Source of the DNA: Armatimonadota bacterium
GTDB taxonomy: Bacteria > Armatimonadota > Fimbriimonadia > Fimbriimonadales > Fimbriimonadaceae
DNA: 52,450 bases
Direction of reading: 5' to 3'
NCBI GenBank assembly: GCA_031400935.1
Contig: JANNQV010000020.1
Coordinates: forward strand, 62,001-114,450
Part shown: in pieces, positions 1-52,450 of the stretch
Numbering within the stretch: the first letter of the stretch is position 1
Layout of the letters: each line of letters begins with the position of its first letter
Translations under genes and position numbers: made by a program
Notes under the pieces: generated by a model
Databases searched by the model: none
The model's input: the letters and a program-made list of their open reading frames with translations, nothing else
What the model was told of the DNA's origin: nothing

Positions 1-236
1 GTTTCAACCGCTTTGCCGGAGGCAATGTCAAATTTAAACCGTTTGCCATCCTGAGAATAGAAAAATGCTTTGCCATCTGCATTCCACGTAACGCTCAAAC
101 GAGCGATTTTTGCTGCCCGCTCGAGTTCGCCAGGGACATTTGTGTACCGTAAGTAGCTAGGCATTAGTGGCAACCGCTGCTGCGACATGGCGACTACCGA
201 TGCGCACAGAAAAATCGTGATAGCAAGTTTTTTCAT
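1..236 (-). CDS. 5' part of a secreted protein running off the window edge; possibly S9/dipeptidyl-peptidase IV-type N-terminus
   Basis: ATG at 236-234; manual translation MKKLAITIFLCASVVAMSQQRLPLMPSY...LSVTWNADGKAFFYSQDGKRFKFDIASGK shows a signal peptide then a beta-propeller-like WxxDG motif; no stop before base 1. Confidence 0.55.
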   Translation of the reverse strand, partial: MKKLAITIFLCASVVAMSQQRLPLMPSYLRYTNVPGELERAAKIARLSVTWNADGKAFFYSQDGKRFKFDIASGKAVE

Positions 237-318
237 ACTGAGTCCGAAGTTACCGCTATTCGAACCATAATTGGTTGCATGAGTTCTTGAAAGTCACATA
301 AAGTGGCAATGCACCTGA

Positions 319-1245
319 ATGAAGGAACCGAAAGCTAGGCGTCTTTTGAAGTTGAACTTTCGTCCCAGAGGTGTGGAAACCAAAAATTCAGGCAATCTCA
401 ACTCACTGTGGATTGCGATAAAGAATTTCGATATTGATGGTTCTCCTGCGGAATTGCCCTTTGCCAAACGGCTTGCAAGGGATAACAATTGGTCGCCAGG
501 ATTTGCAAACCGCGTGATCGAAGAATATCGCCGTTTTCTGTTTCTAGCTATGGTATCAGGGCATCCTGTTTCCCCCAGTAAAATCGTTGATGAGGCATGG
601 CATCTGCATTTGCTCTACACGGAATCTTATTGGAACCGATTGACTAAAGAAGTTCTGCCGTTTCCGTTGCACCATCACCCCACAAAGGGCGGCAAAGCCG
701 AGGCAAAGAAGCACGCCGACTTGTACGATCACACTCGAGAAAGCTACAGGAAGCACTTTGAGCAGGAGCCGCCTTCGGACATTTGGCCGACTTTTTCACC
801 AAACTCCCAATCTGATCGAAACTACGTATGGAAGATGTCAAAACTATCACTTCGCCGATGGGCGATTGGGGGAGCTTCGATTACCGCAATTCTGGGGCTT
901 GGCGTCGGATGCACACCAATCTTAGCTCAAAACCCGAGTTCAACTTCGACGATAATCTTGTTGATTACAGGACTTGGCGTTGTAATCGTCGGGGGAATGA
1001 TCGCTATGTTCATGTTAGGCAATCGCGACTCGGCAAATGATACAACCAATCCCAATGATCCTCTCCACGACAAGAAGGACACGCAAAATACAGGTGGCAC
1101 ATATTCGTCATGCGGCGGAAGTGGTGGAACAGGAACTCATTCGCATCACGGCGATGGGGACGGTCGTGGGGACGGCAATGCCGATTCAGGAGGTGGTGAT
1201 TCGGGTGGAGATGGCGGAGGTTGCGGCGGCGGATGCAGCAGCTAG
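319..1245 (+). CDS. Glycine-rich-domain membrane protein (DUF1399/TIGR04222-like)
   Basis: EYRRFLFL..PSKIVDEAWHLHLLYT..LHHHPT motif, two hydrophobic segments, Gly/Asp/Ser tail ending CGGGCSS; true start may be slightly downstream. Confidence 0.7.
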   Translation: MKEPKARRLLKLNFRPRGVETKNSGNLNSLWIAIKNFDIDGSPAELPFAKRLARDNNWSPGFANRVIEEYRRFLFLAMVSGHPVSPSKIVDEAWHLHLLYTESYWNRLTKEVLPFPLHHHPTKGGKAEAKKHADLYDHTRESYRKHFEQEPPSDIWPTFSPNSQSDRNYVWKMSKLSLRRWAIGGASITAILGLGVGCTPILAQNPSSTSTIILLITGLGVVIVGGMIAMFMLGNRDSANDTTNPNDPLHDKKDTQNTGGTYSSCGGSGGTGTHSHHGDGDGRGDGNADSGGGDSGGDGGGCGGGCSS

Positions 1246-2855
1246 TTTTCACTAACTTCTTTCAAAGGTAACAGGTCAAACCTCAGTCCACCATCTTGAT
1301 CTTCAAAGGAAACCCAAGAACATTTTGACAATGGGTGCGGATTTGGGTTCGATTTAGCAGGCCGAACTACCACAAAACGCTCTCCAACTACACAGCAGAA
1401 AATTGAATCGGGAACAATGGCTGAGCCTACAAATGTCGGAGCCGCAATTCTGGTCGCGCTCATCGCGGAATTCACGTTCAAAGATTTTTGTACTTTCTTC
1501 GCAAATTCAGGCTCAAAGAGCCGCACGACGGTTCGTACAGATGAATTCATTGCCTTGGCCGTCAGTGCGATTGACAGATTCATCGCGTCGTCGTCTGTGG
1601 TCGTAATGATTGCGGTTGCTCGATCAATTCCTGCTTCTGCAAGGGTGTGCGGGTCCCGGGCATCGCCAGCAATATAAGGAGTGTTCCGGTCGAGCAATTC
1701 ACGATATTGCGACGTTGCCTCGAGGTCAACAGAAACCACATCGGCACCCATTTGCCGAAGTTCCGCAACTGTCCTATAACCTACATTGCTAAGGCCAACC
1801 ACGATCACGTGGTCATCAGATGTGACTCGCTTCTTTCCGAGCATTTGATCAAACCTTGTAGAAACTACAAAATCGGTTACGATGGAGTACATCGTTGCGA
1901 TAGCGGCGGAGCCGACCAGCATCATGAAGCAAATGTAGAGCTTCATCCATGCCGCGTCTTCTAGTCCATTAATGTCGCCATAACCAGTAGTGGTCAATGT
2001 CGTTATTACAAAGTAAACAGCGTTGATCGGAGTCATATTTGGCTTGAAAAGCCAAAAAACGAAGATGCTAATGATCGCGAGAGAAACAATGACAATTGAA
2101 ACTGTTTTGAGAAGCGGCGGCGCATTGAGCCAAATTTCCTTCGCCGTAGAAAGTATAGATTTTGACTTCACTTTTGGCACTTCGCTGCGCAATCGTGTTG
2201 TCAAAATCGTTTCCGATGATGTCGTGCCGAATTTTAGAAAGTCGTCCTGGCCGCAAACGACTTCAACGGCTTGATGTCCCCGGCTGCAAATTTCGGGCGT
2301 AGGTTGATACAAAGAGTCTGTATTACTGGTCGAGCGAATGAGACACGCTTTGTTCAGGTCCGCGGCTTTCTTTAGCTGCTCTGAGCCCGGCAACTCTCCA
2401 ATGATATAAGTGAGCTTGTTCCAGCTAAACGAGCCGCGGATCGTTTCGCCAAATGCAGCCGTGGCAAACGCGGGTGCAGCAAGAGTTGACATGGCAAGCG
2501 CCTTTCGAATTCCAAAAGAATTCTCGAGCCGACGAGCCAAACTTTGGTCAAACAGCCGAATGACAATGTGAATATCTGGATTCAGGCGATTCGCATCCAG
2601 TGCAATTTCGATGTTTGTCAAGTCGTTTTCAGTCACAGGGAGAATAGACTCTGAGGTCATGATGCCAGCTTCGATGATCTGCTTGTCCGACCTCGCATCG
2701 CCGATGATCACGCGGGCGCCCCATTCTTCGGCAAGCAAAACGTACTCCTCCCTTGAGTTGAGAGTGACGACCGTTACCTCTTCTCCTAGGCGAAGCATCA
2801 ACTCCACAACCCGAATACCAACTTGTCCTAAACCGCAAATAATATGATGTGCCAC
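1242..2855 (-). CDS. Potassium channel protein with two TrkA-N (RCK) NAD-binding domains
   Basis: Selectivity filter TTTGYGD between TM helices; Rossmann motifs IICGLGQVG and VIVVGLSNVG. Confidence 0.88.
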   Translation of the reverse strand: MAHHIICGLGQVGIRVVELMLRLGEEVTVVTLNSREEYVLLAEEWGARVIIGDARSDKQIIEAGIMTSESILPVTENDLTNIEIALDANRLNPDIHIVIRLFDQSLARRLENSFGIRKALAMSTLAAPAFATAAFGETIRGSFSWNKLTYIIGELPGSEQLKKAADLNKACLIRSTSNTDSLYQPTPEICSRGHQAVEVVCGQDDFLKFGTTSSETILTTRLRSEVPKVKSKSILSTAKEIWLNAPPLLKTVSIVIVSLAIISIFVFWLFKPNMTPINAVYFVITTLTTTGYGDINGLEDAAWMKLYICFMMLVGSAAIATMYSIVTDFVVSTRFDQMLGKKRVTSDDHVIVVGLSNVGYRTVAELRQMGADVVSVDLEATSQYRELLDRNTPYIAGDARDPHTLAEAGIDRATAIITTTDDDAMNLSIALTAKAMNSSVRTVVRLFEPEFAKKVQKSLNVNSAMSATRIAAPTFVGSAIVPDSIFCCVVGERFVVVRPAKSNPNPHPLSKCSWVSFEDQDGGLRFDLLPLKEVSEN

Positions 2856-2942
2856 AGATGAACCTTTTTACTGAAGTTTATTATGCCATTCTCGCTCTGA
2901 ATGGAGTGCAGAGCACAAAGTCAGTCGCTTTGGGAACCAAAC

Positions 2943-3200
2943 TTGGGAGTGCGCTAGAGCATCTCGCCGCTTTAGCTCGTATCCAATTTCCCAAAGATTC
3001 TCTACATCTTTGATGAGAAGAAATGAAGGACAATTTCCCGAAATTTCCCAACAACTTCGATTGGATGAAACTAGGGGCAATTTCTCGAAATGGAACGGTA
3101 CCAGACATTGCAGATTGTTTTGTCCCAGCAAGGCTGAAAATCGGCTCTTTGTGATTGCTAGCGGGCCAAAGCGGCGAGATGCTCGCACGCTCTCTCAAAA
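2943..3200. repeat. MITE/REP-like element with terminal inverted repeats (GGAGTGC-tagged family)
   Basis: gagcatctcgccgcttt (2957-2973) is the exact reverse complement of 3168-3184; same sequence recurs at 16188-16207. Confidence 0.8.
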
Positions 3201-3230
3201 AGCGCCGCCCAAAAACTGAAATGCGCCATC

Positions 3231-5639
3231 ATGATAAGATCATCGTCTATGGCGATTCTCAGCCTCATTTTTGCTGTCGCGGTGAGCCCGGCTCAACTCA
3301 ACACCTCGGTATTAACTGACGGATTTGGAGTTCGGACGCCTGCAAATCGGCGTTCCCCTGTCCGAATTGACCCTGTTGAAGCTTTAATAGTAGCTGGGAA
3401 CTGGCCAATGCCTTTGGCAGGTGAAAAGATTGGCGACCAGACTTGGACGGCATCAAAAGCGGATGCCAGCGGAAACCACTCTGGTCCAGCTACTCGTGGC
3501 GGATACCTGTCGTTTCAAGTTGAATCAGAACGGGACAAAGTGATTTGGCTCAATGCTACCGGCGCCTCAATGGTCTACGTGAACCTGGAACCAAGGGCTG
3601 GCGATCCATATTCTTTTGGCTATTTGACTTTGCCAATTAAGTTGCACAAAGGGAGAAACGAGCTTCTTTTTGCCGTAGGCAGGGGAGGTTTTCGGGCGAC
3701 GCTTGAGGAAGTCACCGACCCAATCGTGCTTGACTTGCGAGATGCAACCCTGCCTGATGTGATTGAGGGCGAGAGCTTTCAATTATTTGCTGGGATGGTG
3801 GTTCGAAATGCAACTTCAGATGACCTTTCGGGTTGGGATTGTACTGTTGAAGTCAAAAACGAAGGGACAAGGGTCCAAATACTTGACAAGATTCCAGCAT
3901 TTTCGCTGCGAAAAGTTATGGTCATTCTGCAACCAATGAAGGCACAAACTTATCAGCTTCGACTGGCGGGGAAGAAATTCAAAGGAGACGAGAAGGAACT
4001 TACGCTTCGACGAAGAAACAGCTCGGAGAGCCACAGAAGGACTTTTGTTTCGCATGTTGATGGAAGCGTCCAATACTACGGTGTCCAACCCTCGACTTCG
4101 AGCGCACCTGGTCAATCGCTCATTCTGTCTCTTCATGGCGCTAGCGTTGAAGGCATCGGGCAAGCGGAAGCCTATGGCCAAAAAGATTGGGCAAATCTTG
4201 TCGCGGCAACGAACCGTAGGCCGTTTGGCTTTGACTGGGAAGATATCGGGAGACTCGACGCGCTTGAAGTGCTCGCAGATGCGCAAAGGCGATTCAAACC
4301 AAATTCTAAACGAATCTATCTAACCGGCCACTCCATGGGCGGGCACGGAACATGGCAAGTCGGCGCACATTACCCGGACAAGTTCGCAGCTATTGGACCC
4401 AGTGCTGGATGGATCAGCTTTTTTACCTATGCTGGCGGAGTCGTCTATCCGAATCCGACGCCAATGGAGGCGATGCTTCTCAGGGCCACCAACGCAAGTC
4501 AAACGCTTCATCTGAAGTCGAATATGTTCCAGCAAGCGGTCTATGTTCTGCATGGCGACGCCGACGACAATGTGCCGGTCGCGCAAGCCCGCCAAATGCG
4601 AACGGAACTGAAGGATCATCCCAATTTGAAATGGCACGAACAAAGTGGCGCAGGGCATTGGTGGGACGTTTCGCCTGAACCTGGAGCTGACTGCGTGGAT
4701 TGGAAGCCAATGTTCGATTGGTTTCGAAAAATTCAAGTTCCGCAATCTTCTAATGTGAATCATTTGGATTTCACAACAGTCAGCCCCGGCATTTCAGCAG
4801 ATTGCCATTGGGCGACCATTGTCCAGCAAGAACGCTCATTTGAGCCTTCAAGAGTACTTCTCGACTACAATCTGACCAACAATTCGATCATTGGAACGAC
4901 CTCAAATGTGAGAACGCTGAGACTCCGACGTGCGGACATGCCGAAAATCGCTTACTACGTTTTCATTGATGGAAATGAAGTAGAGATCACAAGGGGAACA
5001 ACCGAAGTCGTCATTCAAAAGCGAGAGAAATGGCAGCAAATTTCTCCCGTAGAGCTGGTGGAGAAAAACCCCTCCAGGTCTGGCGGATTTAAAGACGTAT
5101 TCCGAAATAGGATTGCCTTTGTTTATGGAACAGGGGGTTCACCCGAAGCGAAGAGATGGGCCAGAGCTAAGGCAATATTTGATGCTGAAACCTTTTACTA
5201 TCGGGGCAATGGCTCGGTTGACGTAATACCAGACTCCGAGTTTGATCCCCGCAGATATCGGAATTGCAACGTCTTGCTTTATGGCAATTCAGATACAAAC
5301 TCTGCGTACAAGGATTTGATTTCAAACCCAGACGTTGAACTCAAGTCAGGGCAACTAAGAGTCGGAGCACAAAAGATCGTTGGCTACGATCTATCGGTTG
5401 CTTTCATCTTGCCAAGAAAAGACAGTTCCACTGCATCAGTTGGAGTTATTGGAGGAACAGGCGAGGTTGGCTTGAGACTTTGCGACCGAATGCCAATTTT
5501 CACTTCGGGAGCAGGATTCCCGGATCTGATTGCCATGCGTCCTTCCATGCTCACAAATGGAACCAAAGGAGTTGCCGCCGCCGGATATTTTGGGAATGAT
5601 TGGCGGGTGAAGAGTGGGCAGTTTGAGTTCCAGGAGTAG
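3231..5639 (+). CDS. Secreted alpha/beta-hydrolase (esterase / prolyl-oligopeptidase-like)
   Basis: Signal peptide; LHGA, nucleophile elbow GHSMGG, HGDADDNVP, GAGH catalytic triad motifs. Confidence 0.8.
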   Translation: MIRSSSMAILSLIFAVAVSPAQLNTSVLTDGFGVRTPANRRSPVRIDPVEALIVAGNWPMPLAGEKIGDQTWTASKADASGNHSGPATRGGYLSFQVESERDKVIWLNATGASMVYVNLEPRAGDPYSFGYLTLPIKLHKGRNELLFAVGRGGFRATLEEVTDPIVLDLRDATLPDVIEGESFQLFAGMVVRNATSDDLSGWDCTVEVKNEGTRVQILDKIPAFSLRKVMVILQPMKAQTYQLRLAGKKFKGDEKELTLRRRNSSESHRRTFVSHVDGSVQYYGVQPSTSSAPGQSLILSLHGASVEGIGQAEAYGQKDWANLVAATNRRPFGFDWEDIGRLDALEVLADAQRRFKPNSKRIYLTGHSMGGHGTWQVGAHYPDKFAAIGPSAGWISFFTYAGGVVYPNPTPMEAMLLRATNASQTLHLKSNMFQQAVYVLHGDADDNVPVAQARQMRTELKDHPNLKWHEQSGAGHWWDVSPEPGADCVDWKPMFDWFRKIQVPQSSNVNHLDFTTVSPGISADCHWATIVQQERSFEPSRVLLDYNLTNNSIIGTTSNVRTLRLRRADMPKIAYYVFIDGNEVEITRGTTEVVIQKREKWQQISPVELVEKNPSRSGGFKDVFRNRIAFVYGTGGSPEAKRWARAKAIFDAETFYYRGNGSVDVIPDSEFDPRRYRNCNVLLYGNSDTNSAYKDLISNPDVELKSGQLRVGAQKIVGYDLSVAFILPRKDSSTASVGVIGGTGEVGLRLCDRMPIFTSGAGFPDLIAMRPSMLTNGTKGVAAAGYFGNDWRVKSGQFEFQE

Positions 5640-5666
5640 GGACTCTCCAGAAAGGAGATTCCCTTG
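5639..5666 (+). terminator. Possible intrinsic terminator hairpin
   Basis: gggactctcc-agaaa-ggagattccc (9/10 paired) right after the stop codon; weak U tract. Confidence 0.35.
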
Positions 5667-5818
5667 TGATCTAGCAAACTAGGCTTTGTCAGAACATTCC
5701 TAATATTCTTAGTGGGATTTGCCAGAATGGCAATACGCACCTTTTGATTATTTGGACAAATAGCTCATTTCACGAAATGTTGTTACGATAGTGCCAAAAC
5801 GTAGGATACAATATTGAT

Positions 5819-6988
5819 ATGCGTTTCAGTACAAAAGCATTGAGAATTTCTCAGGATCCGCGGTTCAATACGTCAGCAGTTGTCAATCCGATTGTTCAAT
5901 CAACAACTTTTCTCTTTGACAATCTGGACGAGATTCCACCTCATGATTACACGAGAGTTTCGAACCCAAACCGAACAAATCTCGAGGCAGTTTTGGCTAG
6001 TTTGGAAAACGCCGCGCATTGCGTTGTGTATTCCAGCGGAATGGCGGCCGTTACGGCTGCGTTCGCGCTGCTGGAGCACGGCGATCACCTTCTAATGGCG
6101 CAGGACATCTATGGTGGAACGCACCGGCTTGTGAATACGGTTTTGCCAAAGCAAGGCATTTCTTGCACCGAATTTGATGCGAATGATCCAGAAAGCATCC
6201 GAAAGGCGATTCAGCCGACATCAAAAATGCTTATCTTTGAAACGCCAACGAATCCTAAGCTCCGCGTCAACGACATTGAAGCCATTTCTCGCATCGCTCA
6301 CGAATATGGCTTGACCGTAGTTTTCGACAACACGTTCGCATCGCCTTACTTAGTGTGTTCGCTAGATTTGGGTGCGGATATCGTAATTCATTCGACGACG
6401 AAGTATATCTCCGGCCACAGCGATGTGATTGGTGGAGCCGCGCTGACCAACGACGCTGACATTCATTTGAAGCTATTTGAATACATTAAAACTACAGGTG
6501 CTTGCCCAAGCCCTTTTGATTGCTGGCTATCCCTTAGAGGTCTAAAGACTTTAGCTGTGCGAATGAGACAGCATTGCGAGAACGCTCAAGCGGTCGCTGA
6601 ATGGCTTACCAAACAACCTAACGTAGAGTGCGTTTACTATCCGGGATTGCTCGGGCACCCTGACCACGAAGTTGCCAAACGGCAAATGCCAAGGGGCTTT
6701 TCGGGAATGGTTTCCTTTGAAGTCAAAGGAACATGGGAAGACACTCGAAGGGTTTGTGAAAACACAAAGATCTTTCAAATGGCAGAGAGCCTAGGCGGCG
6801 TTGAATCGCTAATCGGTGCCCCGCGAGTCATGTCTCATGGGGCAATGACAGAGGAAGAGCGGCTCGAAAGGGGAATTCAACCGACCCTGATTCGCCTAAG
6901 CGTCGGAATCGAGGATGCGGAAGACCTGATCGAAGACTTGGCGCAAGCTCTCGCGCTCGTCAAACCTCTCGCTGCCTCTAGAACTTAG
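5819..6988 (+). CDS. Cystathionine gamma-synthase/gamma-lyase family PLP enzyme
   Basis: YTRVSNP, SSGMAA, ETPTNP, DNTFASP, PLP-lysine HSTTKYISGHSD, AESLGGVES, RLSVGIED. Confidence 0.92.
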   Translation: MRFSTKALRISQDPRFNTSAVVNPIVQSTTFLFDNLDEIPPHDYTRVSNPNRTNLEAVLASLENAAHCVVYSSGMAAVTAAFALLEHGDHLLMAQDIYGGTHRLVNTVLPKQGISCTEFDANDPESIRKAIQPTSKMLIFETPTNPKLRVNDIEAISRIAHEYGLTVVFDNTFASPYLVCSLDLGADIVIHSTTKYISGHSDVIGGAALTNDADIHLKLFEYIKTTGACPSPFDCWLSLRGLKTLAVRMRQHCENAQAVAEWLTKQPNVECVYYPGLLGHPDHEVAKRQMPRGFSGMVSFEVKGTWEDTRRVCENTKIFQMAESLGGVESLIGAPRVMSHGAMTEEERLERGIQPTLIRLSVGIEDAEDLIEDLAQALALVKPLAASRT

Positions 6989-6994
6989 CTTTGA

Positions 6995-7393
6995 TTAAAA
7001 CCACTCTTTCTTCCCGGCGATGTAAGTGTGATAGAACTCTTCATCCGACTTGGTCAGGTAGATAATTCCTTCGATAATCCCGACGATGCCGAAGAGGCCG
7101 CAAGTTACAAATGTAAGCACAATCTGGATTATCGCCGTGGTCGTGTAACCAAGTATGAATTTGTGTACCGCAAGTCCGCTAATTAGGATCCCGCAAAGTC
7201 CTGCAGCCAGTTTTTTGGAAGCTGCGTCCCTAATTGCAGGATGCTGAGATTGTCCGTAAATCAACTGCGTCTGATTCATCGGATTCGTATATTGCGTTGA
7301 GAATGTGTGCCCGCAATGGCTGCATGCTGGCGCATTTATCGAAGCCGTTTGCATGCATTGCGGACATTGCTTAAGTTCAGGTGTAGGATTCAT
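6995..7393 (-). CDS. TM2-domain membrane protein with N-terminal zinc ribbon
   Basis: CPQC..CSHC; KKLAAGLCGILISGLAVHKFILGY; IEGIIYLTKSDEEF..Y..KKEWF. Confidence 0.85.
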   Translation of the reverse strand: MNPTPELKQCPQCMQTASINAPACSHCGHTFSTQYTNPMNQTQLIYGQSQHPAIRDAASKKLAAGLCGILISGLAVHKFILGYTTTAIIQIVLTFVTCGLFGIVGIIEGIIYLTKSDEEFYHTYIAGKKEWF

Positions 7394-7492
7394 GTTGCGT
7401 ATTACTCGTTACTCTCAGTGTAACGGAAAAGATTCAAAATTGCAAATTCTGAAAAGGAACGCAGACTTTAGTCTGCATCTGGACCGCAGGCT

Positions 7493-9670
7493 TTAGCCTG
7501 CGCCTTTTCCCGCCTTCAATTTTTTCTTCGGATTGGCTCCGTTCCCATTGTAGATAGCTTTTGATTCTGCAGCGATGAGCTTGCGATTAGTTGATTCCGA
7601 TAGCGGGCAAGGAGACAACGGCTTTCTGCGTTCCTTCGGAATTTCAATTCTCTTTAGGCCGTTCAGCCACCTCGCCGTCCCCACTTCCGATTTCAAAAAG
7701 AGCTCAAGCGGCCCTTCATTGATGATTTCCCCGCCATGCTCGCCAGCGCCTGGCCCAATGTCAATCAGCCAATCTGCAGCTCGCATCGTTTCCTCATCGT
7801 GCTCGACTACGATGACCGTATTTCCCAAATCACGAAGTCGTTGCAAAGTTTCAATCAGCTTTCGATTGTCCCTTTGATGCAGCCCAATGCTCGGCTCATC
7901 AAGAATGTAAAGGCAACCCATAAGCCCCGAGCCAATTTGAGTTGCTAATCGAATTCGTTGCGCCTCCCCGCCTGCCAGGGTTCTAGCGTTTCGGTCAAGA
8001 GTTAAATATCCGAGTCCGACATCTTTAAGAAAGGTAAGTCGCTCGGAAATCTCTTTCACCGCCCGTTCGCCAATCACCAATTGCCTTGAGCTCAAAAGGC
8101 TCGGGAGGGCTGTGAAGTATTCCTGTGCGGTGTCTACGGACATTGAGGAAATTGTGGCGATGGATGTGCCTACTTGAACTCCTCCCCCAACTCCCTCCTC
8201 TTTCTCCTTCGTCGAAAAAGGAGGAGGCTCTTTAGCCCCTCCCATATCCGAGGAACGAGGATGAGGGAGGGGTTGGGGAGGGAGTCCGGGCGATGGAAGT
8301 CGAACACTTAACGTCTCCGGCTTCAGCCTTTGCCCCTTGCAAACTGGGCAAGGTTTGGTGGATTGGTATTGCTCCAAATCTCGCTTAACCCACTCGCTTT
8401 CTGTTGATTCGTAGCGCTTTTTGAGGGCGGCGAGAACACCATCCCATTTGGTTTGAAAAACACGCTCAGTTTTGCCGTAATGCATGATTACGTCAATTGG
8501 TTTTTCAACTCCAAACCAGACAGCGTTCATGCCTTCTTCTGAAATCAAATTGACTGGTGAAAACGAATCAAATCCTACAGATCGTCCAACGCCATCCAGC
8601 ATTTCCGGCCACCAGTCCTTTACCTCGCCGCTTTTGTAGACAAATGGAACAATCGCACCGTTTCGTAGCGATTTTGAGAGATCGGGGCAAACTAGATCAG
8701 GGTCAAATTCGGTTTGGGTGCCGAGTCCGGTGCAAGTCGGACAAGCTCCATAGGGAGAGTTGAACGAGAACATTCTCGGCTCGAGTTCAGACATTGAGAA
8801 ACCGCATTCGGCGCAGGCGTACGATTCGGAAAAAGTTTGTTCTCCTTGCGTTGCTTGGGCGTCCCGCCCAGGTCCCGAATCTGCATCTGAGGCTTTCTTT
8901 CCTTTCGTTTTCTTGGGCGAGACGCCCAAGCCACTCAAGCCGCTTTCAGGCATCTCATAAGCCAGAGTCACCAACCCCTTGCTCATTTTCAATGCCGCCT
9001 CAACTGAATCCGCCAACCTGCGCTCAACCCCTTCCTTCATCACCAGACGATCCACAATCACTTCGATTGTGTGCTGTTTGTAGCGATCCATCGGGATGTC
9101 GTCGGTTACTTCATACATCTCGCCATCCACCCGAACACGAACATAGCCAGCCTTTGCAGCATCCTGGATCACCGACTTGTATTCACCCTTTCGTCCCCTC
9201 ACCAATGGTGCAAGCACTTGCAATTTCGTTCCTTCTGGATATTTTCGAGCCGCATCTACAATCTGGTCCGTGCTTTGCCTTTCAATTGGGCCGTGACCGT
9301 TCGGGCAATACGGAATCCCCGCCCTAGCGAATAAAATTCGGAGGTAATCGTATATCTCTGTTACGGTTCCAACAGTTGATCTTGGGTTCCTTGATGCCGA
9401 CTTTTGATCAATTGAAACCGCCGGAGAGAGCCCCTCGATATGGTCAACATCAGGCTTGTCTAACTGTCCCAAAAACTGCCTTGCGTAGGAGCTGAGCGAT
9501 TCTACGTACCGCCGCTGCCCTTCGGCGTAAATCGTGTCAAAAGCGAGGCTCGATTTCCCACTGCCGCTAAGCCCAGTGATGACGACAAGCTTGTCGCGAG
9601 GAATTTCCACAGTGATGTTTTTTAGGTTGTTCTCCCTCGCTCCGACGACCACGATTTTGTCTTGCGGCAT
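7493..9670 (-). CDS. uvrA: Excinuclease ABC subunit A, N-terminal half only (ATPase domain I, UvrB-binding and insertion domains)
   Basis: GARENNLKN, Walker [30 protein letters not shown] zinc modules, [16 protein letters not shown], Walker [20 protein letters not shown]; homology ends at [10 protein letters not shown], followed by a ~40-aa unrelated tail. Confidence 0.95.
8178..8285. repeat. Palindromic C/G-rich repeat doublet inside the uvrA reading frame
   Basis: Two imperfect hairpin arms in inverted orientation around ggct-cttt-agcc; encodes [36 protein letters not shown], absent from typical UvrA. Confidence 0.75.
8850..8934. repeat. REP-like inverted doublet inside the uvrA reading frame
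   Basis: 8850-8872 gttgcttgggcgtcccgcccagg versus reverse complement of 8912-8934 gtggcttgggcgtctcgcccaag: 20/23 identical, each a hairpin with a GTGG/GTTG foot. Confidence 0.85.
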
Positions 9671-9756
9671 TTGGATATTCTACTCGGAAGGAGTAGACGG
9701 AAGTGTATGGGTTTGGGAAAATTCCTCCTCTAGTGAACGAACCCACAGGGTAACGA

Positions 9757-10320
9757 TTCCCTCCCCCTTGAGCGAAGCCATGGGGGAGGGCTAGGGTGGG
9801 GGCTCTTCTTCGTCCTCTTCAAAGTCCGAATCCTTCCACCATGGCTTAGACTTCTTCCTCAAATCAACAAACAATTGAATCTCTCGAATCCAATGCTCCT
9901 CTCTGTTCTCGAACTCGCCAAGTGGAATTCGAAGAGTCTGAATTCCCATTTCCAACAATGCTTCATCTCGTTTCCTATCTGCTAGTGGTTCATGAAGCGG
10001 ACCGTTCAATTCAATGCACAGTCGAGCTTCCAAAACATAGAAATCGAGGATGAAATTTCCGGAGGGGAATTGCCGTCTTACCTTGAACCCGAGAGCGTTG
10101 CCTCTGAGTCTGCTCCAAAGAACACGCTCACCTCGCGTCATTCCTGTTCGAAGTTTTCGGGCAAGGTCTCTGCGGTCTTTGTCAGTACTGCGGACAAAGC
10201 GCATGAAACTAAGTTCGTTGTTCTTTTGAGGGATTCCTTTTCCCCCACCCTAACCCTCCCCCGTGGCTCAAATCTCGGGCGCTCAAATATCCTGCGTAAG
10301 TTCGCTCACGGGGGAGGGAA
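9757..10320. mobile_element. Putative element: DUF559 nuclease gene flanked by hairpin-containing inverted repeats
   Basis: Arm 9757-9802 matches reverse complement of 10242-10320 at 43/46 positions apart from a 33-nt insertion in the right arm's loop. Confidence 0.6.
9791..10204 (-). CDS. DUF559 / Vsr-like endonuclease domain protein
   Basis: [60 protein letters not shown] follow the DUF559 pattern (ExDG appears as ELNG). Confidence 0.88.
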
Positions 10321-11059
10321 CATTGGGGCTTGAGTCGGATTGCGCCTCAGCCAACTGGTCTCGCACGCTGGATTTAGCACTTTCTTCCAAAGTCTCTTCA
10401 ACCGCACCAGTCAGCTTATCCGCGAGTTTTTCAGCCGAATTTTTTGCAGAACGAACTCCGCCTGTCAAAAACCACGAACTGAGTCCGACCAATCCCGCCA
10501 AGACACCAATTCCCGCACCAACCAATCCCTTGGAAATTAAGACAGGTCCAAATATCGCACCGAACATCGCCGATTGGAATCCAAACACGATCGGCATAAC
10601 GGGAAAAGAATCAACTTTGACTTTCGTCCGGCCGCTTCGCGAAGTCACAGAGACCTGGGCTGTGCCCATCCCGACCTGAACTTTGGCAGTCAGGGTTCGC
10701 CCGACTTGCGCAGGAAGCATTTGGCTGTTGCCTTGCGGCAATTGTGCCGACACTAGGTCAAAATCATTCGGATCAAGTTCGCCGTCAATGACTCGCTCGA
10801 TTTCGGTTTTGAGCGCAAACCAACTTCGCTTTTCAGGTTCAAGTTTTCGAACTTCTACTAAAGCCTTCTGCAGAGCTGAAATCGAAATCCCCATTTCGCC
10901 CGCAATGCGTTCAAGCTCTTCTCGCGTAACGCCTGGGGTGTACTCTTGGTTGCCCGTAGTTTCCTGAAGCTCGACTGCCCGGCGCATGATTTTGCCTACC
11001 TCGGCTTCGCTATAGATTTCCCTTCGGTTCGGCATTACTGATTGTAACCTAGTTGTCAA
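10283..11059 (-). CDS. Hypothetical membrane protein (two C-terminal TM helices)
   Basis: 258-aa ORF overlapping the nhaA stop; YSEAEVGKIMRRA / ELERIAGEMGIS helical N-domain; start may be ATG 11035; last residues are encoded by the repeat arm. Confidence 0.7.
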   Translation of the reverse strand: MTTRLQSVMPNRREIYSEAEVGKIMRRAVELQETTGNQEYTPGVTREELERIAGEMGISISALQKALVEVRKLEPEKRSWFALKTEIERVIDGELDPNDFDLVSAQLPQGNSQMLPAQVGRTLTAKVQVGMGTAQVSVTSRSGRTKVKVDSFPVMPIVFGFQSAMFGAIFGPVLISKGLVGAGIGVLAGLVGLSSWFLTGGVRSAKNSAEKLADKLTGAVEETLEESAKSSVRDQLAEAQSDSSPNVPSPVSELTQDI

Positions 11060-12263
11060 CCGAATTCGATTTCAATTGCTGATCGCTTCGTGAGCAGGCT
11101 TTAAGCCAAATGAATCCTACAATCGCAGAAACCAGAGAGCCAAGAAGAATTCCAATTTTCGCTAAAGGCAGTGCTTCGGAACCTGAAATAGCCAATTCCG
11201 CGATGAAAAGCGACATTGTGAATCCGATTCCCGCCAAGAAACTCATTCCTGCGATTTGAGCCCAGGACACCTTATCCGGAAGCTGGCCGAAATTTAACTT
11301 CGAGGCAAACCAACTGAATCCGAAGATTCCAAGAGGCTTTCCGACGAAAAGGCCGAGTAGGATTCCAAGAGGAACACTTTGCTGAAGAGTCGAAACGGTA
11401 GTGCCGTGGAAAGCGACGCCGGCATTGGCAAGTGCGAAAATTGGCACGATTCCAAAGGCAACCCAAGGATGGAGTATGTGGATGAGGCGGTCTATGGGGG
11501 ATTTCGTGGAACAGGATTCATCCTGTTTTTGCGAAGCAACAGGAATCAAAAGCCCAACGAGTACCCCAGCTACCGTCGCATGAACACCAGAGTTCAAAAA
11601 GCACCACCAAACCGCAACACCAGTTAACAAATAAACGAAGAGCGCTTTAATGCCAATTCGCTTTGCAACCACCAACCCTCCCAGCAATATTCCTGCCACG
11701 CCCAGCCATTCCCAATCAAGACTCGAAGAGTAGAAAACCGCAATAACTAAGATCGCCCCAAGGTCATCCACGATCGCTAAAGCAGTTAGAAACACTTTTA
11801 GGCCGATTGGGATGCGGGAACCTAGCAGCGCAAGAATTCCAAGGGAAAACGCAATGTCGGTTGCCATAGGAATTCCCCACCCTCGCACAAACGGTGTTCC
11901 GCGATTGAACGCAAAGTAGATAAGCGCGGGAACGATCATTCCGCCAATTGCGGCAGCGATGGGCATCGCAGCTTTCTTGAAAGTTGATAGCTCTCCTTGA
12001 ACCAGCTCCCGCTTTATCTCAGCCCCGGCAACCAAGAAAAAAATCGCCATAAGACCATCATTGATCCAATGCAGCAGGTTCAAATGGGTACCTGGAAGGG
12101 AGAGGTCGGTTTGCAAAAACGCAACAAAATTGTCTACCCAAGGGGAATTGGCCAAAACCAAGGCAATGGCTGTCGCCAAAATGAGAACGACTCCGCCAGC
12201 CGATTCAAGTTCAAAAAACTCGGTGAACGAGGCTCGTAGCCGTTTTCGAATTCCTCCGCGCAT
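11049..12263 (-). CDS. nhaA: Na+/H+ antiporter NhaA
   Basis: WINDGLMAIFF, EIKRE, GWGIPMATDIAF, LAIVDDLGAI, GKPLGI, GIGFTMSLFI. Confidence 0.96.
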   Translation of the reverse strand: MRGGIRKRLRASFTEFFELESAGGVVLILATAIALVLANSPWVDNFVAFLQTDLSLPGTHLNLLHWINDGLMAIFFLVAGAEIKRELVQGELSTFKKAAMPIAAAIGGMIVPALIYFAFNRGTPFVRGWGIPMATDIAFSLGILALLGSRIPIGLKVFLTALAIVDDLGAILVIAVFYSSSLDWEWLGVAGILLGGLVVAKRIGIKALFVYLLTGVAVWWCFLNSGVHATVAGVLVGLLIPVASQKQDESCSTKSPIDRLIHILHPWVAFGIVPIFALANAGVAFHGTTVSTLQQSVPLGILLGLFVGKPLGIFGFSWFASKLNFGQLPDKVSWAQIAGMSFLAGIGFTMSLFIAELAISGSEALPLAKIGILLGSLVSAIVGFIWLKACSRSDQQLKSNSVDN

Positions 12264-12320
12264 GGCTCAGGTTATTACGTTTGAACCTGGCGTTAGGTTG
12301 CCTTTGCAGCTAGCGAAGCC

Positions 12321-12788
12321 TCATTTTAGGGATACAGAATCAATGGAGAACTCGACGATCTTGCCAATGCCGTTCTGATTTCGAACGGCAAATGTGAGTA
12401 TCCCTTCGGCTTTTTCGAACGAAGCATTAAAGGTGTAACGACTCGTGGTAACTCCGTTGTTATAGCTGGAATTGAACCCAGTTGCATTGCCAATGGCCTC
12501 AAATTTGCCGAGCCTGTCCCTGTAGGCCGCCATCGCAACCTTAAATTGATCTAATTGAATACCTGAGAAGATAGAGGCATCAAAGTAGTTTGCGACAGAG
12601 TCGAATTCGTAGTTTGAGTCGCTCATTTTTGTCATCACTTCGGATGCAAAAGGAGCTTTGCTTTGAGCGGATTCCATTCCGGTCTTAAAGAAGAAATATC
12701 CTCCGCCAACTACGCCCCCGCAACAGAGAAGCATGAATGCAGCGATTCCACCAAGAATCCAGGGGAGTTTTGATTTGCCTTGTGCCAT
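12321..12788 (-). CDS. Hypothetical membrane-anchored protein
   Basis: N-terminal TM with LLCCGG motif followed by a small soluble domain; co-oriented with tyrS and nhaA. Confidence 0.7.
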   Translation of the reverse strand: MAQGKSKLPWILGGIAAFMLLCCGGVVGGGYFFFKTGMESAQSKAPFASEVMTKMSDSNYEFDSVANYFDASIFSGIQLDQFKVAMAAYRDRLGKFEAIGNATGFNSSYNNGVTTSRYTFNASFEKAEGILTFAVRNQNGIGKIVEFSIDSVSLK

Positions 12789-12866
12789 TTGATTCCTTTC
12801 AATTGCGAACTTTGAATTGCTTTATCTTACTGAGTTTTGAGCACATTTGCCTCAATTACAAAAGAA

Positions 12867-14063
12867 CTACACTAGCTTGCGAAACTGATGCTTCCCGACC
12901 TTCAAAACCTTACCTTTTAGGTCGTCGAGCGACAGTTTGACAAACGAATCTTCAACCTTCAACCCATCTAAAGAAACTGCCCCAGCTTTGATCAGGTCTC
13001 TTGCTGCACCGTTTGACTTAGCCATTCCAAGGGTGCCGATCAAATTTGCAAGCGGAACCAAACCGTCAACAACCAAATCGGCTGGAACCTGGGCTTCTTC
13101 TGCTTCAACAGGCTGCTCTCGCTTGCTGAAAGTCGTGACAAAATACTCGTTTGCGTCTTCAGCAGCTTCAATCGAATGGTAAAGGGCGACAATTTCCCTT
13201 GCCAAACGCATCTTGGCATCCCGTGGGTTCTTGACTTCACCAAGCATTTCCCGAACCTCATTCATCGGAACATCGGTGCAAAGCTCGAACCAGTTTTCAA
13301 TAGTGGCATCAGGAATGGACATCGTCTTGCCGTACATCTCGTTGGGTGAATCCACAACCGAAATGTAGTTGCCAAGCGATTGCGACATCTTTTCTTTGCC
13401 ATCGGTGCCGACCAGAAGCGGGCAGAGCATTACCACTTGAGGCTCTTGTCCGTAATGGCCTTGTAAATCTCGCCCGACTAGGTTGTTGAACTTTTGGTCG
13501 TTTCCACCAAGCTCAATATCAGATTCCACAGCAACTGAGTCATAGCCCTGGCAGAGTGGATATAGGATTTCATGCAGGGCAATCGGACGGTGCTCATTCC
13601 AACGGTTTGTGAAGTCATCTCGCTCCATGATTCGGGCGACCGTAGTTTTTGCGGCGAGTTTGATGACTTCGGCAAACCCCATCGGTCCGAGCCAATCGCC
13701 ATTGAAGCGAATTTCGGTTCTATCGGGATCGAGAATCTTGTAAACCTGCTTGCTGACTGCCTCGACGTTTCTTTGGACTTCTTCGCGACTGAGTTGTGGA
13801 CGGGTCTTGCTCTTTCCGCTCGGGTCGCCGATCATCGCAGTGAAATCGCCAATGATAAGAACGGCGGTGTGCCCTAGCCTTTGAAAATCCCTCAGCTTCC
13901 TCAAAACTACTGCCCAGCCAAGGGTCACATGAGCGACTGTCGGGTCAACGCCAAGCTTGACCCTAAGCGGTTTGCCGCTTTTGAGCTTTTCTGCAAGATC
14001 GGCTTCAGAAATGATCTCGCTCGTCCCTCTTCGGAGTAAGGCTAGCTGTTGTTCGATGGTCAT
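12867..14063 (-). CDS. tyrS: Tyrosine--tRNA ligase with variant signature motifs
   Basis: KLGVDPT, IGDFTAMIGDPSGKSKTRP, YPLCQGYDSV, ELGGNDQKFN, C-terminal S4 domain KVGKHQF; HIGH=TLGW, KMSKS=KMSQS. Confidence 0.95.
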   Translation of the reverse strand: MTIEQQLALLRRGTSEIISEADLAEKLKSGKPLRVKLGVDPTVAHVTLGWAVVLRKLRDFQRLGHTAVLIIGDFTAMIGDPSGKSKTRPQLSREEVQRNVEAVSKQVYKILDPDRTEIRFNGDWLGPMGFAEVIKLAAKTTVARIMERDDFTNRWNEHRPIALHEILYPLCQGYDSVAVESDIELGGNDQKFNNLVGRDLQGHYGQEPQVVMLCPLLVGTDGKEKMSQSLGNYISVVDSPNEMYGKTMSIPDATIENWFELCTDVPMNEVREMLGEVKNPRDAKMRLAREIVALYHSIEAAEDANEYFVTTFSKREQPVEAEEAQVPADLVVDGLVPLANLIGTLGMAKSNGAARDLIKAGAVSLDGLKVEDSFVKLSLDDLKGKVLKVGKHQFRKLV

Positions 14064-14129
14064 GGAAGGGAGAATTGTACCGTCTGAGATCGTAGCAACC
14101 CCAATTTCAAGTTCCGCATAAAGCCCTGG

Positions 14130-15824
14130 TTACAAACTCGGCCGCAATTTCCAAAAATCGGTGCGCATCTGAATCTGTGCGCCAACTCCCAAAATCGTCC
14201 CTTCGTCATACAGCCGCCCAATTAGAGAAATGCCCCGCGGTGCCTTGTTCTTATCCACCCCGAAAGGAATGTAGAGTTGCGGATGACCGGTGAGGTTTGT
14301 GATGAAGAGCAGATAACTCCCCCGATCCCCTGCAATGATCAGATCAAAATCGCCAAGTTCCTCTTCAAATTTCTGCATGAGCAAAGTTCTTGCACGCATG
14401 GCTTGAATGTAGCCGACTCCCGTGCAAAATTGGTGATTTTTGAAAATCCCCGGCCAAGCACTGCTTGATATCGTGTCCACCCTCTTATCGCGGGTGATCT
14501 CTTCAAATGCTGCAGCCGCTTCGACGGATAGCACGTTGTCAATGCCATCCGCAGGCTGGGTGAACTTGATTGGCTTGGGATCAGCTCCAAGTTCACGAAG
14601 TAACTTCAGGGCATCGTCTGGTCCGTTACCAGTATCGTCCTTGTCGAGTGCTTTGTCGTCTGATAAATAGCCAATTTTCAGCTTCTTGAGGTCAACATCT
14701 GGGCGAAACTTGAAAGGACGATCCACAGAAGCATTGTCCCGAGGATCCGCGCCATGTATCGCAGCCAAAACCAGGGCGCAATCCTGTGCGGTACGGCAGA
14801 TCGGCCCGACTTTGTCCATGCTCCAGCTTAGTGCCATCGCTCCATGGCGACTAATTCTTCCGAAAGTCGGACGGAAACCAGTAACCCTGCACCGATGCGA
14901 AGGAGACATGATCGAGCCAAGCGTTTCCGTTCCAATCGAAAATGCCGCCAAACCCGCCGCCATACAGCTTGCGGAACCAGCAGATGATCCGCTCGAGCCT
15001 TGCGCAGTATCCCACGGATTCTTGGTTCGACCATCGAACCAATGGTCGTTCATCGCTAGGGCGCCCAGGCTGGATTTAGCAATTAACACCGCTCCAGCGT
15101 CGTCAAGCCGTTCGATGATCGCGGCATCATAATTGAGTACTTGATTACGAAAAGGCTCTGCCCCCCAAGTCGTGGGATACCCTTTGGCGGCAAATAGGTC
15201 CTTGATTACATACGGAATCCCGTGAAGCGGACCTCGGTATTTCCCTGCTTTGATTTCTTCATCCGCCTTTTTCGCCATCGCTCTTGCTCTTGTTGGAGTG
15301 ATTGAAATCACGTTCAACAGCGGAATGCCATATTGGTTGATCCGGTTCAGATACAGTTCGGTAAGTTCAATTGGTGAAATCTTCTTGTTTTTGACCAACG
15401 CCGCAAGTTCGTAAACGGGCAAAAATGCTAAATCTGCGCTTCCGCTTGGCCGCATTTCAAGCGTTCCCTTAGAAACTTTTACATCGGTCTTGTTACCTTG
15501 CTCCGCCTGTTTCCCAAATGGCACAAATGGCGTTGGAGGAGCAACTGAGTTTTCGATTTTTGTTCCCCGTACGGAGGCATATCCCGTTCTATATTCCTTA
15601 AGGTCGTTGAGTACGGCCTTTCGCTCCGCTTCCGTTAGGCTGAAGCCAATGATCTTTTCCATAGCAATTACATCTGCGACTGTAATGTCCTCAGGGTTGA
15701 TTGCAGCCTTAGTTTGAAACTCCTTTGCGCTTGCCAGAGCCGAACCAGAAAGCATTGCTGTTCCGGTTGAGGCAAGTGCGAGCCTCAGAAATCCTTGGCG
15801 AGTGAGAGAAGTGTCTAAGCCCAT
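14130..15824 (-). CDS. Amidase-signature family enzyme with Tat-like signal
   Basis: GPLHGIPYVIKDL, GSSGSSAGSA, IGTETLGSIMSPS; N-terminus LTRQGFLRLALA. Confidence 0.9.
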   Translation of the reverse strand: MGLDTSLTRQGFLRLALASTGTAMLSGSALASAKEFQTKAAINPEDITVADVIAMEKIIGFSLTEAERKAVLNDLKEYRTGYASVRGTKIENSVAPPTPFVPFGKQAEQGNKTDVKVSKGTLEMRPSGSADLAFLPVYELAALVKNKKISPIELTELYLNRINQYGIPLLNVISITPTRARAMAKKADEEIKAGKYRGPLHGIPYVIKDLFAAKGYPTTWGAEPFRNQVLNYDAAIIERLDDAGAVLIAKSSLGALAMNDHWFDGRTKNPWDTAQGSSGSSAGSASCMAAGLAAFSIGTETLGSIMSPSHRCRVTGFRPTFGRISRHGAMALSWSMDKVGPICRTAQDCALVLAAIHGADPRDNASVDRPFKFRPDVDLKKLKIGYLSDDKALDKDDTGNGPDDALKLLRELGADPKPIKFTQPADGIDNVLSVEAAAAFEEITRDKRVDTISSSAWPGIFKNHQFCTGVGYIQAMRARTLLMQKFEEELGDFDLIIAGDRGSYLLFITNLTGHPQLYIPFGVDKNKAPRGISLIGRLYDEGTILGVGAQIQMRTDFWKLRPSL

Positions 15825-15863
15825 TGGGATTCAAATTCGTCGTTGGGAAGAAAAATCCTGCTT

Positions 15864-16045
15864 TATGGGGTACAGGGTATGGGGTTTGGGGTGCGGGTTC
15901 ATTCGAATCGTTCGCGTCGCATATTGCCTCTTTATTGTCCTTTAGAGGTCTCTAGGTTGTAGTTTGGTTGGGTCCATAGCGACAACTGCGACCATAGTGC
16001 CAAGCAACGACCCAGCTCCCCATACACTAAACCCTAATCCCAAAC
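15864..16045. repeat. Inverted pair of short heptamer tandem arrays
   Basis: tatgggg-tacaggg-tatgggg-tttgggg-tgcgggt (15864-15898) and ccccata-cactaaa-ccctaat-cccaaac (16018-16045). Confidence 0.65.
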
Positions 16046-16060
16046 AGGTAAATTCTCTTC

Positions 16061-16156
16061 GGGAGCGAATGGGTGCTGGTGTGCCCTCCGGTCTTCAAAA
16101 CCGCGTATGACGTCGCAAAGGCGTTGGGTGGGTTCGATTCCTACACGCTCCCGCCA
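16061..16156 (+). tRNA. selC: tRNA-Sec (anticodon TCA)
   Basis: Anticodon loop CTTCAAA (TCA 16095-16097), 6-bp D-stem GGGTGC/GTGCCC with 4-nt TGGT loop, long variable arm, T-arm GTGGG-TTCGATT-CCTAC, G discriminator and encoded CCA; 96 nt. Confidence 0.95.
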
Positions 16157-16171
16157 GTCCTCTTTGTTTGA

Positions 16172-16308
16172 TTTTGGGAGTGCATGCGAGCATCTCGCCG
16201 CTTTAGCCAGCTTCCTAAAGACCAAAATACTTCCAACATCTTTGATAGGAAGGATTTTGGAGCAAGGAACTCTATTGAAACTTCGTCCGACCGCGCGCAC
16301 TCCCAAAA
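16172..16308. repeat. Second copy of the GGAGTGC-tagged MITE/REP-like element
   Basis: Terminal IR ttttgggagtgc (16172-16183) / gcactcccaaaa (16297-16308); 20-nt identity with 2957-2976 and shared acatctttgat downstream. Confidence 0.8.
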
Positions 16309-16388
16309 CCCTTCGGAAACCAATTTTCTCAAAAAGCGTTGAACGATTTACGGGAAATCCGTTACTATAATAAATAGGAGGGAAAATT

Positions 16389-17546
16389 GTGAATGTCCTT
16401 CGTAATCTAGTATTGATTCTTTCGGTGGGCGCGGCATTATCCGGATGCAGCCCAACACCTGAAACTCAGGCAGCAGACCTGCCGCCGCCGACTGCCCATA
16501 CGGCTCAGCTTGCCGATCTTGGCTTTTCAGTTGCCAACCCGGTTTCAAGCGGGAACGTGAAACTGATCCCCATTGTTTCGACCAGTTCTAATCCAGTTTT
16601 GGACAAAGACGTTGTCTTTTTGGCAGAAGCCAAAGAAAAAGGCTATATCGAAATCACGGAAGGCGAAATGTCCTTCAATGGCGTTCACGTCAAAAACACG
16701 AGCAAGCATCACATTTTGCTCATGGCAGGCGACCTGGTAACTGGTGGCCACCAAGACCGCGTTATTGCGCACGACATCATGATTCCGCCAGGTGAAGAAC
16801 GAGACGTTGAAGTTTTCTGCGTGGAGCAGGAACGTTCCACCGGCCCAACTGCCGTTTTCACTCCTTCTGAACAGCCAGTTCCTCACAAGGTTCGTCGCGA
16901 AGCTATGTTCGCTCAAGACAAGCAACAAAGCGTTTGGAGCTCAGTTGACTCGTACAACTCTTCTGCTGCGGCTGCACCAGCCACTCGAACTGTTCAGGGC
17001 GGGCTCAATTCCGAGCAAGTCCAGAAGCACGTTTCGGCGAACGAAGAAGAGCTTTTGTCTAAGTTGATGGCGGTGAAAAACGTAACAGGCTACGTCTTGA
17101 TCGTAGATGGAAAAATTGACATTGCAGAAGTTTTCGGAGACCCGGGGCTCTTTGAAAGAGCCGCTCCCCAGCTTTTGAAGAGCATTCTAGCTCAGCAGGC
17201 AACCAAGATTTCAACCAAACCAGATTCGTTTGCAATGGCAGGAGTCGAGGAGTTCTTGGTTTCGGCATTGACTGGGAAGCGGGAGGCGCCGTCTAGGTCA
17301 AATGACTCTGAAATTGCCATGTTTGAATCTCCGAGAGCAGGCGAAAGAAACAGGAATCTAAATCTACAAACAGAATCAGGGCGGGATCCAACGCTTCGCT
17401 CTCCTCGCGGCACAGAAACGATTGCTCCAAGCGGTGACTTTGAAGTTCGTTCCAACAAAGATATTCGAGGCTACGAACTTTACGACTCGTCGAAGAACAA
17501 GGGAGCCAAAGGCAAACTTCTTCATGGAACGTATGCAAAGCCGTAA
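16389..17546 (+). CDS. Lipoprotein with ARPP-1/DUF6569-like domain
   Basis: SD aggagg before GTG; lipobox LSGC; LLMAGDLVTGGHQDRVI..VEVFCVEQER and QQSVW motifs. Confidence 0.7.
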   Translation: MNVLRNLVLILSVGAALSGCSPTPETQAADLPPPTAHTAQLADLGFSVANPVSSGNVKLIPIVSTSSNPVLDKDVVFLAEAKEKGYIEITEGEMSFNGVHVKNTSKHHILLMAGDLVTGGHQDRVIAHDIMIPPGEERDVEVFCVEQERSTGPTAVFTPSEQPVPHKVRREAMFAQDKQQSVWSSVDSYNSSAAAAPATRTVQGGLNSEQVQKHVSANEEELLSKLMAVKNVTGYVLIVDGKIDIAEVFGDPGLFERAAPQLLKSILAQQATKISTKPDSFAMAGVEEFLVSALTGKREAPSRSNDSEIAMFESPRAGERNRNLNLQTESGRDPTLRSPRGTETIAPSGDFEVRSNKDIRGYELYDSSKNKGAKGKLLHGTYAKP

Positions 17547-17560
17547 TGTTTCGTTAAAGG

Positions 17561-17589
17561 GGAACTTCATTTAATGAAGAGTTGTTGAA
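17561..17589 (+). promoter_or_regulatory. ECF-sigma-type promoter GGAACTT-N16-GTTGAA
   Basis: GGAACTT 17561-17567 and GTTGAA 17584-17589 in intergenic DNA. Confidence 0.45.
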
Positions 17590-17593
17590 AAGA

Positions 17594-17656
17594 TCAGATT
17601 ACTCCTCCCCTCTCTTAACCCGATTCCGAAAGCAAGACGGAATCGGGTTCTTTTTT
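17594..17656 (+). ncRNA. Candidate ~60-nt small RNA with C-rich seed
   Basis: Lies between the ECF-like promoter and a strong terminator; contains ctcctcccctctc; no ATG in this stretch; 5' end is an estimate. Confidence 0.35.
17617..17656 (+). terminator. Rho-independent terminator
   Basis: Perfect 12-bp stem aacccgattccg/cggaatcgggtt, 9-nt loop, then cTTTTTT. Confidence 0.85.
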
Positions 17657-17703
17657 GGTGAGGATTGGAGTTTTTATTCTGTTTCTGATATACTCCTGTC
17701 CAC

Positions 17704-18708
17704 ATGTCAGATTCGTGGATTGTGCTCCGCAACGCCAGAGGCAACAACCTCAAAGGGATTGACATTGCTATTCCTAGAAGTCTTTTCACGTGCGTTACCG
17801 GAGTCAGCGGAAGTGGCAAGTCCACTTTGATTCAAGACACGCTTTTCCCGCGCCTCATGTACGAAGTGTACGGAACGCGCGGAGTTTGGTCGCCGCATGA
17901 TTCCATCGAAGGTGTCGAGGAAATTGACAAAGTCATTGACATTGATCAGTCACCTATCGGGCGGACTCCTCGAAGCAATGCAGCAACCTACATCGGCGTT
18001 TTCGATATGATTCGAGACTTATTTTCGCTGACTCCGGACGCCAAAATGCGAGGATACAAAACCGGACGGTTTAGTTTTAACGTGAAGGGCGGAAGGTGCG
18101 AGCATTGCAAAGGCGACGGAATCATCAAGATCGAGATGGTTTTCCTCCCAGATGTCTACGTCCCTTGCGAAATCTGTAAGGGCAAACGCTACAACCGTGA
18201 GACGCTTGAAGTTCGTTACAAAGGAAAAAACATTTCGGAGATTCTTGGTATGACCGTAGAAGAGGCTGAGGAGTTCTTTCGCCCAATCCCAAAAATCCAC
18301 CGCAAAATTTCAACTCTTCAAGAGGTTGGTTTGGGTTACATCAAACTCGGCCAGCCAGCCACAACGCTTTCGGGAGGTGAAGCGCAAAGGGTGAAACTTT
18401 CGGAAGAACTTTCCAAGAGATCAACTGGCCGCACCATCTACATTCTTGATGAACCGACAACCGGCTTGCATTTCGAAGATGTTGATAAGCTGCTTCAAGT
18501 GCTTCACCGATTGGTTAACCAAGGCAACACCGTTATCATCATTGAGCATAACTTGGATGTGATCAAGACCGCCGATTGGATTATTGACATGGGTCCAGAG
18601 GGGGGAAATGCTGGAGGTGAAATTGTCGCCATGGGCACGCCGGAAGACGTTGCGAAGGTTAAAGGAAGTTGGACGGGCAAGTATTTGAAAGATGTACTAG
18701 TCCATTGA
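17704..18708 (+). CDS. uvrA: Excinuclease ABC subunit A, C-terminal half only (ATPase domain II with zinc finger)
   Basis: NARGNNLK, Walker [71 protein letters not shown]; own ATG. Confidence 0.95.
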
Positions 18709-18766
18709 TGTTCTGAACAAAGTTCAAATTTTGTGCTGACCTCGCGATCCGATTGTATAATAGTAT

Positions 18767-19387
18767 GTGGCTGACATGAAAACAAAATGTATCACTATTG
18801 CCATGTGCGTTTTGGGCATGGCTGCGATAGTGGAAGCAAAGGTCGCCACCATCAGCCTTGATGAATTAGCCCGAAAGAGCACAATGATCGTGCTTGCTAG
18901 CGTGGAGTCGTTGGAAGTCAAAGCCGGCGTCAGAATCGCACACATCAAGCCAATTCAAACGATTCGGGGCAAAACTAGTGGCCGGATAGCCTTCGTGGCT
19001 GAGCAAACGTGGAAGTGCGACATGAGCACCGCATTGAAAGGTGAGCGTGTCCTCCTCTATCTATCGCCAATTGTTAGTCTTTCCGGAAAAACGATGTACG
19101 GACAAGACCTTTCGAGGGCCAAGGAATCCTGCGAGAATGACGGAACTGAGTTGCTCCAACTCTCTCATAGCGGACGTGGAAGAATCCCACTGCATGAGAC
19201 TGCTGGCCAGTGGTTAGCCACAATCTCGATAGGTGATGGAAGTGGGCCAAGTTTGAACGTCAACCTTTATTTGCCTTGGCCCAAAAGCGCAGGCCCGCAG
19301 CCTTCAGTCAAGAACGGAGTCTCCCTCGTACAACTTATGAAGCGCACAAACTTGGCCATTGATGCATCAAGACCTTCGGGATTGTAA
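18767..19387 (+). CDS. Hypothetical secreted protein
   Basis: Signal peptide then SLDELARKSTMIVLASV..GERVLLYL (OB-fold-like pattern); start GTG 18767 or ATG 18776. Confidence 0.65.
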   Translation: MADMKTKCITIAMCVLGMAAIVEAKVATISLDELARKSTMIVLASVESLEVKAGVRIAHIKPIQTIRGKTSGRIAFVAEQTWKCDMSTALKGERVLLYLSPIVSLSGKTMYGQDLSRAKESCENDGTELLQLSHSGRGRIPLHETAGQWLATISIGDGSGPSLNVNLYLPWPKSAGPQPSVKNGVSLVQLMKRTNLAIDASRPSGL

Positions 19388-19466
19388 GGTGTGTGATCGC
19401 AGAGTCACCTCTGTTTGCTCAGAACGCTAAACCCTACTTTACTTTTCTGCATTACGTTTGCTATAC

Positions 19467-19482
19467 TTAACCAAATGGTTAA
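19467..19482. promoter_or_regulatory. Putative ArsR-family operator overlapping the start codon
   Basis: Perfect palindrome ttaacca-aa-tggttaa directly after TATACT (19462-19467). Confidence 0.65.
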
Positions 19483-19807
19483 TGAACAAAGAATGGACAA
19501 GGTGTTTCAAGCCCTAAGTGACGCGACTCGAAGGCAGATGATTGCCAGAATCGCAGTGGCAGGACTTACGATTGCACAGTTAGCCTCGGCATTTCCAATG
19601 TCTATGCCTGCCGTACTCAAACATGTAACCGTTCTTGAGCAAGCCGGACTCGTTACAACAAAGAAGGTTGGCAGAACGCGCACTTGCCAGCTACGGCGAG
19701 AGGGCCTTGAAGAGGCAGCCGTATGGATGGAACGATATACGAAGCATTGGGAATCGGCGCTTGATCGCCTTCAAGCATTGCTTGAATCAGAAGGAGAAAA
19801 GTCATGA
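19475..19807 (+). CDS. ArsR/SmtB family transcriptional regulator
   Basis: VFQALSDATRR, MSMPAVLKHVTVLEQAGLV, KVGRTR; start moved to ATG 19475 (ATG 19493 also possible). Confidence 0.92.
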   Translation: MVNEQRMDKVFQALSDATRRQMIARIAVAGLTIAQLASAFPMSMPAVLKHVTVLEQAGLVTTKKVGRTRTCQLRREGLEEAAVWMERYTKHWESALDRLQALLESEGEKS

Positions 19808-20241
19808 ACGAACTAACATTTGAGGCGTCTCGTGTGATTCGAGCACCGATTGAAAGAGTTTTTCTAGCCTGGACAGAAGAGTCAATGCTTGAAAAATGGT
19901 TCCCGCCGCAAGATCCAGATTGGAGTTGCAAAATCGAATCAAACCCTGCAGTGGGCGGCAAATACAGATTCGAAATGATTGGACCGGAAGACAGATTTGT
20001 CGTTGTCGGGGAATACACAGAAATCGTGCCAAATCAAAAACTCGTTTTTTCTTGGAAGTGGGAATCCGCTCCAGAGGAAGACGAGCCAACCAATGTGGAA
20101 GTCGTCTTTGCGAACCACCCAAACGGAACAGAAGTTACTTTAACCCATTCTGGCTTTGCCCTTGCAGACGATGCGGGGCAGCACGAAGACGGTTGGGGTA
20201 AGGTGCTAAACCGGTTAGAAACACTTTTTTCGAACATGTAG
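19804..20241 (+). CDS. SRPBCC / AHSA1-like domain protein
   Basis: APIERVFLAWT, VGGKYRFEM, GEYTEIVPNQKLVFSWKW, GTEVTLTH, HEDGW; ATGA overlap with ArsR. Confidence 0.9.
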   Translation: MNELTFEASRVIRAPIERVFLAWTEESMLEKWFPPQDPDWSCKIESNPAVGGKYRFEMIGPEDRFVVVGEYTEIVPNQKLVFSWKWESAPEEDEPTNVEVVFANHPNGTEVTLTHSGFALADDAGQHEDGWGKVLNRLETLFSNM

Positions 20242-20254
20242 CGGAGGACAAAAA

Positions 20255-20743
20255 ATGGAAACAACTATCGACAAAACTTATGCAGCGAACTTGATTACGA
20301 TCACCACTTCGCTGTTCAATTCATCAATGGACTACTTTATGACGAGATGGGAATACATCCCAGATGACAAGTTCAACTGGACGCCAGGGGGCCTTTCAAA
20401 GACACCCATTCAGATCGGGGCCCATATTGCCGTGACAAACGAGTTCTTCGCTCGAGCATTGGCGGGCAATCCACCTGTGCAAGGCGATATTTCAGAGATT
20501 TTCGCTTGGATGGGAAAGGAAGAAGCAAAAATCACAACCACAGAAGAAGCGACCTCCCGACTGAGATCCTCCATCGAGGAATATAACAGCGCAATTCCGA
20601 ATCTGCCTGCAGAAGCGGTCGCTGCCAGTCCAGAGGTGCAATTCTATCTCGGCCTAGCGGCGCGCCATCCAATGGCTCATGGAAGCCAGATTGACGCATA
20701 TCAGCTCATTTGGGGCGATGCGGACTACCACATCGAAATGTAA
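20255..20743 (+). CDS. DinB-like family protein
   Basis: IPDDKFNWTP, IGAHIA, HPMAHGSQI pattern; SD ggagga. Confidence 0.7.
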   Translation: METTIDKTYAANLITITTSLFNSSMDYFMTRWEYIPDDKFNWTPGGLSKTPIQIGAHIAVTNEFFARALAGNPPVQGDISEIFAWMGKEEAKITTTEEATSRLRSSIEEYNSAIPNLPAEAVAASPEVQFYLGLAARHPMAHGSQIDAYQLIWGDADYHIEM

Positions 20744-20757
20744 AGACTCTTATCCTT

Positions 20758-20797
20758 GAAATCGGGGCCAATTCCAAAATGGATTGGCCCTCGATTC
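20758..20797. terminator. Hairpin after the ArsR-SRPBCC-DinB operon
   Basis: aatcggggccaattcc-aaaat-ggattggccctcgatt imperfect stem. Confidence 0.45.
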
Positions 20798-20892
20798 TAT
20801 TGGTACGTCCTTCAGCCAGCTTTTTGATATGGTAACCTCGGCAAAATCGAGTGGGAGAATCTAAAGTGCTCATTAAGTTCAGAAATTCAGCA

Positions 20893-21945
20893 ATGAAAAG
20901 CTTATTCGTAAGCCTGTCCGTTGTAGCTCTTGCTATCACTGTAGGAGCAACCCAGACGGGCCAAAGGCCAAACTCTTCGCAGCCAAAAACGCAAGCAGGA
21001 GCGGTGCAGATGCCTGGCGACAATGGCAAAGTTGGCGTTCCCTATCAGCTTGGAAAGAAGGGCGAGGAATTAGTTTTCACACTTGAAAAAGCGGAATTTG
21101 CAAGCAGATTCGTTCTATCTGACACAATGGGACTTCCCGATTCCGGTAAGAGGCTGCTCATTCTTACTATGGCAGTTCAGAATCCCGGAACTGCTGATCG
21201 TTTCTTTTTCAACCAATCCTTTTCTTTCACTGTTGTGTCGCCTGATGACGAGAATTACGTTTGCGATGGCGGCTCAGGAAATGGTTGGACAGCTATTCAC
21301 CCTGACCGAAGAGACCGCTTGAGTTTGCAGCTTAAGCCCGCACAAAAGGTCCGTGCGCTTGTTGCAATAGCAATACACCCTAAAGGGCCAGTAAACAAAT
21401 TGATTGTTCAACGAGGAAAAGGAACTCCCGTACTTCGATACGATCTCAAGGAAAAAGTTGCTCCAATGAAAGGCGCCTTCGCGGCGAACGGTGGCCTAGA
21501 CATGTTGCCGATTGGAGCTGCACTTTTGACCCAAAATGTGGATCTCGGCCCATGGGACATCGTTGTAGAAAAGTCAAGTGAAGAGTTGTTGCCTATTGGT
21601 GAATTTGTACCTGGAAAGGGTATGAAGTTCTTGGTGTTTACGGTCACGATCAAGAATGCATCAATGGCCCAATACCCCCTGCATAGAGGACTAATTATAA
21701 CAAAAGTGACTGATATTGACGGAGGAAACCTTCCAGAATCCCAAAATTGGGTGAAGGGATCCACTCCTGAAGCGTTCAGTTTCATGACCGTTGATCCAGG
21801 CGCTCAAGTGAGAGTGAGAATCCTTTATGAAGCGGGACTTCTCACGAAGGCTACGGTATTAACTTTCAAAGATCAGCAATATTCTGGGCTATCTGCGGCA
21901 GTGAAGCTCGAAGAGCCGAAAAAAGATCCGCCACGGTTGCGTTAG
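20893..21945 (+). CDS. Secreted protein with two DUF4352-like Ig-fold repeats
   Basis: Signal peptide from MKSLFV; repeats PDSGKRLLILTMAVQN..LKPAQKVR and PGKGMKFLVFTVTIKN..VDPGAQVR. Confidence 0.6.
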   Translation: MKSLFVSLSVVALAITVGATQTGQRPNSSQPKTQAGAVQMPGDNGKVGVPYQLGKKGEELVFTLEKAEFASRFVLSDTMGLPDSGKRLLILTMAVQNPGTADRFFFNQSFSFTVVSPDDENYVCDGGSGNGWTAIHPDRRDRLSLQLKPAQKVRALVAIAIHPKGPVNKLIVQRGKGTPVLRYDLKEKVAPMKGAFAANGGLDMLPIGAALLTQNVDLGPWDIVVEKSSEELLPIGEFVPGKGMKFLVFTVTIKNASMAQYPLHRGLIITKVTDIDGGNLPESQNWVKGSTPEAFSFMTVDPGAQVRVRILYEAGLLTKATVLTFKDQQYSGLSAAVKLEEPKKDPPRLR

Positions 21946-21951
21946 GAATAT

Positions 21952-24147
21952 CTACTTTTTGTTCACAAGTTTGCGGATGACGCTATATGAAACGATTCCG
22001 GTACCGGCGTATTCGCCATTACGCCACATGTGCGTGAAGGGTACAGTGCCCGACCATAGCTTGTATTCCTTTTGACTTACTGTGTTTTGAATCGGAACGA
22101 CAAGAGTTCCGTGCTCGGAAAACTGAGGGTCTATTTTGATTCCGTCCAATAGCGAACCCGAATATGGCGTCTCGACTCTTCTACCATCAGAACCAGACTT
22201 AATAGTTGTTCCTTTGATCGGCACATTCGCCGCAATCCAAACCTTTTTCTGATCCTCTCGAAGCGCCACCATGAGCGAGCCATTCCCTATAGCTGTTCCA
22301 TTAGAAAGGACGTCGCTGCGAAACGGCTCTGAGTTCACACCATCGGTGACCGTACTATTCCACACCCTAAACGACCCACCACACCCCCCATCTTTACCTC
22401 GGCTGACAAAATAATCATGAACATGGCTCGAAACAGTTCCATTCTTCTCTGAAATGAATAGTAGTCTTTTGGAGGCATCAAGCATGGCATCGTAACTTAT
22501 CCTTGATTGCCTTTTCGTTGGTGAATCTGGAATCGAGTTCCAATCAATTGTCGGAGGAGGTTCCAAAGTTTGGTCTGACATAAAAATGTCGGTAAGCCCA
22601 ATTCCCCGATCAATTCCTTCAGCCATCATACCTTCGGGAAATGATTGGGTCCTTCGTCCTTGAACCCGAATCGAAACAGATGCCGTATTTCGAACTACCC
22701 ACCAGTCTTTCACCAAGAGTTGATGAATCTCCGTGCCAAAGATCTTCATTCGAAATATGCATTCACTAATGAATGTCAGGATGCCAAGCGGACCAGAAGC
22801 TACAGTGGCAGTTGCGTCTACTAGATCCTGAAGGATATCTGTTGCTTTCACTTGGGGAGTGACGGCGATGCGAACCCTCTTCATGTGAGGAATAAGTACT
22901 GGCTCACGAGCAATGCTCACCTGTCTTCCTTTGCCTAACACTGCGACCTTTGCAATGCCAGTTTTTTCATCTGTTACGACCCTAAACGAAGCCATATTAT
23001 TGAAAGTCACGATGTCTTCCGAGTCATAGCTGTTGCCAGGACCCATCTTCCACTCGGTCTCGACGGATTTGAGTGTTTCGCTCCGCGGACTATCAACGTC
23101 CACACCGAGCAACAGAAATGTAAAGCGATTGTCCTTTAAGTAGTTGCTAAGACTAGTCGTGTCAATCTTGAACTTGGCAATAAGGTTTGCTGTGCCCCCG
23201 CTTGTACGGTCTAGGGTTCGGATTAAGGGTTCGTCTGGGCTCGAAACATCACCCGTCAAGCTCATATAAATGCCTGAAACTTTTGCTATCATAAGAGCAA
23301 CACCTGCAATCTTCATCGCGTTGTCCATCAATTCGATGAGAGCTTGCTGCGTGAAATTACGAGTGTTAATCGCGGCTTCCAACGCCTTTTCGAGCAATTT
23401 TCCTTGGCCGAACTGCTCGGCGACAACAACAGCATCCTCCGCCCAGCCCGGAAGAAGATTTTGCTGACGATTCAGTTCAATCGAAGCGAAAAGAACCCGA
23501 TTCGCTCCTTTCTTTTGAAATTTTGCTGCCGTAGCACGCATTTCTTCGCTTCCGCACCTAAGTAAAACGAGCAATTGAATCGGATCAAGCGTTGGATTCT
23601 CATTAAAAGCAAACCGCCGGCTCTGATCTTCGAATTTTTTCGACCCTTCAATAGCAAGTCCATTTAGAAAACCAGATAACAATTCTTGCGACGCATTATC
23701 GGTAACGTTTCCGTAGGTAATCGCCTCCAACATTCTTGGCCCGCAGGACTCTTCGACACCGCACTTTTGAAGCAAGTAGTCAAACATCGAGACCAAGTCC
23801 GAGAATTTGATTCGCATGCCATTTCGGAACATGGTTGAATAGGCATTTAGCTCTGTATTTGTGATTGCAAGGCCTAACCTTGGCGCGCCGAGCGGTTCAG
23901 CCACTGGTTTGCGCTGCTCTGTCCAGATTACAAAACCGCATAACCGCATCGCTTCAGTGGCCAAAGCTTCCGTGTCATTCTTTGGGTCTTGAATGAGAAC
24001 GGAAATGTCTTGCAGCCGTCCGCCACGCGCGATGATTGCCTTTTCATCCGGCGTTGATTCCTGATTCGTTGAAGTCGTCGCGACGATTGATCCGCCAAGT
24101 GCGACGATGGCTATCAGAATGGAAATGGAAGCTGCACCCCTATTCAT
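21952..24147 (-). CDS. Large hypothetical exported protein
   Basis: 731-aa ORF with signal peptide; TATACT 6 nt before ATG; no family recognised. Confidence 0.75.
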   Translation of the reverse strand: MNRGAASISILIAIVALGGSIVATTSTNQESTPDEKAIIARGGRLQDISVLIQDPKNDTEALATEAMRLCGFVIWTEQRKPVAEPLGAPRLGLAITNTELNAYSTMFRNGMRIKFSDLVSMFDYLLQKCGVEESCGPRMLEAITYGNVTDNASQELLSGFLNGLAIEGSKKFEDQSRRFAFNENPTLDPIQLLVLLRCGSEEMRATAAKFQKKGANRVLFASIELNRQQNLLPGWAEDAVVVAEQFGQGKLLEKALEAAINTRNFTQQALIELMDNAMKIAGVALMIAKVSGIYMSLTGDVSSPDEPLIRTLDRTSGGTANLIAKFKIDTTSLSNYLKDNRFTFLLLGVDVDSPRSETLKSVETEWKMGPGNSYDSEDIVTFNNMASFRVVTDEKTGIAKVAVLGKGRQVSIAREPVLIPHMKRVRIAVTPQVKATDILQDLVDATATVASGPLGILTFISECIFRMKIFGTEIHQLLVKDWWVVRNTASVSIRVQGRRTQSFPEGMMAEGIDRGIGLTDIFMSDQTLEPPPTIDWNSIPDSPTKRQSRISYDAMLDASKRLLFISEKNGTVSSHVHDYFVSRGKDGGCGGSFRVWNSTVTDGVNSEPFRSDVLSNGTAIGNGSLMVALREDQKKVWIAANVPIKGTTIKSGSDGRRVETPYSGSLLDGIKIDPQFSEHGTLVVPIQNTVSQKEYKLWSGTVPFTHMWRNGEYAGTGIVSYSVIRKLVNKK

Positions 24148-24192
24148 GCACCTAGTATACGAACATGTTGCACAAAATTCAAGACTATCAGA

Positions 24193-25467
24193 TTAAATTG
24201 AAGCGATTTCTAAGAGAGCGTTTGCAATCAAGTCTATTTCATCGTTCGTCGTGAAGATGTTTGGAGAAATCCGTACCGCATCTACTCCCGCACGCACCAT
24301 CGTTGTGAGATGAATACGATGTTTGGACATCAGTTCCTCGGCAACCATGAGGGCACTTTTTCCTTCGATTCCAAGCAAAAGCACGGCTCGGCAGACCGCT
24401 GGATCAAGACTTCCGAAATTCTTGATCTTTGTGTGATTCAGCACCTTTTCTGCGAGCCGCTTTCGAAGTGCCTCGAGCCGTGCCGCTTTTCTTTCCATCC
24501 CGATCATTTCGTGAAAATCTAGAGTTTCTTTGAGGGCTAAGAACGGTGCAGCAGGCCTAGTTCCAATTTGCTCGAACTTTCTCATGGATTGGTCCAAGTC
24601 CTCATCAGCGGGGTGCAACGGCCAGATTTTTCTGATCCATGGCTGCCGGACCACAAAGACACCGGTTCCGATTGGGCCCATAAGCCATTTGTGCAAGCAC
24701 GCGGCATAAATGTCGGCTCCCATGTCGGAGAATTTTTCGGGAAGCAGACCGATTCCATGCGCCGAATCCACAAAGAACGGAATTCCCTTGCCCTTCAAGC
24801 CATCGGCGACCGCTTGGATTGGCATAAGCTGGCCAGAAACGAACGTCATTTGACTCAAGAGAACAAGCTTAGTTGTTGTGGTTACGGCTGCAAGAATGTC
24901 GCTAGCTACCTTTGATTGTCTCTCTGGAGGTGAAGAGATGGGTACCTTCACAAAACTCGTCCCTTCGCGCCGCTTTCGTTGGTGCATCGCTGTGAAAGCT
25001 CGAGGATAATCGTGTGACGTGGTAACGATCTCGTCGCCAGAAGACATCGGTACACCGAGGATTCCAGCTTGAAGGCCGTAAGTGGCATTGATGGTAAGTG
25101 CTAGTTCATCTTCTTTGCACCCAACTAGCGCTGCCATTCGCTTTCGAATCGGGTCAAGTTCATTGTCTTGCCTTCGCCAAATGTAAAACGACGGATCAGA
25201 ATTCGCCCTCTTCGTCTGGAAAGCCATGGCTTCTCGCACTACCTGAGGAGACGGCGATAGCCCCGCGTGATTGAACACGAGTAATTCAGGGTCAATATCG
25301 AACTTCTTGCGAATCTCAAGCCAGAAATCGTCGTCCTCTGGATCAGGTGTTTGATTGCCTAGTCTTTCCAGTAACGAGAGCGTATCGTTTCGAAAACCAA
25401 ACGCTCCCACGCTTCCAGCCAGCATGCTTCGACGACTGATTTTCAACCTGTCTCCCGTTGTAGACAC
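24193..25467 (-). CDS. Class V aminotransferase (isopenicillin N epimerase / cysteine desulfurase-like) with Tat-like signal
   Basis: SRRSML; FNHAGLSPSP, VDSAH, PLP-lysine ACLHKWLMGPIGTG, VRISPNIF. Confidence 0.88.
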   Translation of the reverse strand: MSTTGDRLKISRRSMLAGSVGAFGFRNDTLSLLERLGNQTPDPEDDDFWLEIRKKFDIDPELLVFNHAGLSPSPQVVREAMAFQTKRANSDPSFYIWRRQDNELDPIRKRMAALVGCKEDELALTINATYGLQAGILGVPMSSGDEIVTTSHDYPRAFTAMHQRKRREGTSFVKVPISSPPERQSKVASDILAAVTTTTKLVLLSQMTFVSGQLMPIQAVADGLKGKGIPFFVDSAHGIGLLPEKFSDMGADIYAACLHKWLMGPIGTGVFVVRQPWIRKIWPLHPADEDLDQSMRKFEQIGTRPAAPFLALKETLDFHEMIGMERKAARLEALRKRLAEKVLNHTKIKNFGSLDPAVCRAVLLLGIEGKSALMVAEELMSKHRIHLTTMVRAGVDAVRISPNIFTTNDEIDLIANALLEIASI

Positions 25468-25549
25468 ATGCGGCTATTGTATCGCAAGTCAGTAGCGAGT
25501 CGATTAACCCAAAGGACTCGTTCCGCCTGGAAGCGCTTCTACAAAGCTA

Positions 25550-26260
25550 TTATCCGCCTTTCTTCAACTTGTCCAAATACTGCTTTCTGAATTTTTGAAC
25601 TTTTGGCTCGATGATCGCGGCGCAGTATCCCGAGTTCATTCCTGCTCGTTCTTGCGGAGTTGCCTTCTCATATCGAACAAAATAGTCTTGATGATAGGTT
25701 TCTGCAACTGTATAGTTTGTTAGCGCTTCAATCGTTGTTACGATTGGTCTCGGCCAAATTTTCTTGTCGTTTGATTCCTTGAGAATCTTTTCCGCTAACG
25801 TCCTTTCTTCCGGATTCGAATAGAAAATGGCGCTTCGATATTGGGTTCCACGGTCAGGACCTTGGCTGTTCAAAGTGGTGGGGTCGTGGATCACAAAAAA
25901 CAGCCTCAAAAGCTCTGGCGCACCGATCACTTTTGGGTCATAGAAAATCTTCACGACTTCTGCATGGCCGGAATTGCCGTTACTAACTTCTTGATATGTT
26001 ATGCCTGCCTTTGGTCCGCCAGCATAACCGCTTTCGACATCATAGACTCCCTTAAGGTCTTCAAAAATGGCTTCTATGCACCAAAAACATCCACCAGCCA
26101 CAACAAGAGATTTTGCATCTTTCGGAATCATTTTCACCTTCAAATTCTTCACGTTTTGGGTGCTCCCTTGCATTGGCATTTTGGTTAATCCAGTCACCAA
26201 AAATGCTGTTGCTCCAACAGCCCCCGCAATCAAAAATAATAGTATCGAACTCGTTCGCAT
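25550..26260 (-). CDS. msrA: Peptide-methionine (S)-S-oxide reductase with N-terminal signal/anchor
   Basis: AGGCFWC, SGYAGG, GHAEVV, HDPTTLNSQGPDRGTQYRSAIF, AETYHQDY; SD gaggtg before ATG 26260. Confidence 0.95.
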   Translation of the reverse strand: MRTSSILLFLIAGAVGATAFLVTGLTKMPMQGSTQNVKNLKVKMIPKDAKSLVVAGGCFWCIEAIFEDLKGVYDVESGYAGGPKAGITYQEVSNGNSGHAEVVKIFYDPKVIGAPELLRLFFVIHDPTTLNSQGPDRGTQYRSAIFYSNPEERTLAEKILKESNDKKIWPRPIVTTIEALTNYTVAETYHQDYFVRYEKATPQERAGMNSGYCAAIIEPKVQKFRKQYLDKLKKGG

Positions 26261-26414
26261 GTTCACCTCACGCACGAATGGAAATCCTTGTTCGCATCAT
26301 TCAGTTCCACTTTCATTGTAACACGAGGACTCTTGGCCTATATCCCTTGATACCCCTCGGTTCAATATCGCTGACAAATTCGATGGCGTCTTCCTAGGTA
26401 CCCTCTTCGAACCC

Positions 26415-27395
26415 ATGCGAATCTTGGTCACCGGCGGAGCCGGATATATCGGCAGCGTCGTGACAGAGCAACTTCTCGCATCTGGTCATCAAGTGACCGT
26501 TTTTGATAATCTCAAATCTGGCCACAGAGCTTCAATCCACCCGAATGCGACTCTCGCCGAAGGCGATCTCTTGAATTCGGCTGACATCGACGCAGCGTTC
26601 AAAACAGCCCAACCAGAAGGAATTTGCCATCTTGCAGGCGAAATAGCCGTTGGAGAGTCCATGACTGATCCCGGGCTCCATTTTCAAAACAACCTCGTCG
26701 GGAGCATAAACCTGGCCGATGCAATGGTTCGGCATGAAATCAAAAAAATTGTTTTCTCCTCAACGGCAGCGGTGTACGGCTATCCTGACGAGATCCCGAT
26801 TTCGGAAGACGCACCAAAGCAGCCCGTAAATGTTTACGGCGAAACAAAACTTGCCTTTGAACGTGCCTTGCGCTGGTATGGTGAGATTCATGGAATCCGG
26901 CATATTTCGTTGCGGTATTTCAATGCATGTGGAGCATCCGAGCGGTGCGGAGAGTACCGTGACAAGGAGTCGCACATCATACCGCTTTTGCTTGAAGTCG
27001 CCCTCGGAAAGCGGGGCCATTTTTCGATATTTGGGAGCGATTACCCAACCCCAGATGGCACTTGTGTGAGAGACTATATCCACGTCGAAGACATCGCTCA
27101 GGCCCACATATTGGCTCTTGACGCTTTGAACGAAATTTCGTCAGATGCCTTCAATATTGGAATCGGAACGGGATCATCGAACCGGCAAGTAGTTGAAGCC
27201 GTGCGCAAAGCTTCGGGCCACCCAATTCCTACAAACGAATCCGAAAGGCGCCCTGGTGACCCGCCAACATTGATTGCAACAGCAGAGCGAATTCGAGCAA
27301 CCCTGGGCTGGAAGCCGAATTTCACCGATTTACAATCTATGGTGGATTCGGCTTGGGCTTGGCGCAAGAAACATCCAGAGGGATACTCGAATTGA
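26415..27395 (+). CDS. galE: UDP-glucose 4-epimerase
   Basis: GGAGYIGS, FSSTAAVYG, YGETK, LRYFNACGA, DGTCVRDYIHVED, RRPGDP. Confidence 0.95.
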   Translation: MRILVTGGAGYIGSVVTEQLLASGHQVTVFDNLKSGHRASIHPNATLAEGDLLNSADIDAAFKTAQPEGICHLAGEIAVGESMTDPGLHFQNNLVGSINLADAMVRHEIKKIVFSSTAAVYGYPDEIPISEDAPKQPVNVYGETKLAFERALRWYGEIHGIRHISLRYFNACGASERCGEYRDKESHIIPLLLEVALGKRGHFSIFGSDYPTPDGTCVRDYIHVEDIAQAHILALDALNEISSDAFNIGIGTGSSNRQVVEAVRKASGHPIPTNESERRPGDPPTLIATAERIRATLGWKPNFTDLQSMVDSAWAWRKKHPEGYSN

Positions 27396-28465
27396 GCCGA
27401 CTTGCGTTCATCATGGCGGGCGGGACGGGCGAGAGGTTTTGGCCACTGTCTCGCGCAAGTCGCCCAAAGCAGCTTTTGAAGCTGACCGATCCAAACCAAA
27501 CCCTTTTAGAAGAATCTGTCCGAAGAATTGAGCCTCTGGTTGGGGAAAGTGGGGTCTATGTCATCACTGGAAGGCATCTTCAGAAGCCAATCGAAGATTC
27601 GGGGATTCTATTTCCGCCGCATATTTGGGTTGAACCACAAAAGAAGAACACTTTGGGAGCACTTGTTTGGGTCACGGCGAACCTAATTGCTCAGGATCGG
27701 GAGGATTCGACTCTTGCGATACTTACCGCAGATCACAAGATTTCAGACCCTGATGCATTCCGAGGCATGGTTGACTTAGCTATGGCCACGGCGGAAGAAA
27801 CTGGGGGGCTAGTCACTTGCGGAATCGTTCCGACTCGTCCTGAAACTGGGTACGGATACATCGAACTCGACCGAAGAACTACAACCGATTCGGGTTCAAT
27901 TCGATCCAAAGGATTTCGAGAAAAGCCTGATCTGGAATCTGCCATCCAGTTTGTAAATTCTGGAGATTTCCTTTGGAATTCGGGAATGTTTTTCTGGACG
28001 ACCAAGGCATTTCTTCGCGAATTAGAGTCCGCTCAGCCCGAAGTCCACGCAATTTGTTTTCAAATCGCAAATGCCCTGAAGTCCAACGAAATTGATGCTG
28101 CCAACGCCGCATTTGATTCGCTTCCAAGTCTCTCTGTTGATTATGCTGTGATGGAAAAGGCCTCTGAAGTTTGGGTGGTCGAAGCTAAATTCGGATGGGA
28201 CGATGTTGGGGCATGGGATTCGTTGACGCGCACAATGCCTACGAATCAAGGCGGAAATGTCGAGGTAGGCGACGTTTTGGCGATTGATTGCAAGAATGTC
28301 GTTTTCTACAATGAATCTGGCCTAAAGCTTACTGCCGTTGGAATTGAAAATATCGTGGCGGTGGCGACCGAGGACGCTATTTTGCTCTGCCCTATTGATC
28401 AAGCGCAGAGAGTGAAGGAAGTTGTAGAAAGGCTCAAGGGCGAAAATCCTGAACTGCTCTCGTGA
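27392..28465 (+). CDS. manC: Mannose-1-phosphate guanylyltransferase
   Basis: IMAGGTGERFWPLSR..PKQ, PETGYGYIE, FREKPD, WNSGMF, SVDYAVMEK, WDDVGAW; TTG start overlapping the galE stop. Confidence 0.92.
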   Translation: MSRLAFIMAGGTGERFWPLSRASRPKQLLKLTDPNQTLLEESVRRIEPLVGESGVYVITGRHLQKPIEDSGILFPPHIWVEPQKKNTLGALVWVTANLIAQDREDSTLAILTADHKISDPDAFRGMVDLAMATAEETGGLVTCGIVPTRPETGYGYIELDRRTTTDSGSIRSKGFREKPDLESAIQFVNSGDFLWNSGMFFWTTKAFLRELESAQPEVHAICFQIANALKSNEIDAANAAFDSLPSLSVDYAVMEKASEVWVVEAKFGWDDVGAWDSLTRTMPTNQGGNVEVGDVLAIDCKNVVFYNESGLKLTAVGIENIVAVATEDAILLCPIDQAQRVKEVVERLKGENPELLS

Positions 28466-28495
28466 CGGATACTTGTCAAACCAGTTAATAGCCCA

Positions 28496-28543
28496 CGGAC
28501 AGGATGTCCGGGGAGCAAAATGCGGAGCAGGAGCTCCGCGCTC
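28496..28543. repeat. REP-like hairpins (GGAGC-tagged) between convergent genes
   Basis: cggac-aggat-gtccg and gcggagc-agga-gctccgc-gctcc. Confidence 0.55.
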
Positions 28544-28544
28544 C

Positions 28545-29561
28545 TTAAACCTTGTAAAACTCCCGATACCATTCCACAAACTTCGGAATTCCGACCTCAA
28601 TTGTAGTTTTTGGTTTGTAGCCGACAGCCGATGCCAAATCGTCAACGTCGGCCCATGTAGCCAATACATCTCCCGGCTGCATTGGCAAGAATCTCTTCTC
28701 CGCCGCTTTACCTAAAGCACCTTCCAAAACTTCGATCATCTTCAACAACTCAACGGGCTGATCATTGCCGATGTTGTAGAGCCGGTATGGAGCTTTGCTC
28801 GAACTCGGATCGGGCGAGTCGCTGTTCCAGTTTGAGTTTGGCGTTGCTACATGGTCTATTGTCGCGATCACGCCGTCTACGATGTCGTCAATGTACGTAA
28901 AGTCGCGTTGCATTTGACCGTCATTGAACACGTCAATTGCCTTCCCTTCTAGAATCGCTCTGGTAAACAAAAACAACGCCATATCCGGCCTACCCCAAGG
29001 TCCGTAGACCGTGAAAAAACGAAGGCCTGTGGTTGGAATTTCGTAAAGATGGCTGTATGAATGCGCCATCAATTCGTTCGCTTTTTTCGTAGCGGCATAT
29101 AGGCTGATCGGGTGATTTACGTTGTCATGAACCGAAAACGGCATCTTTGTATTGCATCCGTAAACTGAACTTGAAGAAGCGTAAACGAGATGCTTTACAT
29201 TGAAATTCCTACAAGCCTCGAGCACATTGAGGAACCCAACGAGGTTAGATTGTGCATAGGCATGGGGGTTCTCTAAAGAGTAGCGAACGCCTGCCTGAGC
29301 CGCTAAATTAACATAAGCATCGGGTCGAAAACTCTGAACGACAGATTCATGTGCATCCCGATCTTCCAGTCCAATTCGGTGAAATTGAAAACCACTCTGT
29401 AGCTGCAATAGAGCTAGCCGAGCTTCCTTGAGCGAAGGGTCGTAATAGTCGTTGACATTGTCAATTCCCACCACTTGACGTCCCTCCGAAAGCAAACGCT
29501 GGCAAACATGAAAGCCGATGAATCCAGCCGCGCCTGTAACTAGAACCTTCTCAAATTTCAA
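28545..29561 (-). CDS. UDP-glucuronate 4-epimerase-type NAD-dependent epimerase
   Basis: [49 protein letters not shown]. Confidence 0.93.
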
Positions 29562-29576
29562 TATTCACGTTCCATT

Positions 29577-30371
29577 TCAGTTTGGCTTGCGGCACAAAAA
29601 TATGATCTCATCTCTGCTCACCCTATATTTCTCGATTTCAGCTTCGCTCAATTCCCGAACGAAGTCTACTTCTTCGACCAACCAGCCAACTGATCGTAAA
29701 CGAGACACATAGTCTGCCCGCGAATAAACCCGAAAATGGTCAATTTGGCCAAATCTTCTAAGACGCTCTTGCTCATCGTTGCATGAGGGGTCTTCAATCG
29801 TTGTTTCCAAGTTCAAAGCGATGGGTACCTGCAAAACCGCCCAGCCTCCAGGTTTGAGCACCCGTAGAATCTCTGACATGGCCAATCGGTCGTCGGGAAT
29901 GTGCTCGAGAACGTGGTTGCATAGGATCACATCAAAAGATTCATTAGGGAGGTCAATAGCGGTCACATCAAGCTTGACCATTGCCAAGCTTGGGTCCAAA
30001 TCGCCGCTCAGATATTCGACATTCGGCATCGCTTGGAGCCTGTTGCTAACTGTTGTTTCAGGTGCAATATGAAGAAGCTTAGTCGGTGACTCCCCTACCT
30101 CCATCTTGCGGGTAAGAAAGAGCCAAAGGAGCCTGTCTCTGTCGTAAGAATGGCAAAATGGGCAAGTAACTCGGCGCCGCCCAGCAGGCAGAATCTTAAG
30201 TTCCAAGATAGCTGGGGAATCCACGCCGCGCCAATCAAATTCGCGAAGCACCGCCGAGCAAAAAATACACTCGTATTTGTCGCCAAGCCATTCCTTCGCC
30301 ATTTGGCGCTTGCACCGCCAAATGAGCAGGCCTTTGGGGACTGCCCTCCTAAACATTTCCTTCAATTTCAC
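29577..30371 (-). CDS. Class I SAM-dependent methyltransferase with N-terminal Cys pairs
   Basis: CIFC..CPFC, LLHIAPE, FDVILCNHVLEHI, RVLKPGG, FGQIDH. Confidence 0.85.
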   Translation of the reverse strand: MKLKEMFRRAVPKGLLIWRCKRQMAKEWLGDKYECIFCSAVLREFDWRGVDSPAILELKILPAGRRRVTCPFCHSYDRDRLLWLFLTRKMEVGESPTKLLHIAPETTVSNRLQAMPNVEYLSGDLDPSLAMVKLDVTAIDLPNESFDVILCNHVLEHIPDDRLAMSEILRVLKPGGWAVLQVPIALNLETTIEDPSCNDEQERLRRFGQIDHFRVYSRADYVSRLRSVGWLVEEVDFVRELSEAEIEKYRVSRDEIIFLCRKPN

Positions 30372-30448
30372 CTGTTTATTCTCTCGTTCCTATTCTGAAG
30401 TTGCAGACTCAAAGTTTGCCCGATGGTAAACTTCCACGACTGTAGCTG

Positions 30449-31678
30449 ATGGTTCAAAACCGCTTGCGAATCCTTGTGATTTCAAACTATTATCCTCCTG
30501 ATATTAAGGGAGGACTCGAAATCAGCGCAAGTATTATCTGCAATTCTCTTGCCAAAGTGGGGCACGAGGTCACTGTTCTCACTCGTGAAGGAACTACGGA
30601 GTACATTGAACTTCAAGAAAACCCAGGTGTCCACAGGATTCTAACCCATTCGTTTCGCTTTGAGGACACTTCCAAATCCTTCTCAAGATTTGCTGGCTGG
30701 AAGGCAGTTAACGCGGCATTCAACAACGGAGCTATCAATGGCCCGATGCTTAGGGCTTTTCTGAAAAGCCGCAGTTTCGATGTCGCGATATGTTTTAGTT
30801 TGGAAGATCTAGGGCAGTCTTTAGCAGGCGTTCCAGCAGAATTTGGGATTCCTGTCCTGTGGTCTGTTGGCGATTACTGGCGAATCAAACAAAGAGAGTT
30901 CGGAACCAAGGGAATTCTCGCGAAGCTACGACGAAAAATGATAAGCAAACAAGTCAATCTTGAATTGAGTGCTCCTTTCGACAATGTAGTCTTTATCTCA
31001 GAAAATTTCCGAAACCAATTTGCCAGCGAAGGAATTGAACCAAAGAACTCAAATGTGATCTATCGAAGCTATCCGATCCCTGATTCTGTTCCGCCAATTG
31101 ACAGCCCCGACCGAAAGGGACGACTTGTAATCGCTTCGCAGCTGGTTCCTCATAAAGGCGTTCATATCGCCATAGAAGCATTTGCAAACTTGCGAAAAAA
31201 TAAGCCTGACCTGGATTTCAGGCTCGAAATTTTCGGTGGCGGCGACCCAACCTATGTGAAACAGCTTGAGGCTCAAATCGTTGCGAACGAGCTAAAAGAT
31301 CGAGTGTTCTTATGCGGGAGAATACCGCCCGATCAGGTCGCTATTGAATTTCAAAATGCAGTCGCAGTTATTCATCCCGTACTTTGGGAGGAACCCTTTG
31401 GCCGCGTTGCAATTGAGGCTATGGCCAACGGTGCGGTTCTTATCCCAAGCGATATTGGAGCAATTCGTGAAATTGTCGGCGAATCATTCGATTTGTTGTA
31501 TAAATTCGATGACGCACAGGAGTTAGCAGACCGAATCGAAAGAGTGCTTTTGGAACCTGAATTGTGCAGGAAAATCGCTGCGCAACTTCGCGAGAAACAA
31601 AAAAAGGAATTCAGTCCTGAGACGGAATGCGCAAAATACGAAGCGATCCTTTTGGGGATCGTTGCACTAGGACAATAG
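30449..31678 (+). CDS. Glycosyltransferase family 4
   Basis: YYPP..GG, HKGVH, EPFGRVAIEAMANG. Confidence 0.9.
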   Translation: MVQNRLRILVISNYYPPDIKGGLEISASIICNSLAKVGHEVTVLTREGTTEYIELQENPGVHRILTHSFRFEDTSKSFSRFAGWKAVNAAFNNGAINGPMLRAFLKSRSFDVAICFSLEDLGQSLAGVPAEFGIPVLWSVGDYWRIKQREFGTKGILAKLRRKMISKQVNLELSAPFDNVVFISENFRNQFASEGIEPKNSNVIYRSYPIPDSVPPIDSPDRKGRLVIASQLVPHKGVHIAIEAFANLRKNKPDLDFRLEIFGGGDPTYVKQLEAQIVANELKDRVFLCGRIPPDQVAIEFQNAVAVIHPVLWEEPFGRVAIEAMANGAVLIPSDIGAIREIVGESFDLLYKFDDAQELADRIERVLLEPELCRKIAAQLREKQKKEFSPETECAKYEAILLGIVALGQ

Positions 31679-31748
31679 GTGTCATAACTGTGTTGGCGCG
31701 ATTTTGCTAGCTGGTGAATCTAACTTCCACTAAAATTACCAGGGAACT

Positions 31749-33890
31749 TTGTATCTCAGGCATGGAATTTTTCCTCTTGTGGTAAGCGTGCGAAACATTG
31801 TTCTAGCAATCCTCTTTCTCATTGGGATAGGAGTGTCCTCCAAATCAGTCGCAGATGTCATTTCAATGAACTTGACTCCGGTGATGAACAATGCCCAAAT
31901 GGGCTCACCCGGCTACTACTTCTTGAGCAACGCAACGCTAAACTCATGGCAACCAGAAGCCTCAACGCAACGGCTTGACGTAACTTTTAATGCCTTTAAG
32001 GGAAGAATTGGGCAGACATTGACATCCTCGCCTGGAGTATGGACAGGAACCAATTTTCTCACTTTCATTATTGAAAATCCACAGGCGTATGCAGTCCGAA
32101 TGTCGTTCATGATCTCGACCAATTCCGATCCAAACAACTTCAGCAACGGTATGTACTGTGAATTCGACGTAGCTCCAAACTCTTCGGACCGCTACGCTCT
32201 TTACTTCTCGGAACCTACGCCTCCAAACGTGCAGATGCGGATTCTACCGAAGCCATATGAAGGTCGGTTCATAAGACCCAATGTTGCAAACTCATGCAAC
32301 TTGAACAATATCATGCATTGGCGGTTCGTTACGCTAAACACGAACCCTCACAGTCTCGTTTTCCGAGACTTTCAAAGAGTCAATTACTCTCTCACAATGA
32401 CCGATGTCGTTGACCAGTATTTTCAATACACGCCAAGGGACTGGATTGGAAAAATCCATACCAACCAAGACTTAACTGATGCCAAGAATGTCGAAGATGC
32501 AAACCTTACCGCGAACCCATTAACCGGTTTTCCATCGGGTTCCACAGTTTTGCCAAATCAAGGCACAAACGCTCGTTGGCGAACCACAAAATACAACAAT
32601 AAATGGTATTTCGTGCATCCGAATGGCAGACTCTTCTGGAGCTTTGGAATGACAGGAGTCCAGGATCAAACCAGCACGACAATACAGGGCCGCGAAGCAA
32701 TGTTTGAGTCGGTGCCGAGCCCTTCAGGACCTAATAGTGATCTATATTTCACGGCAAACAACTCTGCAGGCCAACAGATAACTTTTTACAACTTGCTTAA
32801 GCACAACATGCGGATCAAGTACGGAACCGGTGTGAATTTGCGAAACCAATTCATTACAACGACTAATCGGCGACTGGATTCATGGGGAATCAACACAATC
32901 GGATCCTGGTCGCTTGAAGAATTCCGACTTGCAAACAATCGCCCTTTTGTCCACTTATTGCGTACTATCGGGTTTCACACCCACCTTCCTACTCCCACTA
33001 CCGCTTGGTCTACCCCACCCGACCCGTTTCATCCTGAATTTCAATCGTGGATGACTACACAATTTGCTGCCGAATTAGCACAAATGAGTGGAATGTCCAA
33101 TTTCGTTGGAACTTACGTGGACAACGAAATGTCATGGGGACATACGATTTCCGGCGGAACATTGATAGACAGATACTCCTTGAGTATTGGGGTGCTTGCT
33201 GCACCGGCAAACCAACCTGCGAAAGCTGAGATGATTCGGGTTCTGCAACGAAAGTACCGCAATATTGGCCGTTTGAACCTAGCGTGGCGAACTTCATTTT
33301 CGACGTTTGTGGCATTGAACAATCCGGTTATATTCACTAGCCCAAGCCAGATAACTGCATCAATGCAAGCAGATCTGAAGGACTTCAACTATCGAATCGC
33401 GACTGCCTATTTTACGAAAGTCAAGAACGCTCTAAATGCCGCCGGATGTACTGGGCTTTATTTGGGATGCCGATTCTGGCATCAAGTGCCCGAAGTGGTA
33501 CAAGCTGCTTCACAATCGGTTGATGTGCTGAGCTTCAACAACTACGCTACCGCTACTGAATACAACTGGACCATGCTTAATGCACAGAGAAAGCCCGTTC
33601 TCATTTCTGAATGGAGTGTAAACACGGATGAAGGACCAACTTTGGGTGTACATGGCATAACTCGCGTCCAACGACAAGCACGTATTCAGGCAATGCTTCA
33701 AACTGCTGCTCAGCAGCCTAACGTCATAGGGCTTCATTGGTTTGAAATGTACGACATGCCGGCAGTAAATAGAGGCTACAACGACGAAAACTATGGAATC
33801 GGGGCTCTGGCAGTTACCGACTCACCACATAGTGAAGTAATTGACGCATTTCGATGGTTTGCCAGCCGAATTTACACGTTGAGGAACTGA
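31749..33890 (+). CDS. Secreted glycoside hydrolase, GH50 (beta-agarase)-like
   Basis: VDQYFQY..DWIGKI, WYFVHPNGRLFWSFG, RLDSWGINTIGSWS, YVDNEMSWG, YLGCRF, DVLSFNNY, KPVLISEW, IGLHWF..ENYGIG; start uncertain. Confidence 0.7.
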   Translation: MYLRHGIFPLVVSVRNIVLAILFLIGIGVSSKSVADVISMNLTPVMNNAQMGSPGYYFLSNATLNSWQPEASTQRLDVTFNAFKGRIGQTLTSSPGVWTGTNFLTFIIENPQAYAVRMSFMISTNSDPNNFSNGMYCEFDVAPNSSDRYALYFSEPTPPNVQMRILPKPYEGRFIRPNVANSCNLNNIMHWRFVTLNTNPHSLVFRDFQRVNYSLTMTDVVDQYFQYTPRDWIGKIHTNQDLTDAKNVEDANLTANPLTGFPSGSTVLPNQGTNARWRTTKYNNKWYFVHPNGRLFWSFGMTGVQDQTSTTIQGREAMFESVPSPSGPNSDLYFTANNSAGQQITFYNLLKHNMRIKYGTGVNLRNQFITTTNRRLDSWGINTIGSWSLEEFRLANNRPFVHLLRTIGFHTHLPTPTTAWSTPPDPFHPEFQSWMTTQFAAELAQMSGMSNFVGTYVDNEMSWGHTISGGTLIDRYSLSIGVLAAPANQPAKAEMIRVLQRKYRNIGRLNLAWRTSFSTFVALNNPVIFTSPSQITASMQADLKDFNYRIATAYFTKVKNALNAAGCTGLYLGCRFWHQVPEVVQAASQSVDVLSFNNYATATEYNWTMLNAQRKPVLISEWSVNTDEGPTLGVHGITRVQRQARIQAMLQTAAQQPNVIGLHWFEMYDMPAVNRGYNDENYGIGALAVTDSPHSEVIDAFRWFASRIYTLRN

Positions 33891-33993
33891 ATTGGGTGTA
33901 AGGTTTAGGGTTTATGAGGCACCAATCTTTGATCAGCCCAATTGGGTTCAATTTAATCTGGACTAGCCCCAAGTAAAATTAATACCTTGAAAC

Positions 33994-34716
33994 TCAGCTT
34001 GGCTTTCGCATAATTAGAAAGGCATAGCTTGTAAATGCCGAAAGTTTCGATTTGATGATTGCATTTGCAAACGCTCGATGAATAGCGAGAATCGGTTTGA
34101 GTCTTCGGTAATAGCCATCGTGACCAACAAGGCCAATATAGGATTCTATTTCAAACCCTACAGACTGAAGCTTTGCAATTTGGTTCTTGGTAGGGCCACG
34201 CGTCCAACTGTAATGAGCCGGGAACTTGTTTGTCATTCCCGAAGCGAGCCGCTCTGGATTGAAAGTCTTTAGAAGAAAGTGGCCGAAAGATTCGGGGATG
34301 ACGAAATTGAGCAAAAAAGGGAACGCGTAAAGGGTCGGGAAGAAGTGAAAGGCGAAGCCGCCGGGCTTCAAAATATCGAAAACGTTTTGATGGAACCTAC
34401 GGCCGTCAATTACGTGTTCGGCAAGCATTTTGCTAAAGACAAAGTCAAACTGTTCTGGCACGAACGGCACTTCACCTGTGATGTCGCCGCACAACTTCAG
34501 ATAGCCCTCAGGCGACTTGTCAAGCTCCTCTTGAGAAATATCCAGGATCGTATATTCTAAGGCATTCTGCTGAATAAATTCCAAGGACAAAAGCGGGTTG
34601 GCCCCGCCGCCAACTTCACAAATTGAGCGAAATCCATTTTTTTTCACCAAGTCAATGACGATTTGGTCGAACTCGGTAAATGCGTCACCAGTTTTTCTAT
34701 ATTCGACAACAGTCAT
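33994..34716 (-). CDS. Class I SAM-dependent methyltransferase
   Basis: EVGGGANP, LDIS, FDFVFSKMLAEHV, LKPGG; start uncertain (34716/34734/34776). Confidence 0.82.
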   Translation of the reverse strand: MTVVEYRKTGDAFTEFDQIVIDLVKKNGFRSICEVGGGANPLLSLEFIQQNALEYTILDISQEELDKSPEGYLKLCGDITGEVPFVPEQFDFVFSKMLAEHVIDGRRFHQNVFDILKPGGFAFHFFPTLYAFPFLLNFVIPESFGHFLLKTFNPERLASGMTNKFPAHYSWTRGPTKNQIAKLQSVGFEIESYIGLVGHDGYYRRLKPILAIHRAFANAIIKSKLSAFTSYAFLIMRKPS

Positions 34717-34764
34717 ATTGGATTCTCGCAACATGCGCTCACAATTGAGTAAGGAATTCTTCTC

Positions 34765-34870
34765 ATGCCCCCCCATTATGGAGTCGTTGTTGTCATGCCT
34801 GTCGGCCCCAAAGAGACATTAGATACCATTCAGGATAGTATTGAAGCAATTTGTCACTTCACGGATACTG
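34765..34870 (+). pseudogene. Truncated 5' remnant of a paralog of the downstream glycosyltransferase-like gene
   Basis: VVVVMPVGPKETLDTIQDSIEAICHFT aligns without gaps to VAFVVPMGPTCNPAFVRDTLESIIAYS of 34920..35810; different frame; similarity then ends. Confidence 0.55.
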
Positions 34871-34919
34871 CCTCAGTCGCATTCAGCTATAGGTATCATG
34901 AGATTCAAGGCAAAACAAG

Positions 34920-35810
34920 ATGGACAGCACTTCCCCAACCGTGGCGTTTGTTGTTCCGATGGGGCCAACCTGCAATCCTGCCTTCGTTAGGGACACACTC
35001 GAGAGCATCATCGCTTATTCCACTGAGCCGCACAGGATTTACTTGGGGTGCCATGAGTCGGTCGGAGAATCCGCCAAAATTGCTTGTTCCGGGCTAGAAA
35101 CTGTTCGCATTTGGACTCACACCAACACCGACGGACATGGAGGCAAACTTCTATACAACTTGAGCGCACTGTACGCCTACGCCATGGATGAGTCGCCGTT
35201 TGAAACGCTGATCCGACTCGATACGGATGCGCTGGCTATAGGAAAAGGATTTGATACAGATATCATGGAGTATTTTCGCCATAACTCGAGTGTTGGATTG
35301 GCCGGTAAGCTCGAATTCGCGAGACGAGGGACGCACGACAGTGTCACCCAACAGATTCTCGACAGCGCAACGTATAAAGTCTATTTGATTAGGCCACGTC
35401 GTCCACAAGCCATGTTCGCAAAATTCGGGCTTATGACCACATTGAGCCGAGCGCTTAAGGAAGGCGAAAAGCGAGGCTACCGATTGGCCGAGTACGTTTT
35501 TGGTGGATCATATGCCTTCTCTAGATCGTGCCTTGAAGCATTGCGAAGCAACGGACATTTGCCGAACAAGAATCTGATATGGACCGACCTTTCGGAAGAT
35601 TATCTGTTTGGGCTTCTAGTTCGAACTGCTGGATTTGAGCTTGGTTCTCTAAATGGGGCTAGGTTGCCTTTTCATGTTGCACATCGCCAACTTCCCTTGA
35701 GCCCCGAAGAGCTTAGGTCTTGTGGTGCCAAAGTCATCCACTCTGTCCGACGATTTAATGACCGGAACGAAAGCCAGATTCGAGAGTTCTTTCGCCAATA
35801 TCGAGAATAA
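34920..35810 (+). CDS. Putative GT-A fold glycosyltransferase
   Basis: VAFVVP first strand, LIRLDTDAL DxD motif, GGSYAFSR, SEDYLFG; polysaccharide context. Confidence 0.65.
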   Translation: MDSTSPTVAFVVPMGPTCNPAFVRDTLESIIAYSTEPHRIYLGCHESVGESAKIACSGLETVRIWTHTNTDGHGGKLLYNLSALYAYAMDESPFETLIRLDTDALAIGKGFDTDIMEYFRHNSSVGLAGKLEFARRGTHDSVTQQILDSATYKVYLIRPRRPQAMFAKFGLMTTLSRALKEGEKRGYRLAEYVFGGSYAFSRSCLEALRSNGHLPNKNLIWTDLSEDYLFGLLVRTAGFELGSLNGARLPFHVAHRQLPLSPEELRSCGAKVIHSVRRFNDRNESQIREFFRQYRE

Positions 35811-36045
35811 ACTGTGCGCGTCACGTTACGTTGATGCGAGATTCTTCCAATGCAAGGCTAAACTGATCTGCCACTTTCGAGAAGGCATCTTAAAACTAGT
35901 ATTCCACCATTAATAATTGCACGGCAAGCAAGGATTGTACGTTTTTTTGCAGATTTGAAGCAGAGTTTCGGGCTTTGGAACAACGAGAGGCCGCATGGTG
36001 ATTGTTGAATGCCAACGACTTACAACCAGCAACATTTAACACGCG

Positions 36046-37473
36046 CTAAACAGCCTTCATTTCGTCACTAGTCAATCCCAGCTCGCCGAGTCGCCGATCC
36101 CGTTGTTCTTGAAGTGACAAAAGCCCAAATACGACGCCGAAAAGCAAAAGCCAATAAGAGAAAGTTTCAAACTTTTGAAATCGAACGGCGTAAGGAATCG
36201 TGATTACAAAGAGCCAAAACACGAGCCATGTTGCGGACTTAATAGTTGAAATAAATATCCTGTCTTCCGTTTTTAACGATTTGACAGCGCGATAACAAAC
36301 GTAAATCAAAAAGAACAAATGAATTACTCCAGGGATACCCAGCAAAAAGTAAGACATTACGAGTCCATTGTCCCCAGCCCCATTCGCCTTGGAATAAAAA
36401 TCACCTTTTCCGAAGAGCATAAGCGAATAACCATCTTGGCCAACTCCTAGTATTGGAATATCATTTGCGACATCCGCCACCTTTTGCAACCCCATAACCC
36501 TAACCTGATAGGAAACATCCTTCTGGACCCCGGTTGAAAAGATATTTGTCATGTATTCGTAGCCGCCACCTGTTGTCAAAATCACGGTTCCAATCCCCAT
36601 GAGAACAAACATGACAGCCGAAGTCAGCAACGCTCTCCACTTTGCTACACGAATGAGATACACGAGAAACACGATTCCAAGAACAGCTGCGAAAACGAAT
36701 GTCAATCGGCTTTGGGAGTTCAAATTAGCATAAGAGAACAGGCCAAGCCCCATCAAGATGATTACGCCATGCAATTCCCTTAGTTTTTGCTTGAACGCCA
36801 TCGCGACACCAACCAAAATGCTGCATCCTATCAGATTAACAAAACCAAAAATATTTGGCCCAGAAAACACCGAAGTCGTCCGAACGCCTGTAATTTCCGA
36901 GGCACCAGCCTTAATAGAACTTTCTCCAACACCAATTCGGTAGGCAAAATTCACCATGTCGTTTTGAAACGGCCCGACGGATTGAAGGATTCCAATGACT
37001 GTACAGAGCGTAATGACCAAAAGCAACCAAAACAAAAGTGCCCGTGAAGCCGATTGCGCATCAATAACTGTAAACGCATACATGGCCCTAAAGACAAACC
37101 ACATGTTAAACATATTGAGGAGAATCGAAATTGTTTCGATCTCATAAAACATGCGGTTGAGCATTAAAGTGCCATGAATCGTGCTAAGGATCGTCAGGCC
37201 CACCAAACTGAACAGTATCCAGTCGAACGGCGTCCTGCGCAAAACAGCGACCCCACGAATTGCAATTGCAGACAATATCAAAAAAAATGAAATCGGCAGC
37301 GATGGCAAAATGTTGTACGGCAAGCGATCTTGAAGGTGCAAAGGGAATACAATCGAGCAGATAAGCAACGGCACGCCTGCCCAAACAAACAAGCGACGAA
37401 TCGCTAGTTCGGTTGGCATGATGCGGCCCAAAAGGCCACCAAGCGCCGGAGCCGCGGGAATTGCTGTGCTCAT
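36046..37473 (-). CDS. O-antigen ligase / Wzy polymerase-like membrane protein
   Basis: Many TM segments; RTTSVFSGPN, SQSR, ILGVG, DNG motifs. Confidence 0.75.
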   Translation of the reverse strand: MSTAIPAAPALGGLLGRIMPTELAIRRLFVWAGVPLLICSIVFPLHLQDRLPYNILPSLPISFFLILSAIAIRGVAVLRRTPFDWILFSLVGLTILSTIHGTLMLNRMFYEIETISILLNMFNMWFVFRAMYAFTVIDAQSASRALLFWLLLVITLCTVIGILQSVGPFQNDMVNFAYRIGVGESSIKAGASEITGVRTTSVFSGPNIFGFVNLIGCSILVGVAMAFKQKLRELHGVIILMGLGLFSYANLNSQSRLTFVFAAVLGIVFLVYLIRVAKWRALLTSAVMFVLMGIGTVILTTGGGYEYMTNIFSTGVQKDVSYQVRVMGLQKVADVANDIPILGVGQDGYSLMLFGKGDFYSKANGAGDNGLVMSYFLLGIPGVIHLFFLIYVCYRAVKSLKTEDRIFISTIKSATWLVFWLFVITIPYAVRFQKFETFSYWLLLFGVVFGLLSLQEQRDRRLGELGLTSDEMKAV

Positions 37474-37478
37474 AGCCT

Positions 37479-38912
37479 TTATGCCGTCGGCGGATTTTCT
37501 GAAGATCCGATCGCTGGCGATTCGGCTTCCGTGCCTGTGTCAACGGCAGGTCGTTTGGAAGCTTGCAAGCCTTTGCTACCGTTTCGCGGCCACTGACCGT
37601 AAATGTCGGTGTCGCCCTTTGGCATAACGATTAAAGCTGCCACGATAAACCCGATAGCAAATCCAATCAGCGTGAACAATCGCACGTCTGGAAAAGATGG
37701 CATTGATGGTTCAAGCGCGGACGCAACAATCTTGGCTGGGTTCTTTCTTCCTGAACCCGAGCTGTCAATAACCTGCCTTCTTTGTTCCAACTGAACAAAA
37801 CTGTTTTCAAGTACTAGCCTTTGTCGCATTAAGTCATTGATTTTTCGTTCTACTTCAGGCAACGCGCCCACCTTAGTCTTTAGCGCATCTAGCTGTCTTC
37901 TCGCTTCGGTTGCTTGATTCTCAAAATTAGCCAATCGGGCCCTTCCAGATGCAACGCTCAATTGTGCCTGTTGCCAGTTGGGGTTTAACGACCGACTGTT
38001 TTGCGAATCAATCATCTTTTTGATACTGCTGATATTCTTATTGACTGACTTCAGCCTTTCTTGTGTCTCCTTCACCGGATCAGCACCATCTAAATACCTC
38101 TCTCGTAACGCCGCCAACTCTCCTTCAATTCGAGTCTTTGTAGACTCTAGCTCGATCAAAGTTGGGTTGATTTGCACGGTCGAATTCGTGGCAACCTCCT
38201 TCTCCATGCCGGCAAATGAGGCTTCTGCAACTGCTAACTCAGCCCTAGAAGCGTTCACCAGACCTTCAAGTTCGGACAACTTATTTTCATGTGTGACAAC
38301 AGATTGAGAAGCATACGTATTTGCAGCAGTTTGATCAGCAATTTGCGCTTGTTCCTTTATAGTTTTGATGTCCATGTCAACTTTGTCGAGATTTGTTTTC
38401 AAAGTTGTCAATTGCTTTGTGATGGCTGCAAGTGCTGCATTCCCTGATTCCGACGACATCTTTCCCGTAAAGTTGAGATATGAATACCCGATGTTGTTTG
38501 CCGTTTCCGCTGCGACTTTTGGATCGGACATCGTAACTTTTAACGTAATCACGTCTGAAATTGGGCTTGCTTCTACCGCCAGGCGTCGAGCAAGCATTTC
38601 AAAGTTTTCATTTGCCTTAGTGCCTTCAAACGCCTGCGGGAATTTTGCCGCTGTCAGTTCAATTGCCCCAATCAAAACGTCAGATCCCGTTAGAATCTGC
38701 ACAACGGTATCGGAAGAACGAGGTCCGCTGGCGCCAGTTATGTCGTCAATAGCCTGGAATGGCGAACCGTTCATATCGTAGCTCTTGGTCTTGTTTTCGA
38801 CCAAGATTTTCATCGAAGCTGTAAAACGCTTCTCCATGAATTGTGAGCCAACCGCACCGGCGATTGGGAATACAATGAGCACGATAAGTGCGAGCCACCA
38901 TTTGCCTCTCAT
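37479..38912 (-). CDS. Polysaccharide co-polymerase (GumC/Wzc N-terminal-like, no kinase domain)
   Basis: N-terminal TM, long coiled coil, LPEVE..L.R, A.EP..PSFP then second TM; no Walker A. Confidence 0.82.
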   Translation of the reverse strand: MRGKWWLALIVLIVFPIAGAVGSQFMEKRFTASMKILVENKTKSYDMNGSPFQAIDDITGASGPRSSDTVVQILTGSDVLIGAIELTAAKFPQAFEGTKANENFEMLARRLAVEASPISDVITLKVTMSDPKVAAETANNIGYSYLNFTGKMSSESGNAALAAITKQLTTLKTNLDKVDMDIKTIKEQAQIADQTAANTYASQSVVTHENKLSELEGLVNASRAELAVAEASFAGMEKEVATNSTVQINPTLIELESTKTRIEGELAALRERYLDGADPVKETQERLKSVNKNISSIKKMIDSQNSRSLNPNWQQAQLSVASGRARLANFENQATEARRQLDALKTKVGALPEVERKINDLMRQRLVLENSFVQLEQRRQVIDSSGSGRKNPAKIVASALEPSMPSFPDVRLFTLIGFAIGFIVAALIVMPKGDTDIYGQWPRNGSKGLQASKRPAVDTGTEAESPAIGSSENPPTA

Positions 38913-38964
38913 AATTGAACTATACCTCTGGTTCTATTGAATCAATGAAACTTTTCTCGATTTC

Positions 38965-39633
38965 CTAGAGCAAACCCTTCGAAGTTTTTTGGGATTCTGT
39001 CAAAAAAGTATCAATAAATTTCGTCAATTGCTGTTTCGTTGAACCCGCATGCAGCGGGATGAACCGATAAAACACACCTTCCGTGTCTTGAAACTTTGTT
39101 AGTTGGTGCATAAACATTTGCCATTTCAATTCGGTATTTTTTGCGACGAACCCATTTGGCCCTTTGTAAAAGAACGCCGCGAACGACTTTTCTGATCCAC
39201 GAACCATCGTCGTTAATGTTATCGGCACTTTTCCGTAAGCTTTCGAGTCCACCACGACCACTTCTTGCTGATCCAAATTATAACCCTGAGACGTAAAGCA
39301 AACCCGAGGATCATGAAAACTGTCCTTCTTCGCACTCATAATGACGACGGTATCGTAGTTTTCGTACCCATTCGCAAAAACTCTTGCAACAATGCCATAA
39401 GGCACTAGTGTTTCGTAGGTCTCCTTGGTCATTCGGTACGTAATTTCCGGGCCATCCTTCAGAACGGCCATCTGAAATTTGGGGATCGTCTTCGGTGAAT
39501 TCCTTTCTAGCCACTTTTCGTCTGGCACCTGGCCGTCATGCTTGATAACTGTTTGTGGTTTGGCATGGAATAGAATTCCAAGACCAAAAAACAGCGCACC
39601 TAAAACAAATATTCTCGTTCTTAATCCTTCCAT
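38965..39633 (-). CDS. Exosortase-associated EpsI-like protein
   Basis: N-terminal TM; FHDPRVCFTSQGY motif; overlaps the exosortase stop; start set to ATG 39633. Confidence 0.78.
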   Translation of the reverse strand: MEGLRTRIFVLGALFFGLGILFHAKPQTVIKHDGQVPDEKWLERNSPKTIPKFQMAVLKDGPEITYRMTKETYETLVPYGIVARVFANGYENYDTVVIMSAKKDSFHDPRVCFTSQGYNLDQQEVVVVDSKAYGKVPITLTTMVRGSEKSFAAFFYKGPNGFVAKNTELKWQMFMHQLTKFQDTEGVFYRFIPLHAGSTKQQLTKFIDTFLTESQKTSKGLL

Positions 39634-40538
39634 CCAAGACCTCGCGCAACTCGAAATAGTATAAAGAAACATAAAAGCAGCGTGACATAACCGCTGTAGT
39701 CGTGAAAGCTCATTCCTGCGTCGTGCCCCCACGTATTGCCGACCACGCCAATCAGGGCGATTCGCAGGCCGTTGATGAAAAGTGCCAATGGCACCCACAT
39801 CATAACCATCACGACATTTGCCCATAGTCTAAGGTTGGCAACCAGCATAAAGAACATTGAAAATGCGCCAAGGGCGAGCATCAGTTTCAGTCCAGAACAA
39901 GGAACAGCGATATTGAGGACAAATCGGTCCAAATTAATTGTGCTCGCGTCATCTTGATATGGGCTGAAACCCATCAGGTTCAACAGGTGGAATGCCACTT
40001 TTGTCGATTGGACTTGAAGCGGGTTCGTCCAAATTTCGATGACTGATTGGAACAGCGGCAAAGCGAAACCGAGGTAAGCGATCGGCCAAAACAAGGCTTT
40101 GAGCCATTGAAACCCTGCAACAAAAAGAGTCGAGACAAATAACGTTATCAGCATGGTAATGGCCGAAATCGTGTAGTTGCTCGTTCGTGCCGAAGCATAC
40201 GCTATCGGTATCAATACAACGAAGAATATCGCAGCCCACCAATGGGGCTGAACGGCCCGGCCATTGAACTTGTCCCAATTCTTGAAAACGATATAGCAAC
40301 TGATTGGTAGAACAAGGAATCCGTGCGAATAGTAGCCGTCTTCGCTCATCCACATGTCTGGCAAAAACTTCATCATTGACCAGAACATGGCAATGAATCC
40401 GAGGGCAGTAACTAGACCTGGCCAAAAGGCTGGAGATGCGTAAACAGCGTTAAAGTCAACGCCCAACAATCCGGCTTTCCCCGAATTTTCAGGTTCGGCT
40501 ATTGGCCCTACGGTTGGAATCTCGACTCCCTCAGACAT
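39621..40538 (-). CDS. Exosortase/archaeosortase family protein
   Basis: YYSHGFLV; Cys-Arg-His triad in PCSGLK, NGLRI, FHDYSG; multiple TM helices. Confidence 0.93.
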   Translation of the reverse strand: MSEGVEIPTVGPIAEPENSGKAGLLGVDFNAVYASPAFWPGLVTALGFIAMFWSMMKFLPDMWMSEDGYYSHGFLVLPISCYIVFKNWDKFNGRAVQPHWWAAIFFVVLIPIAYASARTSNYTISAITMLITLFVSTLFVAGFQWLKALFWPIAYLGFALPLFQSVIEIWTNPLQVQSTKVAFHLLNLMGFSPYQDDASTINLDRFVLNIAVPCSGLKLMLALGAFSMFFMLVANLRLWANVVMVMMWVPLALFINGLRIALIGVVGNTWGHDAGMSFHDYSGYVTLLLCFFILFRVARGLGWKD

Positions 40539-40600
40539 TTCTCTTGCACTCTCCCTTTGAATACTTACGTATTATGATCAATACGAAAACCCACTTCAAT

Positions 40601-42196
40601 CTAAAGTTCCGACCAAAGACTTTTTGGACCGGACCTGTTGATATATCTAAACGGCTTTTTCTCAAGAATCGTGCCAATGAGCATCAAATGCACAAATGGC
40701 CCCGCAATCATGGCTGTTATCAGTTGATAGATCATAGGAATAGGCAAAAGTCTAATTCCCACCATGACGGCGGACGACGACGCCAAAATACAAATGGCAA
40801 GCCAGAGCCGATGCCTCTCTGGCTTTGCGGGTGGGCAAGTTCGAATACCAATTGCCAAAATAGTCCCATAAACTACAACCGCACCAATGACAAATGACCA
40901 AACAATTGGCATCAGAAGCGCTGGATTCGGATAGTTTCCGCTACGAATCAACTCGTATGGCACCCATGTGGTCGAGCTGATTGGCAGCAGCAGGTCGTCT
41001 GTGGGATTAGCAACTGGGAGTTTCACCACATAGAAGATCAAGACGGTCGTAACTACGGCAGCAAGAATCCATGCGTAAAGAGTTTGAAAGTGTTTACCGG
41101 CGGGGATCAACACATGTCCTGAGATATTGCCAAACACTCTACACCCGATATACAGGCTCATTGCTTGCAGCACAGGAATGCTTTCTCTGAACTCGTCTTT
41201 CCACAAAAGAACAAGAATTGGTTCGGCATACAATGCCAAAAACGCATAGATCGGCAAGACAAGCATGATTGCTACCACAATCGAACGGGCATACACTCTA
41301 GCGAGCCTAGTCAAGTCAACCGTTGATTGCGAAAACGCCACCATCAAAGTTCGCGTCAATGGGAAAATGAACAAATCCATCGGCTTGTAAGCTAAGTTGG
41401 TTGCGACTCCAAAAAGACCATTTGAACCTGTGCCTGCAAATTGATTGATGACAGTATGATCCGCAAACAGAAACAGGTTATTGATTCCGTTCGCCGCCAA
41501 AACTGCTAGAGACTTTTGGCCAACCAGTCTGAATGCCTCAATCGTAAAAGAAACCGAACGGATAGGATATCTAATCCAATTTACAACTAGACCGTAAACT
41601 GCCACAAAAACAAAGTTGAGCAAAAGGGCGATAAAACCCGCACCGGAATAGACCAAAACGATGGCAATTGCCAAACCGATCCCTCCGCCAATCACATCTA
41701 AAAGGCCACTGAGTTTAATATGACCGTCCTTCAACATCTTTGCGCGGGAAATTGTGCTTAAGCCGTTGATCACCATAACACCGGCAACCATCTTTAGAGC
41801 CCAAACGAGCTCGGGAATCTTGAAGAATGTTGCGAACGCCCCACTAAAGTAGAAAAGCAGGGCCGCAGGAACCAAGCCGGAAAGAATCGCAACTCCAAAA
41901 TATGCCCCTTCTCTTCTGAGTTCCATGTGAGGTTCGGCTAAGTATGTTTGAGTTAGACCTGCGTCCCGAATCACCTCGCTGAAATTGACAATTGTCAAGA
42001 TCAGCATGAAAATTCCAACCTGTTCCTTGCCTAGGACTCCAGTAATATAAATGCCAGCAAATGGAAAGATGAGCTTAGCGATAACGGCATAAACCATCGT
42101 CCAGGCAACAGCCTTTGATGCTGAACGCTTATCGAGGGTAATCCGAGGCGTGCCAGATTCAGCTCCAGTTGGCTCTTCGAGTTCGTTGTTACTCAT
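40601..42196 (-). CDS. Wzx-type oligosaccharide flippase
   Basis: Polytopic membrane protein; DAGL, FFKIPEL, ADHTVI..G.FGVA, AEPILVLLW MOP-family pattern. Confidence 0.85.
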   Translation of the reverse strand: MSNNELEEPTGAESGTPRITLDKRSASKAVAWTMVYAVIAKLIFPFAGIYITGVLGKEQVGIFMLILTIVNFSEVIRDAGLTQTYLAEPHMELRREGAYFGVAILSGLVPAALLFYFSGAFATFFKIPELVWALKMVAGVMVINGLSTISRAKMLKDGHIKLSGLLDVIGGGIGLAIAIVLVYSGAGFIALLLNFVFVAVYGLVVNWIRYPIRSVSFTIEAFRLVGQKSLAVLAANGINNLFLFADHTVINQFAGTGSNGLFGVATNLAYKPMDLFIFPLTRTLMVAFSQSTVDLTRLARVYARSIVVAIMLVLPIYAFLALYAEPILVLLWKDEFRESIPVLQAMSLYIGCRVFGNISGHVLIPAGKHFQTLYAWILAAVVTTVLIFYVVKLPVANPTDDLLLPISSTTWVPYELIRSGNYPNPALLMPIVWSFVIGAVVVYGTILAIGIRTCPPAKPERHRLWLAICILASSSAVMVGIRLLPIPMIYQLITAMIAGPFVHLMLIGTILEKKPFRYINRSGPKSLWSEL

Positions 42197-42274
42197 TTGG
42201 AATTATCAATTGGAGAGACGAACTGAGAACTCGAAATTCCCCTTCCTCAAAGCCCAACTCCCCCACCTGTAAGG

Positions 42275-42802
42275 TTAACTGGAGGTGTCAATCGCTCTCC
42301 CGGCAACTTCTCTAACAAATTCGAGCAAATCTCCGCCTAAATATATTTCAGCATGAATCCCTGCCCTTGCTGCGGCTTCAATGTCTCGAATTTTGTCGCC
42401 AATAGAAAAACTTCGGGATTTGTCAATGGAAAAGTCATTTATGGCTTCAAGGAGCAAACCTGGTTTGGGTTTGCGGCATTCGCAACCCATTACATACGGA
42501 GCTTGTCCTTCGGTCGGATGATGTGGGCAAACATACCAAGCGTCAAATTTCGCTCCATGCTTCGCGAGGTCAGTTTGAGTCCATTGCATCAATGCTTCAA
42601 ATTCCTCTAACGTAAAAAGTCCCCTGGCAATTCCCGATTGATTGGTAACCACGATCACCAGAAATCCATTTTCATTGAGCCAACGAACAGCCTCAATTGC
42701 ACCTGAAACCCATTCAAAGCGATCTCTTGTCGCCACATAACCGTGGTCAATATTTAGAACGCCGTCACGATCCAAAAATGCTGCTGGTCGCGGTTCGCTC
42801 AC
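42275..42802 (-). CDS. gmhB: D-glycero-D-manno-heptose 1,7-bisphosphate phosphatase
   Basis: FLDRDGVLN, VTNQSGIARG, CPHHP..CECRKPKPG, IGDKIRD. Confidence 0.92.
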   Translation of the reverse strand: MSEPRPAAFLDRDGVLNIDHGYVATRDRFEWVSGAIEAVRWLNENGFLVIVVTNQSGIARGLFTLEEFEALMQWTQTDLAKHGAKFDAWYVCPHHPTEGQAPYVMGCECRKPKPGLLLEAINDFSIDKSRSFSIGDKIRDIEAAARAGIHAEIYLGGDLLEFVREVAGRAIDTSS

Positions 42803-43371
42803 GCGAGTTCAGCCTCTATCATCTCGCAAAGAATATGGATGACTAGCTCGTGGACTTCTTGAATTCTCGGAGTTGATTCACTTGGAACAACGATACAAAT
42901 GTTTGAAATTTCCTTCAGATGACCGCCATTTCCACCAGTGAGGGCTATTACGCTTATTGCCTTTGAACGTGCCTCTTGAGCCGCTCGAACCACATTCTTG
43001 GAGTTTCCGCTTGTCGAAATGGCGAGAAGAATATCTCCTGGTTGCCCCAAAGCTTGAACTTGTCGGGCGAATGTCTCTTCAAAGCCGTAATCGTTACCGA
43101 TAGCAGTCATTGTCGAGGGATCTGTCGAAAGCGCAATGGCTCCAAAAGGCTGGCTGTTTGTTATAAATCTGCCAACCAATTCACAAGCAAAGTGCTGCGC
43201 ATCTGCCGCCGAGCCGCCATTTCCGCAGGCTAGAATTTTTCCGTTTTGACGCAGGCTGTCCACCATTGCTGAAGCGGCAAGCACGATTTGAGGGCTTAAT
43301 CGCATTGAAGCCGCAATCACCTCGCTATGGACTTGAAAAATGGACTCGACATGCGATTGTGAAAGCGACAT
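42799..43371 (-). CDS. gmhA: Phosphoheptose (sedoheptulose-7-phosphate) isomerase
   Basis: CGNGGSAADAQHFACEL, NDYGF, ISTSGNS, RIQEVH. Confidence 0.95.
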   Translation of the reverse strand: MSLSQSHVESIFQVHSEVIAASMRLSPQIVLAASAMVDSLRQNGKILACGNGGSAADAQHFACELVGRFITNSQPFGAIALSTDPSTMTAIGNDYGFEETFARQVQALGQPGDILLAISTSGNSKNVVRAAQEARSKAISVIALTGGNGGHLKEISNICIVVPSESTPRIQEVHELVIHILCEMIEAELA

Positions 43372-43374
43372 AAA

Positions 43375-44517
43375 CTATTTTGCCGCCATTTTGACAATCG
43401 CGTCCAGCGTTTGCCGTGCTGTAGTTTGCCAATCGAACTGCTTTGCGAACTCTTTTCCCTTTTCCACTAAAGCATCGCGCTGTGCGCTTCTTCTCAGTCC
43501 TTCCTTCAATGCACCTTCCATAAGATCATGGCTGTGCGGATTGAAAAGAACTGCATCCGGCCCAGCAACTTCGGGGAGTGCACCAGCATCTGAGCAAACT
43601 AGCGGAGCACCAAAGTGAAGCGCTTCTAAAGCAGGAATTCCAAATCCTTCAATTGTGGAAGGGAATACAAAAAACTCGCAGCGGGCAAACAGTTTTGGCA
43701 CATCCTCATCTGCAACATAGCCCAAAAACGTCACACGGTCTTCCATAGACAATTTACGAAGCTTTTGGAAGATTCCGCTTTCTTTCCATCCCTTCGCGCC
43801 CGCAATTGCCAGCCCAAAATCTGGTTCAAGTCCCTTAGATATTTGTGCGAAAGATTCTATCAATCGCGGAAGATTTTTTCTTGGCTCAAGGGTTCCGATG
43901 GTGAAGAGAAATTTCTTAAACGGTACGCCAATGCGTTTGAGTTCAACATCAGAAACACTACCGGGTTCAACCGCTTCCTGGATATTTCCCAATCCCAAGT
44001 AGATCACTTTCACCTTTGAATCGGGACACTTGTAAATTCTTAGGATTTCCTGTTTCGTATGTTGGCTGTTAGCGAGCAACAATTGGCATTTATTGATCGC
44101 CCAACCGTTCACCATCGCAGTCACCTTCGCCATTTTCTTGGTAAAAAATTCGGGATGCGTAACCGGAAACAAGTCGTGAACCACCAAGGCTTTAGGGCAT
44201 TTGCAGTACATCGGAACAGCATGAGCGGTTGAAAGATAGGCTTGTGGCTTGTACTTTCGCACCTGAAGGGAACCACCGATAATCTCCGAAATTGTCAAAC
44301 TCTTTCTTCGGGGACCACGTGGCCCAACGAATTTGAACCTTGGATCCGACTTCCAATGTCCAGGCGGTTCAACGCCTTTCCGAAGAAAAACGATATATTC
44401 GTGCTTGTCTGGCAATTGGTGGAGAGCTTCGATCAAGCCATAGCAATATCGCGAAATTCCGGCGTTTGAAGATCCGGATTCCGTTGAGAGATTAAGTGCA
44501 CTAATCGCGATTCGCAT
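43375..44517 (-). CDS. Glycosyltransferase family 4
   Basis: GISRY, VHDL, GTLEPRKN, FVFPSTIEGFGIPALEA; start set to ATG 44517. Confidence 0.92.
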   Translation of the reverse strand: MRIAISALNLSTESGSSNAGISRYCYGLIEALHQLPDKHEYIVFLRKGVEPPGHWKSDPRFKFVGPRGPRRKSLTISEIIGGSLQVRKYKPQAYLSTAHAVPMYCKCPKALVVHDLFPVTHPEFFTKKMAKVTAMVNGWAINKCQLLLANSQHTKQEILRIYKCPDSKVKVIYLGLGNIQEAVEPGSVSDVELKRIGVPFKKFLFTIGTLEPRKNLPRLIESFAQISKGLEPDFGLAIAGAKGWKESGIFQKLRKLSMEDRVTFLGYVADEDVPKLFARCEFFVFPSTIEGFGIPALEALHFGAPLVCSDAGALPEVAGPDAVLFNPHSHDLMEGALKEGLRRSAQRDALVEKGKEFAKQFDWQTTARQTLDAIVKMAAK

Positions 44518-44563
44518 GAACATCGAATTATGGCACCCTCGAATCATGGTAAAACCGAACCCG

Positions 44564-45586
44564 ATGCACCTACTAGTTACCGGAGCCGCCGGATTTATCG
44601 CTTCGAACTTTGTTCGCCTTGTATTATCGCGTCATCCAGACTGGGAGATTACGGTTCTAGATGCTCTAACATACGCTGGAAATCTCACAACGATGAATGA
44701 TTTTCTGGAGGGAATTGAGTTTTATCATGGCAAAATCCAAGATGCAGCTTTAGTTGATCAAATACTGCGAGAGCGGAAGATCACCCATATTGTCAATTTT
44801 GCTGCGGAAAGCCACAACGACCGTTCACTCCTAGAGGCAGGAAGCTTCATTCAAACAGATGTTCTTGGCACCTACGTGCTCCTAGAGGCAACGCGAAATC
44901 ACAAGTTGGAACGAATGGTCCACGTGAGCACCGACGAGGTGTACGGCACCATTGACGAAGGCGAGTTTACAGAAGAGAGCCCGATAAGGCCAAACACACC
45001 GTATTCTGCCAGCAAAGCGGGTGGCGATATGCAAGTTCGTGCCCACCGAAAAGCCTTTGGAACACCAGCACTCATCACTCGCGGCGGAAATACCTACGGT
45101 CCGTACCAGTTTCCGGAAAAGCTCATTCCTTTCTTTGTCACGCGGTTGCTTGACGGAAAGAAAGTTCCCGTTTATGGAAAAGGCGACCAGGTTCGGGAGT
45201 GGATTCACGCCATGGATCACTCATCCGGAATTCTTTGCGTCCTCGAAAATGGCACCGATGGCGAGATTTACAACATCGGTGATGTAAACGAGCGTAGGAA
45301 TTTCGAGATTGTAAAAATTCTTTTGGAAGAGACAGGGCGCGATGACTCGCAAGTAAAAACGATCCCTGACCCTCGCGGTGGTGCTCACGATAAACGCTAT
45401 AGCATGGCGACAAGCAAGATCCGTTCATTAGGCTGGGCACCCTCTCATCCATTTGAGGAGTATCTTCGAGGGACGATTCGTTGGTACATCGCCAACGAAG
45501 CTTGGTGGCGTCCTCTGATTTCAACGGACGATTTTCAGGCGTTTGTTGCTACGTTTTATGGGCCAGGACTAGGGGAAGACCTTTGA
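44564..45586 (+). CDS. rfbB: dTDP-glucose 4,6-dehydratase
   Basis: GAAGFIASN, DALTYAGN, FAAESHNDRS, HVSTDEVYG, PYSASKA, YGPYQFPEKLIP; start ATG 44564. Confidence 0.94.
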   Translation: MHLLVTGAAGFIASNFVRLVLSRHPDWEITVLDALTYAGNLTTMNDFLEGIEFYHGKIQDAALVDQILRERKITHIVNFAAESHNDRSLLEAGSFIQTDVLGTYVLLEATRNHKLERMVHVSTDEVYGTIDEGEFTEESPIRPNTPYSASKAGGDMQVRAHRKAFGTPALITRGGNTYGPYQFPEKLIPFFVTRLLDGKKVPVYGKGDQVREWIHAMDHSSGILCVLENGTDGEIYNIGDVNERRNFEIVKILLEETGRDDSQVKTIPDPRGGAHDKRYSMATSKIRSLGWAPSHPFEEYLRGTIRWYIANEAWWRPLISTDDFQAFVATFYGPGLGEDL

Positions 45587-45614
45587 AAAAACGGCCAGAT
45601 TGTTCCTAGCAGGT

Positions 45615-47447
45615 TCATTCCACAGTCACGCTTTTCGCTAAGTTCCGCGGCATGTCAATCTCGCAACCGCGCAGGCGTGCCGTATGATACGAGAGCATTT
45701 GAAGCGGAATAACGCTTAGTAGGGCATTCAAAAACTCGAAGCCTGTCTGCGGAACCTTAATTGTGAACTTGGCAGATCGTTCAACTAAGTCGTCATCTTC
45801 TGTCGTAATAGCAATTACAGTTCCGCCCCTAGCCTCAATTTCCTTCATATTTGAAATCGTCTTTTCTCGAAGCACCATGTCTGTTGCTCCAAAAATCGCC
45901 ACTACACCGGGCTCAACCAATGCCAACGGTCCATGCTTCATCTCGCCAGCCGGAGATTCCTGAGTTGGAATGTAGGCAAGCTCCTTCATCTTCAAAGCAG
46001 CCTCAACTGCCGCATAATTGTCCGCTCCACGACCTAAGAAGAAAATGAGCGGCGCATTTTGGATGAAAGCGGCAAGCTCAGCCGTTTGCCCATCGAGCTC
46101 TAAGCATTTTTGGGCGAATTCCGGCATTTGCCGTAAAGCTTTGATGCATTGAGGAATCCGTACTCCGGGCGTTTCTCGAACCTGCGCAACATACAGTACA
46201 AGCTGAGTCAGAACCATAACCTGCGCTATATATGCCTTCGTACTTGCTACAGAAATTTCTGGCCCGGCTTGCGTAAAAATCGTCCGGTCGCATTCCCTAG
46301 CGATGCTGCTGCCAACCACGTTTACGACTCCCAAAGTACGAATTCGACGTTCCTTGCAAACTTTCAACGCTGCCAAAGAGTCCATTGTTTCGCCAGATTG
46401 GCTGATAAATATCGCCAATGAACGGGGCGACAGTACAGGATCGCCGTAGCGAAATTCGCTGGAATAAAAAACATCTGTCGGAAGCCTAAGCAGCTTCTCG
46501 AACATATACTTCCCCATCAGCCCAGCATGATAGGCCGTTCCACATCCGATGATGTTGATCCGATCAATTTCATGCCAAACATGGTTCGAAAAAATGTTTT
46601 CGAAGAGGATGTTTCCTTTTTCGTCGAGCCGCCCCGCGAGGGAATTCCGAATGACTTCAGGCTGCTCATAAGTCTCTTTCAGAAAAAAGTGCTCAAATCC
46701 GCCCTTTTCTGCCGCGGCAATGTCCCAGTCAATGTGCTCGATCACAAGAGGCACATCATTGCCATCTAGATCCATTATCCGAACACCTGAAGGCTCCAAA
46801 ACAGCGATTCGGTCGTCTTCCAATATCGCGATGTTTCGGGTGTAGGGAAGCAGTGCCGGAATGTCGCTAGCAAGCATGTTCTCGCCCTCTCCCAAACCAA
46901 GAACGATCGGGCTTGACTTTCTAGCGGTGACGACCGTGTTCGGCTCAGATTTGCTGATCACAACCAGAGCGTAGGCTCCTCGAAACCGCTTAGCAGCTCG
47001 CCGAACCGCTTCCGGCAGATTCCCGTCGCGGTCGTACTCTTGCCCAATCACATGCGCAGCGATTTCAGTATCGGTTTCTGATACGAAAGTGTGCCCTTCC
47101 AAAGCAAGCTCAGCTTTCAGTTCAAGGTAATTCTCAATGATTCCGTTGTGGATGATAGCTACGTTTTCAAATTGATCGTAATGCGGGTGAGCGTTGGCAT
47201 CCGTTGGCCCGCCGTGGGTCGCCCAGCGAGAATGCGCAATCGCAAGGTGAGATTCGACCTGGGTTTCATCTAGCAGCTTGCCTAGATTCGCCAATTTTCC
47301 GGCCCGTTTGAGGACATTGATGCTTCCGTTTCCATTCAGATATGCGATGCCTGCGCTGTCGTATCCACGATACTCAAGCCGCTTCAATTGATCGAAAACT
47401 ACGTCAACAGCCTGCCTCGGCCCAACATATCCTGCGATTCCGCACAT
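45615..47447 (-). CDS. glmS: Glutamine--fructose-6-phosphate transaminase (isomerizing)
   Basis: Starts MCGIAG (catalytic Cys1 fixes the start at 47447), LEYRGYDSAG, HSRWATHG, SQSGET, VASTK, PRNLAKSVTVE. Confidence 0.97.
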   Translation of the reverse strand: MCGIAGYVGPRQAVDVVFDQLKRLEYRGYDSAGIAYLNGNGSINVLKRAGKLANLGKLLDETQVESHLAIAHSRWATHGGPTDANAHPHYDQFENVAIIHNGIIENYLELKAELALEGHTFVSETDTEIAAHVIGQEYDRDGNLPEAVRRAAKRFRGAYALVVISKSEPNTVVTARKSSPIVLGLGEGENMLASDIPALLPYTRNIAILEDDRIAVLEPSGVRIMDLDGNDVPLVIEHIDWDIAAAEKGGFEHFFLKETYEQPEVIRNSLAGRLDEKGNILFENIFSNHVWHEIDRINIIGCGTAYHAGLMGKYMFEKLLRLPTDVFYSSEFRYGDPVLSPRSLAIFISQSGETMDSLAALKVCKERRIRTLGVVNVVGSSIARECDRTIFTQAGPEISVASTKAYIAQVMVLTQLVLYVAQVRETPGVRIPQCIKALRQMPEFAQKCLELDGQTAELAAFIQNAPLIFFLGRGADNYAAVEAALKMKELAYIPTQESPAGEMKHGPLALVEPGVVAIFGATDMVLREKTISNMKEIEARGGTVIAITTEDDDLVERSAKFTIKVPQTGFEFLNALLSVIPLQMLSYHTARLRGCEIDMPRNLAKSVTVE

Positions 47448-47572
47448 GAACCTATTGTGACATACCGGGTTTGAATTCAAAATTATAAAATCCGACTGAC
47501 AGCGAACCAATAATTTCTTTACGGTGTTTCCTTTGGAAGAATGCTGAGAACGGTATTCTCTGTAATCTCAAA

Positions 47573-47626
47573 GGAGCGCGGGCTCTCAGCCCGCACAAGG
47601 TCCGCGAGCACTTAGCTCGCACACAC
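47573..47626. repeat. REP-like hairpin doublet (GGAGC-tagged) between divergent glmS and ugd
   Basis: ggagc-gcgggct-ctc-agcccgc and gcgagc-actta-gctcgc. Confidence 0.55.
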
Positions 47627-47650
47627 AGGTTTTGAAAAGTTAGGATCAAA

Positions 47651-48973
47651 ATGAAAGTCGCAGTCGTTGGAACAGGCTATGTTGGATTGGTGACGGGCGT
47701 TGTGCTCGCAGAACTTGGGCACGATGTTACTTGCGTTGACCGTGACAAAAAGAAAGTTGACATGATCAACAGCGGAATCTCGCCGATCTACGAAGTCGGG
47801 CTTGAAGAACTGCTCAAGCGAATGCTGTTGGAACAGCGATTCCGCGTGATCACAAGCATTGCCGACGCCACAAAAGCCTGCGACGTGGTCTTTATTGCTG
47901 TTGGCACACCGCCAGGCGAGGACGGCACCCCCGACCTTACTGCTGTCAAAATCGTCGCCCAAGAAATCGCTCGAAATATCGAAAAACCGACCATTGTCGT
48001 GAACAAATCAACAGTTCCTGTTGGAACTGGCGACCTTGTTGAGCAATTTATGATTGATGCCGGAGTGCCAGCGAACATGGTGGATATCGTTAGCTCCCCA
48101 GAATTCCTACGAGAAGGCACTGCTGTTGCCGACGCTCAAAAGCCGTATCGGTTAGTTTTTGGTGCCAAGAGGCGCGAAGCCGCCATTAGATTAGTTGAGC
48201 TTTATGCCGCCCAAGAATGCCCGATGTACATCACCGATCTTCGAAGTGCTGAGTTGATTAAATACGCAAGCAACTGCTTTTTGGCCATGAAAATCAGCTA
48301 CATCAATGCGTTAAGCCAGATTTGCGAGCAATGCGGGGCTAACATCGCCGATGTAGCCAAGGGAATGGGCGCCGATGAAAGAATCGGCAAAGCCTTTTTG
48401 AACGCTGGACTGGGATGGGGCGGAAGCTGTTTGCCAAAAGACACCATGGGGCTTGTCAGCGTCGCAAAAGATTTCGGTTACGACTTTGGATTGCTGAAAG
48501 CTGTAATTGATGTCAATGAAGACCAAACGCAACGTTTTGTAGATCGAATCGAATCCAGAATCGGCGGTTTTTCGGGAAAAACTATTGGCGTTTTGGGGCT
48601 TGCATTCAAGGGAAACACCGACGACATCCGAGATTCTAAGGCACTCGTTGTGATTGACCGAATCTTGAAGACTGGCGGAAACGTGCGAGCTTACGACCCT
48701 GCAGCAATGGAGAACACGAAGGCTGAATTCCCGGACATCACCTATTGCCACAATGGGTACGAGGTAGCGGAAAGAGCCGATTGTGTAGTAATCGTTACAG
48801 AATGGCGAGAGTTTGCCTCACTTGACCTCGTGAAGCTTGGACAAGCAATGAAGAATCGTGTTCTGTTTGATGGGCGACGACTGATCGCTGCAGAGTTCGC
48901 ACAACGGGCGGGTTTTGAGTATCACACGATTGGTCAGCAGACGGTTGCGAAGACTGTAGGGTCTGGGGATTAG
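47651..48973 (+). CDS. ugd: UDP-glucose 6-dehydrogenase
   Basis: GTGYVG, IAVGTP, NKSTVPVG, PEFLREG, AELIKYASN, GWGGSCLPKD, GLAFK..TDDIRDS. Confidence 0.93.
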   Translation: MKVAVVGTGYVGLVTGVVLAELGHDVTCVDRDKKKVDMINSGISPIYEVGLEELLKRMLLEQRFRVITSIADATKACDVVFIAVGTPPGEDGTPDLTAVKIVAQEIARNIEKPTIVVNKSTVPVGTGDLVEQFMIDAGVPANMVDIVSSPEFLREGTAVADAQKPYRLVFGAKRREAAIRLVELYAAQECPMYITDLRSAELIKYASNCFLAMKISYINALSQICEQCGANIADVAKGMGADERIGKAFLNAGLGWGGSCLPKDTMGLVSVAKDFGYDFGLLKAVIDVNEDQTQRFVDRIESRIGGFSGKTIGVLGLAFKGNTDDIRDSKALVVIDRILKTGGNVRAYDPAAMENTKAEFPDITYCHNGYEVAERADCVVIVTEWREFASLDLVKLGQAMKNRVLFDGRRLIAAEFAQRAGFEYHTIGQQTVAKTVGSGD

Positions 48974-49104
48974 GGTATGGGGTCTGTTTTGGATTGTGGA
49001 TTTTGGATTTTGGATTGTCGAGACCAACAACTAACAACCAATAACTAAAAACCAAAAACCAACAAATTAGAGCTGACCCCAAACCCTAGACCCCATACCC
49101 TGAG
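48955..49104. repeat. Composite heptamer tandem-repeat block
   Basis: 4x TNTRGGG-like, 5x TTKTGGA-like, 6x ACYAAHA, then 4x inverted CCCYNNA-like units. Confidence 0.8.
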
Positions 49105-49106
49105 CC

Positions 49107-49808
49107 TCAATACGCCCCATCAGACTGAAAAATAGCCTTTGGCGTCTTGAGCATGATCTTGATATCTGTCCAAAAGCCCATTTCTTCCAGATACTTTTTG
49201 TCAAGCTCCATCCACTCTTCAAAGCTTAGGTTGCTTCGCCCCATGACCTGCCAATAGCAGGTCAAACCCGGCTTTACTTGAAGCCGTTGGAACATCCATT
49301 CGTCATAGTGCTCGACTTCCCTTTCTAACATCGGACGAGGGCCGACAACGCTCATTTGGCCCCTCCAAACGTTCAAAAATTGTGGAACTTCGTCAATGCT
49401 GAATCGTCGCATGATGCGCCCCACGCGAGTCACTCGCGGGTCGTTTTCGATTTTGAATATTGGGCCGTCGTGTTTGTTCATTGCCGCCAATTTTTCCTTC
49501 ATAGCGTCGGCGTCTAGGAACATTGTTCGGAATTTGAGAACGTCGAAAATTTGCCCGCCGCGCCCGACCCTTCTCTGTCGAAAGAAAATAGGGCCACGGT
49601 CTTCAATCCAAATCGCAATTGAAGCGATCAGAAGAATTGGGAAGCAAATGAGGAGCATGAACGTGGAAACGGCGAGGTCCATCCCACGTTTCCAAAGGTT
49701 GTACCCATTTCGGCGTTCAGGAACGCTCCACCGGTGGTCATTCATCGGTTGTAGTCCGTCCGCCCCTATTTTATTGCTTTGCGCAGATGTGTCACCTGCA
49801 GGCAACAT
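49107..49808 (-). CDS. Priming sugar transferase (bacterial sugar transferase family)
   Basis: KRGMDL, GPIFFRQRRVG, KFRTM, DPRVTRVG, SIDEVPQFLNV..GQMSVVGPRP, KPGLT; SD aaggag supports ATG 49808. Confidence 0.94.
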   Translation of the reverse strand: MLPAGDTSAQSNKIGADGLQPMNDHRWSVPERRNGYNLWKRGMDLAVSTFMLLICFPILLIASIAIWIEDRGPIFFRQRRVGRGGQIFDVLKFRTMFLDADAMKEKLAAMNKHDGPIFKIENDPRVTRVGRIMRRFSIDEVPQFLNVWRGQMSVVGPRPMLEREVEHYDEWMFQRLQVKPGLTCYWQVMGRSNLSFEEWMELDKKYLEEMGFWTDIKIMLKTPKAIFQSDGAY

Positions 49809-50014
49809 TTCATACTCCTTCAAATGATCCAATTCTAGCGATCCAACACATTATCGGCATCGCAACAACAATTCCAAATTGGCACACCAAAAACAAATCT
49901 CGTTGGATTGCAGGCCCATGCGCCAAATCTATTTTACTCCAGGTTTGGCGAATTTCCAAAGTCTTCTTACAAGTACGACAAGGTTTGACTCAAATGAGTT
50001 CGCGAAATTCGCAT

Positions 50015-51244
50015 TTAGTACGTTGAAATGACCTTTTCGTAAAGTTGCTCAAGTTCATTTATGTGGCGATCTGTGGATGGTGGATCGTCCCAAAACCTAG
50101 TATATGTGGCTTGAGACATAGAGTCTGCGACATCGTTCGAATTCATTTCGGTCAGTTTTTCAGCAAGCGATTCGGCATTTCCGGCTTCAAAATGAAAACC
50201 CGTTACTCCATCTTCAACTGATTCTTGAGAAGCATTTGTGTTTGAACAGATGACTGGCAATCCATGCGAAAGGGCCTCGACGGTCACGAGCGGAGAGCAT
50301 TCGTACCAAACTGATGGAATCACAAATGCTCGAGACTCACGAAGTTTTTCGTGAACTTGTTCAGGACGCACCCATCCCGTGATCTCTGCTTTTGGATTTT
50401 CACGCAAAATTTCCACCCGTTCCGGTCCTTCCCCGACAAAAGTAACGGGAACATTTGCGATTCGCGCAGCAATCGCCAGAGTTACCGGGTCTTTTTCAGG
50501 CACTAGCCTTCCAACGTACGTGAAGACTTGGTTTGCCGTAACGTCCACTCGTTCTTCCTTTTGCGGGTCAACCGGATTTTGCATAACATACTGATTGCAC
50601 GTTTTCGGCAAAAAGGGATCAAGGATTCTTTGGCTGAACTCAGAAACAAACGCCACATGCTTCAGCCGCTCACGAATCTTGGCTCGATGCTCTTGTACCC
50701 AAAAACGATAAACCATTCCTGCTTTTCGATACGGGGCGGCTTTCAGGCAGTTTGTCGAAAGGCAGCTTGCGCCCATCGGCTTTCGATGGCAAATCGCCTT
50801 TTCGGGCTGATGATAGAAGAGGCGATTGGGGCAGGCAATTCCATAATCGTGCATGGTCATCAGAAACGGTAGTCCGCTGTCGAGAGCTTGCTCAATGACG
50901 CCGCTGGAAAGTAGTTTTAAGTAGCAATGAGCATGAATGACCACATTCCTTTGATCAGTCCTTTTCAGAATCGAGGCAAATGATGACATCGCTTCCTTGT
51001 TCCAAAGCTGGGTTTGAAAACCTTTCCATCTGGATTCGGCCTGATCAACTTCGGGCTGGTTCAAACACACAACTGTGAGATTTTCAAGGCCTTCCAGCAT
51101 CGTGTCTGGTGGCCCCATTGCTGTGAGAAGAGTCACATTGTGGCCACGTTTGGCGAGTTCCACTGAGGTTACAATGGCGACCTTGTCCGCACCACCGATC
51201 AGTGAAGCAGCATCCGCTAAGATAATAATCTCTCGAGTTCCCAA
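50015..51244 (-). CDS. Glycosyltransferase family 4
   Basis: GGADKVA, TMHDY..CP, YVGRLVPEK, PSVWYECSPLVTVEA. Confidence 0.9.
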   Translation of the reverse strand: MGTREIIILADAASLIGGADKVAIVTSVELAKRGHNVTLLTAMGPPDTMLEGLENLTVVCLNQPEVDQAESRWKGFQTQLWNKEAMSSFASILKRTDQRNVVIHAHCYLKLLSSGVIEQALDSGLPFLMTMHDYGIACPNRLFYHQPEKAICHRKPMGASCLSTNCLKAAPYRKAGMVYRFWVQEHRAKIRERLKHVAFVSEFSQRILDPFLPKTCNQYVMQNPVDPQKEERVDVTANQVFTYVGRLVPEKDPVTLAIAARIANVPVTFVGEGPERVEILRENPKAEITGWVRPEQVHEKLRESRAFVIPSVWYECSPLVTVEALSHGLPVICSNTNASQESVEDGVTGFHFEAGNAESLAEKLTEMNSNDVADSMSQATYTRFWDDPPSTDRHINELEQLYEKVISTY

Positions 51245-51285
51245 GGCAACGACAATCTACCCCAGGTATCCTCCCTTCGCCGGCT

Positions 51286-52410
51286 ATGCCTCGATATCTG
51301 CTCACTGCAACTGAAATTGATACCTACAAATTCGCGTGCCGCAAGCCGCTCTTGGACATGATGTGTGACAAAGGATATGAGGTCCATGTCGCGATTCCGA
51401 GCCAAGCGGTATTTGACCAAGTAAAGGGTTGGGGATACACGCCTCATTTGCTTTCGTTGACGAGAGACAGTTTGAACCCATTAAAGGAACGGAAAACTCT
51501 CCAAAGTTTCAAACATATTCGAGACGCTGTCAATCCAGATATCGCCCATCACTTCACTTCGAAGGCAGTACTCTATGGCTCGATAGCAGGTGCTAAAATT
51601 TGCATCGCTACCGTTACCGGAATCGGATTTAGCTTAACAGGTGGCATGAGCGGAATCAAAGGAAAGGCATTTGCAACACTATCTGGAGCGCTTCACCGAA
51701 AAGCATTTCGAAATTGCAACACTGTGATTTTTCAGAATGCTGACGACATGCAGGTGTTTTTGGATCAAAGGTTGTTGCCGAAAGAAAAGGCGATTTTGAT
51801 TCAAGGCTCTGGGGTGGACATGAACCAGAATCATCCTTCAAAGCGAAAAGCTCATAATGGCCCAGTCCGCTTCGTATTTTTGAGCCGATTGATTACTCCC
51901 AAAGGGATTTACGAGCTTGTTGATGCGACCAAGAGATTGCACGAAGAACTTCCGAGAGAATGCGAAGTAGTTCTTGCCGGAGCAACAGACCCGCAAAATC
52001 CCAAGTCCATCTCTGAAATTGAACTGAAGAAATGGGTCGATGAAGGAGTCTTGAGATACGTTGGGATCGTCCCGAATGCCGTCGCCGCATTTGAATCCGC
52101 CGATGTCGCGGTACTTCCTTCCTATTGGCTCGAAGGGTTGCCGCGTTCAATGGTCGAAGCGGCAGCGATGGGATTGCCTGTGATAACAACAACGAGCTCC
52201 GGATGCAAAGACTCTGTTATAGATGGAGAAACAGGCTTCGCAGTTCCACCCAAAGATGCTGTTGCGCTCTTTGAAGCCATGAAGAAACTTGCAAACGATC
52301 CTAATTTGAGAACAAAAATGGGATTGGAGGGACGAAAGTTCGTTGAAAATCGTTATTCCGTTGAGGCTGTACTGGAACAAACGTGGCGCGTGTACGAAAG
52401 TGCTATGTGA
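51286..52410 (+). CDS. Glycosyltransferase family 4
   Basis: TVTGIG, VIFQNADD, GSGVD, SRLITPKG, LPSYWLEGLPRSMVEAAA. Confidence 0.92.
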   Translation: MPRYLLTATEIDTYKFACRKPLLDMMCDKGYEVHVAIPSQAVFDQVKGWGYTPHLLSLTRDSLNPLKERKTLQSFKHIRDAVNPDIAHHFTSKAVLYGSIAGAKICIATVTGIGFSLTGGMSGIKGKAFATLSGALHRKAFRNCNTVIFQNADDMQVFLDQRLLPKEKAILIQGSGVDMNQNHPSKRKAHNGPVRFVFLSRLITPKGIYELVDATKRLHEELPRECEVVLAGATDPQNPKSISEIELKKWVDEGVLRYVGIVPNAVAAFESADVAVLPSYWLEGLPRSMVEAAAMGLPVITTTSSGCKDSVIDGETGFAVPPKDAVALFEAMKKLANDPNLRTKMGLEGRKFVENRYSVEAVLEQTWRVYESAM

Positions 52411-52450
52411 TTTTGTGCCTTTGAGACAACTATGGCAATCGCGATTTTGC

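Follow-up and report, generated by a model that had tools for sequence, protein, structure and literature searches.

Two uvrA halves in the window

The window, the whole 52,450-nucleotide stretch of DNA analysed, comes from an Armatimonadota bacterium of the family Fimbriimonadaceae and carries uvrA as two separate genes. The earlier note had placed their open reading frames at 7493-9670 (-) and 17704-18708 (+), and both were found there, among the following features:

7493..9670 (-): uvrA N-half, 725 aa (profile and structure-sequence alignment, Pfam)
7496..7615 (-): Lys-rich N-half tail, 40 aa, not conserved
8170..8300 (-): palindromic repeat within the N-half reading frame (~aa 459-500), with 36 further matches elsewhere in the genome
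8845..8939 (-): second palindromic repeat within the N-half reading frame (~aa 238-277), with 21 further matches elsewhere in the genome
9677..9682 (-): -10-like hexamer, conserved in relatives, 6 nt upstream of the N-half ATG
9693..9708 (-): candidate LexA/SOS box ahead of the N-half; relatives conserve its right half-site, GTCTAC
9791..10204 (-): DUF559 gene, directly upstream of the N-half (Pfam)
16389..17546 (+): ARPP-1 (PF20208) gene upstream of the C-half (Pfam)
17688..17703 (+): candidate LexA/SOS box, immediately adjacent to the C-half ATG; overlaps the -10-like hexamer
17689-17694 (+): -10-like hexamer 9 nt before the C-half ATG, conserved in relatives
17704..18708 (+): uvrA C-half, 334 aa (profile and structure-sequence alignment)

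The N-half contains ATP-binding domain I, signature domain I, the UvrB-interaction and DNA-binding insertion domains (UvrA_inter, PF17760, aa 132-237; UvrA_DNA-bind, PF17755, aa 323-434; both above cut-off), and the beginning of the linker; the C-half contains ATP-binding domain II and signature domain II with the C-terminal zinc finger. On the TIGR00630 profile they cover positions 1-608 and 609-924, respectively. Aligned with Clostridium thermocellum UvrA (PDB 9gxk), the N-half ends at chain residue 630 (N-half residue 685) and the C-half begins at residue 632 (C-half residue 4). The claim of no overlap and essentially nothing missing was thus borne out, with no overlap and one unmatched residue relative to 9gxk. 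The Walker A, signature, Walker B, H-loop, and cysteine-pair motifs claimed for the halves are present in frame, as is the Q-loop. Once the halves are joined, domains, motifs, cysteine pairs, and order are those of class I UvrA (TIGR00630, NF001503; PDB 9gxk, 2r6f, 3pih, 3zqj). Class I UvrA, however, holds both modules in one polypeptide of ~940 aa, whereas here they occupy two open reading frames on opposite strands, with the linker cut.

The excess length of the N-half stems from the two in-frame palindromic repeats and the unconserved 40-aa tail; N-half tails among relatives range from 6 to ~40 aa and are likewise unconserved. The repeat at 8845..8939 sits in the loop where UvrA of a second family of the order (f4) is cut. 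The DUF559 gene is flanked by inverted repeats (9776-9802 and 10242-10268) and is a neighbor, not part of the uvrA split. In one relative (G047), an ARPP-1 family gene follows the N-half on the same strand, which hints that the opposite orientation of the halves in the window came from a later inversion.

An intact uvrA elsewhere in the genome had been named as a possible objection; a profile search of the same genome (95.6% complete) found none. The host genome does encode intact uvrB, uvrC, lexA, and recA, with uvrB and uvrC accompanying uvrA as in class I UvrABC excision repair, and uvrB is present in 39 of 40 relatives. The assembly comprises 67 contigs, and mis-assembly had also been raised. 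Contigs of two public runs (a possible source of the assembly) match with 0 differences across both the N-half stop and the C-half start; a third public run contributes a low-depth contig that spans the C-half start. Two contig joints, 6000/16172 and 15894/7453, do not connect the half ends and were taken for matches to repeat copies located elsewhere in the genome. A repeat also lies at the N-half stop; it was considered as an inversion end and rejected, having no partner near the C-half.

Spread and conservation of the cut

We searched 134 genomes of the family (probably Fimbriimonadaceae), 5 of which gave no match at threshold. Among the 129 scored genomes, the same cut occurs in 106 (C-half frame no longer than 552 aa) and one-chain UvrA in 23 (969-1056 aa). 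The earlier note had suggested checking relatives for conservation of the split, which proved to be family-wide. By hand count, the 106 split genomes span ~38 genera, and 90 of the 134 genomes show only the two halves (with six candidates scored per genome). Some of the 106, such as G105 and G117, may be cut at contig ends; single-contig split genomes include G009, G012, G047, G049, G131, G145, and G150. The halves lie in tandem, convergently, or megabases apart (1.7 Mb in G131). In G139 a single in-frame stop separates them, and in G150 they overlap by ATGA. A second UvrA accompanies the halves in a few split genomes (full-length in G068; shorter paralogs in G047, G060, and G081), G131 has additional partial C-half copies, and the N-half is duplicated in G016. 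Split and one-chain states stand side by side in genera g6, g8, g39, g44, and g60. In family f4, 23 of 24 genomes carry a different cut near residue 240, an independent parallel. These counts apply to Armatimonadota, the phylum surveyed by whole genomes; a search for C-half homologs returned mostly contig-end fragments.

The Walker A, Q-loop, signature, Walker B, and H-loop motifs are invariant in alignments of 24 standalone C-halves and 20 standalone N-halves, as are cysteines C132, C135, C155, and C158 of the C-half and C310, C313, C441, and C444 of the N-half; the cysteine pair around aa 122 is variable, whether the gene is split or one-chain. In pairwise comparison with a congener (G001), 321 of 332 C-half residues and 177 of 184 residues of N-half aa 501-684 are identical (counted by hand), whereas the DNA is only ~80% and ~82% identical, respectively (derived from mean column identity). 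Protein identity is thus 96-97%, and the DNA differences lie mostly at third positions. Because the cut is conserved family-wide, the motifs are invariant, and the divergence is mostly silent, the sequences support a two-gene UvrA that is real and maintained without an intact back-up.

Gene starts and a candidate SOS box

The earlier note had assigned a -10-like box to each half. The hexamers are there and are conserved, but a strict sigma-70 scan found 0 promoters at either start. No Shine-Dalgarno motif was found at the N-half start, which appears to be of the leaderless type; a listing of the literature on leaderless starts in Armatimonadetes contained nothing relevant.

Both starts also carry the candidate LexA/SOS box. 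Directly before the ATG, the half-site GTCNRC is exact at 19 of 39 standalone C-half loci and visible as variants at 10 more; no box is seen at 8 starts, five of which belong to genus g60, and the remaining 2 were left unscored. One G021 locus, supplied in the wrong orientation, was excluded. The GTAGAC half-site occurs in 11 of 14 lexA promoters, half-sites are found at recA and uvrB of the host genome, and a near-perfect box lies on its dinB start. Genome-wide, the box is not enriched (14 strand matches vs. 24 for a reversed control), and of the other sites inspected 1 of 6 is at a classic SOS gene. No perfect palindrome was found in 246 loci, and two fixed-spacing patterns, matching 2 loci each, were too strict. 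A literature search found no published LexA binding motif for Armatimonadota; the box provides a testable candidate for the SOS operator of the bacteria studied here. That the halves could be regulated separately, as had been proposed, is not favored by the sequence: since the same candidate palindromic box is found on both halves and on lexA, recA, and dinB, joint SOS control is more likely.

Assembly of the halves and history of the split

According to PMC12796330, UvrA belongs to the same ABC ATPase family as ABC transporter subunits, Rad50, MutS, and RecF, N and C parts jointly make up each of its two ATP sites, and its dimer interface is ATP-binding domain I. Because the ATP sites form between N and C parts, the two halves most likely pair noncovalently as a predicted N2C2 complex. 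The idea of one gene per ATPase therefore holds as one ABC module per half, but not as a complete active site in either half alone. Conservation, motifs, and the missing back-up support a maintained two-gene UvrA; the alpha2-beta2 assembly of the earlier note is a prediction drawn from known UvrA architecture, and its separate regulation is less likely than joint control.

We propose that a single cut, made early in Fimbriimonadaceae, divided uvrA at the surface linker that joins the two ABC modules. The C-half would have acquired a start codon and a -10 element of its own, as well as a copy of the SOS operator used in the family, leaving the halves free to separate. The two proteins would be produced separately, co-induced by DNA damage, and paired noncovalently; N-C pairing would restore the proximal and distal ATP sites and N-N contact would form the dimer, giving an N2C2 complex that may locate lesions and load UvrB as ordinary UvrA2 does. 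Halves in tandem would have been re-fused several times. Taken as a whole (one early cut, separate co-induced chains, an N2C2 sensor, and later re-fusions), we regard this account as quite probable. A bolder version is improbable by comparison, and we offer it as speculation: Fimbriimonadales UvrA would be a modular, assembly-controlled sensor whose chain can be cut at two different loops and re-joined over evolution, since a -10 element and an ATG would suffice to create a gene. When split, its C-half, with the distal ATP site, signature II, and the zinc finger, would be an interchangeable subunit, and the supply or release of this subunit would turn the search for lesions on and off, under an undescribed LexA operator.

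That the locus is an assembly artifact or a decaying pseudogene has next to no probability. The host assembly is fragmented and single broken uvrA genes do exist in the phylum (G207, G269, and G142), but the cut recurs across the family in single-contig genomes too, contigs cross both ends, motifs are invariant, and divergence is mostly silent, which refutes it. G269 and G207, considered as further splits, look like single breaks; of the 24 genomes in the class of G269, it alone is broken near the linker. It is also very improbable that the halves are rejoined into one chain, by a split intein, RNA trans-splicing, or read-through, or by programmed DNA inversion. Inverting the 7.6-17.7 kb block of the window would place the halves head to tail, and G139 has just one in-frame stop between them. 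Yet the Pfam scan gave no intein domain, Rfam matches comprised only tRNA-Sec and two weak hairpins, the first strand of the ATPase domain lies directly at the C-half start, and the N tails are unconserved in sequence and length. Neither an inverted repeat linking the two half ends nor a contig joint between them was found (contigs drop rare forms), and the varied layouts in relatives also speak against rejoining. Somewhat less remote, though still improbable, is that the halves are no longer an obligatory UvrA and that one or both act alone or swap partners, for example through homodimers of the C-half or an assembly switch triggered by damage. Each constitutes a full ABC module with a putative promoter of its own, extra copies occur (G131 and G016), and a tryptophan at C-half position 5 is present in 24 of 24 standalone C-halves vs. 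12 of 18 one-chain family members. However, neither half has gained a domain, each still shares 66-83% identity with one-chain relatives, nearly all genomes have the two together, and they share the same box.

A further alternative concerns history only and is compatible with N2C2: the split would be maintained and functional but would have arisen many times at a fragile linker, with one-chain genes as the unbroken old state. Weighed against a single origin, it seems unlikely but not remote. It draws on the five mixed genera, the ease with which palindromic repeats enter uvrA, the independent cut in f4, and the ordinary-length linkers of several one-chain genes, which fit a retained old state equally well. 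Against it, split genes across many genera share the operator-plus-ATG start, among them those of g6, g8, and g39, where one-chain genes occur as well, and several g39 one-chain linkers are long and Lys-rich, like split N-half tails. One-chain UvrA of G089 is 88% identical to that of a split congener (G006) and 76% to one-chain G014. Judged by shared motifs and genus labels, on which both the single origin and re-fusion rest, mixed genera seem to owe their one-chain genes to re-fusion, and the split is probably reversible.

Two-piece working of an essential enzyme, cut in a surface loop, has parallels in natural gene fissions without splicing, such as cyanobacterial rpoC1/rpoC2 and phage nrdA cut by mobE; here, in contrast, there is no endonuclease gene at the cut, both states occur within genera, and the order holds a second cut site. 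In ABC transporter subunits, Rad50, MutS, and RecF, two modules on separate chains likewise form composite ATP sites, but these are mostly homodimers or old heterodimers, whereas a fused UvrA has here become a heterodimer again within one family. Double-length UvrA (NF001885, 1809 positions) also shifts the chain boundaries of the four-module UvrA complex; there a chain has two or four modules, while here there is one per chain and the cut lies inside the monomer. Myles and Sancar reportedly cut Escherichia coli UvrA in the inter-domain hinge in 1991, giving fragments of ~70 and 35 kDa; the hinge is the same, but theirs was a laboratory construct and this is a natural gene pair. A literature search at the level of titles and abstract starts, with subscription journals mostly uncovered, found no published natural two-gene UvrA among the matches listed. 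New here are the candidate box on both halves, the apparent re-fusions in mixed genera, and the second cut in f4.

A natural two-chain UvrA implies that the inter-domain linker is dispensable, and the f4 cut that even the first UvrA module is divisible. Two chains allow wild-type and mutant halves to be mixed, separate labeling, and measurement of subunit exchange, which a single chain does not. Split and one-chain alleles of a core gene together in five genera are rare and make fission and re-fusion traceable. Against NF001503 the halves score 832 and 607 bits, neither reaching the cut-off of 1147; with halves under naming cut-offs, such genomes may be scored as lacking excision repair, and one standalone C-half (P0080) was deposited as a "hypothetical protein."

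Two uvrA genes in the window

The uvrA gene of the window is divided in the linker between its two ATPase modules, and the open reading frames (ORFs) reported in the earlier note were recovered at the same positions:

7493-9670, minus strand: uvrA N-half, ORF of 725 aa
17704-18708, plus strand: uvrA C-half, ORF of 334 aa

In a profile search, the N-half covers positions 1-608 of TIGR00630 and the C-half 609-924; aligned with Clostridium thermocellum UvrA, the N-half runs up to residue 630 and the C-half starts from residue 632. The earlier note had named an intact uvrA elsewhere, a mis-assembly, and relaxed selection as grounds for doubting the split, and none was seen. The window's assembly (95.6% complete, 67 contigs) holds no further uvrA, the 31 other matches scoring ≤34 bits, and uvrB, uvrC, lexA, and recA are all intact. 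Contigs from two public sequencing runs, X1 and X2, span, with 0 differences, the stop of the N-half as well as the start of the C-half. The window may itself derive from these runs, so the contigs are a test of assembly, not of spread.

Standalone halves, 24 C-halves (from 39 such loci) and 20 N-halves, were aligned with genes encoding both modules in a single frame (one-chain), and no ATPase motif varies in any of them. Compared with the congener G001, the C-half is identical at 321/332 residues and N-half segment 501-684 at 177/184, with DNA identities of ∼80% and ∼82% (our conversion from mean column identities of 90% and 91%). The DNA differences fall mostly at third positions, a pattern that, although not a formal dN/dS, indicates strong purifying selection on both halves. 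By every available sequence test, the split uvrA is real and functional.

The window's N-half is longer than those of relatives because two palindromic repeats, of different kinds and each present genome-wide, sit in frame within it (8170-8300 and 8845-8939). Shorter inserts at the first of these sites in five relatives (G009, G012, G016, G017, and G024) suggest an older, decaying insertion. A DUF559 gene lies between 27-nt inverted repeats (together 9776-10268) that are C-rich/G-rich like the in-frame insert, and it is possibly the mobilizer of that repeat. Two short REP-like palindromes lie at 7461-7501, one of them across the N-half stop codon, and the genome holds five more copies. A tRNA-Sec gene is found at 16061-16156.

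Spread of the split in the family and phylum

The C-half's three best matches among named loci (78-81% identity) carry the labels Fimbriimonadales, Fimbriimonadaceae, and Armatimonadetes; from lineage, we infer the window's family, f1, to be Fimbriimonadaceae. Whether relatives share the split, a question raised in the earlier note, was answered by surveying 134 f1 genomes that are ≥90% complete. At a threshold of E 1e-150, the C-half had a match in 129 and none in 5; the matching frame was ≤552 aa in 106/129 and 969-1056 aa in 23/129. Some of the 106 frames, those of G105 and G117 among them, may be cut by contig ends. Nearly all f1 rows among the matches listed have an N-half that ends within profile positions 607-619. 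A hand count, with six candidates scored per genome, gave 90/134 genomes with only the two halves. The split also occurs in single-contig genomes (G009, G012, G047, G049, G131, G145, and G150), and the C-half has its own frame in the named locus L074 as well; named loci, being possible duplicates of the genomes, were kept out of the counts.

The arrangement of the halves varies: they lie in tandem 20 nt apart (G024), converge and overlap (G007), are coupled through an ATGA overlap (G150), are separated by one in-frame stop (G139), or stand 1.7 Mb apart (G131). The last genome also carries two partial extra C-half copies flanking the full one (G131:C1:2143159-2156120).

Elsewhere in the order, UvrA is one-chain in 3/3 genomes of family f2 and 17/17 of family f5 (16/16 without the unpublished G305, which enters no other result). 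In the phylum sample outside f1, 115 of the 124 genomes having a match carry it in a frame of ≥944 aa; seven of the nine short frames run to a contig end, and two (G207 and G269) look like single breaks elsewhere. uvrB is present in 39/40 relatives. Among the matches listed, G122 and G123 (1.5-Mb genomes of genus g49) show a UvrA match to ∼403-924 of the profile, with a second match falling outside the listing. Their frames measure 878-891 aa and may encode a one-chain UvrA whose insertion domain is altered.

A candidate operator before both halves

Upstream alignments revealed a palindromic box, GTA(G/T)AC-N4-GTC(T/C)AC, before both halves. It lies ∼25 nt upstream of the N-half ATG and abuts the C-half ATG, overlying a −10-like element. 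At 19 of the 39 standalone C-half loci, the half-site GTCNRC stands in its exact form before the ATG start codon; of 18 others read by eye, 10 have variants and 8 have no box. Five of those 8, all from genus g60, have a purine-rich, Shine-Dalgarno-like stretch in its place. In G001, an exact half-site marks the former C-half start and is followed by a repeat insertion (L053 1928-2010), which makes a 22-codon ORF whose stop overlaps the new GTG start; this looks like rescue of the C-half by translational coupling.

GTAGAC adjoins the −35 element in 11/14 lexA promoters (loci among L196 and L219-L232), half-sites also occur at recA and uvrB, and a one-mismatch box lies over the start of the DNA polymerase IV gene (dinB) in the window's genome (L212 1501-1516). 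Genome-wide, the box pattern is in no excess (14 vs. 24 for the reversed control), only one of six further sites examined lies at a classic SOS gene, and none of 246 loci has a perfect palindrome of the box. On balance, we favor the box as a candidate LexA operator, with GTAGAC-N4-GTCTAC as the candidate SOS operator of Fimbriimonadales. The earlier note had suggested that the halves could be regulated separately; the shared candidate box instead argues for their joint induction. Among the papers listed by our literature searches, none reported a Fimbriimonadales SOS operator or leaderless starts.

Probable origin and assembly of divided UvrA

Both states, split and one-chain, occur within genera g6, g8, g39, g44, and g60. 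The one-chain G089 is 88% identical to its split congener G006 vs. 76% to the one-chain G014, and residues or an insertion are common, by eye, to G041 and G008, to G152 and G143, and to G075, G047, and G049. The split genes of g6, g8, and g39 start with the same box plus ATG as those of many further genera. The simplest history is therefore a single early fission, after which the halves re-fused at least three times. From these gene comparisons, such a single origin with later re-fusions is quite probable. Several g39 one-chain genes have long Lys-rich linkers that look like read-through tails; the linkers of other one-chain genes are ordinary, and these genes may represent the old state. An ARPP-1 (PF20208) lipoprotein-like gene (16389-17546) adjoins a uvrA half in the window and likewise in G047. 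In G047, it comes after the N-half and reads in the same direction, but in the window it precedes the C-half, and therefore, the opposite orientation of the window's halves is probably the product of a later inversion.

The halves contain no intein (Pfam), and neither an inverted repeat nor a contig joint linking the two half ends was found. The C-half begins at the first strand of its own ATPase domain; N-half tails among relatives measure 6 to about 40 residues and have no common motif apart from frequent Lys-richness. Given the UvrA architecture described in PMC12796330, in which each of the two ATP sites combines N and C parts, neither half alone would hydrolyze ATP as in UvrA. Most probably, N-half and C-half pair, giving a complex of two N-halves and two C-halves (N2C2), which best explains why both motif sets are kept family-wide. 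The pair would resemble class I UvrA in its working but is not one chain.

The closest precedent is reportedly the engineered separation of UvrA domains by Myles and Sancar in 1991. Among the papers listed by the literature searches, none reported a natural split of uvrA; class I UvrA itself is known, and a two-gene UvrA with this cut appears new.

Family f4 of the same order has an independent cut. One-chain UvrA is present in 1/24 genomes; the other 23 have a piece whose match begins within profile positions 235-246; the complementary piece (1 to ∼240) is seen in 21 of them, mostly on a different contig. In G039, the two pieces lie 1.0 Mb apart on a single contig. The cut falls just past the UvrB-interaction domain, at the loop where insertions occur in the window's N-half, and leaves the first module with Walker A on one chain and Walker B on the other. 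In all six small pieces aligned, the motifs are intact, and the large piece begins 6-7 nt downstream of a TATAAT-like hexamer (for example, L067 from G037 and L026 and L068 from G039).
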